A stretch of 64,000 bases of DNA from an uncultured candidate division Zixibacteria bacterium (GTDB taxonomy: Bacteria > Zixibacteria > MSB-5A5 > UBA10806 > 4484-95), in contig CAXXKA010000008.1 of the NCBI GenBank assembly GCA_963668625.2, positions 128,001 through 192,000 on the forward strand, read 5' to 3'. The translations under genes and the position numbers were made by a program. A model generated the notes under the pieces. That model worked only from the letters and a program-made list of their open reading frames with translations, did no database searches and had not been told where the DNA came from. How positions within the stretch are numbered: the first letter of the stretch is position 1; every line of letters begins with the position of its first letter. Below, piece after piece: positions 1 to 64,000 of this stretch.

Positions 1-205
1 GGCTTGTTTGCCGGCAGAATGCGCATTCTACATGATTCAAGAAGGTTTCCAAGCAGCGCTTGGAAACCAGAAAACCAAGCCTAACATCGGCAGGATATGT
101 CAGGATGAATGATACGCTGAATAAAATAATTATATCGGAAAATATTTTTCATTAACAATTCCAAGGAGAAATTTAAAATTTAACGAAAAACACCGGACAC
201 TAGTG
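1..205 (+). mobile_element. MITE family A, copy truncated by the window start
   Basis: Ends in right TIR CCGGACACTAGTG; identical by eye to 48570-48774. Confidence 0.9.
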
Positions 206-237
206 ATATATATTGAACCTTTAGTGAAGGAGTATCT

Positions 238-993
238 ATGCTAATCCTGAGAAAGCCTTTCGCGATCGTATTCTCTTTAGTTATCATGATGGCCGTAACG
301 GCATCCGCAGAAGGGACTATTAAAGTAGAGGGCAAATCCTCGGTGAAATTCGCGCCGGATGAGGTAACGATTACCGTGGTGGTGGAAAATTTCGATGATA
401 ACCTTACAACAGCCAGGCTACAGACCGACAAACAGGTGGCCGGTATTTTAAGTGTAGTGCAGGATTACAACGTAAAACCCGGACACGTACAGACCAGCCA
501 TTTAAACATAAACAAGAGCTATGAAAATTATCAAAAGAAAGATAAAGTCGAGGGTTACCGGATAGCCAAGACTATCTCGATAACTATAACCGATATGTCA
601 CAGTTCGATAAAATCATCACCGATATACTCGGACTTGGAGCCGAGCAGATTTTCAATATGAAATTCAAATCCTCCCGTTTTCATGAATATCGGAAAGAGG
701 CTGTAACACTGGCGGTGCGGTCGGCAAAAGATAAGGCTACGGCGATGATCGCGGAACTGGGTAAAAGCCTGGGCGAACCGGTTAATATAACGGAAAATTA
801 CGCCGAGCTGGTCGATAATAATCCGATGCCATTGAGCTCGAGATACCGTTTTATGGATGATGGCCTTATGATGGGTGGAGCATTCAATGCGGTGTCCAGC
901 CATGGCGAGAATCAATCATATGGAACGGCCAGTATGGCTTCCGGGCAGTTGGTAATTAATGCCTCGGTGACAGTTGAGTTTTTGATAGAGTAA
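238..993 (+). CDS. SIMPL (DUF541/YggE-like) periplasmic protein
   Basis: Signal peptide; 'IKVEGKSSVKFAPDEV', 'AVRSAKDKA...LGEPVNITE', C-terminal 'ASVTVEF'; RBS AAGGAG. Confidence 0.85.
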   Translation: MLILRKPFAIVFSLVIMMAVTASAEGTIKVEGKSSVKFAPDEVTITVVVENFDDNLTTARLQTDKQVAGILSVVQDYNVKPGHVQTSHLNINKSYENYQKKDKVEGYRIAKTISITITDMSQFDKIITDILGLGAEQIFNMKFKSSRFHEYRKEAVTLAVRSAKDKATAMIAELGKSLGEPVNITENYAELVDNNPMPLSSRYRFMDDGLMMGGAFNAVSSHGENQSYGTASMASGQLVINASVTVEFLIE

Positions 994-1019
994 CAGATCA
1001 CTTTAGAACCATACCATCA

Positions 1020-1167
1020 GGGCTTGTTGAGAAGTCCTTATTAAAGACTTGAGGTGGCAGGAATCATTTCCTGCTGCCGGCTATTATGCAGTATGTCGCC
1101 GGGAAAGGATGAACAAAGGACTTCGTCCGCCCAGCGACGCGTGTAAATAGGCTTTTTCAACAACTCC
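1020..1167. mobile_element. MITE family B (148 bp)
   Basis: Imperfect TIR GGGCTTGTTGAGAAG / CTTTTTCAACAACTCC, flanked by ATCA on both sides; homologous to 9136-9283. Confidence 0.75.
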
Positions 1168-1168
1168 A

Positions 1169-2158
1169 TCATGTTCGGTTTTCACGATTAACATTGATTA
1201 TCACTTTACCCCGGGCATGTCCCTCTATGAGATACCCGATAGCCTGTGGCACCTCCGCTAACGAATAGCGTTTGTCTATAACCGGTTTTACTTTGCCGGT
1301 TTCTAAAAGCTCTGCCATGAAATTCAGATCATCCCCGTTAGGATGTTCCACGAACGTTCTCATCCTCTTACCGCCACTGATCGAAAGCAGTGGCGCGAGC
1401 GCTATTGCTTGAAACATCTGGGCTCCGTCGCCACCCGACATGACATATATGCCGTTATCGGTTAAAGCACGCCTGTAGCGCCATAAAGGCTGAAATCCGT
1501 TGACAGCGTAAATGATATCGTAGCGCTGGCCGCTCTCGGTGAAATCAGTTTTAGTATAATCGATCACATGATCCGCGCCGAGTGAACGCGCCATCACTAA
1601 TTTCCCGGTGCTACAAACAGCGGTAGTTTCAGCCCCGAATACTTTAGCGAGTTGCACCGCAAAAGTACCTACTCCCCCCGAGGCGCCGTTTATCAACACT
1701 TTCTGCCCTGGCTTTATACGCGCCTTATCGCGTAGCCCCTGGAGGGCCGTGAGCGCCGCCATCGGTACGGCAGCCGCCTCCTCGAAAGTGATACCGGCAG
1801 GTTTCAATGCCAGTAATTTCTCGCTGGTACAAGCGTACTCGGCAAATCCCCCGATTCCGCGAATGGAGGTATCTCCGAAAACCTCATCCCCCGGCTTGAA
1901 TTTCGTGACCTTTGCTCCAACCGATTCGACCCGACCGGCTATATCGGCTCCCAGTATTTGATACTTGGGCTTGAACAAGCCAAATCCGCTGAGACGAACG
2001 AGAAACGGATCGGCTTTTAACACATGCCAATCGAACGCGTTTACCGAGGCCGCTTGAACTTTCACCAGTATCTCATCAGCTCTAGGAGTTGGCCTTACTC
2101 TCTCCTCAAGCCTGAGCACATCCGGCGAACCGTATTTATGATAGACAATTGCTTTCAT
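1169..2158 (-). CDS. NAD(P)-dependent MDR-family oxidoreductase (quinone oxidoreductase-like)
   Basis: 'MKAIVYHKYGSPDVL', 'VLINGASGGVGTFAVQLAK', 'GHARGKVII'. Confidence 0.9.
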   Translation of the reverse strand: MKAIVYHKYGSPDVLRLEERVRPTPRADEILVKVQAASVNAFDWHVLKADPFLVRLSGFGLFKPKYQILGADIAGRVESVGAKVTKFKPGDEVFGDTSIRGIGGFAEYACTSEKLLALKPAGITFEEAAAVPMAALTALQGLRDKARIKPGQKVLINGASGGVGTFAVQLAKVFGAETTAVCSTGKLVMARSLGADHVIDYTKTDFTESGQRYDIIYAVNGFQPLWRYRRALTDNGIYVMSGGDGAQMFQAIALAPLLSISGGKRMRTFVEHPNGDDLNFMAELLETGKVKPVIDKRYSLAEVPQAIGYLIEGHARGKVIINVNRENRT

Positions 2159-2180
2159 GATCTTATTCTACCTTTTATTA

Positions 2181-2193
2181 AGTAATACTTACT
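2181..2193. promoter_or_regulatory. Palindrome AGTAA-TAC-TTACT, candidate Fur/PerR-family operator
   Basis: Perfect 5-3-5 inverted repeat ~23 bp upstream of the MDR start; resembles the box at 11463-11481. Confidence 0.35.
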
Positions 2194-2621
2194 GTTTCAT
2201 TACTCATATTTACCCCGGATAAGTTCCTGTGTAAGCCATATTTGGCATGGTAAATAATACTATGCAAATAGTACATATTCGTCAAACAAACGAAGTTATT
2301 TATTTATCTTTTCTTGACGAAATACTGCATGAATATATCAGGCAGGAAAGGATTCCTTCCTGCTCAGTGAATTACTATTATCCGGCCATTCTTTCTCGTT
2401 GCGAAGCGCCGCTTCGCAACGTGGCTGGCATGCCGGTAAAAGACGCATGTTACATGACTCAAGAAGGTTTCCAAGCAGCGCGTGGAAAGCATGAGAAATT
2501 AAGCGTTGGCGCGGTGGCAGGAAAGTAACTATGTTATCAAAAGCTTGAGCCTCAGTCATTCGGATTGTATTGTTATTTTGACAAACATTCAACAATCAAC
2601 ACGAACAAACAGGAGGCTCAA

Positions 2622-3680
2622 ATGCCATGTTACAACAAAATCGAGCGTGAAGCCAACACTATTTACGTTGGTATTGACGTTCATAAGCGGAGTTGGCATG
2701 TAACAATGCGAACAACTGAGCAAGAGTTATGGAAAGGCAGTATTGCAGCTGATTGGGAAGTATTGAAAAAAGTATTGGGGCGTTATTCCGATTGTGACAT
2801 TTCGGTAGTTTACGAAGCCGGTTTTAGTGGTTTCTGGTTATATGACAAACTGGTAGCCTGGGGAGCGTCATGTATAGTGACTCCGCCGAGTTTGATTCCT
2901 TCTGAATACGGCAATCGGGTCAAAACTGATCGCCTCGACAGTGCCAAGCTTGCTTTACTACTTTCCCGTAGTATGCTCAAGGCAGTATGGGTACCTGATG
3001 TCGAAGCGCGTGGTCATCGCCAGGTATTGCGTCGCCGTCGCCAGTTGGTCAGCGACCGGGTCCGTATTCAATGCCGTATCAAGAGTGAGTTAGCCTGTTT
3101 CGGTCTATCTCTGCCGACAATTAGCGGCAAGTGGACGGAGACATTCGAACAGCATTTATGGCAGTTGCGTTTTAGTGATCGCTGGCAGACAGAGAGTTTT
3201 CAGAGGTTACTGACACAGTATCGGCTGGTGAGTGAATTGATTACTCAACAGACACGGTTATTGAAAGAATTGTCAAAACTGGATCGTTATCGGGAAGCGG
3301 TTGAGCGTCTACGTAGTGTTCCGGGCATCGGCTTGTTAACGGCGATGGAACTATTATTGGAGTTAGGGGACTTCAGCCGATTTAGTCGAGGAAGCCAATT
3401 GGCCGCCTACGTGGGCTTGACTCCAAGCCAATATTCCTCCGGTGACAAGGTTCGACTAGGACGAATCACCAGGATCGGCAAACCGCAGTTACGGTCGAAT
3501 CTGATCGAAGCCTCCTGGATTTTGATCAGGAAGGATCCGGCCCAGGCTCAGCGTTATCAACAGCTCAAGTGGCGGTGTGGTTCCAAACGAGCCATTGTGG
3601 CCAGTGCCCGCCGTCTACTGTTAATCGTACGGCGTCTGATGCTTGACCATCAGAGCTATCGAATCCAAACCGCAGCATAA
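2622..3680 (+). CDS. IS110 family transposase/recombinase
   Basis: DEDD RuvC-like motifs 'YVGIDVHKRSW', 'YEAG', 'KTDRLDS'; Tnp20-type motifs 'SVPGIGLLTA', 'YSSGDK..GRITRIG'; RBS AGGAGG before ATG 2622. Confidence 0.95.
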   Translation: MPCYNKIEREANTIYVGIDVHKRSWHVTMRTTEQELWKGSIAADWEVLKKVLGRYSDCDISVVYEAGFSGFWLYDKLVAWGASCIVTPPSLIPSEYGNRVKTDRLDSAKLALLLSRSMLKAVWVPDVEARGHRQVLRRRRQLVSDRVRIQCRIKSELACFGLSLPTISGKWTETFEQHLWQLRFSDRWQTESFQRLLTQYRLVSELITQQTRLLKELSKLDRYREAVERLRSVPGIGLLTAMELLLELGDFSRFSRGSQLAAYVGLTPSQYSSGDKVRLGRITRIGKPQLRSNLIEASWILIRKDPAQAQRYQQLKWRCGSKRAIVASARRLLLIVRRLMLDHQSYRIQTAA

Positions 3681-3699
3681 AAAAGAGATAATTAGTTTA

Positions 3700-3900
3700 C
3701 AATATCTGAGTTTGGAGAATGGCGAAGGAATCCTTGTGGCTTAACAACAGACCGCGCAGGAAAGGGTGTCATCTCCCCTGGTAATAATCTCGGATTGATT
3801 AATTGTGGCTGTGTTTGAGGGCCAGACCACGAATAGCAGGGTGACTATTATCGGCAATGTCTAACAGTGGCAGCATGTTGTAGTTTAAACATGGGTATTC
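3700..3900 (+). ncRNA. Candidate bridge/seek RNA of the IS110 element (boundaries approximate)
   Basis: 3' NCR contains AGGAATCCT (3726-3734), GCAG (3756-3759), ATAGCAGG (3833-3840) and GTGGCAG (3867-3873), matching the target and donor around a CT core. Confidence 0.55.
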
Positions 3901-4102
3901 TGCGTTTTATTAAGAAAAGGAGAAATCGATATAACAATACTAACCGAACAATATCACTTGACATGATACATAGCAGGATTTTTGCCACCACAGAGTTTTT
4001 TTCAACATTCGCAACGAGAAGATTAAGTCCGGGCACGAGTGAAAACATGATGAATATAGTATGGATCGAGGATTTAGAAATACAGTCAATTCGAATACGA
4101 TT

Positions 4103-4942
4103 CTAAGATAGCGACAGCACTCTAATCAGATTTTCGCAACCGCCGTTAGCGATATATTCCGAATGTTCGTTTATAGAATTAAAACTGCGTCCGCATATCT
4201 CGCGACACAATATTTTTTGGTTGGTTTCATCATAAAACGCTTTTAAAATATTCTCCGCTTCCTGATTCCGAATTGCGGACTTATCATTTCCCTGCTCTCT
4301 GTACAGGCCAAGAGTTTTTAACCATAAAGTTGCCGCCAGTGCGCCGCACCCGTTACCACTCAAGCCCATGCCTCCGGCAAATCCGGAAACCATGGTTCTC
4401 TCCTCATCACTGGCTCCCATCTTCGTAGCAATCTCGGAGGCGCAGCTTACGGGCGGCTGAGATAAATTATCAGGTATACTTGATAAGCCCTCATAGGCGG
4501 CCTCGATTGCCTCCGGGGCCCATTTCTCGGACAGGTTGGAACAGTTACGGAATTTGCCGGTTATGAAATATTTTACGATACTGAGCTTACTCGACCAATT
4601 ACAGCCAGTGATATCAAGACAATCGGAGCTGCTTGTTCTTTGCACGAATGATTTCATGAGATTTTGAGTGGCTGCTATGGCGACAGCAATCGCCTGTCCG
4701 CGATTATCGTACCTTCGATAAGCCTCCGCTCCCACGGCCAGACTCGTACCCCAGAGCATCCCGCACTGATATCCTTTCTTCATGATTCCTCCGGCAAGCG
4801 AATCTGCGGCATGTTCCTCCTCCTCTTTTGGATAGCCGAATTCGCGGTTGAGTATGTAAAAGAAAGTGCGCGAGCAGGTACCTAATTTCTTGAATGTTTT
4901 TTTTACGTCTAGAAGTGCAGTCGTTGAATCGTTTTTACTCAA
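4103..4942 (-). CDS. C-GCAxxG-C-C family putative redox protein (two tandem domains)
   Basis: 'CS...GG...GYQCGMLWG...C' and 'CA...GFAGGMGLSGNGCGAL...LCREI...C'. Confidence 0.8.
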   Translation of the reverse strand: MSKNDSTTALLDVKKTFKKLGTCSRTFFYILNREFGYPKEEEEHAADSLAGGIMKKGYQCGMLWGTSLAVGAEAYRRYDNRGQAIAVAIAATQNLMKSFVQRTSSSDCLDITGCNWSSKLSIVKYFITGKFRNCSNLSEKWAPEAIEAAYEGLSSIPDNLSQPPVSCASEIATKMGASDEERTMVSGFAGGMGLSGNGCGALAATLWLKTLGLYREQGNDKSAIRNQEAENILKAFYDETNQKILCREICGRSFNSINEHSEYIANGGCENLIRVLSLS

Positions 4943-5046
4943 TTGTGCCGCCTTAATATTAGTTTATTTTGGGTTTTAATCACATATCGATTAAACATTC
5001 GATACGATTATAAGTTCCTTGTCTGTAATTATCAACATAATTGTTT

Positions 5047-5530
5047 TTAACCGGCATCCCTCATATTCAAACATTCAAGCCAACCGATATCGAACCTTTT
5101 CGATATCCTGATCGCCTTTGTCGGGCATGCGTTTATGCAGGTATTGCAGAGTATACATCCCGAGGACAGAACTTGTTTGTTGATTTTGGCGTATTCCAAC
5201 AAGCGGATATCCATCGAACACTTTTTCTCGCATAATCCGCAGTTGTTGCATTTATCGAGATCAATCTGTTGTTTCATCATCGATGATCAGCCGGTAATTT
5301 TCTGCGTAACAGGTATCGGGCAGAGGTATTTGCAGAATGCTCCGTTATCTTTAAAAACAATCGCCAGTACTATAGCCGAGATATAATAAAACGCATTACC
5401 AATTTGTAGCCAGGCCGATTCATCCTCGTGATGTTGTTATGTGCCGTAATCATATATGTATAGAAGTGTTGCTATAATTGTTACAACGATCGCGAAATGA
5501 ACGTATCTTATCAATCCGAAATAGGGTCAT
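5047..5530 (-). pseudogene. Degraded membrane 4Fe-4S binding protein (NapH/MauN-like)
   Basis: Two ferredoxin motifs CNNCGLCEKKC and CILCNTCINACP; upstream in-frame 'DNGAFCKYLCPIP' is separated by a TGA stop; N-terminus missing; 5' boundary approximate. Confidence 0.7.
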
Positions 5531-5822
5531 AATGCAAATTCCGGGAGTTATAGTAAACAGCTTATTTTTAGATTTAACCTGTAGCTCGTTAATTCGATTT
5601 TAAGACAAATAACAACATTAACATGTTAGTATACGATACGACATATCATTAAAAAGGTTTTAGCAAATAATTCGGTGATGATCAAACTTTTAGCATCTGC
5701 TAGTATCGCTTGGATTGAAACATGCTTTTTGGTTTACATTATAGTAATGTTTATATTAATTACTCTATCATGGAAGCTAATGATAATTGAGTTACGGAGA
5801 AATACGAAATCGAGGGATTCCA

Positions 5823-6638
5823 ATGAGTGTGACTAATCCATACATAAACCAGTTGATCGTGTTCAACCCGCTTATTAAACCGATCATCGAAAAAGCGATT
5901 AAGGCTCTGGATCTTCCCCAGGGCAGCCATGGGCTTGATGCCGGCTGCGGAGCTGGTTTGCATACGGTGTTGTTTTCAAACGCTGTCGGTAATTCTGGTC
6001 GTATAACCGGTCTGGATATATCTCCCGAGTTCATAGCATTTGCCGAAGATTATATAAAAGATCGCGGTCTTTCACGGAAAATATCGTTCAAAGTTGGGGA
6101 TGTTGCCAATCCACCATTTGAAAACGATACATTCGACTGGGTTTGGAGTTCCGACTGCGTGGGCTACGCGCCCTCCATTGAACCATCAAGGACGCTGGCG
6201 GAATTAGTACGGGTAACTAAGCCGGGCGGCGTCATCGCATTATTCGCCTGGTCATCGGAGATGTTACTGCCGGGCTATCCGAGACTCGAGGCCAGGTTGA
6301 AAGCCACAACCTCCGGTATCGCCCCTTTTACCGATGGTATGTCCCCGGACAGGCATTTCTCTCGCGCTATTGGCTGGTTTTCAGAACTCGGATTAAGGGA
6401 TATTAAAGCTCGGTCTTTCATTTATGATTTCTCGGCGCCCCTCGGTGACGATATTCGGAAAGCCCTGGTATCGCTTTTCGAGATGCGTTGGGCCGGCGGG
6501 GAAAAAGAGCTTTCGGAAAAGGACAAGCAAGAATACCAACGCCTGTGCTTACCGAACTCACCCGACTTGATCTTGAACGATCCTCATTATTACGGTTATT
6601 GTATCTGCACGATGTTTACCGGTATTGCGCCCCGGTAA
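5823..6638 (+). CDS. Class I SAM-dependent methyltransferase (UbiE-like)
   Basis: 'LDAGCGAG', 'GLDIS', 'FENDTFDWV', 'RVTKPGG'. Confidence 0.9.
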   Translation: MSVTNPYINQLIVFNPLIKPIIEKAIKALDLPQGSHGLDAGCGAGLHTVLFSNAVGNSGRITGLDISPEFIAFAEDYIKDRGLSRKISFKVGDVANPPFENDTFDWVWSSDCVGYAPSIEPSRTLAELVRVTKPGGVIALFAWSSEMLLPGYPRLEARLKATTSGIAPFTDGMSPDRHFSRAIGWFSELGLRDIKARSFIYDFSAPLGDDIRKALVSLFEMRWAGGEKELSEKDKQEYQRLCLPNSPDLILNDPHYYGYCICTMFTGIAPR

Positions 6639-6792
6639 TATTTAAAGATTTGCTCGTTCTATATAATAAATCATCTTTACGATTATATTTACCAATAAGT
6701 TAATATCAACGGATTTTGAAACATCACTTTTTTATTCACCTAAACGCTTGCCCTGCCGATAATTAGATTAAACGAATTCGCAAGAGGAGAGA

Positions 6793-7092
6793 ATGGAACA
6801 CAAACTTATAGATTCCGGCTGGAGTTCACCGGAGGAGCTGCGCGATCTTATCAAAGGCCAGGAGCCGGAGGGCTGGAGCGTGGCGGCTATCGGGGATTTA
6901 TTCGGCGAGGACATCATGGTTATGGTTCGGTTCAATGAGACACCATCCAACCATGAGGTTATCCCGGTGGATGTCAGTTCGATGCCTGAACTGAAACTGG
7001 TGATCGCCGAGAAAATAGCCGAGGGGTACGAATTCTGTGCTATCGGCGAATGTTCCGGTAAGCCGATTATTGTTGCCAAGAAAAAAGAATGA
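6793..7092 (+). CDS. Hypothetical protein (two short internal repeats)
   Basis: RBS GAGGAG; 'EGWSVAAIG' / 'EGYEFCAIG' repeat. Confidence 0.65.
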   Translation: MEHKLIDSGWSSPEELRDLIKGQEPEGWSVAAIGDLFGEDIMVMVRFNETPSNHEVIPVDVSSMPELKLVIAEKIAEGYEFCAIGECSGKPIIVAKKKE

Positions 7093-7219
7093 CGGTATAA
7101 TAATATCGGATTTCGCTGATACAAACCCGCATCACAAGCTGCCTTATATTTTTTAAATAACTGCTTTATAATTTATGTTGTGTTAATATTATCGGTAACC
7201 TTTGACGAGGAGTAGTGAG

Positions 7220-7822
7220 ATGCGAAAGTTTTATCAAAACAGGAACGTCATATTATGGTCGGCTGTATGCGCGTGTGTCGCTTTAAGCCTGGTATTATCA
7301 AGCTGCCAGAACGAGGAAACATCCCCGGAGAAACTGGTAAAAAGCCGATATGACACCAGCCCATCCAAATCGCAGGAGATAGAATATAACATGACCGATA
7401 CTCAGTGCGGTATCGAGATCGATTCGATCAGCGATTGCCTGAATATGGGAATTGAAGCTGATATTATCGATATACCTTTCAATCTCGATTGTATCAAATG
7501 GGGATACACCAGTGATAAAAAGCTTCACTTTCATCACGCGAACGCCGGATTCAACTGCTGTCCAGAGTTGGATAAAACAATCGAGATACACGCCGATACG
7601 ATTGTGATTACGGAGATCGAACTGAGCGGCGATTGCGACTGCCTGTGCTTATTCGATTTATACTATACTATATCAAACCTGAGAGTCGGCGTGTATCATA
7701 TCAAGGTGATCGAACCCTATGTAGAGGAGAGAGATGAGCCGCTGGAATTTACGATCGACCTGAGGCATAATAACGATGGTGATTTCTGTCTCGAGCGAGA
7801 ATATTATCCGTGGGGAGAATGA
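7220..7822 (+). CDS. Cys-rich lipoprotein, hypothetical
   Basis: Lipobox-like LSSC; 'FNCC', 'CDCLC' motifs. Confidence 0.7.
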   Translation: MRKFYQNRNVILWSAVCACVALSLVLSSCQNEETSPEKLVKSRYDTSPSKSQEIEYNMTDTQCGIEIDSISDCLNMGIEADIIDIPFNLDCIKWGYTSDKKLHFHHANAGFNCCPELDKTIEIHADTIVITEIELSGDCDCLCLFDLYYTISNLRVGVYHIKVIEPYVEERDEPLEFTIDLRHNNDGDFCLEREYYPWGE

Positions 7823-7961
7823 ATTATTAAAGCTGAAACGCAGGTTATGTAGAATAATCGTTCTCTAAGCTTAATTAAGCCTCCATATTAAATTTCAGGC
7901 GAAATAAGCCGAAAACTATTTTAGTAGGATTAATAGGGTATACCTTTAAATTGGGGAAATA

Positions 7962-8384
7962 ATGACAGTCCACGCGATTTCGGCAAAATACTATGAACTT
8001 CTGGTTAAGGTTTATCAAAATATCAACAACGATAGCATCAAATGGACTCAGGCCACGAATGCCGACTATTTTACGGCTGAGTTAAATTATCGTTTTAAGA
8101 TAAGGATTTACAAGACTATCGGCAACCTCACGCAGAGGTACATATTTAAAATGTTCGATGACGGCGGACTTAAGGTTTTCGAGGTATCCTCGGATAAAAA
8201 CGGCCGTGATGAGGTGGATGTCGAAGGCGAGAAAGTCAGGGTAACGGATATTCTCGAGGAAATTTACGAATGGGCCAGGGCATTTTCGCTCGATATTATA
8301 GAGAAGGTCGATAAAGCCAGCCAGTTGCTTGATGATATGGCGCGGGATATCGAGGCGACTAAAAACGTGCCCCCGTTCAAATAA
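7962..8384 (+). CDS. Hypothetical protein
   Basis: 140-aa ORF with purine-rich RBS and plausible composition. Confidence 0.65.
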   Translation: MTVHAISAKYYELLVKVYQNINNDSIKWTQATNADYFTAELNYRFKIRIYKTIGNLTQRYIFKMFDDGGLKVFEVSSDKNGRDEVDVEGEKVRVTDILEEIYEWARAFSLDIIEKVDKASQLLDDMARDIEATKNVPPFK

Positions 8385-8480
8385 GATATTTCGTTTAATC
8401 AATTGCTTTTTTATCTCTATATCTTAATATTATATACCTGTTGATAATTGATTTACTCTATCATTAACCGCGAGGATGTG

Positions 8481-8945
8481 ATGATTTCAAAATTAGTTGG
8501 ATTTTTTTCGGATAAGATAGATTTGCAAAAAGACCAGACACCGGCAAACGAGAAGAGTTCGATACGGATCGCAACCTGCGCCCTGCTAATCGAGATGGCC
8601 TCCATCGATGAGGAATTCGACGATGTCGAACGTAAACGTATAGTCGATTATTTCAAGAGCGAATACGGCCTCCCGGATAGCGATATCGAGGAGTTGTTTG
8701 ATTTATCACGCAAGCAGTTGGATAGCAGTATCGATCTCTGGGGATTTACGAACCTGATAAATAAACATTACGATAAGGACCAGAAAATCAAGGTAATCGA
8801 GATGATCTGGGAGGTGGTTTACGCCGATGGCAAGCTTTCGGCGCATGAGGACTACCTGGTGCATAAATTTTATAAGATGCTGAATCTGGCTCACGGCGAT
8901 ATGATAGACGCCAAAATGAGAGTATTGGAGAGATCTAAGAAATAG
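8481..8945 (+). CDS. TerB family protein
   Basis: 'ATCALLIEMASID..F...E', 'WEVVYADGKLSAHEDYL'. Confidence 0.85.
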   Translation: MISKLVGFFSDKIDLQKDQTPANEKSSIRIATCALLIEMASIDEEFDDVERKRIVDYFKSEYGLPDSDIEELFDLSRKQLDSSIDLWGFTNLINKHYDKDQKIKVIEMIWEVVYADGKLSAHEDYLVHKFYKMLNLAHGDMIDAKMRVLERSKK

Positions 8946-9135
8946 TATTCGCGCCCGAGCCGCCGCTGTCATCTTTCTTTAGGATCGTAAAAAGGGTGTA
9001 CTGGTTACAAAACTCCGATTTTATAACCCACCGTTTTCTAAAAACTTTATTCTGTCTCCCCTATATATAAGATAACTAAAGAGAAATAGAGTTAAGTGTT
9101 ATAAAAAGAAAGGGCCGTACCGGATTACCTCCTCC

Positions 9136-9283
9136 GGGGTTGTTGAAAAAGTCCTTGTTGGATGACGGTGGTGTCAGGAATCCATTCCTGACACCTGATT
9201 TCATGCGGCATGTCGCCGGGAAAGGATGAACAAAAGACTTCGTCCGCCCAGCGACACATGAAAAAGGCTTTTTCAACAACCCT
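9136..9283. mobile_element. MITE family B (148 bp)
   Basis: Perfect 15-bp TIR GGGTTGTTGAAAAAG (9137-9151) / CTTTTTCAACAACCC (9268-9282); near-TSD CTCC/CTCG. Confidence 0.8.
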
Positions 9284-9474
9284 CTCGAGGCAAGGGCAGA
9301 TATACGATAGTGCCACTATTGAGAGAATCAGTCGTCGCTGTGGATAATATAATTTACTGCAAATGTTTCGCTTTAAACGTACACACCGGCTAAACCGATG
9401 GTTTTTGAGACCAAATAAAAAAGCGGGATATGTGCTCCCGCCTTTCTTGAGGTATCTTTTATCCTTATGGATAT

Positions 9475-9750
9475 TTATTTCATCAACATCATTCTGCCGG
9501 TGAGGATGGCGTTGAGATATCTATAATCTGCAAGCCGGTGTCATAGACAGCCACGTAGGCATAACTGCCGGAGATCTCGATATCGTATGGATAAGAATCT
9601 AGAGCGATACTGCCAACCTGTGATGGACTGGAGGGATTTGATATATCGACAATATCCAATGTCTGGTCATGATTGGTAATATAAGCATACGAACCAGAAA
9701 CAGTTATACTCGTAGGATTGACAATGGTGTAATACTTACCAGCCTGAATC
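9475..9750 (-). pseudogene. Remnant of an LVIVD-repeat secreted protein
   Basis: Manual translation gives 'VSGSYAYITNHDQTLDIVDISNPSSP...ISGSYAYVAVYDTGLQIIDIS'; 'GRMMLMK*' follows in another frame; no start codon. Confidence 0.7.
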
Positions 9751-9857
9751 AGTGTATTTCGCTAATATATAGAACCAGGATTTGGATGTATAAAATAGTA
9801 AAACCCGAAAAGGCCAAATTACCTCTCCGGGTTATCAACTAACGGAAAATTTTAATC

Positions 9858-10370
9858 CTAGAGCAGCTCTTTAACTTTCGCCAGTACCTCATCGTAATCC
9901 GGTTCCGAGGCTGTCTCCTTCACGTACTGGATATAAGCCACCTTGCCGGCCTTGTCTATCGCGAAAATCGTGCGGGCCAGAAGGTGAAGCTCTTTAATCA
10001 ATACTCCATAGGATTCGGCTAACGAGCGGTCTTTGTAATCGGAGGCTAAATGTATGTTTTTAACATCCTCCTCCTCCGACCAGCGTTTTTGGGCGAACGG
10101 CAAATCCATGCTGACAGTCAGGAACTCGACACCATCGAGCTTTTTGGCCTCATCATTGAAATGCTTGGTTTCGATCGAGCAAATCTGGGTGTCCAGCGAG
10201 GGCACTGTCGAGAGCACAACAACCTTACCTTTGTAGTCGGATAATTTCACCGGCTGCAGGTTAACATCTAGTGTCTCGAAGTCAGGGGCCATATCGCCGA
10301 CCTTGATCTCGGTACCGATCAGGGTAAGCGGTTTGCCTTTCATTTCGATTATTCCGGTTCTTTCGGCCAT
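9858..10370 (-). CDS. tpx: Thiol peroxidase (Tpx-type peroxiredoxin)
   Basis: 'VPSLDTQICSIET', 'SMDLPFAQKRW'. Confidence 0.9.
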   Translation of the reverse strand: MAERTGIIEMKGKPLTLIGTEIKVGDMAPDFETLDVNLQPVKLSDYKGKVVVLSTVPSLDTQICSIETKHFNDEAKKLDGVEFLTVSMDLPFAQKRWSEEEDVKNIHLASDYKDRSLAESYGVLIKELHLLARTIFAIDKAGKVAYIQYVKETASEPDYDEVLAKVKELL

Positions 10371-10396
10371 GATAATTTACACCTTTCGTGCTTACG

Positions 10397-10537
10397 CGGA
10401 AGTTGAAAAGTCATTCTGAGGTGGTAGGCGAACGAAGCCCTTTGTTCATCCTGTCCTGCCACCGGAATTCATGAAGTATGTCGCCGTAGAAAAATTTCCA
10501 GCGACATTTTTAACCACAGGTTGTTTTTCAACAATCA
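10397..10537. mobile_element. Degenerate, internally rearranged MITE-B copy
   Basis: Ends GTTGAAAAG / TTTTTCAACAA; internal blocks shared with 1020-1167, one of them inverted and moved. Confidence 0.55.
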
Positions 10538-10540
10538 GTT

Positions 10541-10978
10541 TTACGCGTAGGGGTACATACCGCCTTTGATTTTCTCCAACTCATTGAGGACCTTATTGTG
10601 TTTCTCCTCATCATGGAGAAGATAGTTCAAGAGATACTCCTGAACCAGCATTTTCTTACCCTTCAAAGCTGTTAAGGCTTCCTCGGCCAGTTCCACGGTT
10701 TTCTTTTCGAGCAGTATGTGTTTCTCGATTAGGTCCCATACCTCGCCAAGCTCATCCGGGCTTAAGGCAACCGCTTTACTCTGCAGGCTGTCGGCAATGA
10801 ACTCCTGTACACGGTAATGGAACTGGGAATCACGCTGAATGATCTCCATAACCATACGGACTACGGGATTGTTGGTTTTCTCGATAATCTGGCCCGTTGA
10901 GGCCACTGAGGCGTTTTCTATTTTCTGCCAGCGCTTCATGTTGGATACGATTTGTTCTTGAATCTCTTTAGTCGACAT
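10541..10978 (-). CDS. Ferritin-like/rubrerythrin-related four-helix protein
   Basis: 'IENAS..DSQFH' and 'LEKK..DEEKH' paired E/ExxH-like motifs; lies between perR and tpx. Confidence 0.7.
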   Translation of the reverse strand: MSTKEIQEQIVSNMKRWQKIENASVASTGQIIEKTNNPVVRMVMEIIQRDSQFHYRVQEFIADSLQSKAVALSPDELGEVWDLIEKHILLEKKTVELAEEALTALKGKKMLVQEYLLNYLLHDEEKHNKVLNELEKIKGGMYPYA

Positions 10979-11033
10979 CTGGAATTCCTCCAATTGGTAA
11001 TTTAATTTTTCCTACGACTCGTTAATCAGAATA

Positions 11034-11456
11034 TTATTTCTTATCGTTGTTATTACAATTTTCGCACAAACCCACCAATTCGAGCCTGTATCCGCTTACC
11101 CTGAAACTCCCGGTCTGCTCGGCCCGACTCGTATCGATTACAACGTCGCGTGACGGTATATCTATCAGTTTCTGGCAATTGATACAGCGCATGTGATAAT
11201 GCTTGTTGAGGTTGCCATCGAACATTTTCTGATGCCCTGCCAGTTCGATCTTATCTATAAAGCCATGTTCGGACAACACCTCGAGATTGCGATAAATTGT
11301 CCCCAGGCTTACTTTCGGGATGCTTTTCTTAACCCGGTTATAAACCTCATCTGCAGTTAGATGAGTATTTGCTTTCTTGAACTCATCCAATATAACTCTC
11401 CTCTGACGGGTTATACGCAGGTCCAGGCTTTTTAATGTCGGTTCCGGGTTTTGCAT
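11034..11456 (-). CDS. perR: Fur-family regulator, probably PerR
   Basis: 'RITRQRRVIL', 'HLTADEVY', 'SLGTIYRNL', 'HYHMRCINC', 'CENC'; cotranscribed with peroxide-defence genes. Confidence 0.8.
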   Translation of the reverse strand: MQNPEPTLKSLDLRITRQRRVILDEFKKANTHLTADEVYNRVKKSIPKVSLGTIYRNLEVLSEHGFIDKIELAGHQKMFDGNLNKHYHMRCINCQKLIDIPSRDVVIDTSRAEQTGSFRVSGYRLELVGLCENCNNNDKK

Positions 11457-11462
11457 AGTGGT

Positions 11463-11481
11463 AATAGTAACCAATACTAAT
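11463..11481. promoter_or_regulatory. Candidate PerR autoregulatory operator AATAGTAA-CCA-ATACTAAT
   Basis: Imperfect palindrome immediately upstream of the perR ATG. Confidence 0.45.
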
Positions 11482-11800
11482 CTTAAAGTGTTTCCGATTT
11501 CTACAATTGTTATATTTAATTATTTAACAGCCGGAATTGGCCGGGGGTTTCGTCTATTATAAATACGTTTCCAATACTATATGATGTCATCACAGCACCA
11601 GAACCATAACCATATATCACTGGAGTCAGGACTTTACCTTCTCCTTGCATAAAGCTGCTTCGCAATGTAGTATGCTTGGTATTAAGGGCGCCCCAACAAT
11701 GAATTTACACGGATTTTACTTAAAAATACTACAAAAATGATCCTTTTTATGGGGTTTTTCTTGATTTTTGTGTTTACTATTTTTGTTAATTATATATCTT

Positions 11801-12979
11801 ATGCATAGAATGAGATATTTGACTACGACATTATTAATCGCCGGTATGATTTGCATGTGCGTAATCCCGGCTCAGGCGCTGGTAAACCCTCGCGGTACCG
11901 AGGATACATTCGAGATCGCCACCTGGAATATCGAATGGTTCCCGCTTCAGGGGCAGGGTACGATTGACACCCTGGCTATTCTGATACAGGATTTGCAATT
12001 GGATGTGATAGCGTTTGAGGAGATATCCGACACCACAGCATTCCGGAATCTTCTGTCTCTACTCCCCGGTTGGGATGGTTTCTTCTCGCCCGATATCACC
12101 AGCCCCAGTTCCTACCAGAAAACAGGTATCATCTACAGAACCGATCAGGTAAGCCTGCTTTCCTGGGAGCCGATATTCTGGAACGAGAGCAATGCATTCC
12201 CGCGGCCGCCGATTCGGGCCACCCTCGAGGCACATCTGCCGACAGGGACATTCAGTTTCTACCTGATTGTCATGCACTTGAAGGCTTATGATGATTCGGA
12301 GAGTCGTGCCAGACGATTCGCTGCTATGACAATGCTCAAGCAGTACCTCGATGTTCTAGTGCCGTTCCTGCCCGATCACGATTGGATGGTGGTCGGCGAT
12401 TATAACGATGAGATAGACGATCCGCAAAGTCTTAACATATTCTGGGATTTCCTGGAGGACAGCACCGATTACACGTTCTTAACCGAACCACTGGCAGGCA
12501 ACTCATATTGGGCCTCGTACCCCTCGTATAACTCGCTGATCGATCATATTATGGTTACCAGTGATTGCCTGGATGAGTACGGCGAAAATGGCCTGACCGA
12601 AACTCTTCGTCTGGATGATGAATACTCCAGCTACTCTTACCGGATATCAGATCATCGCCCGGTGATGACCAGGTTTACCGATTTCCCCACAGGTATAGAG
12701 GAGGCTGAGGTATTACCCGATGATATCGGTTTAAACTCTTACCCCAATCCGTTTAACGCCTCCACGAACATATCATTCAGCCTGGTTCAACCCGGTAATG
12801 TTCAGCTCGAGATTTACAACACACTGGGGCAGCTTACCGATATCCTGGCTGATGAACATTACGAGGCCGGTAATTATACGGTAAGATTCGAGGCAGGTGA
12901 TTATTCCTCCGGCGTATATTTCCTGCGCCTGGTCACTGATGATAATGTCTCGGTGAAAAAACTCAATTTGATCAAGTAA
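11801..12979 (+). CDS. Secreted endonuclease/exonuclease/phosphatase (EEP) protein with C-terminal YPNPFN Ig-like sorting domain
   Basis: 'ATWNIEWF', 'HLKA', 'GDYND', 'IDHI', 'SDHRPV', then 'YPNPFNASTNI...K'. Confidence 0.9.
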   Translation: MHRMRYLTTTLLIAGMICMCVIPAQALVNPRGTEDTFEIATWNIEWFPLQGQGTIDTLAILIQDLQLDVIAFEEISDTTAFRNLLSLLPGWDGFFSPDITSPSSYQKTGIIYRTDQVSLLSWEPIFWNESNAFPRPPIRATLEAHLPTGTFSFYLIVMHLKAYDDSESRARRFAAMTMLKQYLDVLVPFLPDHDWMVVGDYNDEIDDPQSLNIFWDFLEDSTDYTFLTEPLAGNSYWASYPSYNSLIDHIMVTSDCLDEYGENGLTETLRLDDEYSSYSYRISDHRPVMTRFTDFPTGIEEAEVLPDDIGLNSYPNPFNASTNISFSLVQPGNVQLEIYNTLGQLTDILADEHYEAGNYTVRFEAGDYSSGVYFLRLVTDDNVSVKKLNLIK

Positions 12980-13200
12980 GCAAACCGAAACAACAATTCT
13001 TATTTCCGCTTGCCAGTTATTGCATTATAGGTATGGTAAAAATGATACCGAGCCCACCCTATGGAAATCGATGCAAAGCTGTAGCCGGATAAACCCGGGT
13101 AAGGATTGTGCATCTAAAAGTGTTACCTTACCAGGAAAGTAGCAGGCACAAAATTACCTGTTTGCTGAATTACTTAATCGAATCCATTTTCAGCATATAG

Positions 13201-13255
13201 CTGAATGTACTGGCACATAGGTAACAGAATAGACCGGCGACATGGATAACACTTT
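13201..13255. repeat. IS481-like terminal sequence; inverted copy at 60029-60083
   Basis: TGTACTGGCACATAGGTAACA...CATGGATAACACTTT, near-identical to the reverse complement of 60029-60083. Confidence 0.55.
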
Positions 13256-13384
13256 CTGAAAAATCATCTTGGGCTGGTAGTTTTAATTTTTAGAATAGGG
13301 AATACTGCTTCTATCAACCGTGAAGATTGCTTATCTGCTACCGGTTGATAGCCTAATTTTTTCTTCTGTGATGTTGCATTAATA

Positions 13385-13460
13385 ACATCCAGCCATGCCG
13401 GATTACCCACCCTGCTGGTGGGGTACACCATCTTTTCAACCTCCCTTTTTTGCGGGGGCA
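13385..13460. repeat. Solo degenerate copy of the 57.5-59.4 kb array unit (REP family R6)
   Basis: CAGCCATGCCGGATTACCCACCCTGCTGGTGGG...TTTTGCGGGG. Confidence 0.75.
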
Positions 13461-13551
13461 TTAGAAATTTGACAGAACGTTGTTGTTACAAAAAAAGGGA
13501 CGCTCTATCGAACGTCCCCGCAAATATACCATAAATCCGATTTTAAAATAT

Positions 13552-14520
13552 CTACTCCATATCCGCTTCGAGATATTCATGCGTTACCTTGCGACGCGCT
13601 AACTCCTCAGATAACCTCTGTACGAATTTCTCGGCGGCGTTTTCACCATAGACTTTTAGCATATGGTTCATGCTTATCACCTCTGAGATAACAGTAATAT
13701 TCTTGCCCGGCGATACCGGTATCGTTACGACCGGTATCTCCACGCCCAGAAGCGTCGTATAGTGATCCTCGATACCCAGGCGATCGTATTCGATCTCATC
13801 ATCCCAGAGTTCCAGCCTGACCTCTACCTCGATACGTTTCTGCATCCTGATAGAACGTATACCGAAAAGCTTTTCGACATTGATAATGCCAACGCCCCGT
13901 ATCTCCATATGATGTCCCAACCGCTCATCGGCCTCGCCCACTATGACATCCGGGGCTTTCTTGACCACCGTCACGACATCATCAGCCACCAGGCGATGGC
14001 TTCGTTCGATCAAATCCAGGGCGCATTCCGATTTGCCTACGCCGGACTTGCCGGTATAAAGCAAACCGACTCCGTAAACATCCACCAGCGTGCCATGAAT
14101 CTGTGTTCTCGGAGCGAATATATTATCGTAATACGTCGAGATACGCATCATGATTTCTGTAGTGGTGAGGTTGGTTTGAAGCACGGGTACGTTATTGGCG
14201 GCCGCCTCGATTATGAAATATTGCGGCGGTTTTTGCCCCTTGGTGATAATCACCAGCGGTATATCGAACGAGAAAAACTGCTTGAGACAAATCTCAAGCT
14301 CTGTCGGTGGCAGACTTTCCAGGTATGAAAGCTCGGTTTCCCCGAGTACCTGGGTTCTGTGATGCGGGAATCTCTCGGTAAATCCGGCCAACGCCAGGCC
14401 AGGGCGAAATACCTGATTGTTGGGAATCTCCTGTTTCAGGCAATTCCCGCCGTTTAACACGTATAGCTCGAGAAATTCCTTCTTTTCGCTTAATAGCTTT
14501 TCAATTGTTAGCTGAGGCAT
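13552..14520 (-). CDS. hprK: HPr(Ser) kinase/phosphorylase
   Basis: 'RPGLALAGF', 'GKSGVGKSECALDLIERSHRLVADD', 'MEIRGVGII', 'PGKN'. Confidence 0.97.
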   Translation of the reverse strand: MPQLTIEKLLSEKKEFLELYVLNGGNCLKQEIPNNQVFRPGLALAGFTERFPHHRTQVLGETELSYLESLPPTELEICLKQFFSFDIPLVIITKGQKPPQYFIIEAAANNVPVLQTNLTTTEIMMRISTYYDNIFAPRTQIHGTLVDVYGVGLLYTGKSGVGKSECALDLIERSHRLVADDVVTVVKKAPDVIVGEADERLGHHMEIRGVGIINVEKLFGIRSIRMQKRIEVEVRLELWDDEIEYDRLGIEDHYTTLLGVEIPVVTIPVSPGKNITVISEVISMNHMLKVYGENAAEKFVQRLSEELARRKVTHEYLEADME

Positions 14521-14526
14521 AAAACT

Positions 14527-14898
14527 TTAGTCGAATTCCTCGATCTCCTCGAATTCATCATCTCCCGACTCCGCTACCGGTCGAGTTTTCGGCGGTGATT
14601 TTCTGGCGCCCTTCTTGTCTTTCAGCTTCTCTTTGTAACGCTTGATCTGTGTTTCCATCTTGGCAATGACCTGTTCTATCGCCAGGTACATATCATAGGT
14701 TTTGGCCTTGGCTGTCAGCGTGGTGCGGTATACCCTGACTGAAAGTTCGGCAATCTGACGGTTTTTCTCTATCGTCATCGTCAGGTCGGCATCAATTATA
14801 TTATCGAAATATTTCTCGAGTCTTTTTATCTCATCATGCGCGTAAGTATTCAAATTCTCACTTAAGTCAAAATGACGAGCGGTAACTTTAACCTTCAT
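14527..14898 (-). CDS. hpf: Ribosome hibernation promoting factor (RaiA/HPF)
   Basis: 'VTARHFDLS', 'DMYLAIE...KMETQIKRYKEK'; lies between rpoN and hprK. Confidence 0.93.
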   Translation of the reverse strand: MKVKVTARHFDLSENLNTYAHDEIKRLEKYFDNIIDADLTMTIEKNRQIAELSVRVYRTTLTAKAKTYDMYLAIEQVIAKMETQIKRYKEKLKDKKGARKSPPKTRPVAESGDDEFEEIEEFD

Positions 14899-15329
14899 GT
14901 TGCACTCCTTTTAAAATAGAGACCTTATGGGAGTAATACAGCGGTTCGACAACACTGAACAAAGCACACATTCTACCCCTCCTAAACAACTGCCCATCGT
15001 TGGTTATTCTTTGTCTCCTGGTTGAAAGTTTACGGCGATTACAAAGTTTCATCATTCTATCTATATTATACTTCCCTCAACTTTAAAAAGATTCTACCGG
15101 TTTTAAATCCGATACAAAATACCCTATCTTTTTCTACAGGGTATAGTTTATCCGAAAAATACTATTTATACAATACCTTTCTAGCCGGTTGGACATTAAC
15201 GATAAACTTTATTATCAGCCATGTAAGACTATTAATTTCCCTCATTTCTCTATAAAAAGATAATTCTTAGCTGGTATTGAAGCAAGATAAATTTAGCCAC
15301 CCCCCTGACAAAGTAGACTAAAAAATATA

Positions 15330-16757
15330 TCAAAAATTCCGGGCGACTTGCTTACGGTATCGCGCCGCCTGAATGCCCAGTTCCTCGCGATATTTCGTAA
15401 CCGTGCGCCGGGCCAGTTTGATTCCCTGCGCTCCCAGAAGTTTGGCGATCTCCTGGTCGGAGTACGGTGTTGCCGGATTCTCGTTCTTGATTATATCATC
15501 GATTTTGGTTTTAACCACGCGCTTGGGTAAATCATCCCCGGAGGCCGTAGCTACGCCTGTATTGAAAAAGTATTTGATCTCGAACATGCCCAGCGGTGTT
15601 TGCACGTATTTGCCATTGGCCACGCGCGAAATAGTGGCGACATTCATGCCGACCTTTTCGGCGATTTGCTCCATTGTCAGCGGCTTAAGATGCGACTCGC
15701 CGTTATGGAAGAAATCCTTCTGCTCCTCAACGATCGCCTCCATGACATTTATCATGGTATTGCGGCGCTGGTTGATCGCATTTATAAGCCACCTGGCCTG
15801 TTCGAGTTTATCCTTGATATACACCTTCGTGGTTTCGGGTGTCTTATTGCCGCGGCGGATCAGATCCCGATACGATTGGTTTATGCGAAGTTGGGGCAGA
15901 TTCCGATCGTTATGGAAAACAAAAAACTCCTCGCCGATTTTATCGACGATCAGATCGGGCACTATATGCTGTGCCGCCGTGACGAATTTACCGGTTGCCG
16001 GTTTAGGCGCCAGATTGCGTATTATCTCCATGGCCATCTGAACACGCTCCGGAGCTGTTCCCAGGATTTTCGCAAGCTGCATCTGGCTTTTCTTCTCCAG
16101 CCCGTAAATATGCTCATCGATAATAACCCAGGCCAGCGAGCCTTTCAAGCCATGTTCCTCGAGTTGCGCCAGAAGGCATTCGCGAAGGTCTTTGGAGCCA
16201 ACACCGGTTGGATCGAATTTCTTGATAATTGCCAGCACTTCCTCGACAATCGGTTGCTCTATATCCAGTTCTTTGGCAATTTCATCGACTGGCACACGTA
16301 GAAAACCACCCTCATCGATATTACCGATTAAATATAAGCCGATCTCATGCTGTTGGTCGGTCAATTTGGCAAATCCGAGTTGCTCGGCCAGGTGATCGAA
16401 TATCGATTTTTCCGAGGCGGTTATTGTCTCTCGTATAACATCATCCGCCGAATGCGAAAAATCACGATAATTATTAGCGAAACTGTACTCGTGATCCTCA
16501 CCGAGATACTCCTGCCAGTCGATTTTCTCCTGGTTCTCGCGGTTCTCACGCTCCAGTTCCTCGATACTCTGAACCTTATCGGCCTCGCCCTCACGTTCGA
16601 CTTCCTCTAACAGGGGATTATCGGAGAGCTTTTGACGGAGTATTTGTTCCAGGTTTAAAACAGGCTCCATCAATAATTTAAGTGACTGGATCAGATCGGG
16701 CCTGACTACCAGTGTTTGTCTTAAACCAACCTGTGGTATTATTTTTAGTTCTGCCAT
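15330..16757 (-). CDS. rpoN: RNA polymerase sigma-54 factor
   Basis: RpoN box 'ARRTVTKYRE'; 'TISRVANGKY'. Confidence 0.97.
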   Translation of the reverse strand: MAELKIIPQVGLRQTLVVRPDLIQSLKLLMEPVLNLEQILRQKLSDNPLLEEVEREGEADKVQSIEELERENRENQEKIDWQEYLGEDHEYSFANNYRDFSHSADDVIRETITASEKSIFDHLAEQLGFAKLTDQQHEIGLYLIGNIDEGGFLRVPVDEIAKELDIEQPIVEEVLAIIKKFDPTGVGSKDLRECLLAQLEEHGLKGSLAWVIIDEHIYGLEKKSQMQLAKILGTAPERVQMAMEIIRNLAPKPATGKFVTAAQHIVPDLIVDKIGEEFFVFHNDRNLPQLRINQSYRDLIRRGNKTPETTKVYIKDKLEQARWLINAINQRRNTMINVMEAIVEEQKDFFHNGESHLKPLTMEQIAEKVGMNVATISRVANGKYVQTPLGMFEIKYFFNTGVATASGDDLPKRVVKTKIDDIIKNENPATPYSDQEIAKLLGAQGIKLARRTVTKYREELGIQAARYRKQVARNF

Positions 16758-17086
16758 AACGTTAACTATTGCAACATGTTAGATGTTTACTTTCTATTTA
16801 TACTATCGGCTGTAAACAAGCTGGTCTTGATGAATTTAACCCGCTGTTGCAGTCTTAATATTTATTATACGAAGAAACAGTATAATTGCAAGCAAAAACT
16901 GCTCCGAAAGTGTTAATAAATTGTAATTATTTTAGAAACAGTATCTTACGAGCCAAAAATAGCCTTGCTTTTAACTATCAGCGAACGTTATAGTCTATTA
17001 TAACAGGTTGAAATACAAAATTGTCTGAAATGACATTATTTCAGGTTTAAACTGGATAAAATTAGCTAATTTAGCAAGGAATTGAT

Positions 17087-17578
17087 ATGGACAAGCCGCT
17101 TTCATGGGAGGAGTATTTCATGTCACTGGCATTGGTGACCTCGCTTAAATCGAAAGATCAATCAACGCAGGTCGGCGCAGTAATAGTAGACAACAAAACC
17201 CGCAAAGTCGTATCCTCAGGCTATAACGGTTTCCCGCGCTATCTGGATGATGATAAAGTGCCGACTAACCGTCCTGAAAAATACCTGTACGTGGTTCATG
17301 CCGAATTAAACGCTATACTTCACGCCGAGAGAAACCTGACCGGCTGCACGCTGTATGTGACAGTCTTTCCCTGCTCCGATTGCATGAAAGCTATGATTCA
17401 GACCGGGATAAAGCGGGTGGTATATCTTAATGAACTTGGCGGCGAGGACTGGGAGATGTCTAAAGCGGCCACGATGAAACTGGCGGAGTTAGCCAGGGTA
17501 GAGGTGCACAAATTCGAGGGCGATAACGAGATTATCGAGTATTTGCTGAGCAAGGTAAATATCCGCGGCCGGGCGTAA
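17087..17578 (+). CDS. dCMP deaminase (ComEB family)
   Basis: 'WEEYFM', 'QVGAVIV', 'GYNGFP', 'HAELNAI', 'FPCSDC'. Confidence 0.92.
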   Translation: MDKPLSWEEYFMSLALVTSLKSKDQSTQVGAVIVDNKTRKVVSSGYNGFPRYLDDDKVPTNRPEKYLYVVHAELNAILHAERNLTGCTLYVTVFPCSDCMKAMIQTGIKRVVYLNELGGEDWEMSKAATMKLAELARVEVHKFEGDNEIIEYLLSKVNIRGRA

Positions 17579-17864
17579 ATCATGGATATCATTTTCCCGA
17601 AGTCACTCTCATCCGCCCCCGGGCTGTCATGCTCGTGAAAATCCTATTACACATGCGTCACCTATTCTGGCTCATTCATTTATTTGAAGGCCTAAGATAT
17701 TTTTCAAATATTATTGGACGCCAAATCAATTCGCGTAGGTCAACACCCTGGGGACTTGATGTGTGATGGAATGAACTGAAGGTGCAATTAACGCGCTCGA
17801 AACCACAGAGATTTCAATCTACCAGGTTTATTCATAAATTTGCACGGGAAAGATTCGCTGAAAT

Positions 17865-19361
17865 TCAATCGCCGCGGCCGGGATCGTTCCAGAAAAAGCG
17901 AATCAGGCCCTCGCTGGTACCTAGCCAGAAATAGTCGCCATCAGGTACCAGGGAGTTAACCGCGTTAGCCGGCAAGCCATCCTCGATAGTATATAGATAA
18001 GTATATTGATCACTTCTGCGGTATTTCCAAAGCCCGATATCGGTGGCGGCCCAGATATGTTTATCATCAGCGTAAACCTCGTTTATTTTCCAACCGGTGG
18101 AAAAACTATGCTCGGTAGCGATCGTTATCTCCTCCGTATCGGGATCGTATATGGCCACGCCGAACCTGGCCCCGAAATAGAGACTAATGCCATTTCCGAA
18201 AATATCATATACGCCGTATCCCAGATCGCCAATCGGGTTATCGATTGCATGGAATCGATTGGCCCGGGCGTCATATGAATAAACCTTTCGGTCGGTTGCG
18301 ATATAGAGAACATCCTTAAATACGCATAAATCGTAAACAACCTGTCCGCGAAGGTACAAATCATCCGGCAGGGGCGCCCTGAAAGCCGAGTCGGGTACAT
18401 TGCCGGTAGCGGGCAGTACGGTCAGGCCGTTATCCGTACCGATATACAGGTAACCGCCGTAATTTGCCAGCGAGTATATTTCAGTTGATGGCAGGTTGAC
18501 ATAGTTGCGGTAGGTGGTAAATCTATCACCTTTATCGATCCTGATAAGGCCAGTTGAGGTTCCCAGCCAGATATAGTCGCCTGCCTGTACTCCCGAGGTA
18601 ATTTCGGTATTATCCAAACCGTAGACGAACTCGGATCTGTAGTAGTTCCATTCGTTTCGATACCTGTCGAAACGCGTAATGGCTTTATCGGAGACACCGA
18701 ATTCGGTACCCATCCATAAATCATCACCGATCTCTATAACGCGGGAGATATTCTTATCATATAGGCCGAATCGTAAAATCGTATAATCGAAATGATCGGT
18801 GTTTATCACGGCCGCGCCCATACCCCAGGTACCTACGTACATCCTGTAGAAATCGCCGTCCTCGTAACCGACCGTTACCTTATATCGCCGGCCATCGGGA
18901 TCGGTGATAACACCATTCGAATAATTATAGCGAAACGGCATGAACATATCCGAAAATCGGGAGGCTCGCCAGTCGTTCTTGATTTTTTCTGACGGGAAAT
19001 CGCTATCATTATACCAGCTTTCGAAAGTGAGATTATACTTGCCGTTACCGCGATCGGTGCTGACCCATAGCTCGTTATACTGGATATCATAAACCAGCGC
19101 TTCGATATTACCGGAGGGTAAACCATCCGCGGTTGTTATAGGCGTAAGCCAGCTATCGGTCATGGTATCATAACGCGTAATGCCTCCGGTCGTGCCGAAA
19201 TAAACAACCTGTTGATCGGCGGCTATCGAGGTGACATATCGAAATTCGCTGAAATTTACCCAGTCGCCCTGATCGTAGCGAACGGCGCGAGCACTACTTG
19301 TAGGTATCAGAATTATTATTAAAAGTACGAGTAGTAAACTAACAGCAACGACGGTTTTCAT
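17865..19361 (-). CDS. Secreted beta-propeller protein (two-component regulator propeller-like repeats)
   Basis: Signal peptide; repeats 'DGLP...I..L', 'IWLGT..GL'. Confidence 0.75.
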   Translation of the reverse strand: MKTVVAVSLLLVLLIIILIPTSSARAVRYDQGDWVNFSEFRYVTSIAADQQVVYFGTTGGITRYDTMTDSWLTPITTADGLPSGNIEALVYDIQYNELWVSTDRGNGKYNLTFESWYNDSDFPSEKIKNDWRASRFSDMFMPFRYNYSNGVITDPDGRRYKVTVGYEDGDFYRMYVGTWGMGAAVINTDHFDYTILRFGLYDKNISRVIEIGDDLWMGTEFGVSDKAITRFDRYRNEWNYYRSEFVYGLDNTEITSGVQAGDYIWLGTSTGLIRIDKGDRFTTYRNYVNLPSTEIYSLANYGGYLYIGTDNGLTVLPATGNVPDSAFRAPLPDDLYLRGQVVYDLCVFKDVLYIATDRKVYSYDARANRFHAIDNPIGDLGYGVYDIFGNGISLYFGARFGVAIYDPDTEEITIATEHSFSTGWKINEVYADDKHIWAATDIGLWKYRRSDQYTYLYTIEDGLPANAVNSLVPDGDYFWLGTSEGLIRFFWNDPGRGD

Positions 19362-19624
19362 CGAAGAATTATAACAAAACGAAACACGATTGGCAATTGA
19401 TTTGGCAATTCTCGGACTCCGTGGAACGTGTAGTTTAAACATCCTGGTATTATTAACTCCCGAGGATTCGGAATGTTGCCGGACTATCGAGATTTTCTAA
19501 ATACATCAGGAGGAAACAACCGATTGAATGAAAAACATCGGACCGTAGTTATATCATCAAACGAAATCCTCTTGATAATAGTAAAATCCTAATGGCGGAT
19601 TGAAACCAAATTTCTATCTATTTA

Positions 19625-19878
19625 CACCACTGTCCGGCCTTTCCATCTCGTTGCGAAGCGCTGCTTGGCAACGTGGCTTTTTGGCCGGCAAAATGCGCAT
19701 TCTACATGACACAAGCAGGTTTCCAGGCAGCGCTTGGAAACCAGGAAACTAAGCCTAACATCGACAGGGCGTGTCAGGATGCATGATACGCTGAATATAT
19801 AATTGTATCGGAAAACATCTTTCACTAACAATTTCAGGAAGAAATTTAAAATTTATCGAAAAACACCGGACACTAGTG
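19625..19878 (+). mobile_element. MITE family A (254 bp)
   Basis: TIR CACCACTGTCCGG / CCGGACACTAGTG; 9-bp TSD ATCTATTTA / ATATATTTA. Confidence 0.92.
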
Positions 19879-19935
19879 ATATATTTATAAAACAATACGC
19901 CGTGCTATTTAGTTATTGAACCAGGAGGAAATAAT

Positions 19936-29343: not shown

Positions 29344-31033
29344 ATGACTAAGCCCTTAAAGAGTAAACAATCATCCTCAGAGTTTCTGCCTTACGGCAAG
29401 AAACACTACAGCGATTTAAAGCGCCGTAACATAATCAGGCTTTTACTTACCTATACCGCCCCCCTGGTCATCCTGACGATACTCTTTTATTTCCAATATA
29501 ATTCGCTGATATCAGAAAGCCAGCGTCTTCACTTGAAATCCATAGCCGAGAACCAGGCCAACACGCTCGATTTGTTTTTAAGCGAACGCGTGGTTAACCT
29601 TTCCAACCTGATTTACGATCCACGGCTGCAACTGCCGCCCTCCTCGCGGGGGTATGCAGGAATTTCTAGAGCAGCTCAAGATGAATAGTGAGACATTCGT
29701 CGATATCGGTTTTTTCGATCAGGCTGGTGTGCAGGTTGCTTACGCCGGTCCTTTCCCCTCGCTGGAAAAGCGTAACTATAGCTCCGAGGAATGGTATGCA
29801 TCATTAAAGGAAAGCGAGAATGATTATATCATCACCGATATTTATCTGGGTTTTCGTCAAGAGCCGCATTTCACGATTGCGGTTAACCGCGTTATCGATA
29901 AGAAGTACGTGGTGTTGAGGGCAACGTTAAGCCCGGATAAGATGTATGATTACATTCGTACCCTAAGCGGCGCTAACGAGGTTTTCACCTCTATCGTTAA
30001 TGATGAGGGTTACTACCAGTTGGTTACCCCGCACATCGGTACGCTTCTGGATTCCTCCTCGCTTGTTCCTCCCAAGGAGCCGTCACTGGGCGCTGAAAAA
30101 ATCAAGATCAAAAGGATATCGATTAACTATGCGTACTCGTGGCTAAGAAGCGCCTCCTGGGCATTGATAGTACAGTATTCGACCGGCCAGGAGACCGGAA
30201 GGTTTTGGAGTTTCGGTTTCATGATTATTTTTTCGGCGCTGGTGATTATCATTGTCACGTTTTTCATAATCATATCGCGCGCCAATAATATAGTTGCCAT
30301 GCAGTTGGAGGCCGACCGTACGCGCGTACAGTTGGAGCATGCCGCCAAGCTGGCCTCGGTGGGAGAGCTGGCGGCGGGCATAGCCCACGAGATAAATAAC
30401 CCGCTGGCGGTGATAAACGAAGAGGCCGGACTAATAAAGGATTTGATGAATCCTGAGTTTGGGGAGCAGCTCGGCCCGGAGGAGATGCAAGCGAGGCTTA
30501 CCACTATTCAACAATCGGCATTCAGGGCTCGCGATATAACTCGTAAGTTGCTCGGGTTCGTTCGCAAAACCGATATTAATCTTCAGGTACGGGATGTACA
30601 TAAAATAATAGATGCTGTCGTGGATGGTCTTCTGGGGCAGGAACTGGTAGTTTCCAACGTTGAAATCGTTAAAAAGTACGACCGCTCGCTGCCGCAAATA
30701 ACCACGGATGACAATCAGCTTCAGCAGGTGTTTCTGAATATTATCAATAACGGTGTCGATGCTCTGCAAGGTAAATCCGGTCAAATAGTAATTGTGACTT
30801 TTCAAAGAGACAATATGTTGGCTATCGCCATTAAAGATACGGGATGCGGTATAACGCCCGAGAATTTGGAGAAAATATTCATGCCGTTCCATACCACCAA
30901 AGAAGTAGGTAAGGGAACCGGCCTGGGCTTATCGGTAAGCTATGGAATCATAAAAAGTCTGGGAGGCAAAATAGAGGTGGAAAGCGCCCCGGAGCATGGG
31001 ACGACATTCACTATATCCCTTCCCATCAAATAA
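29344..31033 (+). pseudogene. Cache-domain sensor histidine kinase split by a frameshift in a G5 run (29648-29652)
   Basis: ORFs 29344-29688 and 29654-31033 join if one G is removed; 'AHEINNPL', 'DTGCGI', 'GTGLGLS'. Confidence 0.8.
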
Positions 31034-31092
31034 TACGTGAAATGAATGAATAACGATCGGGATCAGTATCACTAAAGTATATCGGAGAATGA

Positions 31093-31650
31093 ATGAATAA
31101 AAGAAAAGTAAAAGATTTGATGATACCGCTTTCGGAATACGCCGTAGTACCCGAAAACGCTACCCTGATGGAGGCCATAACCGAGCTCGATAAAGCTATC
31201 TTGAAACTGCCTCCCGGCCGTCAAAAGCATCGCGCGGTACTGGTTGCCGACAGCAACAAAAAAATCGTTGGTAAGATAGGGCATCAGGCCTTTCTCAAAG
31301 CGCTCGAGCCGAAATACAAAGTGCTGGGAGATCGGGAGACACTCGACCGTGTCGGTCTTCAGGATGAATTCGTCGAGTCGATGATGCAACACTACCAGTA
31401 CTTCCAGGATGATTTATCGGATTTGTGTAGCCGCGCCTCTAACATGAAAGCCCGTGATGTCATGCATCATGTTTCCGAAAGTGTCGATGAGGATGACTCG
31501 CTGGCCGAGGGCGCGCATAAGCTTATCATCAATCATGCGCTTTCTATTCTGGTAATACGTGATGAGAAAGTCGTGGGCGTGCTAAGAATTTCAGATTTAT
31601 TCGAGGAACTCACCAGTGAAATGAAGCGGCTCGCGGAAGCCGGTCAATAA
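31093..31650 (+). CDS. CBS-domain protein
   Basis: 'VKDLMIP', 'ARDVM', 'VVGVLRISDLF'. Confidence 0.85.
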   Translation: MNKRKVKDLMIPLSEYAVVPENATLMEAITELDKAILKLPPGRQKHRAVLVADSNKKIVGKIGHQAFLKALEPKYKVLGDRETLDRVGLQDEFVESMMQHYQYFQDDLSDLCSRASNMKARDVMHHVSESVDEDDSLAEGAHKLIINHALSILVIRDEKVVGVLRISDLFEELTSEMKRLAEAGQ

Positions 31651-31667
31651 CCGAATGGAGCTTCAGG

Positions 31668-33701
31668 ATGCCTAAAGTATTACTTGTAGATGATGAACAT
31701 GAGTTTCGGCAGTCACTGGCCAAACGGTTAAATCTTCGCGGCTATGAAACCGTGGATGTTGACAATGGCGAGGACGCCATAAAACAAATCCGTCAGGAAA
31801 GCGAGATAGATATCGTTCTGCTCGATCGACAAATGCCCGGCATGGATGGCGAGCAGGCATTGAGAGAGATGAAAAGTTTCCGACCCGAACTCCAGATAAT
31901 AATGCTAACAGCACACGGTTCGATGGAGTCGGCGATGGAAACCGGCCGTCTGGATGCATACTCCTATTTGCAGAAACCGGCCGAGTTCGAAGACCTGGTG
32001 AAAGAGATAGACAAAGCCCGCGAGGATAAAATTCACGCCATGGCCCGTCACGAAGTACCCCATGTGGAGAAAGGCTCGTTTTGGAAATGGCTGGCGGGTT
32101 CGCACAACTCCCGACCCGGGATAATAATGCTCGGTCTATTTCTATTCGCTCTGTTGGTATTCACTCCCGCGCCCGATCGTTTGATGACTCTCGTCTCCTC
32201 GCAAAAGACCGGCCAGATGAGTGATCCGAATATGGGATATCCCAGTTACGGCCAGATGAAGCAGGGCGATAATATCGCCGACTATTACAGCAGTAAATAT
32301 AAGATCGGCAAAACGGTGATAGATGAAAACGGCAAGAAGACTTTCGAGGGCAAAACTCCCGCTCAAGTTGCCACCAAGGCCAAGGTGATGCTGGGAATAT
32401 TAGTCATCGCCGCCTTGTTCTGGGCGACCGGAGCGGTGCCTGTCGGCATAACTGCGCTGGCCGTAGGTGTGATAATGTATTTCTTCGGTGTGTTAAAACC
32501 AGATGATATCGCCCAGGCCTATGCCAAGGATGCCGTGATATTCATATTCGGTGTGCTGGCGATATCCACCGCCATAAGCAAAACCGGTCTCGACCGTCGA
32601 ATAGGTTTACTGCTTTTGGGGCCGGCCAAATCTCTTAAGCTTTTGCTCTTCTTATTCCTGCCCTTATTCGCGATGTCCTGTTCGTTCGTTTCCGAGCACG
32701 CTCTCATAGCTTTTATCATGCCGCTTTTCATGATGGTATACATAACCTCGATACGCGCTGTGGGTATCAAGCAGGATAAAGCCCTGGCAACGATGTTCGT
32801 GCTTTCGCTATGCTTCGTAGCCAATATTGGCGGGCCGGGCTCGCCGGCGGCAGGCGGCAGGAACGCGGTCATGCTAGGTATACTGACCGATTACGGTATC
32901 GCACCCTCGTTCGGAGAGTGGGTTCAGTACGGTTTGCCGTTCGTGCCGGTTATGGCGTTGGCTATCGCGGCTTATTTCTTCATAGTGTTTTCACGTAAGA
33001 TAAAAGTCAAACAACTGGATGTCGCCTCGATCGTCAGGCACGCTTCGGAGAAAATCGGCCCGATGAACAAAAAAGAATATATCACCGCCGTGGGATTGAT
33101 CGTGCTGATACTCCTCTGGATAACGGTTAGCGATAAGTTCGGTATGGGCGGCCCGGTGATATTGATACTCGTCGCGTTAAACATATTCCGCGTTATTCGC
33201 TGGCGAGATATCGCCGCTATCCCCTGGGATGTGGTAGCTCTTTACGCCAGCGCCAGCGCGCTCGGTAAAGGCTTGGCGGTAACCGGTGGAGCGCTTTATT
33301 TAGCCGATAGTTTCATCAGCATTCTGCCTGACTTTTTCACCAGCGGTGAGGGATTGGCGATAGCTACCAGCCTGTTTACCGGTATCACCACCAATTTCAT
33401 GAGCGATGGCGCCACCGTATCTGCTATAGGACCCATCACCGTACCGATGGCGAAAATATCTGGGACGCATCCCTGGATGATCGGCTTCGCCACCGCTTTT
33501 GCCTCCTCGTTCGCTCACATGCTGATTATCGGTACGCCAAACAATGCAATCGCTTACGCTATGGCTAAAGACCCGGTCACCGGTGAGCAGCTCGTTACGC
33601 TGTCTGATTTCTTCAAGCATGGTTTCGCGGTGTTATTGCTGTCGTTCGCCGTGCTCTGGGGATGGGTATTTTTCGGCTACTGGAGAATAATTGGATTTTA
33701 A
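31668..33701 (+). CDS. Response-regulator receiver domain fused to an SLC13/DASS permease
   Basis: N-terminal 'VLLVDDE..LLD..MPG..LTAHG..KP'; membrane part with 'SEH', 'GSPAAGGRNA', 'MSDG', 'GTPNNAI'. Confidence 0.9.
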   Translation: MPKVLLVDDEHEFRQSLAKRLNLRGYETVDVDNGEDAIKQIRQESEIDIVLLDRQMPGMDGEQALREMKSFRPELQIIMLTAHGSMESAMETGRLDAYSYLQKPAEFEDLVKEIDKAREDKIHAMARHEVPHVEKGSFWKWLAGSHNSRPGIIMLGLFLFALLVFTPAPDRLMTLVSSQKTGQMSDPNMGYPSYGQMKQGDNIADYYSSKYKIGKTVIDENGKKTFEGKTPAQVATKAKVMLGILVIAALFWATGAVPVGITALAVGVIMYFFGVLKPDDIAQAYAKDAVIFIFGVLAISTAISKTGLDRRIGLLLLGPAKSLKLLLFLFLPLFAMSCSFVSEHALIAFIMPLFMMVYITSIRAVGIKQDKALATMFVLSLCFVANIGGPGSPAAGGRNAVMLGILTDYGIAPSFGEWVQYGLPFVPVMALAIAAYFFIVFSRKIKVKQLDVASIVRHASEKIGPMNKKEYITAVGLIVLILLWITVSDKFGMGGPVILILVALNIFRVIRWRDIAAIPWDVVALYASASALGKGLAVTGGALYLADSFISILPDFFTSGEGLAIATSLFTGITTNFMSDGATVSAIGPITVPMAKISGTHPWMIGFATAFASSFAHMLIIGTPNNAIAYAMAKDPVTGEQLVTLSDFFKHGFAVLLLSFAVLWGWVFFGYWRIIGF

Positions 33702-33708
33702 ATAAAGG

Positions 33709-34206
33709 ATGGAGCGCATGGAGAAGAAAATAAAACTTCTCATTGTTGATGACGAGGTGCAATTTCTGGAGTCGATCGCCAAGCGATTGGAGCTACGCGA
33801 TTTCGAGGTCACTAAAGCGGCCAACGGCGAACAGGCAATTAAGGCGGCCGAGGATGACAAATTCGACCTCGTGCTTCTGGATTTGAAAATGCCGGGCATG
33901 GATGGTACTCAGGTGTTGGAGGTTTTAAAACGAGAGCACAAATTCCTCGAGGTCATCATCTTGACAGGTCATGGCTCGGTCGACTCGGCGGTCGAATCGA
34001 CCAAACTGGGGGCGTTTAGCTACCTGCCGAAACCGTACGAGTTGGAGAAGCTGCTGGAAACTTTAAAGAATGCCTACAAAACCAGGATGGAGAAGAAATT
34101 CGTCGCCGACCAGGAACGGGCAGCCAAAATCGCAGATATGGCAACCGGCTCCAGCCCGCTGGCAATATTGCGCGAGCTGCGTAAGCTGGATGATGACGAG
34201 AAGTAA
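33709..34206 (+). CDS. Single-domain response regulator
   Basis: 'LLIVDDE', 'LLDLKMPGMDG', 'LTGHG', 'KP'. Confidence 0.92.
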   Translation: MERMEKKIKLLIVDDEVQFLESIAKRLELRDFEVTKAANGEQAIKAAEDDKFDLVLLDLKMPGMDGTQVLEVLKREHKFLEVIILTGHGSVDSAVESTKLGAFSYLPKPYELEKLLETLKNAYKTRMEKKFVADQERAAKIADMATGSSPLAILRELRKLDDDEK

Positions 34207-34241
34207 TCGAAAGGATTGATATAGTATCATAGATGAAAATT

Positions 34242-34273
34242 AAAACGCCCTATCGGAAACGGTAGGGCGTTTT
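34242..34273. terminator. Bidirectional intrinsic terminator
   Basis: AAAACGCCCTATCG-GAAA-CGGTAGGGCGTTTT. Confidence 0.8.
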
Positions 34274-34295
34274 GATTTTTGACCTACTCCGGCTG

Positions 34296-35951
34296 TCATC
34301 TTTTTCCCCAAAGCCGTATAGGATTCAAATGTAAATAGAAGGCACCAAAAAGTTTTAATTCGTTCAATGGTATTGGAGTATCTGATTCATTCACAAACAC
34401 GCAGCTAACTTCAGATAAGGGAGTTAACGGTGTATCTTCTTTGTTGTCGAAGTTATACCTGCTCCCATTATACCAAATTGAAAAATGCTTTGCCTTTTGT
34501 ATTGTATATAGCAATTCTGTACTTTTAATTGTTGCATAAACTTTAGTTTTGTAAACCTTTTTTTCGCATTTTTTGAAATCTTTATATACATCATATGAGC
34601 TTGCTGTGGCATAAAAAAACCTGATATTGGATACTTCTCTATTGAGAGAATCAACACCCCAAAAAGTAATTGGCTCGTCATAGTATTCAAATTTCAAATC
34701 TCTAAGTGTTATTATTCTATTAATTGTTGTAGGATGTGAATCCATTGAGCCTGAGTTAAAATTAATTTCCGCTTCGTTATAGGCATATTTTAGTTTATCC
34801 AATACCTTCTTCAAGTAAACATTACTATGGTCATCATAGACTTTGTACATATAAAGTGTTGCTATTTCATCTGCTTCTAACTCAAATCCACGTGAATACC
34901 CGGCCAAAGCAATAGTATTTGATATATTAGTAATCGACTCAGCCAAAGCTAGCGATGTATGAACAGCATCTGCATCTTCGGTAGCTAAACCTACAACGAC
35001 TCCGGTAGCTAATGTTCCAATGATTCCTAATACTTTATTATTCTCTGATTTTATCAGAGTTCTATACCCATGCCTTAACTCAACATGAGCAATTTCATGC
35101 GCTAATACTGCCTCTAATTCTCTTTCATCATCGCACAATTCTATCAGTCCTGAATGAACGAATATTGTACCGGCAGGCAAAGCAACAGCATTTGGATATG
35201 AATTGTCTACAGCAATAAAATTATATTCATAACCTCTTAATTTTAAAGGCCAATTATTTAATATTTTTTGTCCAATGTTCTTACAATAGTCCTGTAAGCT
35301 ATCGTTAACAATTACCATATTATATTTTCTATATTCAGCAGCCGCTGATTGAGCCAATGCAATCTCTTCATCAATGTTAGGAATGTGTTTAACAGCTTTA
35401 AAACAAGATGTACAATATGAGTAATCTTCATAATTACTAAGATTACTTTCAGCGATATAAATAATGTTAGGCGATAAGTGATTACAGCCCCTCAGGTGAA
35501 TTTTCTTTTTATGAGTATCTAACGCGAAATATTGATATTCTTTCTCAGTTTGATTTTTCTCGAATATTCTATCAAACAGAGATAGAATTACTTCCTTTGA
35601 AATTTTAGTCTCTTTAGGCGAAATAATACTAATTTTTTGTTTCCCTGTAACATTATTATCATATTCTATTTCGAATTTAGTATGATTACTGTTTATTTTA
35701 AATTTAGTTATTGATACCATTCTATCTTTTTTATAAAGAAAAACTCTTTTATCATCGAACTGAGCAAATACCATTGAGGTATCATATGGAGGATCTGGGT
35801 ATATTATTCTTGAGTGGTTAATTATCTTCCTTAGCAGAAACTGTCTATTTTCGTAGTCTTCTTTATCTATATCTTGACAAAAAGCTAAAGCGTTGATTAA
35901 AACGCAAGTTAATACAATCAGGAAAGAAATTCTTATAGCATTAGATTTCAT
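34296..35951 (-). CDS. M48 family zinc metallopeptidase, AT-rich
   Basis: 'PNAVALPAG', 'LAHEIAHV', 'YSRGFELEAD', 'SHP'. Confidence 0.88.
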   Translation of the reverse strand: MKSNAIRISFLIVLTCVLINALAFCQDIDKEDYENRQFLLRKIINHSRIIYPDPPYDTSMVFAQFDDKRVFLYKKDRMVSITKFKINSNHTKFEIEYDNNVTGKQKISIISPKETKISKEVILSLFDRIFEKNQTEKEYQYFALDTHKKKIHLRGCNHLSPNIIYIAESNLSNYEDYSYCTSCFKAVKHIPNIDEEIALAQSAAAEYRKYNMVIVNDSLQDYCKNIGQKILNNWPLKLRGYEYNFIAVDNSYPNAVALPAGTIFVHSGLIELCDDERELEAVLAHEIAHVELRHGYRTLIKSENNKVLGIIGTLATGVVVGLATEDADAVHTSLALAESITNISNTIALAGYSRGFELEADEIATLYMYKVYDDHSNVYLKKVLDKLKYAYNEAEINFNSGSMDSHPTTINRIITLRDLKFEYYDEPITFWGVDSLNREVSNIRFFYATASSYDVYKDFKKCEKKVYKTKVYATIKSTELLYTIQKAKHFSIWYNGSRYNFDNKEDTPLTPLSEVSCVFVNESDTPIPLNELKLFGAFYLHLNPIRLWGKR

Positions 35952-36208
35952 TTTTATCCCCTATTTTTATTATTAAAAAAGACGAGATATTACCAACGTG
36001 CTCTATCACTGGTTTGTCTTTTCGTTTTTCTATAATAATTCTAATTGCTTTTCGTATTATTACAAAAATATTTTATATAATTCCATTCTCAATATTTTGC
36101 ATTAATAAAACTAGACCCATATTCCACTATAAAATACTCCCCTCCCCATACATGTCAAGAATTATATTCCTTAATAGGGTGATTAATATTGAATGCCGAA
36201 CGTTTGAC

Positions 36209-36238
36209 TAGGTCAAAACCGCAGGGGTTTTGACCTAC
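36209..36238. repeat. REP hairpin family R3
   Basis: TAGGTCAAAACC-GCAGG-GGTTTTGACCTAC; half copy at 34277-34293, full copy at 45191. Confidence 0.7.
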
Positions 36239-36292
36239 TCGGCCTTTATATATCCCCGTTTTCCCGGGGATGACAGCCAATGATTCAACTAT

Positions 36293-38842
36293 TTATATCA
36301 CCCTCGCCACCAGCGCGGTGTAGTCATCCGAAAGAGGCACTTCACCAATAAAGCTGTTAACATCCGCCTCGAGCTTTTCAAGTATCTCCGATGTGGGAAG
36401 AGTCAGGTCGGCTATTATCAGCTTCTCGATTCTCTCCTCGCCATACATGTCCTCGATGGAGTTCTCCGCCTCGCTTACGCCATCGGTGTAAAGGAATACG
36501 ATATCACCTTTAGCCAGTTTGACCGTTCCCTGTTCGTAGGGCATATTCGGAAGTGCGCCTAAAAGGAGCCCGCCGGCATCCAGAAGCTCTACCGGCTGAT
36601 CCGCGCCACGGAACACCATAGGCAGGTTATGCCCGGCGTTGACATAGGTAAACAAGCTCTCCGAGGAATCGTACACGCCAACGAAAAACGTGATGAACTG
36701 CCCTGGCGGCGTGTTGCTGTGAATCAGGTTGTTTATGCGATAAACGATATCGGCTATCGATGCGCCCTCTTTGCCGCCGCCTGTTTTCGTACCCAAACCA
36801 ACCGCGGTACGGAACGAGGCCTGAATGTTAGACATCATGAGCGCCGCCGCCGCGCCCTTGCCGGAGACATCCCCGATAGCAACCACCGTGCGATGCTCAT
36901 CGATATTGATGACATCGTAATAGTCACCCGCGACCTCGAGACAGAACTTGCTCTGGGCGGCGATCTCCAGACCCGGCGTTTCGGGTATTTGTCCGGGTAG
37001 AAGTCCCTGCTGGACGGATCGTGCCATGCCCAGTTCTTTCTCCAGGCGGTTCTTCTCGATATTATCCTCCAGTAATTGAAGGTTCTCCGAGGCTACCCCA
37101 ATCTGCGAGGCTAATGACATCAGGATGCTGCATTCCTCGGCGTTGTAATCATCACGCTCGGCTTTGAATCCCAGCCCGATAAAGCCTACGAGTTTCGAGC
37201 GAGTCTCCAGTGGCAGTACGAGCGCGATATTCTGCTGTTGCAACCAGGCTTTCTCCTCATCGGAAAGCTCCATGCGTTTGGACTGCAATACCTCATCCAT
37301 CATTAAGGGGCATGTTTTGAGCCCGTACAGCGTGCGAATAAACGGTCTTTCCTGATCGAACGGCGCTTGAGTCATCTTACGCCAGTGATAGAATGTGCCA
37401 TCCTGCTCGTTATACAAATAGGTATTAACCGCCTCGATTTTCAGCACATCTTTGAGATGGTTTTCCATATCGTTCCAGAATGAGGTTTTATCGGCATAGG
37501 TGACAGCCTGGCTCAAAAAATCACGAAGCATCTCCCGCAGGCGATTTCTTTCGGGGTACATCTTGCGCTCGGCGAACCCCTGAATCTTGCGCTGAGCCGG
37601 CGTGAAACCGATTGCCAGCAAGAGCGCCAACGCCAATGCCGGAGCTCGACTTTCTATGTTGAACGAATCGAGCAGGGTTTCGCTTATGAAATAAATAGCT
37701 ACGTAGAATACAACCAATAGTAATACCGTGAGGAAAGCGAAACGTGTGCCCCGGCGAAGTTTACCCTCTACCTCCAGCAGACGGTATTTCCCGAAAGCGT
37801 ATGCGAACGATATGGGAATCATCAGAAGAAGCAAGAAAATAAAACTGATAATGCCCAATATAACGGTGTAACCAAGACCGGCAAACCAGTCTTTAAAAAC
37901 CAGCGCGATAAGCGCCATGAGAAATAAGCCCGACAACCCGGCGCCGGATCCCCATAGCACCAGTCTTGTCTGCCTTTTCTCTAATGGATCCTTTGCCTTA
38001 GCGTAATTTCTGGAAAGTATAATAAAACCACCCCATACCTGGGCCATTATCAATATAGTTGTTAAGGTTGCCCATATAGATGTTGGAAATACTATGGTTA
38101 AAGCCGCCACAATCACCACAGGCAGGTAAATTAATGTGAGATGTGATAGAAATGGATGCTTTTCAACTAACTTCAACGGTTTGGGAAACAAGAAATTAAG
38201 GTTTAACCAGAATGCGCCAAACAATATTGATATCGGCCTGATTACAGGTTGCAGGTAATCAAGTAATAATATATCCATGCCCCTCATACCATCAAAACTG
38301 ATACTCACCGAGGCAGTTAGAAATCCGGCCATCGAGAAACTGAACAACGATAGCGCGTAAATAGCACCCGCGTTAGGTCGTTTGATAAATGCCCATAAAC
38401 CAACCAACAGGAATCCAATAGCGCCTAAAAAACGTAAGGTTTCTATTATGATATTGGATAATTTATCAGTATTACTTGCCGGTCGAGTTTTCAACACTGC
38501 CGTCAATGTATCCTCACCGTGGACATAATCGAAAATAAGCTCGGTTCCAATAGGCATTCCACGATAAATGTTTCTCAATTCCAGCCTGAATCCGGTCGTG
38601 GTATCAATATCAGCTATAACCAAATCACCGGAATCGGGAATAGTAGAGTTAATATAATCGAGTGAATCAACATGATTAACGATGATCGTGCTGTCTTCGT
38701 TAATCGTGAAACTTGATTGGGGTACGCCTGAGGAAGACCAGACCATTATAGTTGATAAATCATCGACAATAAATAGAACCGTGGTAACTACAGATAATAT
38801 TCCCACTGCAAGAACAATTATTTTCAATACTTTTTTAAGCAT
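36293..38842 (-). CDS. Membrane PP2C (SpoIIE/RsbU-type) phosphatase with GAF domain
   Basis: Multiple TM helices; 'VAGDYYD', 'GDVSGKG', 'NAGH', 'YTDGVSE', 'DDYT'. Confidence 0.9.
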   Translation of the reverse strand: MLKKVLKIIVLAVGILSVVTTVLFIVDDLSTIMVWSSSGVPQSSFTINEDSTIIVNHVDSLDYINSTIPDSGDLVIADIDTTTGFRLELRNIYRGMPIGTELIFDYVHGEDTLTAVLKTRPASNTDKLSNIIIETLRFLGAIGFLLVGLWAFIKRPNAGAIYALSLFSFSMAGFLTASVSISFDGMRGMDILLLDYLQPVIRPISILFGAFWLNLNFLFPKPLKLVEKHPFLSHLTLIYLPVVIVAALTIVFPTSIWATLTTILIMAQVWGGFIILSRNYAKAKDPLEKRQTRLVLWGSGAGLSGLFLMALIALVFKDWFAGLGYTVILGIISFIFLLLLMIPISFAYAFGKYRLLEVEGKLRRGTRFAFLTVLLLVVFYVAIYFISETLLDSFNIESRAPALALALLLAIGFTPAQRKIQGFAERKMYPERNRLREMLRDFLSQAVTYADKTSFWNDMENHLKDVLKIEAVNTYLYNEQDGTFYHWRKMTQAPFDQERPFIRTLYGLKTCPLMMDEVLQSKRMELSDEEKAWLQQQNIALVLPLETRSKLVGFIGLGFKAERDDYNAEECSILMSLASQIGVASENLQLLEDNIEKNRLEKELGMARSVQQGLLPGQIPETPGLEIAAQSKFCLEVAGDYYDVINIDEHRTVVAIGDVSGKGAAAALMMSNIQASFRTAVGLGTKTGGGKEGASIADIVYRINNLIHSNTPPGQFITFFVGVYDSSESLFTYVNAGHNLPMVFRGADQPVELLDAGGLLLGALPNMPYEQGTVKLAKGDIVFLYTDGVSEAENSIEDMYGEERIEKLIIADLTLPTSEILEKLEADVNSFIGEVPLSDDYTALVARVI

Positions 38843-38988
38843 AATAAACTCTTTTGGTTTTATTTTTCGCTCTAACTTGACCAAACCAATATAGTTGACT
38901 TAGTTAATTTTGCCAATAAAAATAAAAGTGTTGCGCTATCTGCCGATCTTTCTTACTATCTGCAAAAATTACAGTTAGGAGAACGTAG

Positions 38989-40839
38989 ATGAACATAGAG
39001 ATAATAAAAGAGTTTTTAGGCCAGGTAGAGCTTCTGAAGCAATTCACGACCGAGGAGTTAGAAACATTCGCAAATGCCGTGGAGCCGCGGGAGTATGAGG
39101 CCAATTCACTTTTATTCGAGGAAAACAGTCCGCGCAAATCCCTTTATTTAATATACAAGGGAGAGATAGAATTATTCAAACGTACCGCGTTCGGCAAGGA
39201 AGAACGTCTGTCTTTTTTCAGTAAATACGATTTTCTGGGCGAAGGCGCTTTCATGGATGACTACCCTCATTCTACTTCAGCCAGAACACTTCTGAACACT
39301 ACCGTATTGGCTATAAGCCGAGATGCCTTTCAGGGGTTAATCCAGACAAACCCGGCAATCGCCGGGAAAATACTTTCGGCGGTCGCTAAGGTTATCTCGA
39401 GGCGGATTCGTCAGGCCAGCACGCGCGTTACCAACATAGCCGCCCAGTATATATCGGGGCGAACCCGACAGGAACACGACCTTCTGGGTAACCGGGATGT
39501 TCCCTACGAATTTTATTACGGCGTGCAGACTCTTCGCGCTACCGAGAATTTCAATATCAGCGGTATATCGTTAACCCAGTTTCCTACGTTAATTGTGGCG
39601 CTGGCGATGGTAAAACTGGCTGCCGCAGAGGCTAATTTCGAGCTGGGGTCGTTGTCCAGCCCGATCAGGGATGCCATAGTGCAAGCCTGTAACGAGATCA
39701 TAAACGGGCGGTATCACACACAATTCGTCGTCGATATGATACAGGGCGGAGCCGGCACCTCCACGAACATGAACGCTAACGAGGTTATCGCTAACAGGGC
39801 TTTGGAGATATTGGGCTACGAACGCGGTGACTATAAATACTGCCACCCCAACAACCATGTCAACCTGTCACAGTCTACCAATGACGCTTACCCGACCGCC
39901 TTGAAAATCGCCCTTATATATTCCAACGAAAAGTTGGTAAAAGTATTGAAGCAGTTATCCGATTCGTTTTATGATAAAGCGAAGGAGTTTGCCGAGATCA
40001 TCAAGATGGGACGCACCCAGCTTCAGGATGCCGTACCGATGACACTGGGACAGGAGTTCGAGTCGTACGGTTCTACACTAGAGGAGGAGATTGAGCGTTT
40101 GAACACCAACGCCGAGTTGTTCCTCGAAATGAATATGGGGGGCACCGCTATCGGCACCGGTATCAATGCCGACCCCAATTACTCCAGGAAAGTGATCGAG
40201 CACCTCAAGGAGATTACCGGTCTCGAGGTCAGCCTGGCCCCGAACCTGGTCGAGGCAACTCAGGACACCGGGGCGTTCGTGATGTATTCCTCGGCTATCA
40301 AACGCCTGGCGGTTAAACTTTCGAAAATTTCCAACGATTTACGCCTTTTATCCTCGGGACCTCGGGCCGGTTTCAACGAGATAAACCTTCCTCCAATGCA
40401 ACCTGGCTCCTCGATAATGCCCGGCAAGGTCAATCCGGTAATCCCCGAGGTGGTAAACCAGATTGCCTTTAAAGTAATCGGTAATGATCTAACCGTCACC
40501 CTGGCGGCGGAGGCCGGTCAACTCGAGCTTAATGTGATGGAGCCGGTGATCGCCCAGAGCACGTTCGAGTCAATCGAGATGTTGAAAAACGGTATGGCCA
40601 CGTTGAAATATCGCTGCGTGGATGGTATAACCGCCAACGCGGAACATTGCCGGAAGGTGGTGCAGAACAGTATCGGGCTGGTGACGGCGCTTAATCCCGC
40701 GCTTGGCTATGAAACATGCTCATCACTGGCAAAAGAGGCGCTGGAAACCAACCGGGGCGTTTACGAACTGGTGATCGAGAGAAATCTGCTTTCCAAAGAG
40801 GAACTGGATAGACTTCTGGCGCCGGAGAATATGGTTTAA
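38989..40839 (+). CDS. aspA: Aspartate ammonia-lyase with N-terminal cyclic-nucleotide-binding (CRP-type) domain
   Basis: aa 1-150 'LYLIYKGEI..FLGEGAF..PHSTSA'; then 'QGGAGTSTNMNANEV', 'SQSTNDAYPT', 'GSSIMPGKVNP'. Confidence 0.9.
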   Translation: MNIEIIKEFLGQVELLKQFTTEELETFANAVEPREYEANSLLFEENSPRKSLYLIYKGEIELFKRTAFGKEERLSFFSKYDFLGEGAFMDDYPHSTSARTLLNTTVLAISRDAFQGLIQTNPAIAGKILSAVAKVISRRIRQASTRVTNIAAQYISGRTRQEHDLLGNRDVPYEFYYGVQTLRATENFNISGISLTQFPTLIVALAMVKLAAAEANFELGSLSSPIRDAIVQACNEIINGRYHTQFVVDMIQGGAGTSTNMNANEVIANRALEILGYERGDYKYCHPNNHVNLSQSTNDAYPTALKIALIYSNEKLVKVLKQLSDSFYDKAKEFAEIIKMGRTQLQDAVPMTLGQEFESYGSTLEEEIERLNTNAELFLEMNMGGTAIGTGINADPNYSRKVIEHLKEITGLEVSLAPNLVEATQDTGAFVMYSSAIKRLAVKLSKISNDLRLLSSGPRAGFNEINLPPMQPGSSIMPGKVNPVIPEVVNQIAFKVIGNDLTVTLAAEAGQLELNVMEPVIAQSTFESIEMLKNGMATLKYRCVDGITANAEHCRKVVQNSIGLVTALNPALGYETCSSLAKEALETNRGVYELVIERNLLSKEELDRLLAPENMV

Positions 40840-40860
40840 CAAGCTATTAAATATGACAAA

Positions 40861-40900
40861 ACATAGCTCAGGATGCCGTACCTTCCATCCTGAGCTATGT
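40861..40900 (+). terminator. REP family R2 hairpin doubling as the aspA terminator
   Basis: Perfect 15-bp stem ACATAGCTCAGGATG / CATCCTGAGCTATGT followed by Ts. Confidence 0.65.
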
Positions 40901-41259
40901 TTTAATTAGCAATCAGGTTACGCCTAATCGGGGCGTGCCTGCCAGCCGAATGACTGGCCCGCGTATTGACATACTCGGCACGTCATAAGAGCAGGCTAAT
41001 CCCCTGCGGTATTGACTATCGACATGGATTAACTCAATATCATGTTGTAGTTGCGAATTCAACTTTAACGACTATAATGACGTAAAAATGTCAATTGTCA
41101 CGGGGGTTTAGCCAGGCAGATTGCTTTTTGAAATTGCCGATGTCGAGAATTCCGACTACTCTTATCCAATGAGTTACATTTTTAACTGAATATAAAAAAG
41201 GAATGAATAATTATCGCATCACGCTTAAAGAATGACATTTTTAAAATATTATTCGTTTT

Positions 41260-41513
41260 CACCATTGTCCGGCCTTCCCATCTCGTTGCGAAGCGCTGCT
41301 TCGCAACGTGACTTTTGGGCCGGCAAAATGCGCATTCTACATGACACAAGAAGGTTTCCAGGCAGCGCTTGGAAACCAGGGAACTAAGCCTAACATAGGC
41401 AGGACATATCAGGATGCATGATACGCTGAATATATAATTATATCGGAAAAAATCTTTCACTAACAATTCCAAGGAGAATTTTAAAATTTACTGAAAAACA
41501 CCGGACACTAGTG
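41260..41513 (+). mobile_element. MITE family A (254 bp)
   Basis: TIR CACCATTGTCCGG / CCGGACACTAGTG; perfect TSD ATTCGTTTT. Confidence 0.93.
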
Positions 41514-41708
41514 ATTCGTTTTAGTTTTATATCTTTCCACCACATTCATGATTCGCAGTATTCCGTATCAAAGGCTTTAATATTCCTTAAGCGATAATCG
41601 TCTATTACTCAGGGCAAACTTCCACAGGGCCGGTGGCTTTTAAGATCAATAAAAAAGCAGGCCGAACAAAGACCTGCTTCGAAATTGAACTTGATAATAT
41701 CATTAGCT

Positions 41709-42812
41709 TTATTTCAAAAACTTGCCGTTCTTGAAAAACATCTCGCCATCGGCGTACATAGCGCCTTTCTTGCGCAAGTCACAGATCATATCCCAGTGCA
41801 GCGCCGATTTGTTTTTACCGCCCGATTCGGGATAGGAGTTACCCAGCGCCATGTGGAAAGTGCCGCCGATCTTCTCATCATAAAGGATATTCTTGGTGAA
41901 CTGTTGTATGCCGTAATTGGTACCGATCGCCACCTCGCCTAAGTATTTCGCGCCTTTGTCTATGTTGGTCATGGCGTGAAGGTAATCCTCGCCGGTGGCG
42001 GCATTGGCTTTTACCAGCTTACCGTTTTTGAACTCGAGGCGTACATCGGTAACCTCCCTGCCGCGATAAACAGCCGGGAACGAGAACCGGATATGGCCGT
42101 TGACCGAATTCTCCACCGGGGCGGTAAATACCTCGCCATCGGGGAAATTATTGTCACCGTCGCAATTAATCCATTTACGGCCGGCGACATTGAAAGTAAT
42201 ATCGGTATCCGGCGCTTCGAGACGGATCACTTTTTTACGCCTGACATACTTGATCACTTTCTCGTTCTGTTTCGACATCTTCTTCCACTCGGCTACCGGG
42301 TCCTTCTTATCGACCATGCAAGCCTTGAACACGAAATCCTCGTAATCCGCCAGGGACATGCTACCATCCTGGGCCGAGGCGTTGGTAGGATACTGTGTCA
42401 ATACCCACGATAACTCACCCTCGGCGGAGCGCTTGGAGAATTTCTGGTTGATCTTACCGCGTGATCTGAACAGCATCGCTTGCCTCTGAGGGTCAACCCC
42501 GGAGAGAGCCTTAGTGTTCTGTGGCGACCTGATCACGATAAAAGCATCCAGCTTATTCACCTCCATGTTATCCATCGGCGAGATATATTGGATCTGGTCG
42601 GCGCTGGCGTTTTTGAAAAATATATCCTCGAATTCTTCGGAGTTCAAACGAACGTAAGGATATGCGCCTGCTTTAAGAACCTCGCGGTATACTTCTTTCA
42701 ATAGCGGCAGTGATTCGATACCGCCGATTATTTTAACCAGTTGTTTACGTTTAATTTTGCAAGAATAGTGCACCAGCACCTGTGCCAGTTTAGTATTTCT
42801 AGGATCTACCAT
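41709..42812 (-). CDS. Aminopeptidase, M29 (AmpS/PepS) family
   Basis: 'NFPDGEVFTAP', 'LGEVAIG', 'DEKIGGTFHMALG', 'HWDMI'. Confidence 0.93.
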   Translation of the reverse strand: MVDPRNTKLAQVLVHYSCKIKRKQLVKIIGGIESLPLLKEVYREVLKAGAYPYVRLNSEEFEDIFFKNASADQIQYISPMDNMEVNKLDAFIVIRSPQNTKALSGVDPQRQAMLFRSRGKINQKFSKRSAEGELSWVLTQYPTNASAQDGSMSLADYEDFVFKACMVDKKDPVAEWKKMSKQNEKVIKYVRRKKVIRLEAPDTDITFNVAGRKWINCDGDNNFPDGEVFTAPVENSVNGHIRFSFPAVYRGREVTDVRLEFKNGKLVKANAATGEDYLHAMTNIDKGAKYLGEVAIGTNYGIQQFTKNILYDEKIGGTFHMALGNSYPESGGKNKSALHWDMICDLRKKGAMYADGEMFFKNGKFLK

Positions 42813-43160
42813 ATTAAATTCCTTCCTCTAATATAATCTTAGTAATCAATAATAATCTTTTTACTCATACATGTCAATTAATGCTTGAAACAATTAGACT
42901 TATAGATCAATCTCCGGCTGATTTCGCTTGATTAGCATGGCGAGTATTATTATGATTATCATGGCGATATGTAAGTGAGGAACGCCCCGCTAAATTGAAA
43001 ATAATACGTAATGATGGGCATGTCGAGAAAATAAGTAGCCGCGAAAGTTGACTTAAACTGAATAAAGGATACGACCCAAAACAACCCTAAGACCGGATGT
43101 ATCCTCGCTGAAACTTCACGATGCCGCTTATTCGAGCTGCCCCAGGCAAAAGGAAATATC

Positions 43161-45173
43161 ATGTTCGAATTTCAGGAAATAACACCATCGGGAATTGAGG
43201 CCATCGTTTACTACCTGGCTTTTCTGGCTGGTATGGGAATTTTCTCTTTTATCATTAGCAAATATATCAGGCTTTTAACTAAATTCAAGAAACTCGATTA
43301 CACCGTTGATATCGGCGAGGGCGCGGCCCGGGTGTTCAGGTTCGTGTTCGGGCAAAAACGCCTCCTGGATGATCCATTCTCGGGCGGCGCGCATTTTCTG
43401 ATATTCTGGGGTTTCCTGATCATCGCCTTCGGTACTCTAAACTTTTTCGGCAAAGGTTTCTGCGCCGATTTCCATATCCCTGTCTTATACGGCGCATTCA
43501 AAACCGAATTCCTGTTTCTGTTGGATCTATTCAGTGTACTGGTCATCGCCGGCGTCATAGGCGCGGTGGTAAAACGCTATGTTGTCCGGCCCGAACGTCT
43601 TTCGCAAAGCCCGGGAGCTCTTCTGATACTGGTACTGATATTCGGCCTGATGGTATTCGATTTGCTCTCCGACGGTTTCAACATGGTCTCCCAGCAGCTC
43701 GTAGTTAAAGGTAGTTTCGTCGGCAATTACCTGGCCTCCGTTTTCTGGGATATGCCTCAAAAAAGCGCGACTACCTGGGCGCATGTTTTCTGGTGGCTTC
43801 ATTTCTTGTTTTTCATGATCATGCTCAATTATGTCCCCACCGGCAAACACATGCACGTATTCAGCTCGTTTTTCAACGTGTTCTTGACCAAGAAAGACGC
43901 CGGCACGAAACTCTCCACGCCCGACCTGGAGGATGACGATCTCGAATCGTTCGGTATTACCGTAGTCGAGGAGCATAATTGGAAAGACTTGCTCGATGCT
44001 TACTCGTGTACCGAGTGCGGGCGTTGTCAGGATGTTTGCCCGGCGTACAATACCGGCAAGCCTCTTTCACCGAAAAATATTACCATACAGCTTCGTAAGC
44101 ACGCCGAGAAGAAAGCCCCGTATCTATACTCCGGCAAATCGGAGGAGTTCGAGGAGAGCCTCATCAAGGATGTTATCACCGAGGATGTCATCTGGTCATG
44201 TACCACCTGTTATGCTTGCCAGCGGGCCTGTCCGCTTTTCATAAAGCAGTTCACCAAGCTAATCGACTACCGCCGTTCACTCGTACTCAACGAGGGCGAG
44301 ATATCCACGCAGGGAGCGTTGTGTTTGAAAAACCTGGAGAAATCCGGCGATCCCTGGGGGCTGGGACAGTCGGCGCGCGCCGATTGGTACAAGGGGCTCG
44401 ATGTCAAACATATCTCTGATAATCCCGATGCCGAGTGGTTGTTCTGGGTCGGCTGCGCCGGGGCGCTCGATCAGCGCAATATCAAGGTCAGCCGGGATAC
44501 CGTAAAGCTGATGAACGCCGCCGGTCTCGATTTCGCAATACTCGGCGCCGATGAGACCTGCACCGGTGACTCGGCTCGCAGGTTAGGCGAGGAGTACCTG
44601 TTCCAGACACTGGCGCAGGGCAATGTCGAGATGCTTAACGAGCTGAAAGTTAAAAAGATATTCACCAACTGCCCTCACTGTTTCAACACGCTTAAAAACG
44701 AGTATCCCGATTTCGGTGGTAATTTCGAGGTGGTTCATACGCATCAGTTATTAGAGCAGTTGATCCGTCAGGGAGATTTGCATATCAATACCGATAAAAT
44801 CAAAAGCCGGGTGATGGTTGATAATACTAAGATCACTTTCCATGATTCCTGTTATCTTGGCCGTCATAACGATATGTACGAACCCTCTCGCATACTGATA
44901 AGCATGTTCGGTGACCTGATCGAGATGAAACGTTCGGGTGAGAACTCGTTCTGCTGCGGCGCTGGCGGCGGCAACATGTGGCTCGAGGAGCATATCGGCA
45001 AGCGGGTGAACGTGGAGCGCACCGAGGAGGCGTTGGAGACAGGCGCCGGCACGATAGGTGTAGCCTGCCCGTTCTGCATGACCATGTTCGAGGACGGCGT
45101 AAAGGCCAAGGACAAGGTAGAGACCAACCGAGTGCTGGAGATCACCGAGATACTGGCCGCGGGCGTGGATTGA
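43161..45173 (+). CDS. FadF/HdrF-like membrane Fe-S oxidoreductase (TM + 2x4Fe-4S + 2 CCG domains)
   Basis: 'CTECGRCQDVCP', 'CTTCYACQRACP', 'HDSCYLGR', 'CCGAGGG'. Confidence 0.9.
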   Translation: MFEFQEITPSGIEAIVYYLAFLAGMGIFSFIISKYIRLLTKFKKLDYTVDIGEGAARVFRFVFGQKRLLDDPFSGGAHFLIFWGFLIIAFGTLNFFGKGFCADFHIPVLYGAFKTEFLFLLDLFSVLVIAGVIGAVVKRYVVRPERLSQSPGALLILVLIFGLMVFDLLSDGFNMVSQQLVVKGSFVGNYLASVFWDMPQKSATTWAHVFWWLHFLFFMIMLNYVPTGKHMHVFSSFFNVFLTKKDAGTKLSTPDLEDDDLESFGITVVEEHNWKDLLDAYSCTECGRCQDVCPAYNTGKPLSPKNITIQLRKHAEKKAPYLYSGKSEEFEESLIKDVITEDVIWSCTTCYACQRACPLFIKQFTKLIDYRRSLVLNEGEISTQGALCLKNLEKSGDPWGLGQSARADWYKGLDVKHISDNPDAEWLFWVGCAGALDQRNIKVSRDTVKLMNAAGLDFAILGADETCTGDSARRLGEEYLFQTLAQGNVEMLNELKVKKIFTNCPHCFNTLKNEYPDFGGNFEVVHTHQLLEQLIRQGDLHINTDKIKSRVMVDNTKITFHDSCYLGRHNDMYEPSRILISMFGDLIEMKRSGENSFCCGAGGGNMWLEEHIGKRVNVERTEEALETGAGTIGVACPFCMTMFEDGVKAKDKVETNRVLEITEILAAGVD

Positions 45174-45190
45174 TATTCGAGTGATATTGA

Positions 45191-45765
45191 GTAGGCCAAA
45201 ACCCCTGTGGTTTTGGCCTGTGTTGATGTAGATAGATAAGCGTCAGGATGTCGTACCTTCCATCCTGACGCAGGTGGTTTTGGTCAGATTCAAGTTTGAA
45301 AGCTATAGAGCTATCAACCCGGAGCTGTCAGGAATCCTTTCCTGACAGCTAACCGGTAGCGCGTATGTTAGCGCAGTTGAGCTTGAATATAAGCTAATGA
45401 TATGGAAGCTAAAATTAAAATAATGCTAACAGTGGTTGACATGTCTGCGGGGGTGGAGCCGTCGGGAAAGGATTCCCAACGGCTCTGGGGGAAGGACTGC
45501 CTCCGCCCCACGGCTTAAGGTATAAAAGCAAATAGTAATTTCATTGAGCGGTTAGGAATCCTTTCCTGACCGCTAACCTGTAGCGCGTTTGTTAGCGCAG
45601 CAGAGATTGAATATAAGCTAATGATATGGAAGCTAAAATTAAAATAATGCTAACAGTGGTTGACATGTCTGCGGGGGCGTAGCCGTCGGGAAAGGATTCC
45701 CAACGGCTCTGGGGGAAGGACTGCCTCCGCCCCACGGCTTAAGGTATAAAAGCAAATAGTAATTT
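45191..45765. repeat. REP/REPIN cluster upstream of RAYT, including two tandem REPINs with 224-bp period
   Basis: R3 45191-45219; R2 45240-45271; R1 inverted pairs 45323-45350/45457-45484 and 45547-45574/45681-45708. Confidence 0.85.
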
Positions 45766-45780
45766 GAGGGTTAAGCAAAC

Positions 45781-46347
45781 ATGCGCAGTAGAGATAGAAA
45801 ACATTACGAAGATCATGGTAATTTGTTTTTTATTACTTCAACGGTAGTAGGTTTTATGAACATTTTCAAGCAAAAGGAAGCCTGCGAAATATTCGTAAAC
45901 TGCTTGCGTTTCTATCAGGATAGAGGTGATATGAAAATACTCGCATGGGTGCTTATGCCTAATCATTTTCATCTGATAATAAAAGTTGGCGATAGATCTA
46001 ATATCTCTACCTTAATAGGAGGAATCAAAAGGTATTCCTCAAGATTATTAGGCAAACTGCTTCGGCAAAATAATGCTAAAGCCATATTAATGAAAATCAA
46101 AGAAGCAGCATTACTTGAATCTGGGAAAGGAGCATCCATTTGGAAACCGAGATTCGATAGCCTTGTGATAGTATCAGAAAGCATATTGAAACAGAAGATA
46201 GAATATATTCATTATAATCCAGTCCTAAAAGGATTTGTAGAATATCCTCATCAGTGGTATTATTCCAGTGCAACAGCTTATGATAATAGGCCAGGAATCG
46301 ACTTAGTTACTGATGCTAAATGGGAGTGCCTTGGATACGGAGCGTAG
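45781..46347 (+). CDS. REP-associated tyrosine transposase (RAYT, Y1 HUH)
   Basis: 'FFITST', 'WVLMPNHFHLI', 'IWKPRF', 'YIHYNPV'; flanked by GTAG-type REPs. Confidence 0.92.
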   Translation: MRSRDRKHYEDHGNLFFITSTVVGFMNIFKQKEACEIFVNCLRFYQDRGDMKILAWVLMPNHFHLIIKVGDRSNISTLIGGIKRYSSRLLGKLLRQNNAKAILMKIKEAALLESGKGASIWKPRFDSLVIVSESILKQKIEYIHYNPVLKGFVEYPHQWYYSSATAYDNRPGIDLVTDAKWECLGYGA

Positions 46348-46590
46348 CCGTCGGGAAAGGATTCCCAACGGCTCAAGGATGTTTTAATCAACCTCAACAT
46401 GCCATACTTTCCATCCCGACATATGTGATGACAACCACAAAAAAAAACCGGCATAACCAGGGCTAATAAATTTTCACCTCGTTACCAAACTCCAGTTTGG
46501 TAATGCAATTGCCTGAGAAACTCCGTTTCGAGTTTAAGCATCGGTAGTAGCCTTAGCATCAGGATGTCGTACCTTCCATCCTGATGCATG
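46344..46590. repeat. REP hairpins downstream of RAYT (R1 overlapping the stop codon, R7, R2)
   Basis: GTAGCCGTCGGGAAAGGATTCCCAACGGCT 46344-46373; CTCGTTACCAAACTCCAGTTTGGTAATG ~46478-46505; GCATCAGGATG..CATCCTGATGC 46556-46587. Confidence 0.8.
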
Positions 46591-46753
46591 TGGTACTTTT
46601 ACTAAAATTGACCTCGTTACTCAATCAGATAGCTAATACGCAGAGATGATCAAAGAGCTGCGTCCGCCCAACGGTTCAAATAAGATTCTGATAAACAATC
46701 ACAAAAAACCCCGGCATAACCGGGGCTAATAAATTTCCGTAAATCAAATCGGA

Positions 46754-47800
46754 TTATTCACCCGACCAGGGATCGGTGAAGACATCCGTTGGCAGTACGC
46801 TGAAATCGAACAGTAAATCATCATCAAGATAATCATCGAACTCGGATATCAAACTCGTGCCCTCGCTGTAATTTGGGCCGAAAACCTGCTCGGAGCTGCC
46901 CGATTCGTTAACCTGCGAAAAATCATTCGGTAAATACTCGCGATATTTAAGCGCGAACTCGGTCTGATTGTTGCCGCCGCCTATGACACATCTGTACAGA
47001 TCGGTCTCAGGATTGGCGTTGCCATACCAGCTGAGACGATATGCGAAGTCTCCCGTGGATGTTGAATACATATGAAACGCGTTTAAAAACTCCTCATCAT
47101 TTTGGTCGGTATATTGATTATAAGCCAGACCTTTAAACACGAACGTGTTGTTTGTCAGATCGAGGCGGGAATAGCGAAGTTTGCATCTTACATGAGACTC
47201 TCCCGGAGCGCTGAGATTGTACTCTAGTATCAGTTGCTCGGTATCATTAACGGTTAAGCCGATTCGTATAACCTCACCCGGCTCATCCTCTATCTCCAGT
47301 TCGACCATGTAATCGACATCAACATTGGTACCGATAATCGCCTGGCATTCGGTCGGAATAGGCGTGGTAGCCGATATCTGGGCGACCGTGGCGGTATAGA
47401 ACACTGTCATCGTATCGCCGTCCTCGTTGACAAATATCGAATCATCATAAGCGCCGGTAACGAGATCACCGTCATCATTTACCCTCAGGATGTTTTCCAG
47501 TAATTCGATGTTAAACTGAAACGATTCGACATTGTTATAGAGAGACTGTGGCTGTTCGCCGAATACCAGTTCCAACAAAGCCATATCGCCCTCGGTCCAA
47601 ACAGAATCAACACCCGCGGGGGAGGCATCCGGCCCCTCATATTCCGGCGGCGCGACATCCTCAACCAATTCCGATAGATCTACCAGATCAAGCGTATTGT
47701 TTCCGTCATCCGGATTGGTGGAGTTATCACTACATCCAATAATAGATACGACAAGAAAGATTACTGCTGCTAAAATTATTGGGTATCCTGCCCTATGCAT
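46754..47800 (-). CDS. Acidic lipoprotein, hypothetical
   Basis: Lipobox 'IIGC' followed by SDNSTNPDD. Confidence 0.75.
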   Translation of the reverse strand: MHRAGYPIILAAVIFLVVSIIGCSDNSTNPDDGNNTLDLVDLSELVEDVAPPEYEGPDASPAGVDSVWTEGDMALLELVFGEQPQSLYNNVESFQFNIELLENILRVNDDGDLVTGAYDDSIFVNEDGDTMTVFYTATVAQISATTPIPTECQAIIGTNVDVDYMVELEIEDEPGEVIRIGLTVNDTEQLILEYNLSAPGESHVRCKLRYSRLDLTNNTFVFKGLAYNQYTDQNDEEFLNAFHMYSTSTGDFAYRLSWYGNANPETDLYRCVIGGGNNQTEFALKYREYLPNDFSQVNESGSSEQVFGPNYSEGTSLISEFDDYLDDDLLFDFSVLPTDVFTDPWSGE

Positions 47801-48032
47801 ACCGGTTTCCTTTCATGTAGAGTTTACGATTGTTTTCTCCAGTATCGGATACAATTATTATGACTTTAAAACTCTTTGATACTGGAATTTATAATCTATG
47901 TAACAGGCAAAATAATATGGCTATTGCAAAGGAAGATTATATATGGGGATTATTGTCAGGAGGCTTTTAGCGTTAAGATGCTTTTTATTATATCTGGTTG
48001 AATGTTTAAACTGATTATTAAATTAGAGAAAT

Positions 48033-48286
48033 CACTACTGTCCGGCCTTTCCATCTCGTTGCGAAGCGCTGCTTCGCAACGTGGCTTGTTTGCCGGCAGA
48101 ATGCTTATTCTACATGACTCAAGAAGGTTTCCAAGCAGCGCTTGGAAACCAGGAAACTAAGCCTGACATCGACAGGACATATCAGAATGTATGATACGGT
48201 GAATGTTTAATTACATCGAAAAATATCTTTAGCTAACAATTCTAAGGAAAAATTTAAAATTTATCGAAAAACACCGGACACTAGTG
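48033..48286 (+). mobile_element. MITE family A (254 bp)
   Basis: TIR CACTACTGTCCGG / CCGGACACTAGTG; perfect TSD TAGAGAAAT. Confidence 0.93.
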
Positions 48287-48484
48287 TAGAGAAATATAAA
48301 ATGATTTTCGGGAAAGCCATTTTGCATGCCAATCGCCTATTTCACAAGTTTTATCTCTTTCCCATTTTAGATTAGAGTGAATAATGTAATCAATTTCAGG
48401 TAATTCGCCTAATGCGCTCATTGCAGCTAATGTTGTAGATTGAACTCCTTTTCCCAAAGAAAGAACGCGTATGGAATTACTCAA
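48287..48484 (-). pseudogene. N-terminal fragment of a PP-loop (PAPS-reductase-like) protein
   Basis: AGGAG + TTG start; 'RVLSLGKGVQST...GELPEIDYIIHSNLKWE'; ends at the MITE. Confidence 0.6.
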
Positions 48485-48519
48485 TAATGCACTCCTAATA
48501 GAAATGTTATAATTTAAAT

Positions 48520-48774
48520 CACTACTGTCCGGTCTTTTCATCTCGTTGCGAAGCGCTGCTTCGCAACGTGGCTTGTTTGCCGGCAGAATGCGCATTCTAC
48601 ATGATTCAAGAAGGTTTCCAAGCAGCGCTTGGAAACCAGAAAACCAAGCCTAACATCGGCAGGATATGTCAGGATGAATGATACGCTGAATAAAATAATT
48701 ATATCGGAAAATATTTTTCATTAACAATTCCAAGGAGAAATTTAAAATTTAACGAAAAACACCGGACACTAGTG
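48520..48774 (+). mobile_element. MITE family A (255 bp)
   Basis: TIR CACTACTGTCCGG / CCGGACACTAGTG; TSD AATTTAAAT / AATTCAAAT. Confidence 0.93.
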
Positions 48775-48792
48775 AATTCAAATATTAAATAA

Positions 48793-49419
48793 TCACTTAC
48801 TTAGATTATAAAATTCCTCTTGAAGTTCATTGAAATTATGCTTCAGTTTAATATCTAATTCATCGGGATAAACATAATTTTTAAATCTTTCTACATCGCC
48901 TTGTAGCTTCCCTTCATAGGCAAGCCTAATAACGCGGAAATGTATTATAACTGCTGGTAATAAGCCTATTCCCTTTAATTTTACATCAGTAATTGTTGGA
49001 TCTGGCACATAATCGAACATTAGAGTTTTATCATTTACTAAACCAGCATTACTTAAGATAATTTCTTCAATCGTTTTGCTTATTTCTACGATTTCATTTA
49101 GTAAAGTTTTATCAGTATCAGTAAGGACTACTTTCTCTTTTTTGTTATCGAAATCATAAAGTTGCTCTGGGTTTAAAACGAATGTTAAAGTTCTAAATCC
49201 TGGTGGCTTATCTCTACGGAATATTTTGAATAAACCTTTAGTTACCTCTAGATAAGAAATAACTGGTCCATAAAAATCGTTTAATCTCTTTGCTATACTC
49301 TTTTTTCTTTCTGACCTCTTTTTCTCCTTTAGAATTGATTTACTATGAAAATAATTCATTGTTACAGCAGTTATTGCTGACGCGGCTGGTATTATTATTG
49401 CTAATAACTTCGCATCCAT
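48793..49419 (-). CDS. Hypothetical AT-rich protein with N-terminal membrane anchor
   Basis: 208-aa ORF; hydrophobic N-terminus; 'LNDFYGP'. Confidence 0.7.
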   Translation of the reverse strand: MDAKLLAIIIPAASAITAVTMNYFHSKSILKEKKRSERKKSIAKRLNDFYGPVISYLEVTKGLFKIFRRDKPPGFRTLTFVLNPEQLYDFDNKKEKVVLTDTDKTLLNEIVEISKTIEEIILSNAGLVNDKTLMFDYVPDPTITDVKLKGIGLLPAVIIHFRVIRLAYEGKLQGDVERFKNYVYPDELDIKLKHNFNELQEEFYNLSK

Positions 49420-49595
49420 ATTTTTCTAACCTAATCAAATATGTTAGCCAATTTTGACTAATCATACATTATCATTTTATTAATGTAAAGTATTTCTTTC
49501 AACTTAAGCAACTGTCATCTTCCAAAACTGCCAGCAGCCTCTCGCAGCCTATAGTCTAATCCCTGTTCTCTTTTGGCTAAACGCCAATTTTTCTG

Positions 49596-49757
49596 AGCTG
49601 TCGGGAATACTTTCCTGACAACTAACCAGCAGCGCGTATGTCAGCGCAGCCGAGATCTAATTATACGCAAAGCCCAAGGAAACTAGAGCTACATAATGTT
49701 AATGGTGGTAGTATTGTTTATCGGAGCGTAGCCGTCGGGAAAGGATTCCCAACGGCT
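49596..49757. repeat. REPIN, family R1
   Basis: Inverted pair 49596-49623 / 49730-49757 with the same spacing as the pairs at 45323 and 45547. Confidence 0.85.
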
Positions 49758-49823
49758 CTGGGAAAAAACATTTTTAAAGATTGTATTTTGTCTTCACCGA
49801 TTTTTTATATATTATAGCTGCCT

Positions 49824-51959
49824 ATGAATAATACACATGTCAAAAAAATTGCCGATGAGCTAAAGCTTAAACCGACACAGGTGGCCGCCACTGTCGAGTT
49901 ACTCGATGATGACGCTACCGTGCCGTTTATCGCTCGTTATCGCAAAGAGGCCACCGGCAGCCTCGATGAGGTGCAGATAACCACGATCCGCGACCGCATA
50001 GGCCAGCTTCGCGAGCTGGATAAACGCCGCGAGGCCATATTAAAATCACTTACCGAACGCGAGCTTCTGACCGAGGAGCTGGAGGCTAAAATAAACGCCG
50101 CCGAAACCATGGCCGAGCTCGAGGATATATACCTTCCCTATAAACCCAAACGTCGCACCAGGGCCACTATCGCTCGCGAGAAAGGTCTCGAGCCGTTGGC
50201 CGAGCTGATATTCGCGCAGGAGGACGGCGTCGATCCGTTGGCTGAGTCCCAAGCCTATATCAATGAGGAAAAGGGCGTAGCGGATGAGGAAGCCGCCTTA
50301 GCCGGCTCGCGCGATATAATCGCCGAATGGGTGTCCGAGGATGCCGAAGTACGTTCGCGGATGCGCGAGATGTATGTTTCGAATGCTATCATCACCTCGA
50401 CTGTTTCCGATAAGGAGCACGAGAATGCTTATAAGTACGAGGATTATTACGAGTGGGACGAGCCGTTGTTCGAGTCTGCCTCGCATCGCCTGCTGGCAAT
50501 GAGGCGCGGAGAATCGGAGGGGATTCTTCGTTTGTCCATCGATGTTTCGCATGATGAGGCGATCGGGCTTTTGCAGCACTCGTTTTTGGATGGCGACAAC
50601 GCCTGTTCCGAGCAAGTCAATCTCGCTATCGGGGATAGTTTCAAACGTCTTCTGGCGCCCTCGATGGAAACCGAGATGCGCACCGAATCGAAAAAGGAAG
50701 CCGATATCGAGGCTATTCGGGTGTTCGCCGCCAACCTTCGCGAGCTTCTGATGACCTCCCCGCTGGGTCGTAAGGATATGATCGCTATCGATCCTGGTTT
50801 CCGTACCGGCTGTAAGGTAGTGGCATTGGATAGCCAGGGAAAGCTCCTGGAAAACCTGACAATCTTCCCGTTCGGGTCCGATCATCAAAAACAATCCGCG
50901 GAATCGGATATCAAAGCGCTGGCGCGAAAGTACAAACCGAAAGTCATCGCTATAGGGAACGGCACTGCGGGGCGGGAGTCCGAAACGTTTATCCGCTCGC
51001 TCGAGCTTTCCGGTGTGGATGTCGAAATGGTCAACGAGGCCGGAGCCAGTGTCTACTCCGCCTCGGAGGTTGCCCGCGAGGAGTTCCCCAACCACGATGT
51101 CACCGTGCGTGGCGCGGTCAGCATCGGCCGCCGCTTGATGGATCCGCTGGCGGAGCTTGTGAAAATCGATCCGAAAGCAATCGGGGTGGGACAGTATCAA
51201 CATGATGTCGACCAGATCATGCTAAAGCAGGGATTGGATGACACCGTGATTAGCTGTGTCAACTCGGTAGGCGTGGAATTGAACACGGCCAGCAAACAGC
51301 TTCTAACTTATGTCTCGGGACTGGGGCCATCATTAGCGCAGAAAATTATCGATCACCGCAACGAGAATGGACCGTTTAAAAATCGTGTGGCATTGAAAAA
51401 GGTAGCGCGCCTCGGGCCGAAAGCGTTCGAGCAAGCGGCCGGTTTCCTTCGCATAAGCGATTCCAATAATCCACTCGATAAAAGCGCGGTACATCCCGAA
51501 AGCTATCATGTGGTGGAGAAAATGGCTAAAGACTCCGGCTGCACGGTTGCCGATCTGATGGCTGACGCGGAAATACGCAGAAAGATTCACCTCGACAAAT
51601 ATGTCACCGATAAAGTCGGTTTGCCTACACTCGAGGATATCATCACCGAGCTGGCCAAGCCGGGACGAGATCCGCGAGCGGTATACGTGCCGTTCAAGTT
51701 CGAGGACTCGGTGCATGAGATAGGCGATCTCTCGCCAGGTATGATATTACCGGGCATCGTTACTAATGTCACCAATTTCGGCGCGTTCGTGGATGTCGGC
51801 GTACATCAGGACGGCCTTGTGCACATTAGCCAGTTGGCCAACCGGTTCGTGAAATCGCCAACCGATGTCGTGAAAGTACATCAGAGGGTACGGGTGAAAG
51901 TGCTGACAGTAGAGGTCGAGCGAAAACGAATAGCTCTTTCGATGAAGGAAGCCGAGTAG
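49824..51959 (+). CDS. tex: Tex family RNA-binding transcription accessory protein
   Basis: 'TVPFIARYRKEATG', 'IDPGFRTGCK', 'VNEAGASVYSAS', C-terminal S1 domain. Confidence 0.97.
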   Translation: MNNTHVKKIADELKLKPTQVAATVELLDDDATVPFIARYRKEATGSLDEVQITTIRDRIGQLRELDKRREAILKSLTERELLTEELEAKINAAETMAELEDIYLPYKPKRRTRATIAREKGLEPLAELIFAQEDGVDPLAESQAYINEEKGVADEEAALAGSRDIIAEWVSEDAEVRSRMREMYVSNAIITSTVSDKEHENAYKYEDYYEWDEPLFESASHRLLAMRRGESEGILRLSIDVSHDEAIGLLQHSFLDGDNACSEQVNLAIGDSFKRLLAPSMETEMRTESKKEADIEAIRVFAANLRELLMTSPLGRKDMIAIDPGFRTGCKVVALDSQGKLLENLTIFPFGSDHQKQSAESDIKALARKYKPKVIAIGNGTAGRESETFIRSLELSGVDVEMVNEAGASVYSASEVAREEFPNHDVTVRGAVSIGRRLMDPLAELVKIDPKAIGVGQYQHDVDQIMLKQGLDDTVISCVNSVGVELNTASKQLLTYVSGLGPSLAQKIIDHRNENGPFKNRVALKKVARLGPKAFEQAAGFLRISDSNNPLDKSAVHPESYHVVEKMAKDSGCTVADLMADAEIRRKIHLDKYVTDKVGLPTLEDIITELAKPGRDPRAVYVPFKFEDSVHEIGDLSPGMILPGIVTNVTNFGAFVDVGVHQDGLVHISQLANRFVKSPTDVVKVHQRVRVKVLTVEVERKRIALSMKEAE

Positions 51960-51967
51960 TTTAGAAT

Positions 51968-51993
51968 AGCCGGGTCGGACGATCCGGCTTTTT
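51968..51993 (+). terminator. Intrinsic terminator after tex
   Basis: AGCCGG...CCGGCT followed by a T run. Confidence 0.75.
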
Positions 51994-52278
51994 GTATCGA
52001 CACGGATATTACGGGAAAACGCTCAGGTGTATCGTTCAAATCACGGGCGATGGATAATTACCTGATAATACAATAGCCTCATGAGCAAGAAGTTATAAGG
52101 ATATGAGATATTCCAATCGAACTCCATCGGTAAGTTATTACCATTCAATCGATCTTAAAAATCATCCCGATTGATATGAAAGATCATAATTATATTTCGC
52201 GCAACCAAATTAAGCTGAAATCGTACCATTAAATGGTAAATTGTCACTATCTGCCAACCCCGAGCAGCGAGGTGTTTA

Positions 52279-54030
52279 ATGAAAAAGATGTTATTTATTG
52301 TTGCCCTCATTAGTATCTTTGCGATTCAAATAGCTTCGGCAACATCGAATGAACCGATTAACAACGGTTCGATGAAAATCACTATTAAGGATGATAAAGT
52401 AACCGTAAAACTCCGCGACCTGAACGGCAAATATAAGAGAATCTCTTTTGATAAAGATGATTTTTCTAATTTGGATAATTTCAAGAAAGAGTTCGAAATC
52501 GCCCGGGATCCGCGTTTCCAGGTTCGGGACGAGTTATTGATCGAAAATGGTAACATTATAATTGATGGTGAAACGATAGCTTACGAAGATATCACCAAAA
52601 TACATGTATCCGGAGAATTTGATCAGGGAGTATCGCTTCACACCGAACTGCCTTTTTACCACAGATGCGAGATGACTTGTGACAAAGATATCCATGTCGA
52701 TAGCGAATCCACCAAAGATCGTTTTGGGTTCGGAGGGCTGGTTGTCGAGGCCGGCGAAACGATCTACGGAGATGTGGTCGCGCTAACCGGTGATATTACT
52801 GTCTACGGCGAGGTTATGGGGGATGTCGTGTCGGTATTCGGGGATGTTGTCATGTATGACGGCGCTTTCGCGGCCGGGGATGTTGTCACGCCATTCGGCG
52901 AACTGGTAGAACGCGGCAGTATTCGTATCGACGGTAATTCGATGCCTCGCAGTAGAACCAGGATTATGGGACGAGATAGTGATGTAGATTTCGATTTGAC
53001 GGCTCGTTACAACCGCGTCGAGGGGTTCACGCTGATAAGCGGCATTAAATACGAGGATTCTTACGGTGAACTGCCGGACTTTTATTTCAAAGGAGGTTAT
53101 GCGTTCTCGCTCGAAAAGTGGGATCTCGAAGCCGGCCTTCGCCAGCAGTTCGGGAATGATTACGCGTTTTATTTCGGCGCCGATTTGTACCAGGGCGCCG
53201 CAACCTCGGACGAGTGGATGTTCAGCATACACGAAAACACTATCGCAAGCTTGATATTCAAAGAGGACTATCACGATTTCTACTATCGTAAAGGAATTAA
53301 CCTCTATGCCGGGCAAACTCTCAGCGATGAGGTAACGTTCCAGCTAAACTACACCGCCGAGAATATCGACACGCTTACGAAAAACACAAATTCGGCCCTG
53401 TTCGGCGGCAAGAAAAATTTCCGCGAGAACTACTCGACAATCGATAATCCCTATGTTTTAAACTCGTTGGAGGGGGAACGTCAAACACTTGCCCTGTCAT
53501 TTACCTGGGATAATCGTGATAGCGAGGAATGGACTCGTCGCGGCCAGTATGCCAATATTGTCCTGGAAACAGCCGGTGATGACGGCTATATCGGTGGTTT
53601 GGGCGGCGATCATTCCTATGACCGTATTAGCGCCACATTCGCCAACTATCTGCCGTTAAACCGTAAACAGCATCTCGGGCTGGTTTTGAAAGGCGGTTAC
53701 TCTGAGGATAACCTGCCTTTAGATAAGTGGTTCTTCTTAGGAGGCCCGGGTAGCCTTCGCGGTTACGACTTCAAGGAGTACTACGGGAATAGGTATTTCC
53801 TGGCCAACCTTGATTACTATTTCGAGTTCTCCAACGATTTCTCGCTGGCAATATTCGGGGATATAGGCAAAGCCGGTACATCGCAGTATAGTTTCGAAAA
53901 TAACGATTTCAAAAGCGATATCGGCGTGGGCATAATGTTCGAGGATGCTTTCCGTCTGGATATATCGCAACGTCTGGATGACCTGGATAAAAGCCCGGTC
54001 GTAATGGCCCGCTCGGTAATTCATTTTTAA
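52279..54030 (+). CDS. Outer-membrane Omp85/BamA-TamA-like barrel with bactofilin-like repeats
   Basis: Signal peptide; 'GDVV..GD' repeats; 'YNRVEG', 'LGGPGSLRGY'; C-terminal F. Confidence 0.75.
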   Translation: MKKMLFIVALISIFAIQIASATSNEPINNGSMKITIKDDKVTVKLRDLNGKYKRISFDKDDFSNLDNFKKEFEIARDPRFQVRDELLIENGNIIIDGETIAYEDITKIHVSGEFDQGVSLHTELPFYHRCEMTCDKDIHVDSESTKDRFGFGGLVVEAGETIYGDVVALTGDITVYGEVMGDVVSVFGDVVMYDGAFAAGDVVTPFGELVERGSIRIDGNSMPRSRTRIMGRDSDVDFDLTARYNRVEGFTLISGIKYEDSYGELPDFYFKGGYAFSLEKWDLEAGLRQQFGNDYAFYFGADLYQGAATSDEWMFSIHENTIASLIFKEDYHDFYYRKGINLYAGQTLSDEVTFQLNYTAENIDTLTKNTNSALFGGKKNFRENYSTIDNPYVLNSLEGERQTLALSFTWDNRDSEEWTRRGQYANIVLETAGDDGYIGGLGGDHSYDRISATFANYLPLNRKQHLGLVLKGGYSEDNLPLDKWFFLGGPGSLRGYDFKEYYGNRYFLANLDYYFEFSNDFSLAIFGDIGKAGTSQYSFENNDFKSDIGVGIMFEDAFRLDISQRLDDLDKSPVVMARSVIHF

Positions 54031-54056
54031 AAGATAAATCTAAATAGAGAAGATTG

Positions 54057-54085
54057 AAAAAGGGCGTATTCAATACGCCCTTTTT
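54057..54085. terminator. Bidirectional intrinsic terminator
   Basis: AAAAAGGGCGTATT-C-AATACGCCCTTTTT. Confidence 0.8.
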
Positions 54086-54092
54086 ACTTTCA

Positions 54093-54312
54093 GTAGGTCA
54101 AGTCCACTCGGGGCTTGACTAACCCGCGTACAGAGTAACAAACGAGAATTGCATAATATGCATAAGTTAAGATTCGCCGCGGGGAGAGGTTTTAACGACC
54201 CCGATTATATCCGTAGGGTGTCGATCTAAGATCGACCCGCTTGCGCGCTTGATCATGTAAAACGGGTATAGAATTCATCAGTATCGCGGGATGGTCTTAG
54301 ACCATCCCCTAC
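54093..54312. repeat. GTAG-type REPs (R4 at 54093-54123; R5 inverted pair 54213-54240/54286-54312)
   Basis: GTAG foot plus imperfect palindromes. Confidence 0.7.
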
Positions 54313-54407
54313 GAGTGAATTTGATGATAGGGGTGGCAATCAGATATTCCCACCTTAAGGAAACTAAGGCGGGCCCCACTATAATCATTGAATCATTTTA
54401 TCCCAAC

Positions 54408-54440
54408 AAAAAAAGCAACCCACCTTAATGGGTTGCCTTT
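54408..54440 (-). terminator. Terminator of the dfx-rubrerythrin-ferritin operon
   Basis: A7-GCAACCCA...TGGGTTGC. Confidence 0.7.
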
Positions 54441-54480
54441 CAAAGATTCTATTTCAAATCAGCGTATCTGTCGGATTGCC

Positions 54481-54999
54481 TTACTCAGCTGTAGCATCAG
54501 CAGCAGGGGTGAATGTTCTCTGCCCCATCTCACGATCGAGCATGAACACGCCATGACCGGCGTTGCCAACCAGCTTCAGATTCTGTACGATCTCATCGGC
54601 GTTTGACTCTTCCTCTACCTGCTCGGTTACGAACCATTCAAGGAATATCTGGGTGGCGCGGTCTTTCTCATCCACTGCCAGATGGTACAAATCATTGATA
54701 CAGCCGGTGATATGCTGCTCGTGCTTGTAAGCCGCCTCGAACGCCTCGAGCGGTGACTCCCATTTCAACTGGGGCTCTTTTATACCATCAAGTTTCACGG
54801 TTCCGCCACGCTCGTTGATATAACTGAATATCTTCATGGCGTGAATCTGCTCCTCCTGATTCTGTATCATCATCCAATTGGCGAAACCTTTCAGGTTTAT
54901 CGATTCGAACCAGGCGGACATCGACAGGTACAAATACGCTGAGAAAAGCTCTTCGTTTATCTGGCCGTTTAAGGCTTTTTCGATCTTTTCATTCAACAT
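54481..54999 (-). CDS. ftnA: Non-heme ferritin
   Basis: 'QINEELFSAYLY', 'EEQIHA', 'HEQHIT', 'WFVTEQVEEE'. Confidence 0.93.
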   Translation of the reverse strand: MLNEKIEKALNGQINEELFSAYLYLSMSAWFESINLKGFANWMMIQNQEEQIHAMKIFSYINERGGTVKLDGIKEPQLKWESPLEAFEAAYKHEQHITGCINDLYHLAVDEKDRATQIFLEWFVTEQVEEESNADEIVQNLKLVGNAGHGVFMLDREMGQRTFTPAADATAE

Positions 55000-55114
55000 T
55001 TATCTACGCTCCTTCTACACGATTAGAATTTACGGTTTCGGTGTGTTGTCTTTTCATAGTAGAACCGTAAAACCACTAAGAAGGTTGCGAAATTATCCAA
55101 ATAATGAACGTGAT

Positions 55115-55567
55115 TTAATTTTCGCGCAACACGTACTCATCGTACTCGACCTCGAAACGAAGTTTATGCTTGGCCTCCTCCTGCGCCAGGCTGAAAAACA
55201 TCGCCGAAAGATTTTCGTCATCGGTGGAATTAGCCAGATCGTTGTACAGGATATAGGCGTTTTTCTCGGCTTTCATGGCCAGGATAAGAGCATCCTGGTA
55301 ATCGATAGTGGCATCTAAATCAACTTCCTCGAGGTGATCGCCAATCTTGAGATCCATGACTTTCTTTTCCGACTTGATCATCAGCTTGCCCTCTTTGACA
55401 GCCTGGAGTTTCGACTTATGGCCGGCTTCCTCTTTGGCAAACTGCTCGAAAATCTTCTTCATGTTTTCCTGTTTCATTCTTCCGGCCAAATCCAGGTAGA
55501 ACTGACGGGCGTCTTCTTCCTTTTCTATGGCATAGTCCAAGATCGCGTCAACCGAATCGAACTTCAT
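55115..55567 (-). CDS. Rubrerythrin-like ferritin-family protein
   Basis: 'AIEKEEDA..FY', 'EEAGH', 'EEAKH'. Confidence 0.88.
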   Translation of the reverse strand: MKFDSVDAILDYAIEKEEDARQFYLDLAGRMKQENMKKIFEQFAKEEAGHKSKLQAVKEGKLMIKSEKKVMDLKIGDHLEEVDLDATIDYQDALILAMKAEKNAYILYNDLANSTDDENLSAMFFSLAQEEAKHKLRFEVEYDEYVLREN

Positions 55568-55623
55568 TACATCCTCCTAAGTAAATTTATGCCGGCCGTG
55601 GGGCCGAATCATTCATTATTATT

Positions 55624-55998
55624 TTATGCTTTCCATAGTCCGTGAAGGTTACAGAATTCACGGGCAACGACATTATCAGCTTTTATACAGAATGTAGCCT
55701 CGGGTGGTTCGCCGGGATTGAGGAATTTACGATAGGAAATGCCATCGGCGATAAGCTCGATCCACTCGATATAGTGTTTGTCCTCCATTGGATGAGCCAC
55801 GCTGCCGATTTTGACCTTGTAGCCGTCGGCGGTTTTCTCTACAACCGGGACATGTTTTTCGGTAGCGGCGTCGGTTTCGCCCTCGTTTAGAAGTACCATC
55901 GGTTGGCCGCAGCACACCAGCTCACCGCCGGCCTCATGCACGACCTGCACCATATTGCCACAATTCAAGCATTTATAGATTTGTAATCTTTCAGTCAT
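55624..55998 (-). CDS. dfx: Desulfoferrodoxin (superoxide reductase)
   Basis: '[14 protein letters not shown]', 'EKHVP', 'HPM..KHYIEWI', 'CNLHGLW'. Confidence 0.95.
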
Positions 55999-56250
55999 TT
56001 GGGCATCCTCCTTGGATTTATATATCCTCTTCAACCGCAAATTATAATCAAAAAGATCGCACAAAACAAAGATTTTCGCTGTTTTCGGGGATTTTTATTG
56101 TGTTAGGGGGATATAGATTGCGTAATATCAGGTATCAAGTTATTATGGATAGATATATTTTATTGACAATAATAGATTGGTATATATATTAAATTATAAT
56201 AAGAGGAGTTGGGCTTATTTAAAAGCAGTAAGATTGGGGAGGATGATCTA

Positions 56251-57456
56251 ATGTTTAGAAGTACTATTTATGGTGTTATTGTATTATTAATTGTTGTTGT
56301 CAATGTATTTGCACAAGAATTTCGTTGGACTGAACCAGTACCGGTCGATATTTTAAATACTCCTGCAAATGAGCGATATTTGTATTTATCTACCGATGGC
56401 AATATACTTCTCTGGAATGCCCAGGGGGCAATCTGCATGAGTAGATGGAATGGAGATTGGTGGGAACCGCGTGAGATCCTTCCTGAACCTGTTAATAGTG
56501 ATGGCCTTGAAGAAGCAATTGCTATAACGCCTGATCATAGTTTTTTCTATTGGGTAAGCTGGCGCGAAGGCGGTATGGGCGGTTGGGATATCTGGCGTTG
56601 TAGTTGGGATGAAGAGACCAATATTTTTGGTGAGGCCGAATTACTTGGTGAAAATGTTAATAGTTATGCGTATGAGTGGAGCATAGGTTTTACCCCGGAT
56701 GGAAAAAGAATGTATTTTTCCTCAAATACGCCCTATAAAAACGGTCAAAATGGTTATGGTAGTGATGATATTTGGTATTGTGACTGGGATTCTACTATTA
56801 ACGATTGGGGACTCGCTTATAATGTTGGTATGTCTGTAAATACAAGCGGTGATGATTATAGTCCATATATAATCAGAAATGGTTCGATGTTGGATTATAT
56901 TTTATTTTTTACCTCTAATGACCATCATGATTTACCTGAATACTATGGACATATCGATATATTTTATGCCGACTGGGATGGAAATAGTTGGAACCAGGTA
57001 CATAATATTGGTGAACCTATAAATAGTCCCACATTTGATGGTGAGCAGTGTTTGACGCAATCTGGTTGCGTTATGTATTTTATCGCCCCCGAAAACAGAG
57101 ATCCATCAGGAAATGGAGATATTTATGTTTCTTATAAGGTATCTTCTGCGATTAAGGAGGAGCAAACTGATACTACCAGTAAATTGAATATAAGGGTTTA
57201 CCCTAATCCTTATAATAACAGTTGCAAAATACAAGTTGATAGTGACGAATTACTAAACAATTTGCAGCTTAGAATCTATGACATACAAGGAAAGGAGGTG
57301 AAGAATTTAGGAAAAAAATATTCCCAGAATACGAATGAAATCTTCTGGGATGGTACGAATAACGCGGGGGTTAAAATAAGTTCAGGGGTATATTTCATTA
57401 ATTGCCTATTAAACGATACAGTAGTCGAAAAAAAGGCAATATCACTAATTAAATAA
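56251..57456 (+). CDS. Secreted WD40/PD40-repeat protein with FlgD-like YPNP C-terminal domain
   Basis: 'VNS..E..I.FTPDG', 'DIW' repeats; 'YPNPYN', 'WDGTN...SSGVYF'. Confidence 0.8.
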   Translation: MFRSTIYGVIVLLIVVVNVFAQEFRWTEPVPVDILNTPANERYLYLSTDGNILLWNAQGAICMSRWNGDWWEPREILPEPVNSDGLEEAIAITPDHSFFYWVSWREGGMGGWDIWRCSWDEETNIFGEAELLGENVNSYAYEWSIGFTPDGKRMYFSSNTPYKNGQNGYGSDDIWYCDWDSTINDWGLAYNVGMSVNTSGDDYSPYIIRNGSMLDYILFFTSNDHHDLPEYYGHIDIFYADWDGNSWNQVHNIGEPINSPTFDGEQCLTQSGCVMYFIAPENRDPSGNGDIYVSYKVSSAIKEEQTDTTSKLNIRVYPNPYNNSCKIQVDSDELLNNLQLRIYDIQGKEVKNLGKKYSQNTNEIFWDGTNNAGVKISSGVYFINCLLNDTVVEKKAISLIK

Positions 57457-57471
57457 CACCTATATAATACA

Positions 57472-59371
57472 GTAGATCAAGCCTACTTGGGGCTTGACTA
57501 ACCCGCGTTTAGTAGCCCCGATCTGCCAGTTATTCACCGAAATCTCCATCAACGGGTAACCCACCAGCAGGGTGGGTAAATACAGAATTACCACAAAGCT
57601 GAATTACGTTATAACTTATATATCCAGCGTAAAGTTCTAATATCATTTATAAAACAATAACTATTAAATTGAGAATCCTCAGTTGATCTTACAGGCCCCC
57701 GTTTTATAGGTTTGTCTCAAGTGCTTTTGCATCATTGGCCATCAGCCATGCAAGATTACCCACCCTGCTGGTGGGCTACCCCAATCCCCTCCACCGCCTA
57801 TTTTGCGGGGACATACAGAAACGACAGGGACGTAGGGACAAATAGGTAACCCACCAGCAGGGTGGGTAAATACAGAATTACCACAAAGCTGAATTACGTT
57901 ATAACTTATATATCCAGCGTAAAGTTCTAATATCATTTATAAAACAATAACTATTAAATTGAGAATCCTCAGTTGATCCTACAGGCCCCCGGCTGATAGG
58001 TTTGTCTGTAGTGCTTTTGCATCATTGGCCATCAGCAATGCAAGATTACCCACCCAACTGGTGGGTTACCCCATCCCCTCCGCCGCCTATTTTGCGGGGA
58101 CATACAGAAACGACAGGGACGTAGGGACAACCACACCAGTGCTGTCCGGGAGATAGGCAAAATGCCACCGGCGTCTACAACAGATAATCCACCTGAAGGG
58201 TGGGTAGATACAGAATTATCGCAAAGCTGGTTTGCGCAATCTTATACATTTTGAGGGCAAGACTCTAATATCCTTCATAAAACGAAAACTATTAAATAGA
58301 TAACAGGTAACCCAGTAACCGTAAGTCAAGCCTACTAGAGGCTCGACTAATCCGCGCACGATTGCTACGATCTATTAACAGGTAATCCACCAGCAGGGTG
58401 GGTAGATACATAAATACCACAAAGCTGAATTGTGCTATCACATACATATCTACCGCAAAGTTTTAATATGATTTATAAAGCAATAACTACTAAATCGATA
58501 ATCCTCAGTTGATCTTACAAGTCCCCGTTTTATAGGTTTGTCTCAAGTGCTTTTGCATCATTGGCCATCAGCCATGCAAGATTACCCACCCTGCTGGTGG
58601 GCTACCCCAATCCCCTCCACCGCCTATTTTGCGGGGACATACAGAAACGACAGGGACGTAGGGACAAATAGGTAACCCACCAGTAGGGTGGGTAAATACT
58701 GAATTACCGCAAAGCTGAATTACGTTATAACTTATATATCCAGCGTAAAGTTCTAATATCATTTATAAAACAATAACTATTAAATTGAGAATCCTCAGTT
58801 GATCTTACAGGCCACCGGTTGATAGGTTTGTCTTTAGTGCTTTTGCATCATTGGCCATCAGCCATGCAAGATTACCCACCCTGCTGGTGGGCTACCCCAA
58901 TCCCCTCCACCGCCTATTTTGCGGGGACATACAGAAACGACAGGGACGTAGGGACAAATAGGTAACCCACCTGAAGGGTGGGTAGATACAGAATTATCGC
59001 AAAGCTGGTTTGCGCAATCTTATACATTTTGAGGGCAAGACTCTAATATCCTTCATAAAACGAAAACTATTAAATAGATAACAGGTAACCCAGTAACCGT
59101 AAGTCAAGCCTACTAGAGGCTCGACTAATCCGCGCACGATTGCTACGATCTATTAACAGGTAACCCACCAGCAGGGTGGGTAGATACATAAATACCACAA
59201 ATCTGAATTGTGCTATCACATACATATCTACCGCAAAGTTTTAATATGATTTATAAAGCAATAACTACTAAATTGATAATCCTCAGTTGATCTTACAAGT
59301 CCCCGTTTTATAGGTTTGTCTCAAGTGCTTTTACATCATCAACAATCAGCCATGCCGGCTTACCCACCCTG
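57472..59371. repeat. Non-coding higher-order tandem REPIN array (290- and 198-bp units)
   Basis: Forward hairpin GGTAACCCACCAGCAGGGTGGGTA at 57555, 57845, 58183, 58381, 58671, 58961, 59159; inverted copies at ~57755, 58045, 58581, 58871, 59360. Confidence 0.92.
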
Positions 59372-59435
59372 ATATGGAAGGACCTTGTCAAATCCTTTAG
59401 TATTGTTTCTTGCTAATTTGTTACATTTTATTAAT

Positions 59436-59611
59436 GCCATAGTTAGAGTTATAGGCGACGGTTAATCAACCTGATATCCGCGGATTGGTTACCGCATGTT
59501 AACTTTTCGTCGGGGGGGCTGTCTCAAACTACTGGCTCAGGTTCAAAGACATTTAATCTTCTACTGAATAGGGTGGTCGAGAATTCCCCTTGACCTAACT
59601 CTAACTATGGC
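59436..59611. other. 176-bp element bounded by perfect 16-bp inverted repeats
   Basis: GCCATAGTTAGAGTTA / TAACTCTAACTATGGC; TTGACC abuts the right IR. Confidence 0.6.
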
Positions 59612-59798
59612 CATCCTTGTTTAAAATCTACTGCATCATTGACCAGATAAACCCAACTAATTCACGAGCAACTGCTACTATTGCTTTACTGGAGGATTTA
59701 CGATTAGCTATTTTCCAATATTTTTTATACAAACGTCGTTGAGCTTTCCAGGATATGGCTACTGCTATAGTTAGCTGATTTTTTTGACGAATCTTGAG

Positions 59799-64000: not shown

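Follow-up and report, generated by a model that had tools for sequence, protein, structure and literature searches.

At positions 2526-3976 of the 64,000-nucleotide stretch of DNA analysed here (the window) lies an IS1111 element that very probably encodes a recombinase and a two-module guide RNA and inserts into REP-like hairpins. The identity of the element, its copy number, its boundaries, the conservation of its RNA structure and the covariation of its guide strands with its flanks were established by comparison. The readable guide/target specificity is novel here; REP-targeting IS1111/IS110 elements and bridge/seek RNAs are already known. Thus, of the new recombinase specificity put forward in the original prediction, the guide and target sequence is new, but the kind of system, REP targeting included, has been published (PMC11187229, PMC11208160, PMC12288879). 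The element is cleanly delimited, and its sequence is enough to read guide, donor, core and predicted junction promoter.

Identity, copies and ends of the element

The mobile element is an insertion sequence of the IS1111 group of the IS110 family, with the following features.

2526-3976 (+): insertion sequence, right-hand AG counted in; 1451 bp, five copies of that size
2622-3680 (+): transposase/recombinase gene, 352 amino acids; ribosome-binding site CAGGAGG at 2610-2616
2524-2525 (+): left AG, predicted crossover core; AG here in all five copies
3975-3976 (+): right AG, predicted core, directly after the right-end motif
2529-2539 (+): left subterminal inverted repeat CTATGTTATCA, containing the -10-like TATGTT (2530-2535)
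3964-3973 (+): right subterminal inverted repeat TGATACATAG
2559-2576 (+): second internal inverted repeat, left arm; partner 3931-3948
3931-3948 (+): second internal inverted repeat, right arm; partner 2559-2576

As in IS110-family proteins, the gene product joins a DEDD (RuvC-like) N-terminal domain to a Transposase_20 domain at the C terminus, in which the Ser is presumed to be catalytic. The Pfam matches (PF01548 at 3.8e-16 and PF02371 at 2.5e-27) and the score of 238 bits against NCBIfam NF033542, "IS110 family RNA-guided transposase" (cut-off 140), bear out the identity that had been proposed for it. No change was observed among 29 homologues at D19, E65, D103, D106, S272 or S273, residues that would be catalytic by likeness to IS621. 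The GL-P----S(T)G motif of the IS1111 group, as described in PMC11187229, is present in the C-terminal domain as GLTPSQYSSG (residues 265-274), in which G265, L266, P268, S272 and S273 are invariant in the same 29 homologues. Structural matches in the PDB (IS621, ISCro4) were confined to the C-terminal domain, the one to 8wt6 having an E value of 4.9e-09. Of the two non-coding regions (NCRs), the longer lies 3' of the gene (296 nt, 3681-3976, versus 96 nt upstream, 2526-2621), and long terminal inverted repeats and a classical target-site duplication are absent, as is characteristic of IS110 elements.

The genome contains five near-identical copies of 1451 bp, among which a single internal base is the sole difference, and one 63-bp solo right end; the element has probably been active recently. 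Comparison of the flanks genome-wide placed all five copies inside REP-like hairpins, in agreement with the predicted aim at this genome's hairpins of that type. Among order-level relatives, none of 23 other genomes yielded the protein at an E value of 1e-40 or better. Contigs from three runs of one sample, compared over 2300-4200, revealed no joints and neither a circle nor an empty site; the loose contig ends found there were known flanks of other copies, plus the solo end at 3914.

The limits given above are based on paralogous empty sites, on the ends of relatives and on a test of empty sites in a second genome. AG is the only sequence common to both junctions in all five copies, and the empty-site paralogs each contain a single AG. 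Among the distinct ends of relatives, AG stands directly before the left-end motif in 49 of 51 (left) and directly after the right-end motif in 53 of 58 (right). By this comparison of sequences, the crossover dinucleotide is assigned to a family-invariant AG, at 2524-25 and 3975-76. The original prediction was correct on the right junction and on the core there, CT on the bottom strand and AG on the top strand (3975-76). The left boundary and core had been placed at AG 2519-20, 5 nt from the crossover indicated here; given that the left crossover falls at AG 2524-25, the sequence GAAAG (2521-25) is assigned to the target, outside the element.

The empty site of the window copy is then GGTGGCAGGAA-AG-GATTTTTGCCACC, and uninterrupted paralogs run colinear through its left part (2513-2523). 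The exact 26-mer GGTGGCAGGAAAGGATTTTTGCCACC was found uninterrupted at C8:748632, and three other copies have revised empty sites that aligned gap-free to 40, 18 and 36 uninterrupted paralogs. In the genome of a relative, the AG-model empty site occurred 10 times, the reversed control 0 times and the alternative model's site 0 times. The first empty-site constructs, made without AAAGG, needed gaps against the paralogs and were rebuilt with it. Cores of GA (common to all five junctions) and GG (from alignment with L012-14) were dropped, since multi-copy relatives, paralogs in the same genome and the second-genome test all indicate AG.

The repeats CTATGTTATCA and TGATACATAG match at 10 of 11 bp with one indel, and the terminal extensions are TAA (or AGTAA) on the left and CAG on the right. 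IS1111 elements are described as having subterminal inverted repeats of ∼11-13 bp with short terminal extensions of 7 bp and 3 bp (PMC11187229); by comparison with that description, the extensions of this clade appear shorter on the left. The second internal repeat spans 18 bp with two mismatches, is conserved in position and has a score reached by 0 of 200 shuffles.

A predicted two-module RNA and its guide strands

Downstream of the gene, on the same strand, a covariance model matched in 67 of 80 homologous loci. The region and the parts of it that concern pairing are as follows.

3711-3861 (+): predicted bridge/seek RNA gene, two stem-loop modules; model R1, 136 bits
3725-3734 (+): 5' strand of the putative target loop, AAGGAAUCCU; complement of AG + GATTCCTT (top strand)
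3735-3756 (+): upper stem UGUGG/CCGCG of module 1, with a 12-nt loop
3756-3766 (+): putative target loop, 3' strand (G)CAGGAA-AG-GG; sense of left target + core
3794-3803 (+): putative donor loop, 5' strand AUUGAUUAAU; positions 6-9 (UUAA) opposite left-end G+TAA
3832-3840 (+): putative donor loop, 3' strand AAUAGCAGG; equals right-end ATAGC + AG + the right target's first base

As expected of a bridge RNA, a structure with internal loops is conserved across orthologues. In the alignment, 91.2% of cells were paired versus 70.6% in shuffles and 31-42% in slid controls, a fraction that is favoured because the alignment used (A3) was fitted to the covariance model. Covariation analysis of homologous NCRs, proposed as a check on the original prediction, revealed changes on both sides in 35 of 40 pairs (60 distinct sequences). 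Folding of the single sequence was no better than that of shuffles (z -0.98; equally good folds in 33 of 200 shuffles), so the structure is argued from comparison. The pairing that RNAalifold placed between the two donor-loop strands was taken out of the model as probable guide-guide complementarity. Searches of Rfam at E values up to 1 matched no family within the element; the sole match, D12-methyl, lies outside it at 2355-2421 and scores 20.3 bits (gathering score 57). For a member of the ISSso6 family carried on an E. coli plasmid (protein 36% identical), model R1 gave nothing credible (4 bits at best); the model derives from four close sequences, so this result carries little weight.

The strings quoted in the original prediction are all in place, namely GGTGGCA at 2513-19, TGCCACC at 3983-89, AGGAATCCT at 3726-34, GCAG at 3756-59, CTCCCCT at 3773-79, ATAGCAGG at 3833-40 and the stem TGTGG (3735-39)/CCGCG (3752-56); AGGAATCCT also recurs in a REP hairpin near 45330. 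Of the segments read there as guides, those at 3726-34, 3756-59 and 3833-40 coincide with loop strands of the conserved, covarying RNA. CTCCCCT does not, being made up of the basal stem's 3' side and linker. A further 7-mer matching the window copy's flank, GTGGCAG (3867-73), was treated as chance because its position is beyond the conserved RNA, in a spacer absent from most relatives.

Given that the strand at 3756-66 has the sense of left target plus core, its predicted partner is the bottom strand. When relatives are compared, the sequence of the loop strands follows each element's own flanks. The longest run shared by the reverse complement of the target-loop 5' strand and the right flank averaged 5.37 for cognate and 2.80 for non-cognate combinations (n = 46, core excluded), and the corresponding values for the target-loop 3' strand and the left flank were 4.06 and 2.71 (n = 36); the cognate value was reached in 0 of 10000 permutations for both matches, figures that overstate independence because the relatives are kin. 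These 46 distinct guide-target pairs constitute natural "reprogrammings" for the study of IS1111-type bridge recombinases. The first right-flank base equals the donor-loop base after the core in 34 of 46.

In the donor loop, the strands match both element ends, core included, as bridge RNAs do. The 5' strand of the window element is complementary to the left end at three of four positions, with A opposite the core G, and full complementarity was observed in 18 of 32 relatives, with the compensatory pairs GTCA/UGAC, GTTA/UAAC, GAGA/UCUC and GCAA/UUGC. In the target loop, the bases next to the core match the donor in most elements of the clade and the target in about a quarter, a minority class (9 of 37). 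The window element belongs with this minority, as the GG after the core in its target-loop 3' strand matches the target's next base, not the donor's.

Target hairpins and the source of specificity

The guide strands define a REP target of the form GCAGGAA-AG-GATTCCT(T/G), instead of the GGCAGGAATCCTGCC of the original prediction. Three sites in the window concern this target.

2513-2523 (+): left-hand half of the REP hairpin that is targeted (GGTGGCAGGAA, the left target); agrees with the guide-defined left target at 7 of 7 positions
3977-3989 (+): right-hand half of that hairpin (GATTTTTGCCACC, the right target); agrees with the guide at 5 of 8 positions
2342-2358 (+): unoccupied REP hairpin; 17 of 17 of the guide-defined 17-mer; no other site in the genome is perfect

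Agreement with the guide-defined 17-mer at the five insertion sites ranges from 12 to 17 of 17 positions; AG is exact in all. The site of the window copy contains three mismatches, though the empty perfect site lies 170 bp upstream; in copy L004, the left target is matched at only 3 of 7 positions. The AG-core form of the REP family is present at 39 sites in the genome, with 5 insertions, and 30 unoccupied sites lie within two mismatches of the guide-defined target. The family is thus under colonisation by the element, which is relevant to annotation of the genome.

The element might instead be a decayed or immobile relic whose RNA no longer guides, and features consistent with this are the A that faces the core G from the 5' strand of the donor loop, bases after the core that fit the target rather than the donor, and the empty state of the neighbouring perfect target. 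Set against these are five copies at unrelated loci that differ by one base, with the affected stem pair kept (G-C to G-U), an intact reading frame with all of the presumed catalytic residues and the same donor-loop UUAA in relative L050, so that decay is very unlikely. In IS621, cognate pairing of this kind next to the core is described as inhibiting strand exchange (PMC11208158). Given that the window element has five near-identical copies despite a configuration that would block IS621, the clade may tolerate cognate pairing, or use it for insertion/excision balance at palindromic REPs, and the second inverted repeat could add control; this idea is rather improbable. If it is true, the repeat 2559-76/3931-48 could constitute a further, so far undescribed, layer of control.

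A highly improbable reading attributes target choice to recognition of the REP hairpin's shape or sequence by the protein, with the matches in the NCR due to coincidence or to a carried REP fragment. The loop strands are partly self-complementary, like a split REP, a property that follows from the target being a near-palindrome, and the REP-targeting ISPpu9 is described as transposing without its downstream small RNA, Ssr9 (PMC12288879). This reading is at odds with the 46 elements in which differing guides, often beside non-palindromic flanks, carry the element's own flank at the same two loop positions. It is likewise at odds with subfamilies of one genome whose guides …GGGAG… and …GGTAG… match flanks ACGGGAG and ACGGTAG in four of five rows (in the fifth, L055_1263, a GGTAG guide stands beside an ACGGGAG flank), and with the covariation of the donor-loop strands with the element ends.

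Predicted circle junction, mechanism and known systems

With the guide RNA as the preferred source of specificity, the following sequence of events is proposed, in which transcription, the formation of a circle and the need of recombination for the RNA are argued by analogy. A DEDD/serine recombinase would be produced from 2622-3680 and a two-module bridge (seek) RNA from 3711-3861 just downstream. Module 1 would be the target-binding loop, with 3725-34 pairing to the top strand of AG + GATTCCTT and 3756-66 to the bottom strand; module 2 would be the donor-binding loop, with 3832-40 representing right-end ATAGC + AG and the 5' strand lying opposite the left end, (A)G-TAA. On the model of IS621 and ISEc11/ISPa11, excision would yield a circle whose ends meet at AG. 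The joined ends may form a promoter, TTGACA-N17-TATGTT, driving recombinase and RNA, and the RNA-protein complex would pair the circle with the target, with strand exchange at the common AG and insertion into REP-like hairpins of the form given above.

The circle junction is predicted to read CATAGC-AG-TAACTATG, and one element of its promoter lies near the right end.

3958-3963 (+): -35-like hexamer TTGACA of the predicted circle-junction promoter

Joining of the ends at AG sets this hexamer 17 nt from TATGTT in the window element, and a sigma-70-like promoter arises from the joined ends in 32 of 40 relatives. In the linear element, no promoter-like site was found on the + strand; expression would therefore depend on the predicted junction promoter or on read-through.

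The anatomy first proposed has a left end 5 nt longer (start near 2520-21), the core at AG 2519-20, an empty site GGTGGCAGGATTTTTGCCACC and a junction CATAGCAGGAAAGTAACTATG. GAAAG precedes all five copies and is thus readable as element DNA, and the junction is ambiguous from the window alone because GCAGGA is common to both junctions in three of five copies. This anatomy is scarcely credible, given that the pentamer is present in uninterrupted paralogs (CAGGAA(A/T)GGATTCC), that relatives differ at those positions, yet AG always adjoins the left-end motif ("always" being the 49 of 51 distinct left ends), that its promoter spacer would be 22 nt and not 17, and that the second genome favours the AG model by 10 matches to 0. 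Excision had been predicted to restore GGTGGCA-GGATTTT-TGCCACC; the genome has 0 occurrences of the corresponding GGCAGGATTCCTGCC form. The misplaced left crossover also made the circle junction five bases too long, and any PCR or donor construct taken from it would be wrong by 5 nt.

The AG-joined element with its downstream RNA resembles systems already described. The bridge RNA of IS621, as set out in the accounts of Durrant et al. 2024 (PMC11208160) and Hiraizumi et al. 2024 (PMC11208158), likewise has a pair of internal loops, in each of which two guide strands overlap a 2-nt core; the "handshake" bases by the core match the other DNA partner, as in most of the window clade, and the recombinase also has two domains. 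By contrast, the IS621 RNA is in the left end, whereas that of the window element is 3' of the gene. The top- and bottom-strand guide order is reversed, the subterminal inverted repeats of the window element are longer and its core is AG on the transposase strand and CT on the other, so that the gene-plus-RNA cassette would be inverted as seen from the core. IS1111 seekRNAs are described as having the top-strand match before the bottom-strand match (PMC11187229), and the window RNA has the same order.

Within the IS1111 group, ISPa11 of Pseudomonas aeruginosa is described as inserting into REP sequences, with an NCR downstream of the transposase gene and a seekRNA that co-purifies with the transposase and has its top-strand match 5' of the bottom-strand match (Siddiquee et al. 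2024, PMC11187229). By that description, it is like the window element in IS1111 type, REP insertion and downstream NCR and differs in the target REP. The IS110-family elements ISPpu9 and ISPpu10 of Pseudomonas putida KT2440 are described as inserting into REP sequences at AG, which is then present at both ends, and as forming circles; ISPpu10 builds a hybrid junction promoter, and for ISPpu9 the account is of a downstream sRNA that is not needed and of no junction promoter being made (PMC12288879). Compared with that account of ISPpu9, the window element has a predicted junction promoter and putative guides in its downstream RNA. ISEc11, also of the IS1111 group, is reported to form a circle with an active junction promoter and to have an essential, programmable downstream NCR (PMC11187229). 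By that report it is of similar size (1443 bp versus 1451 bp), and its target is a short linear sequence, in contrast to the REP hairpin targeted here. The parent clade comprises >2000 database homologues and lies far from named plasmid-borne relatives (∼39% identity at most), the nearest of which are ≤38.9% identical to the window protein.

Crossover dinucleotide and limits of the element

Because GCAGGA is present at both junctions, the point of insertion of the IS1111-group element is ambiguous from the window alone. Four independent lines of sequence evidence place the crossover at an AG dinucleotide, immediately before the left-end motif TAACTATG and immediately after CATAGC. Among relatives, 49 of the 51 distinct left ends and 53 of the 58 distinct right ends have AG at the crossover position, and in three multi-copy groups AG alone is common to both junctions. 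The uninterrupted REP family of the same genome reads ...CAGGAA(A/T)GGATTCCTG... at 49 sites, and the revised empty sites of three other full copies (L002, L003 and L005) align gap-free with 40, 18 and 36 uninterrupted paralogs, respectively. For the window copy, the revised empty site, GGTGGCAGGAAAGGATTTTTGCCACC, was found intact at C8:748632; the window itself spans G000:C8:128001-192000. When a Zixibacteria relative was examined, its genome gave 10 matches to the empty site of the AG model (up to 1 mismatch), compared with 0 for a reversed control; that of the alternative core model gave 0 matches in the same genome. Joining the ends at AG separates TTGACA (3958-63) from TATGTT (2530-35) by exactly 17 nt, and the same promoter-like arrangement is found at the junction in 32 of 40 distinct relatives.

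Taken together, the four lines define the element as 2526-3976, and GAAAG (2521-25) is assigned to target DNA. The original prediction, which placed the core at 2519-20 and counted GAAAG as element DNA, had an empty site that was 5 nt off and lacked these five bases, and a circle junction that was five bases too long. Its right junction and its description of the core as CT on the bottom strand both agree with the AG model.

Features of the element and its derivatives (window coordinates unless a contig is named)
2526-3976, complete element, 1451 bp in 5/5 copies
2559-2576 / 3931-3948, second internal inverted repeat, 18 bp, 2 mismatches
2622-3680, + strand, transposase gene, 352 aa, PF01548 and PF02371 (both IS110-family domains)
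G000:C6:578611-578673, solo right end (L006), 63 bp, 1 substitution

A predicted two-module RNA and its guide segments

Alignment of the window element with three relatives of 75-77% identity over their 3′ non-coding regions revealed two stem-loop modules. Of 80 homologous loci, 67 contain, directly downstream of the transposase gene and in its orientation, a match to a covariance model (R1) built from these sequences. The 13 loci without a match are mostly truncated or encode proteins of 35-53% identity; the closer loci missed, L060 (59%), L079 (55%) and L088 (58%), are cut or only partly matched. Across 60 distinct sequences, in an alignment fitted to the model, 91.2% of cells are paired, compared with 70.6% in shuffles, and changes on both sides are observed in 35 of 40 pairs. 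Sliding the partner by 1-3 columns reduced pairing to 31-42%. Folded alone, the window RNA performed no better than shuffles (z −0.98).

Predicted segments of the RNA (window coordinates)
3714-24 / 3767-76, basal stem 1
3725-34, target loop, 5′ strand
3735-39 / 3752-56, upper stem 1
3757-66, target loop, 3′ strand
3783-93 / 3841-52, basal stem 2
3794-3803, donor loop, 5′ strand
3804-10 / 3824-31, upper stem 2
3832-40, donor loop, 3′ strand

Among relatives the stems are conserved and both strands of the target loop are hypervariable. The reverse complement of 3725-34 reads AG followed by GATTCCTT, the core and right target, and 3756-64 reads GCAGGAA followed by AG, the left target and core. 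The donor-loop 3′ strand, AAUAG(C/G/U)AG, corresponds to the right end plus core. All three segments had been proposed as guides; a fourth, CTCCCCT (3773-79), instead comprises stem and linker.

Each target-loop strand was scored by its longest common run with the flank of its own element, excluding the core and taking the 5′ strand as its reverse complement. The flanks came from different genomes and sites. Mean runs were 5.37 between the 5′ strand and the right flank (non-cognate, 2.80; 46 distinct guides) and 4.06 between the 3′ strand and the left flank (non-cognate, 2.71; 36 guides). In both tests the observed mean was reached by 0 of 10000 permutations, although kinship between elements inflates such tests. 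In 34 of 46 cases, the base that follows the core in the donor-loop 3′ strand is identical to the first base of the flank. In 18 of 32 relatives, positions 6-9 of the donor-loop 5′ strand complement the tetranucleotide made up of G and the first three left-end bases; 5 more do so with one wobble, and relatives with an altered left end carry compensatory changes in this strand.

Two subfamilies on one Latescibacterota chromosome (L054, L055, L064 and L066) have guides one base apart (…GGGAG… and …GGTAG…). Their flanks, ACGGGAG and ACGGTAG, agree with the guide in 4 of 5 rows, the exception (L055_1263) having a GGTAG guide beside an ACGGGAG flank. At L055, two copies 2.3 kb apart share an identical right flank.

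Two features of the window element are unusual: the donor loop has an A opposite the core G, and the two target-loop bases after the core (GG) match the target, not the donor, a minority class (9 of 37). In IS621, such matching to the target is described as an inhibitory configuration (PMC11208158).

The distance from the end of R1 to the right-end motif is ∼107 nt in the window element (3862-3957), compared with 13-46 nt in most relatives. This extra spacer contains the right arm of the second inverted repeat. A GTGGCAG within it (3867-73) appears to be a chance occurrence. Repeats comparable to the second inverted repeat, scoring at a level reached by at most 5% of shuffles, are present in 18 of 41 distinct relatives; their left arm often begins at element position 32-34, and their sequence varies between relatives. 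The repeat could allow the 5′ UTR to pair at long range with sequence beyond the RNA, or could be bound by a protein.

REP hairpins as targets

The five insertion sites match the guide-defined 17-mer at 14, 15, 17, 12 and 14 positions, with AG exact in 5/5 and the right side better preserved than the left. The only 17/17 site in the genome is unoccupied (2342-2358, in the hairpin 2336-2368). The window copy, located 170 bp downstream of it, itself occupies a site with 3 mismatches. Further unoccupied sites, all with an AG core, number 8 with 1 mismatch and 21 with 2 mismatches genome-wide.

The target hairpin is part of a larger composite repeat (2385-2500 and 3990-4025 in the window, and genome-wide), and the L002-site paralogs align across ∼148 bp. 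The most repeated 11-mers of the genome, CGTTGCGAAGC (150 copies), GCTTGGAAACC (145) and AAGCAGCGCTT (162), adjoin the window copy.

Relation to known systems, distribution and copies

The window element has the architecture outlined for the IS110-family bridge RNA (PMC11208160, PMC11208158): a pair of loops holding four guides, which overlap a 2-nt core, together with handshake bases. It also follows the published IS1111-type arrangement, with the RNA 3′ to the gene and the top-strand match placed 5′ of the bottom-strand match (PMC11187229). REP targeting is described for ISPa11 (PMC11187229) and for ISPpu9/ISPpu10, where AG likewise marks both ends (PMC12288879), and junction promoters for ISEc11 (PMC11187229) and ISPpu10 (PMC12288879). 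When the core is taken as the point of reference (CT, opposite the coding strand of the transposase), the guides follow the same order as in IS621, and the gene-plus-RNA cassette would therefore be inverted relative to the ends by comparison with IS621. The original reading is retained: the system is of a known kind, and its specificity is new. We infer transcription, circle formation and RNA dependence of the window element.

The 352-aa protein scores 238 bits (cut-off 140) against NCBIfam NF033542, “IS110 family RNA-guided transposase”. No other genome of the order, of 23 searched, contained it at E 1e-40 or better. Among 8000 database candidates scored, at least 2088 were homologues at E 1e-30 or better, the nearest non-self ones (75-87% identity) coming from metagenomes and MAGs of other phyla; homologues of 75-77% identity occur in MAGs labelled Zixiibacteriota by the protein database. 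The absence from the order and these Zixiibacteriota-labelled homologues suggest horizontal arrival. The G+C content of the element (46.5%) is near that of the genome (45.2%) and thus gives no signal on origin.

The sole difference among the five full copies is one internal base, a C to T in L005 (G000:C1:622813-624268) equivalent to window 3770, which converts a G-C pair of basal stem 1 to G-U and so keeps the stem. The solo right end, with its breakpoint at the equivalent of 3914, is followed by the REP right half GATTCCCACCACC and preceded by an intact REP, with the full copy L002 2 kb downstream.
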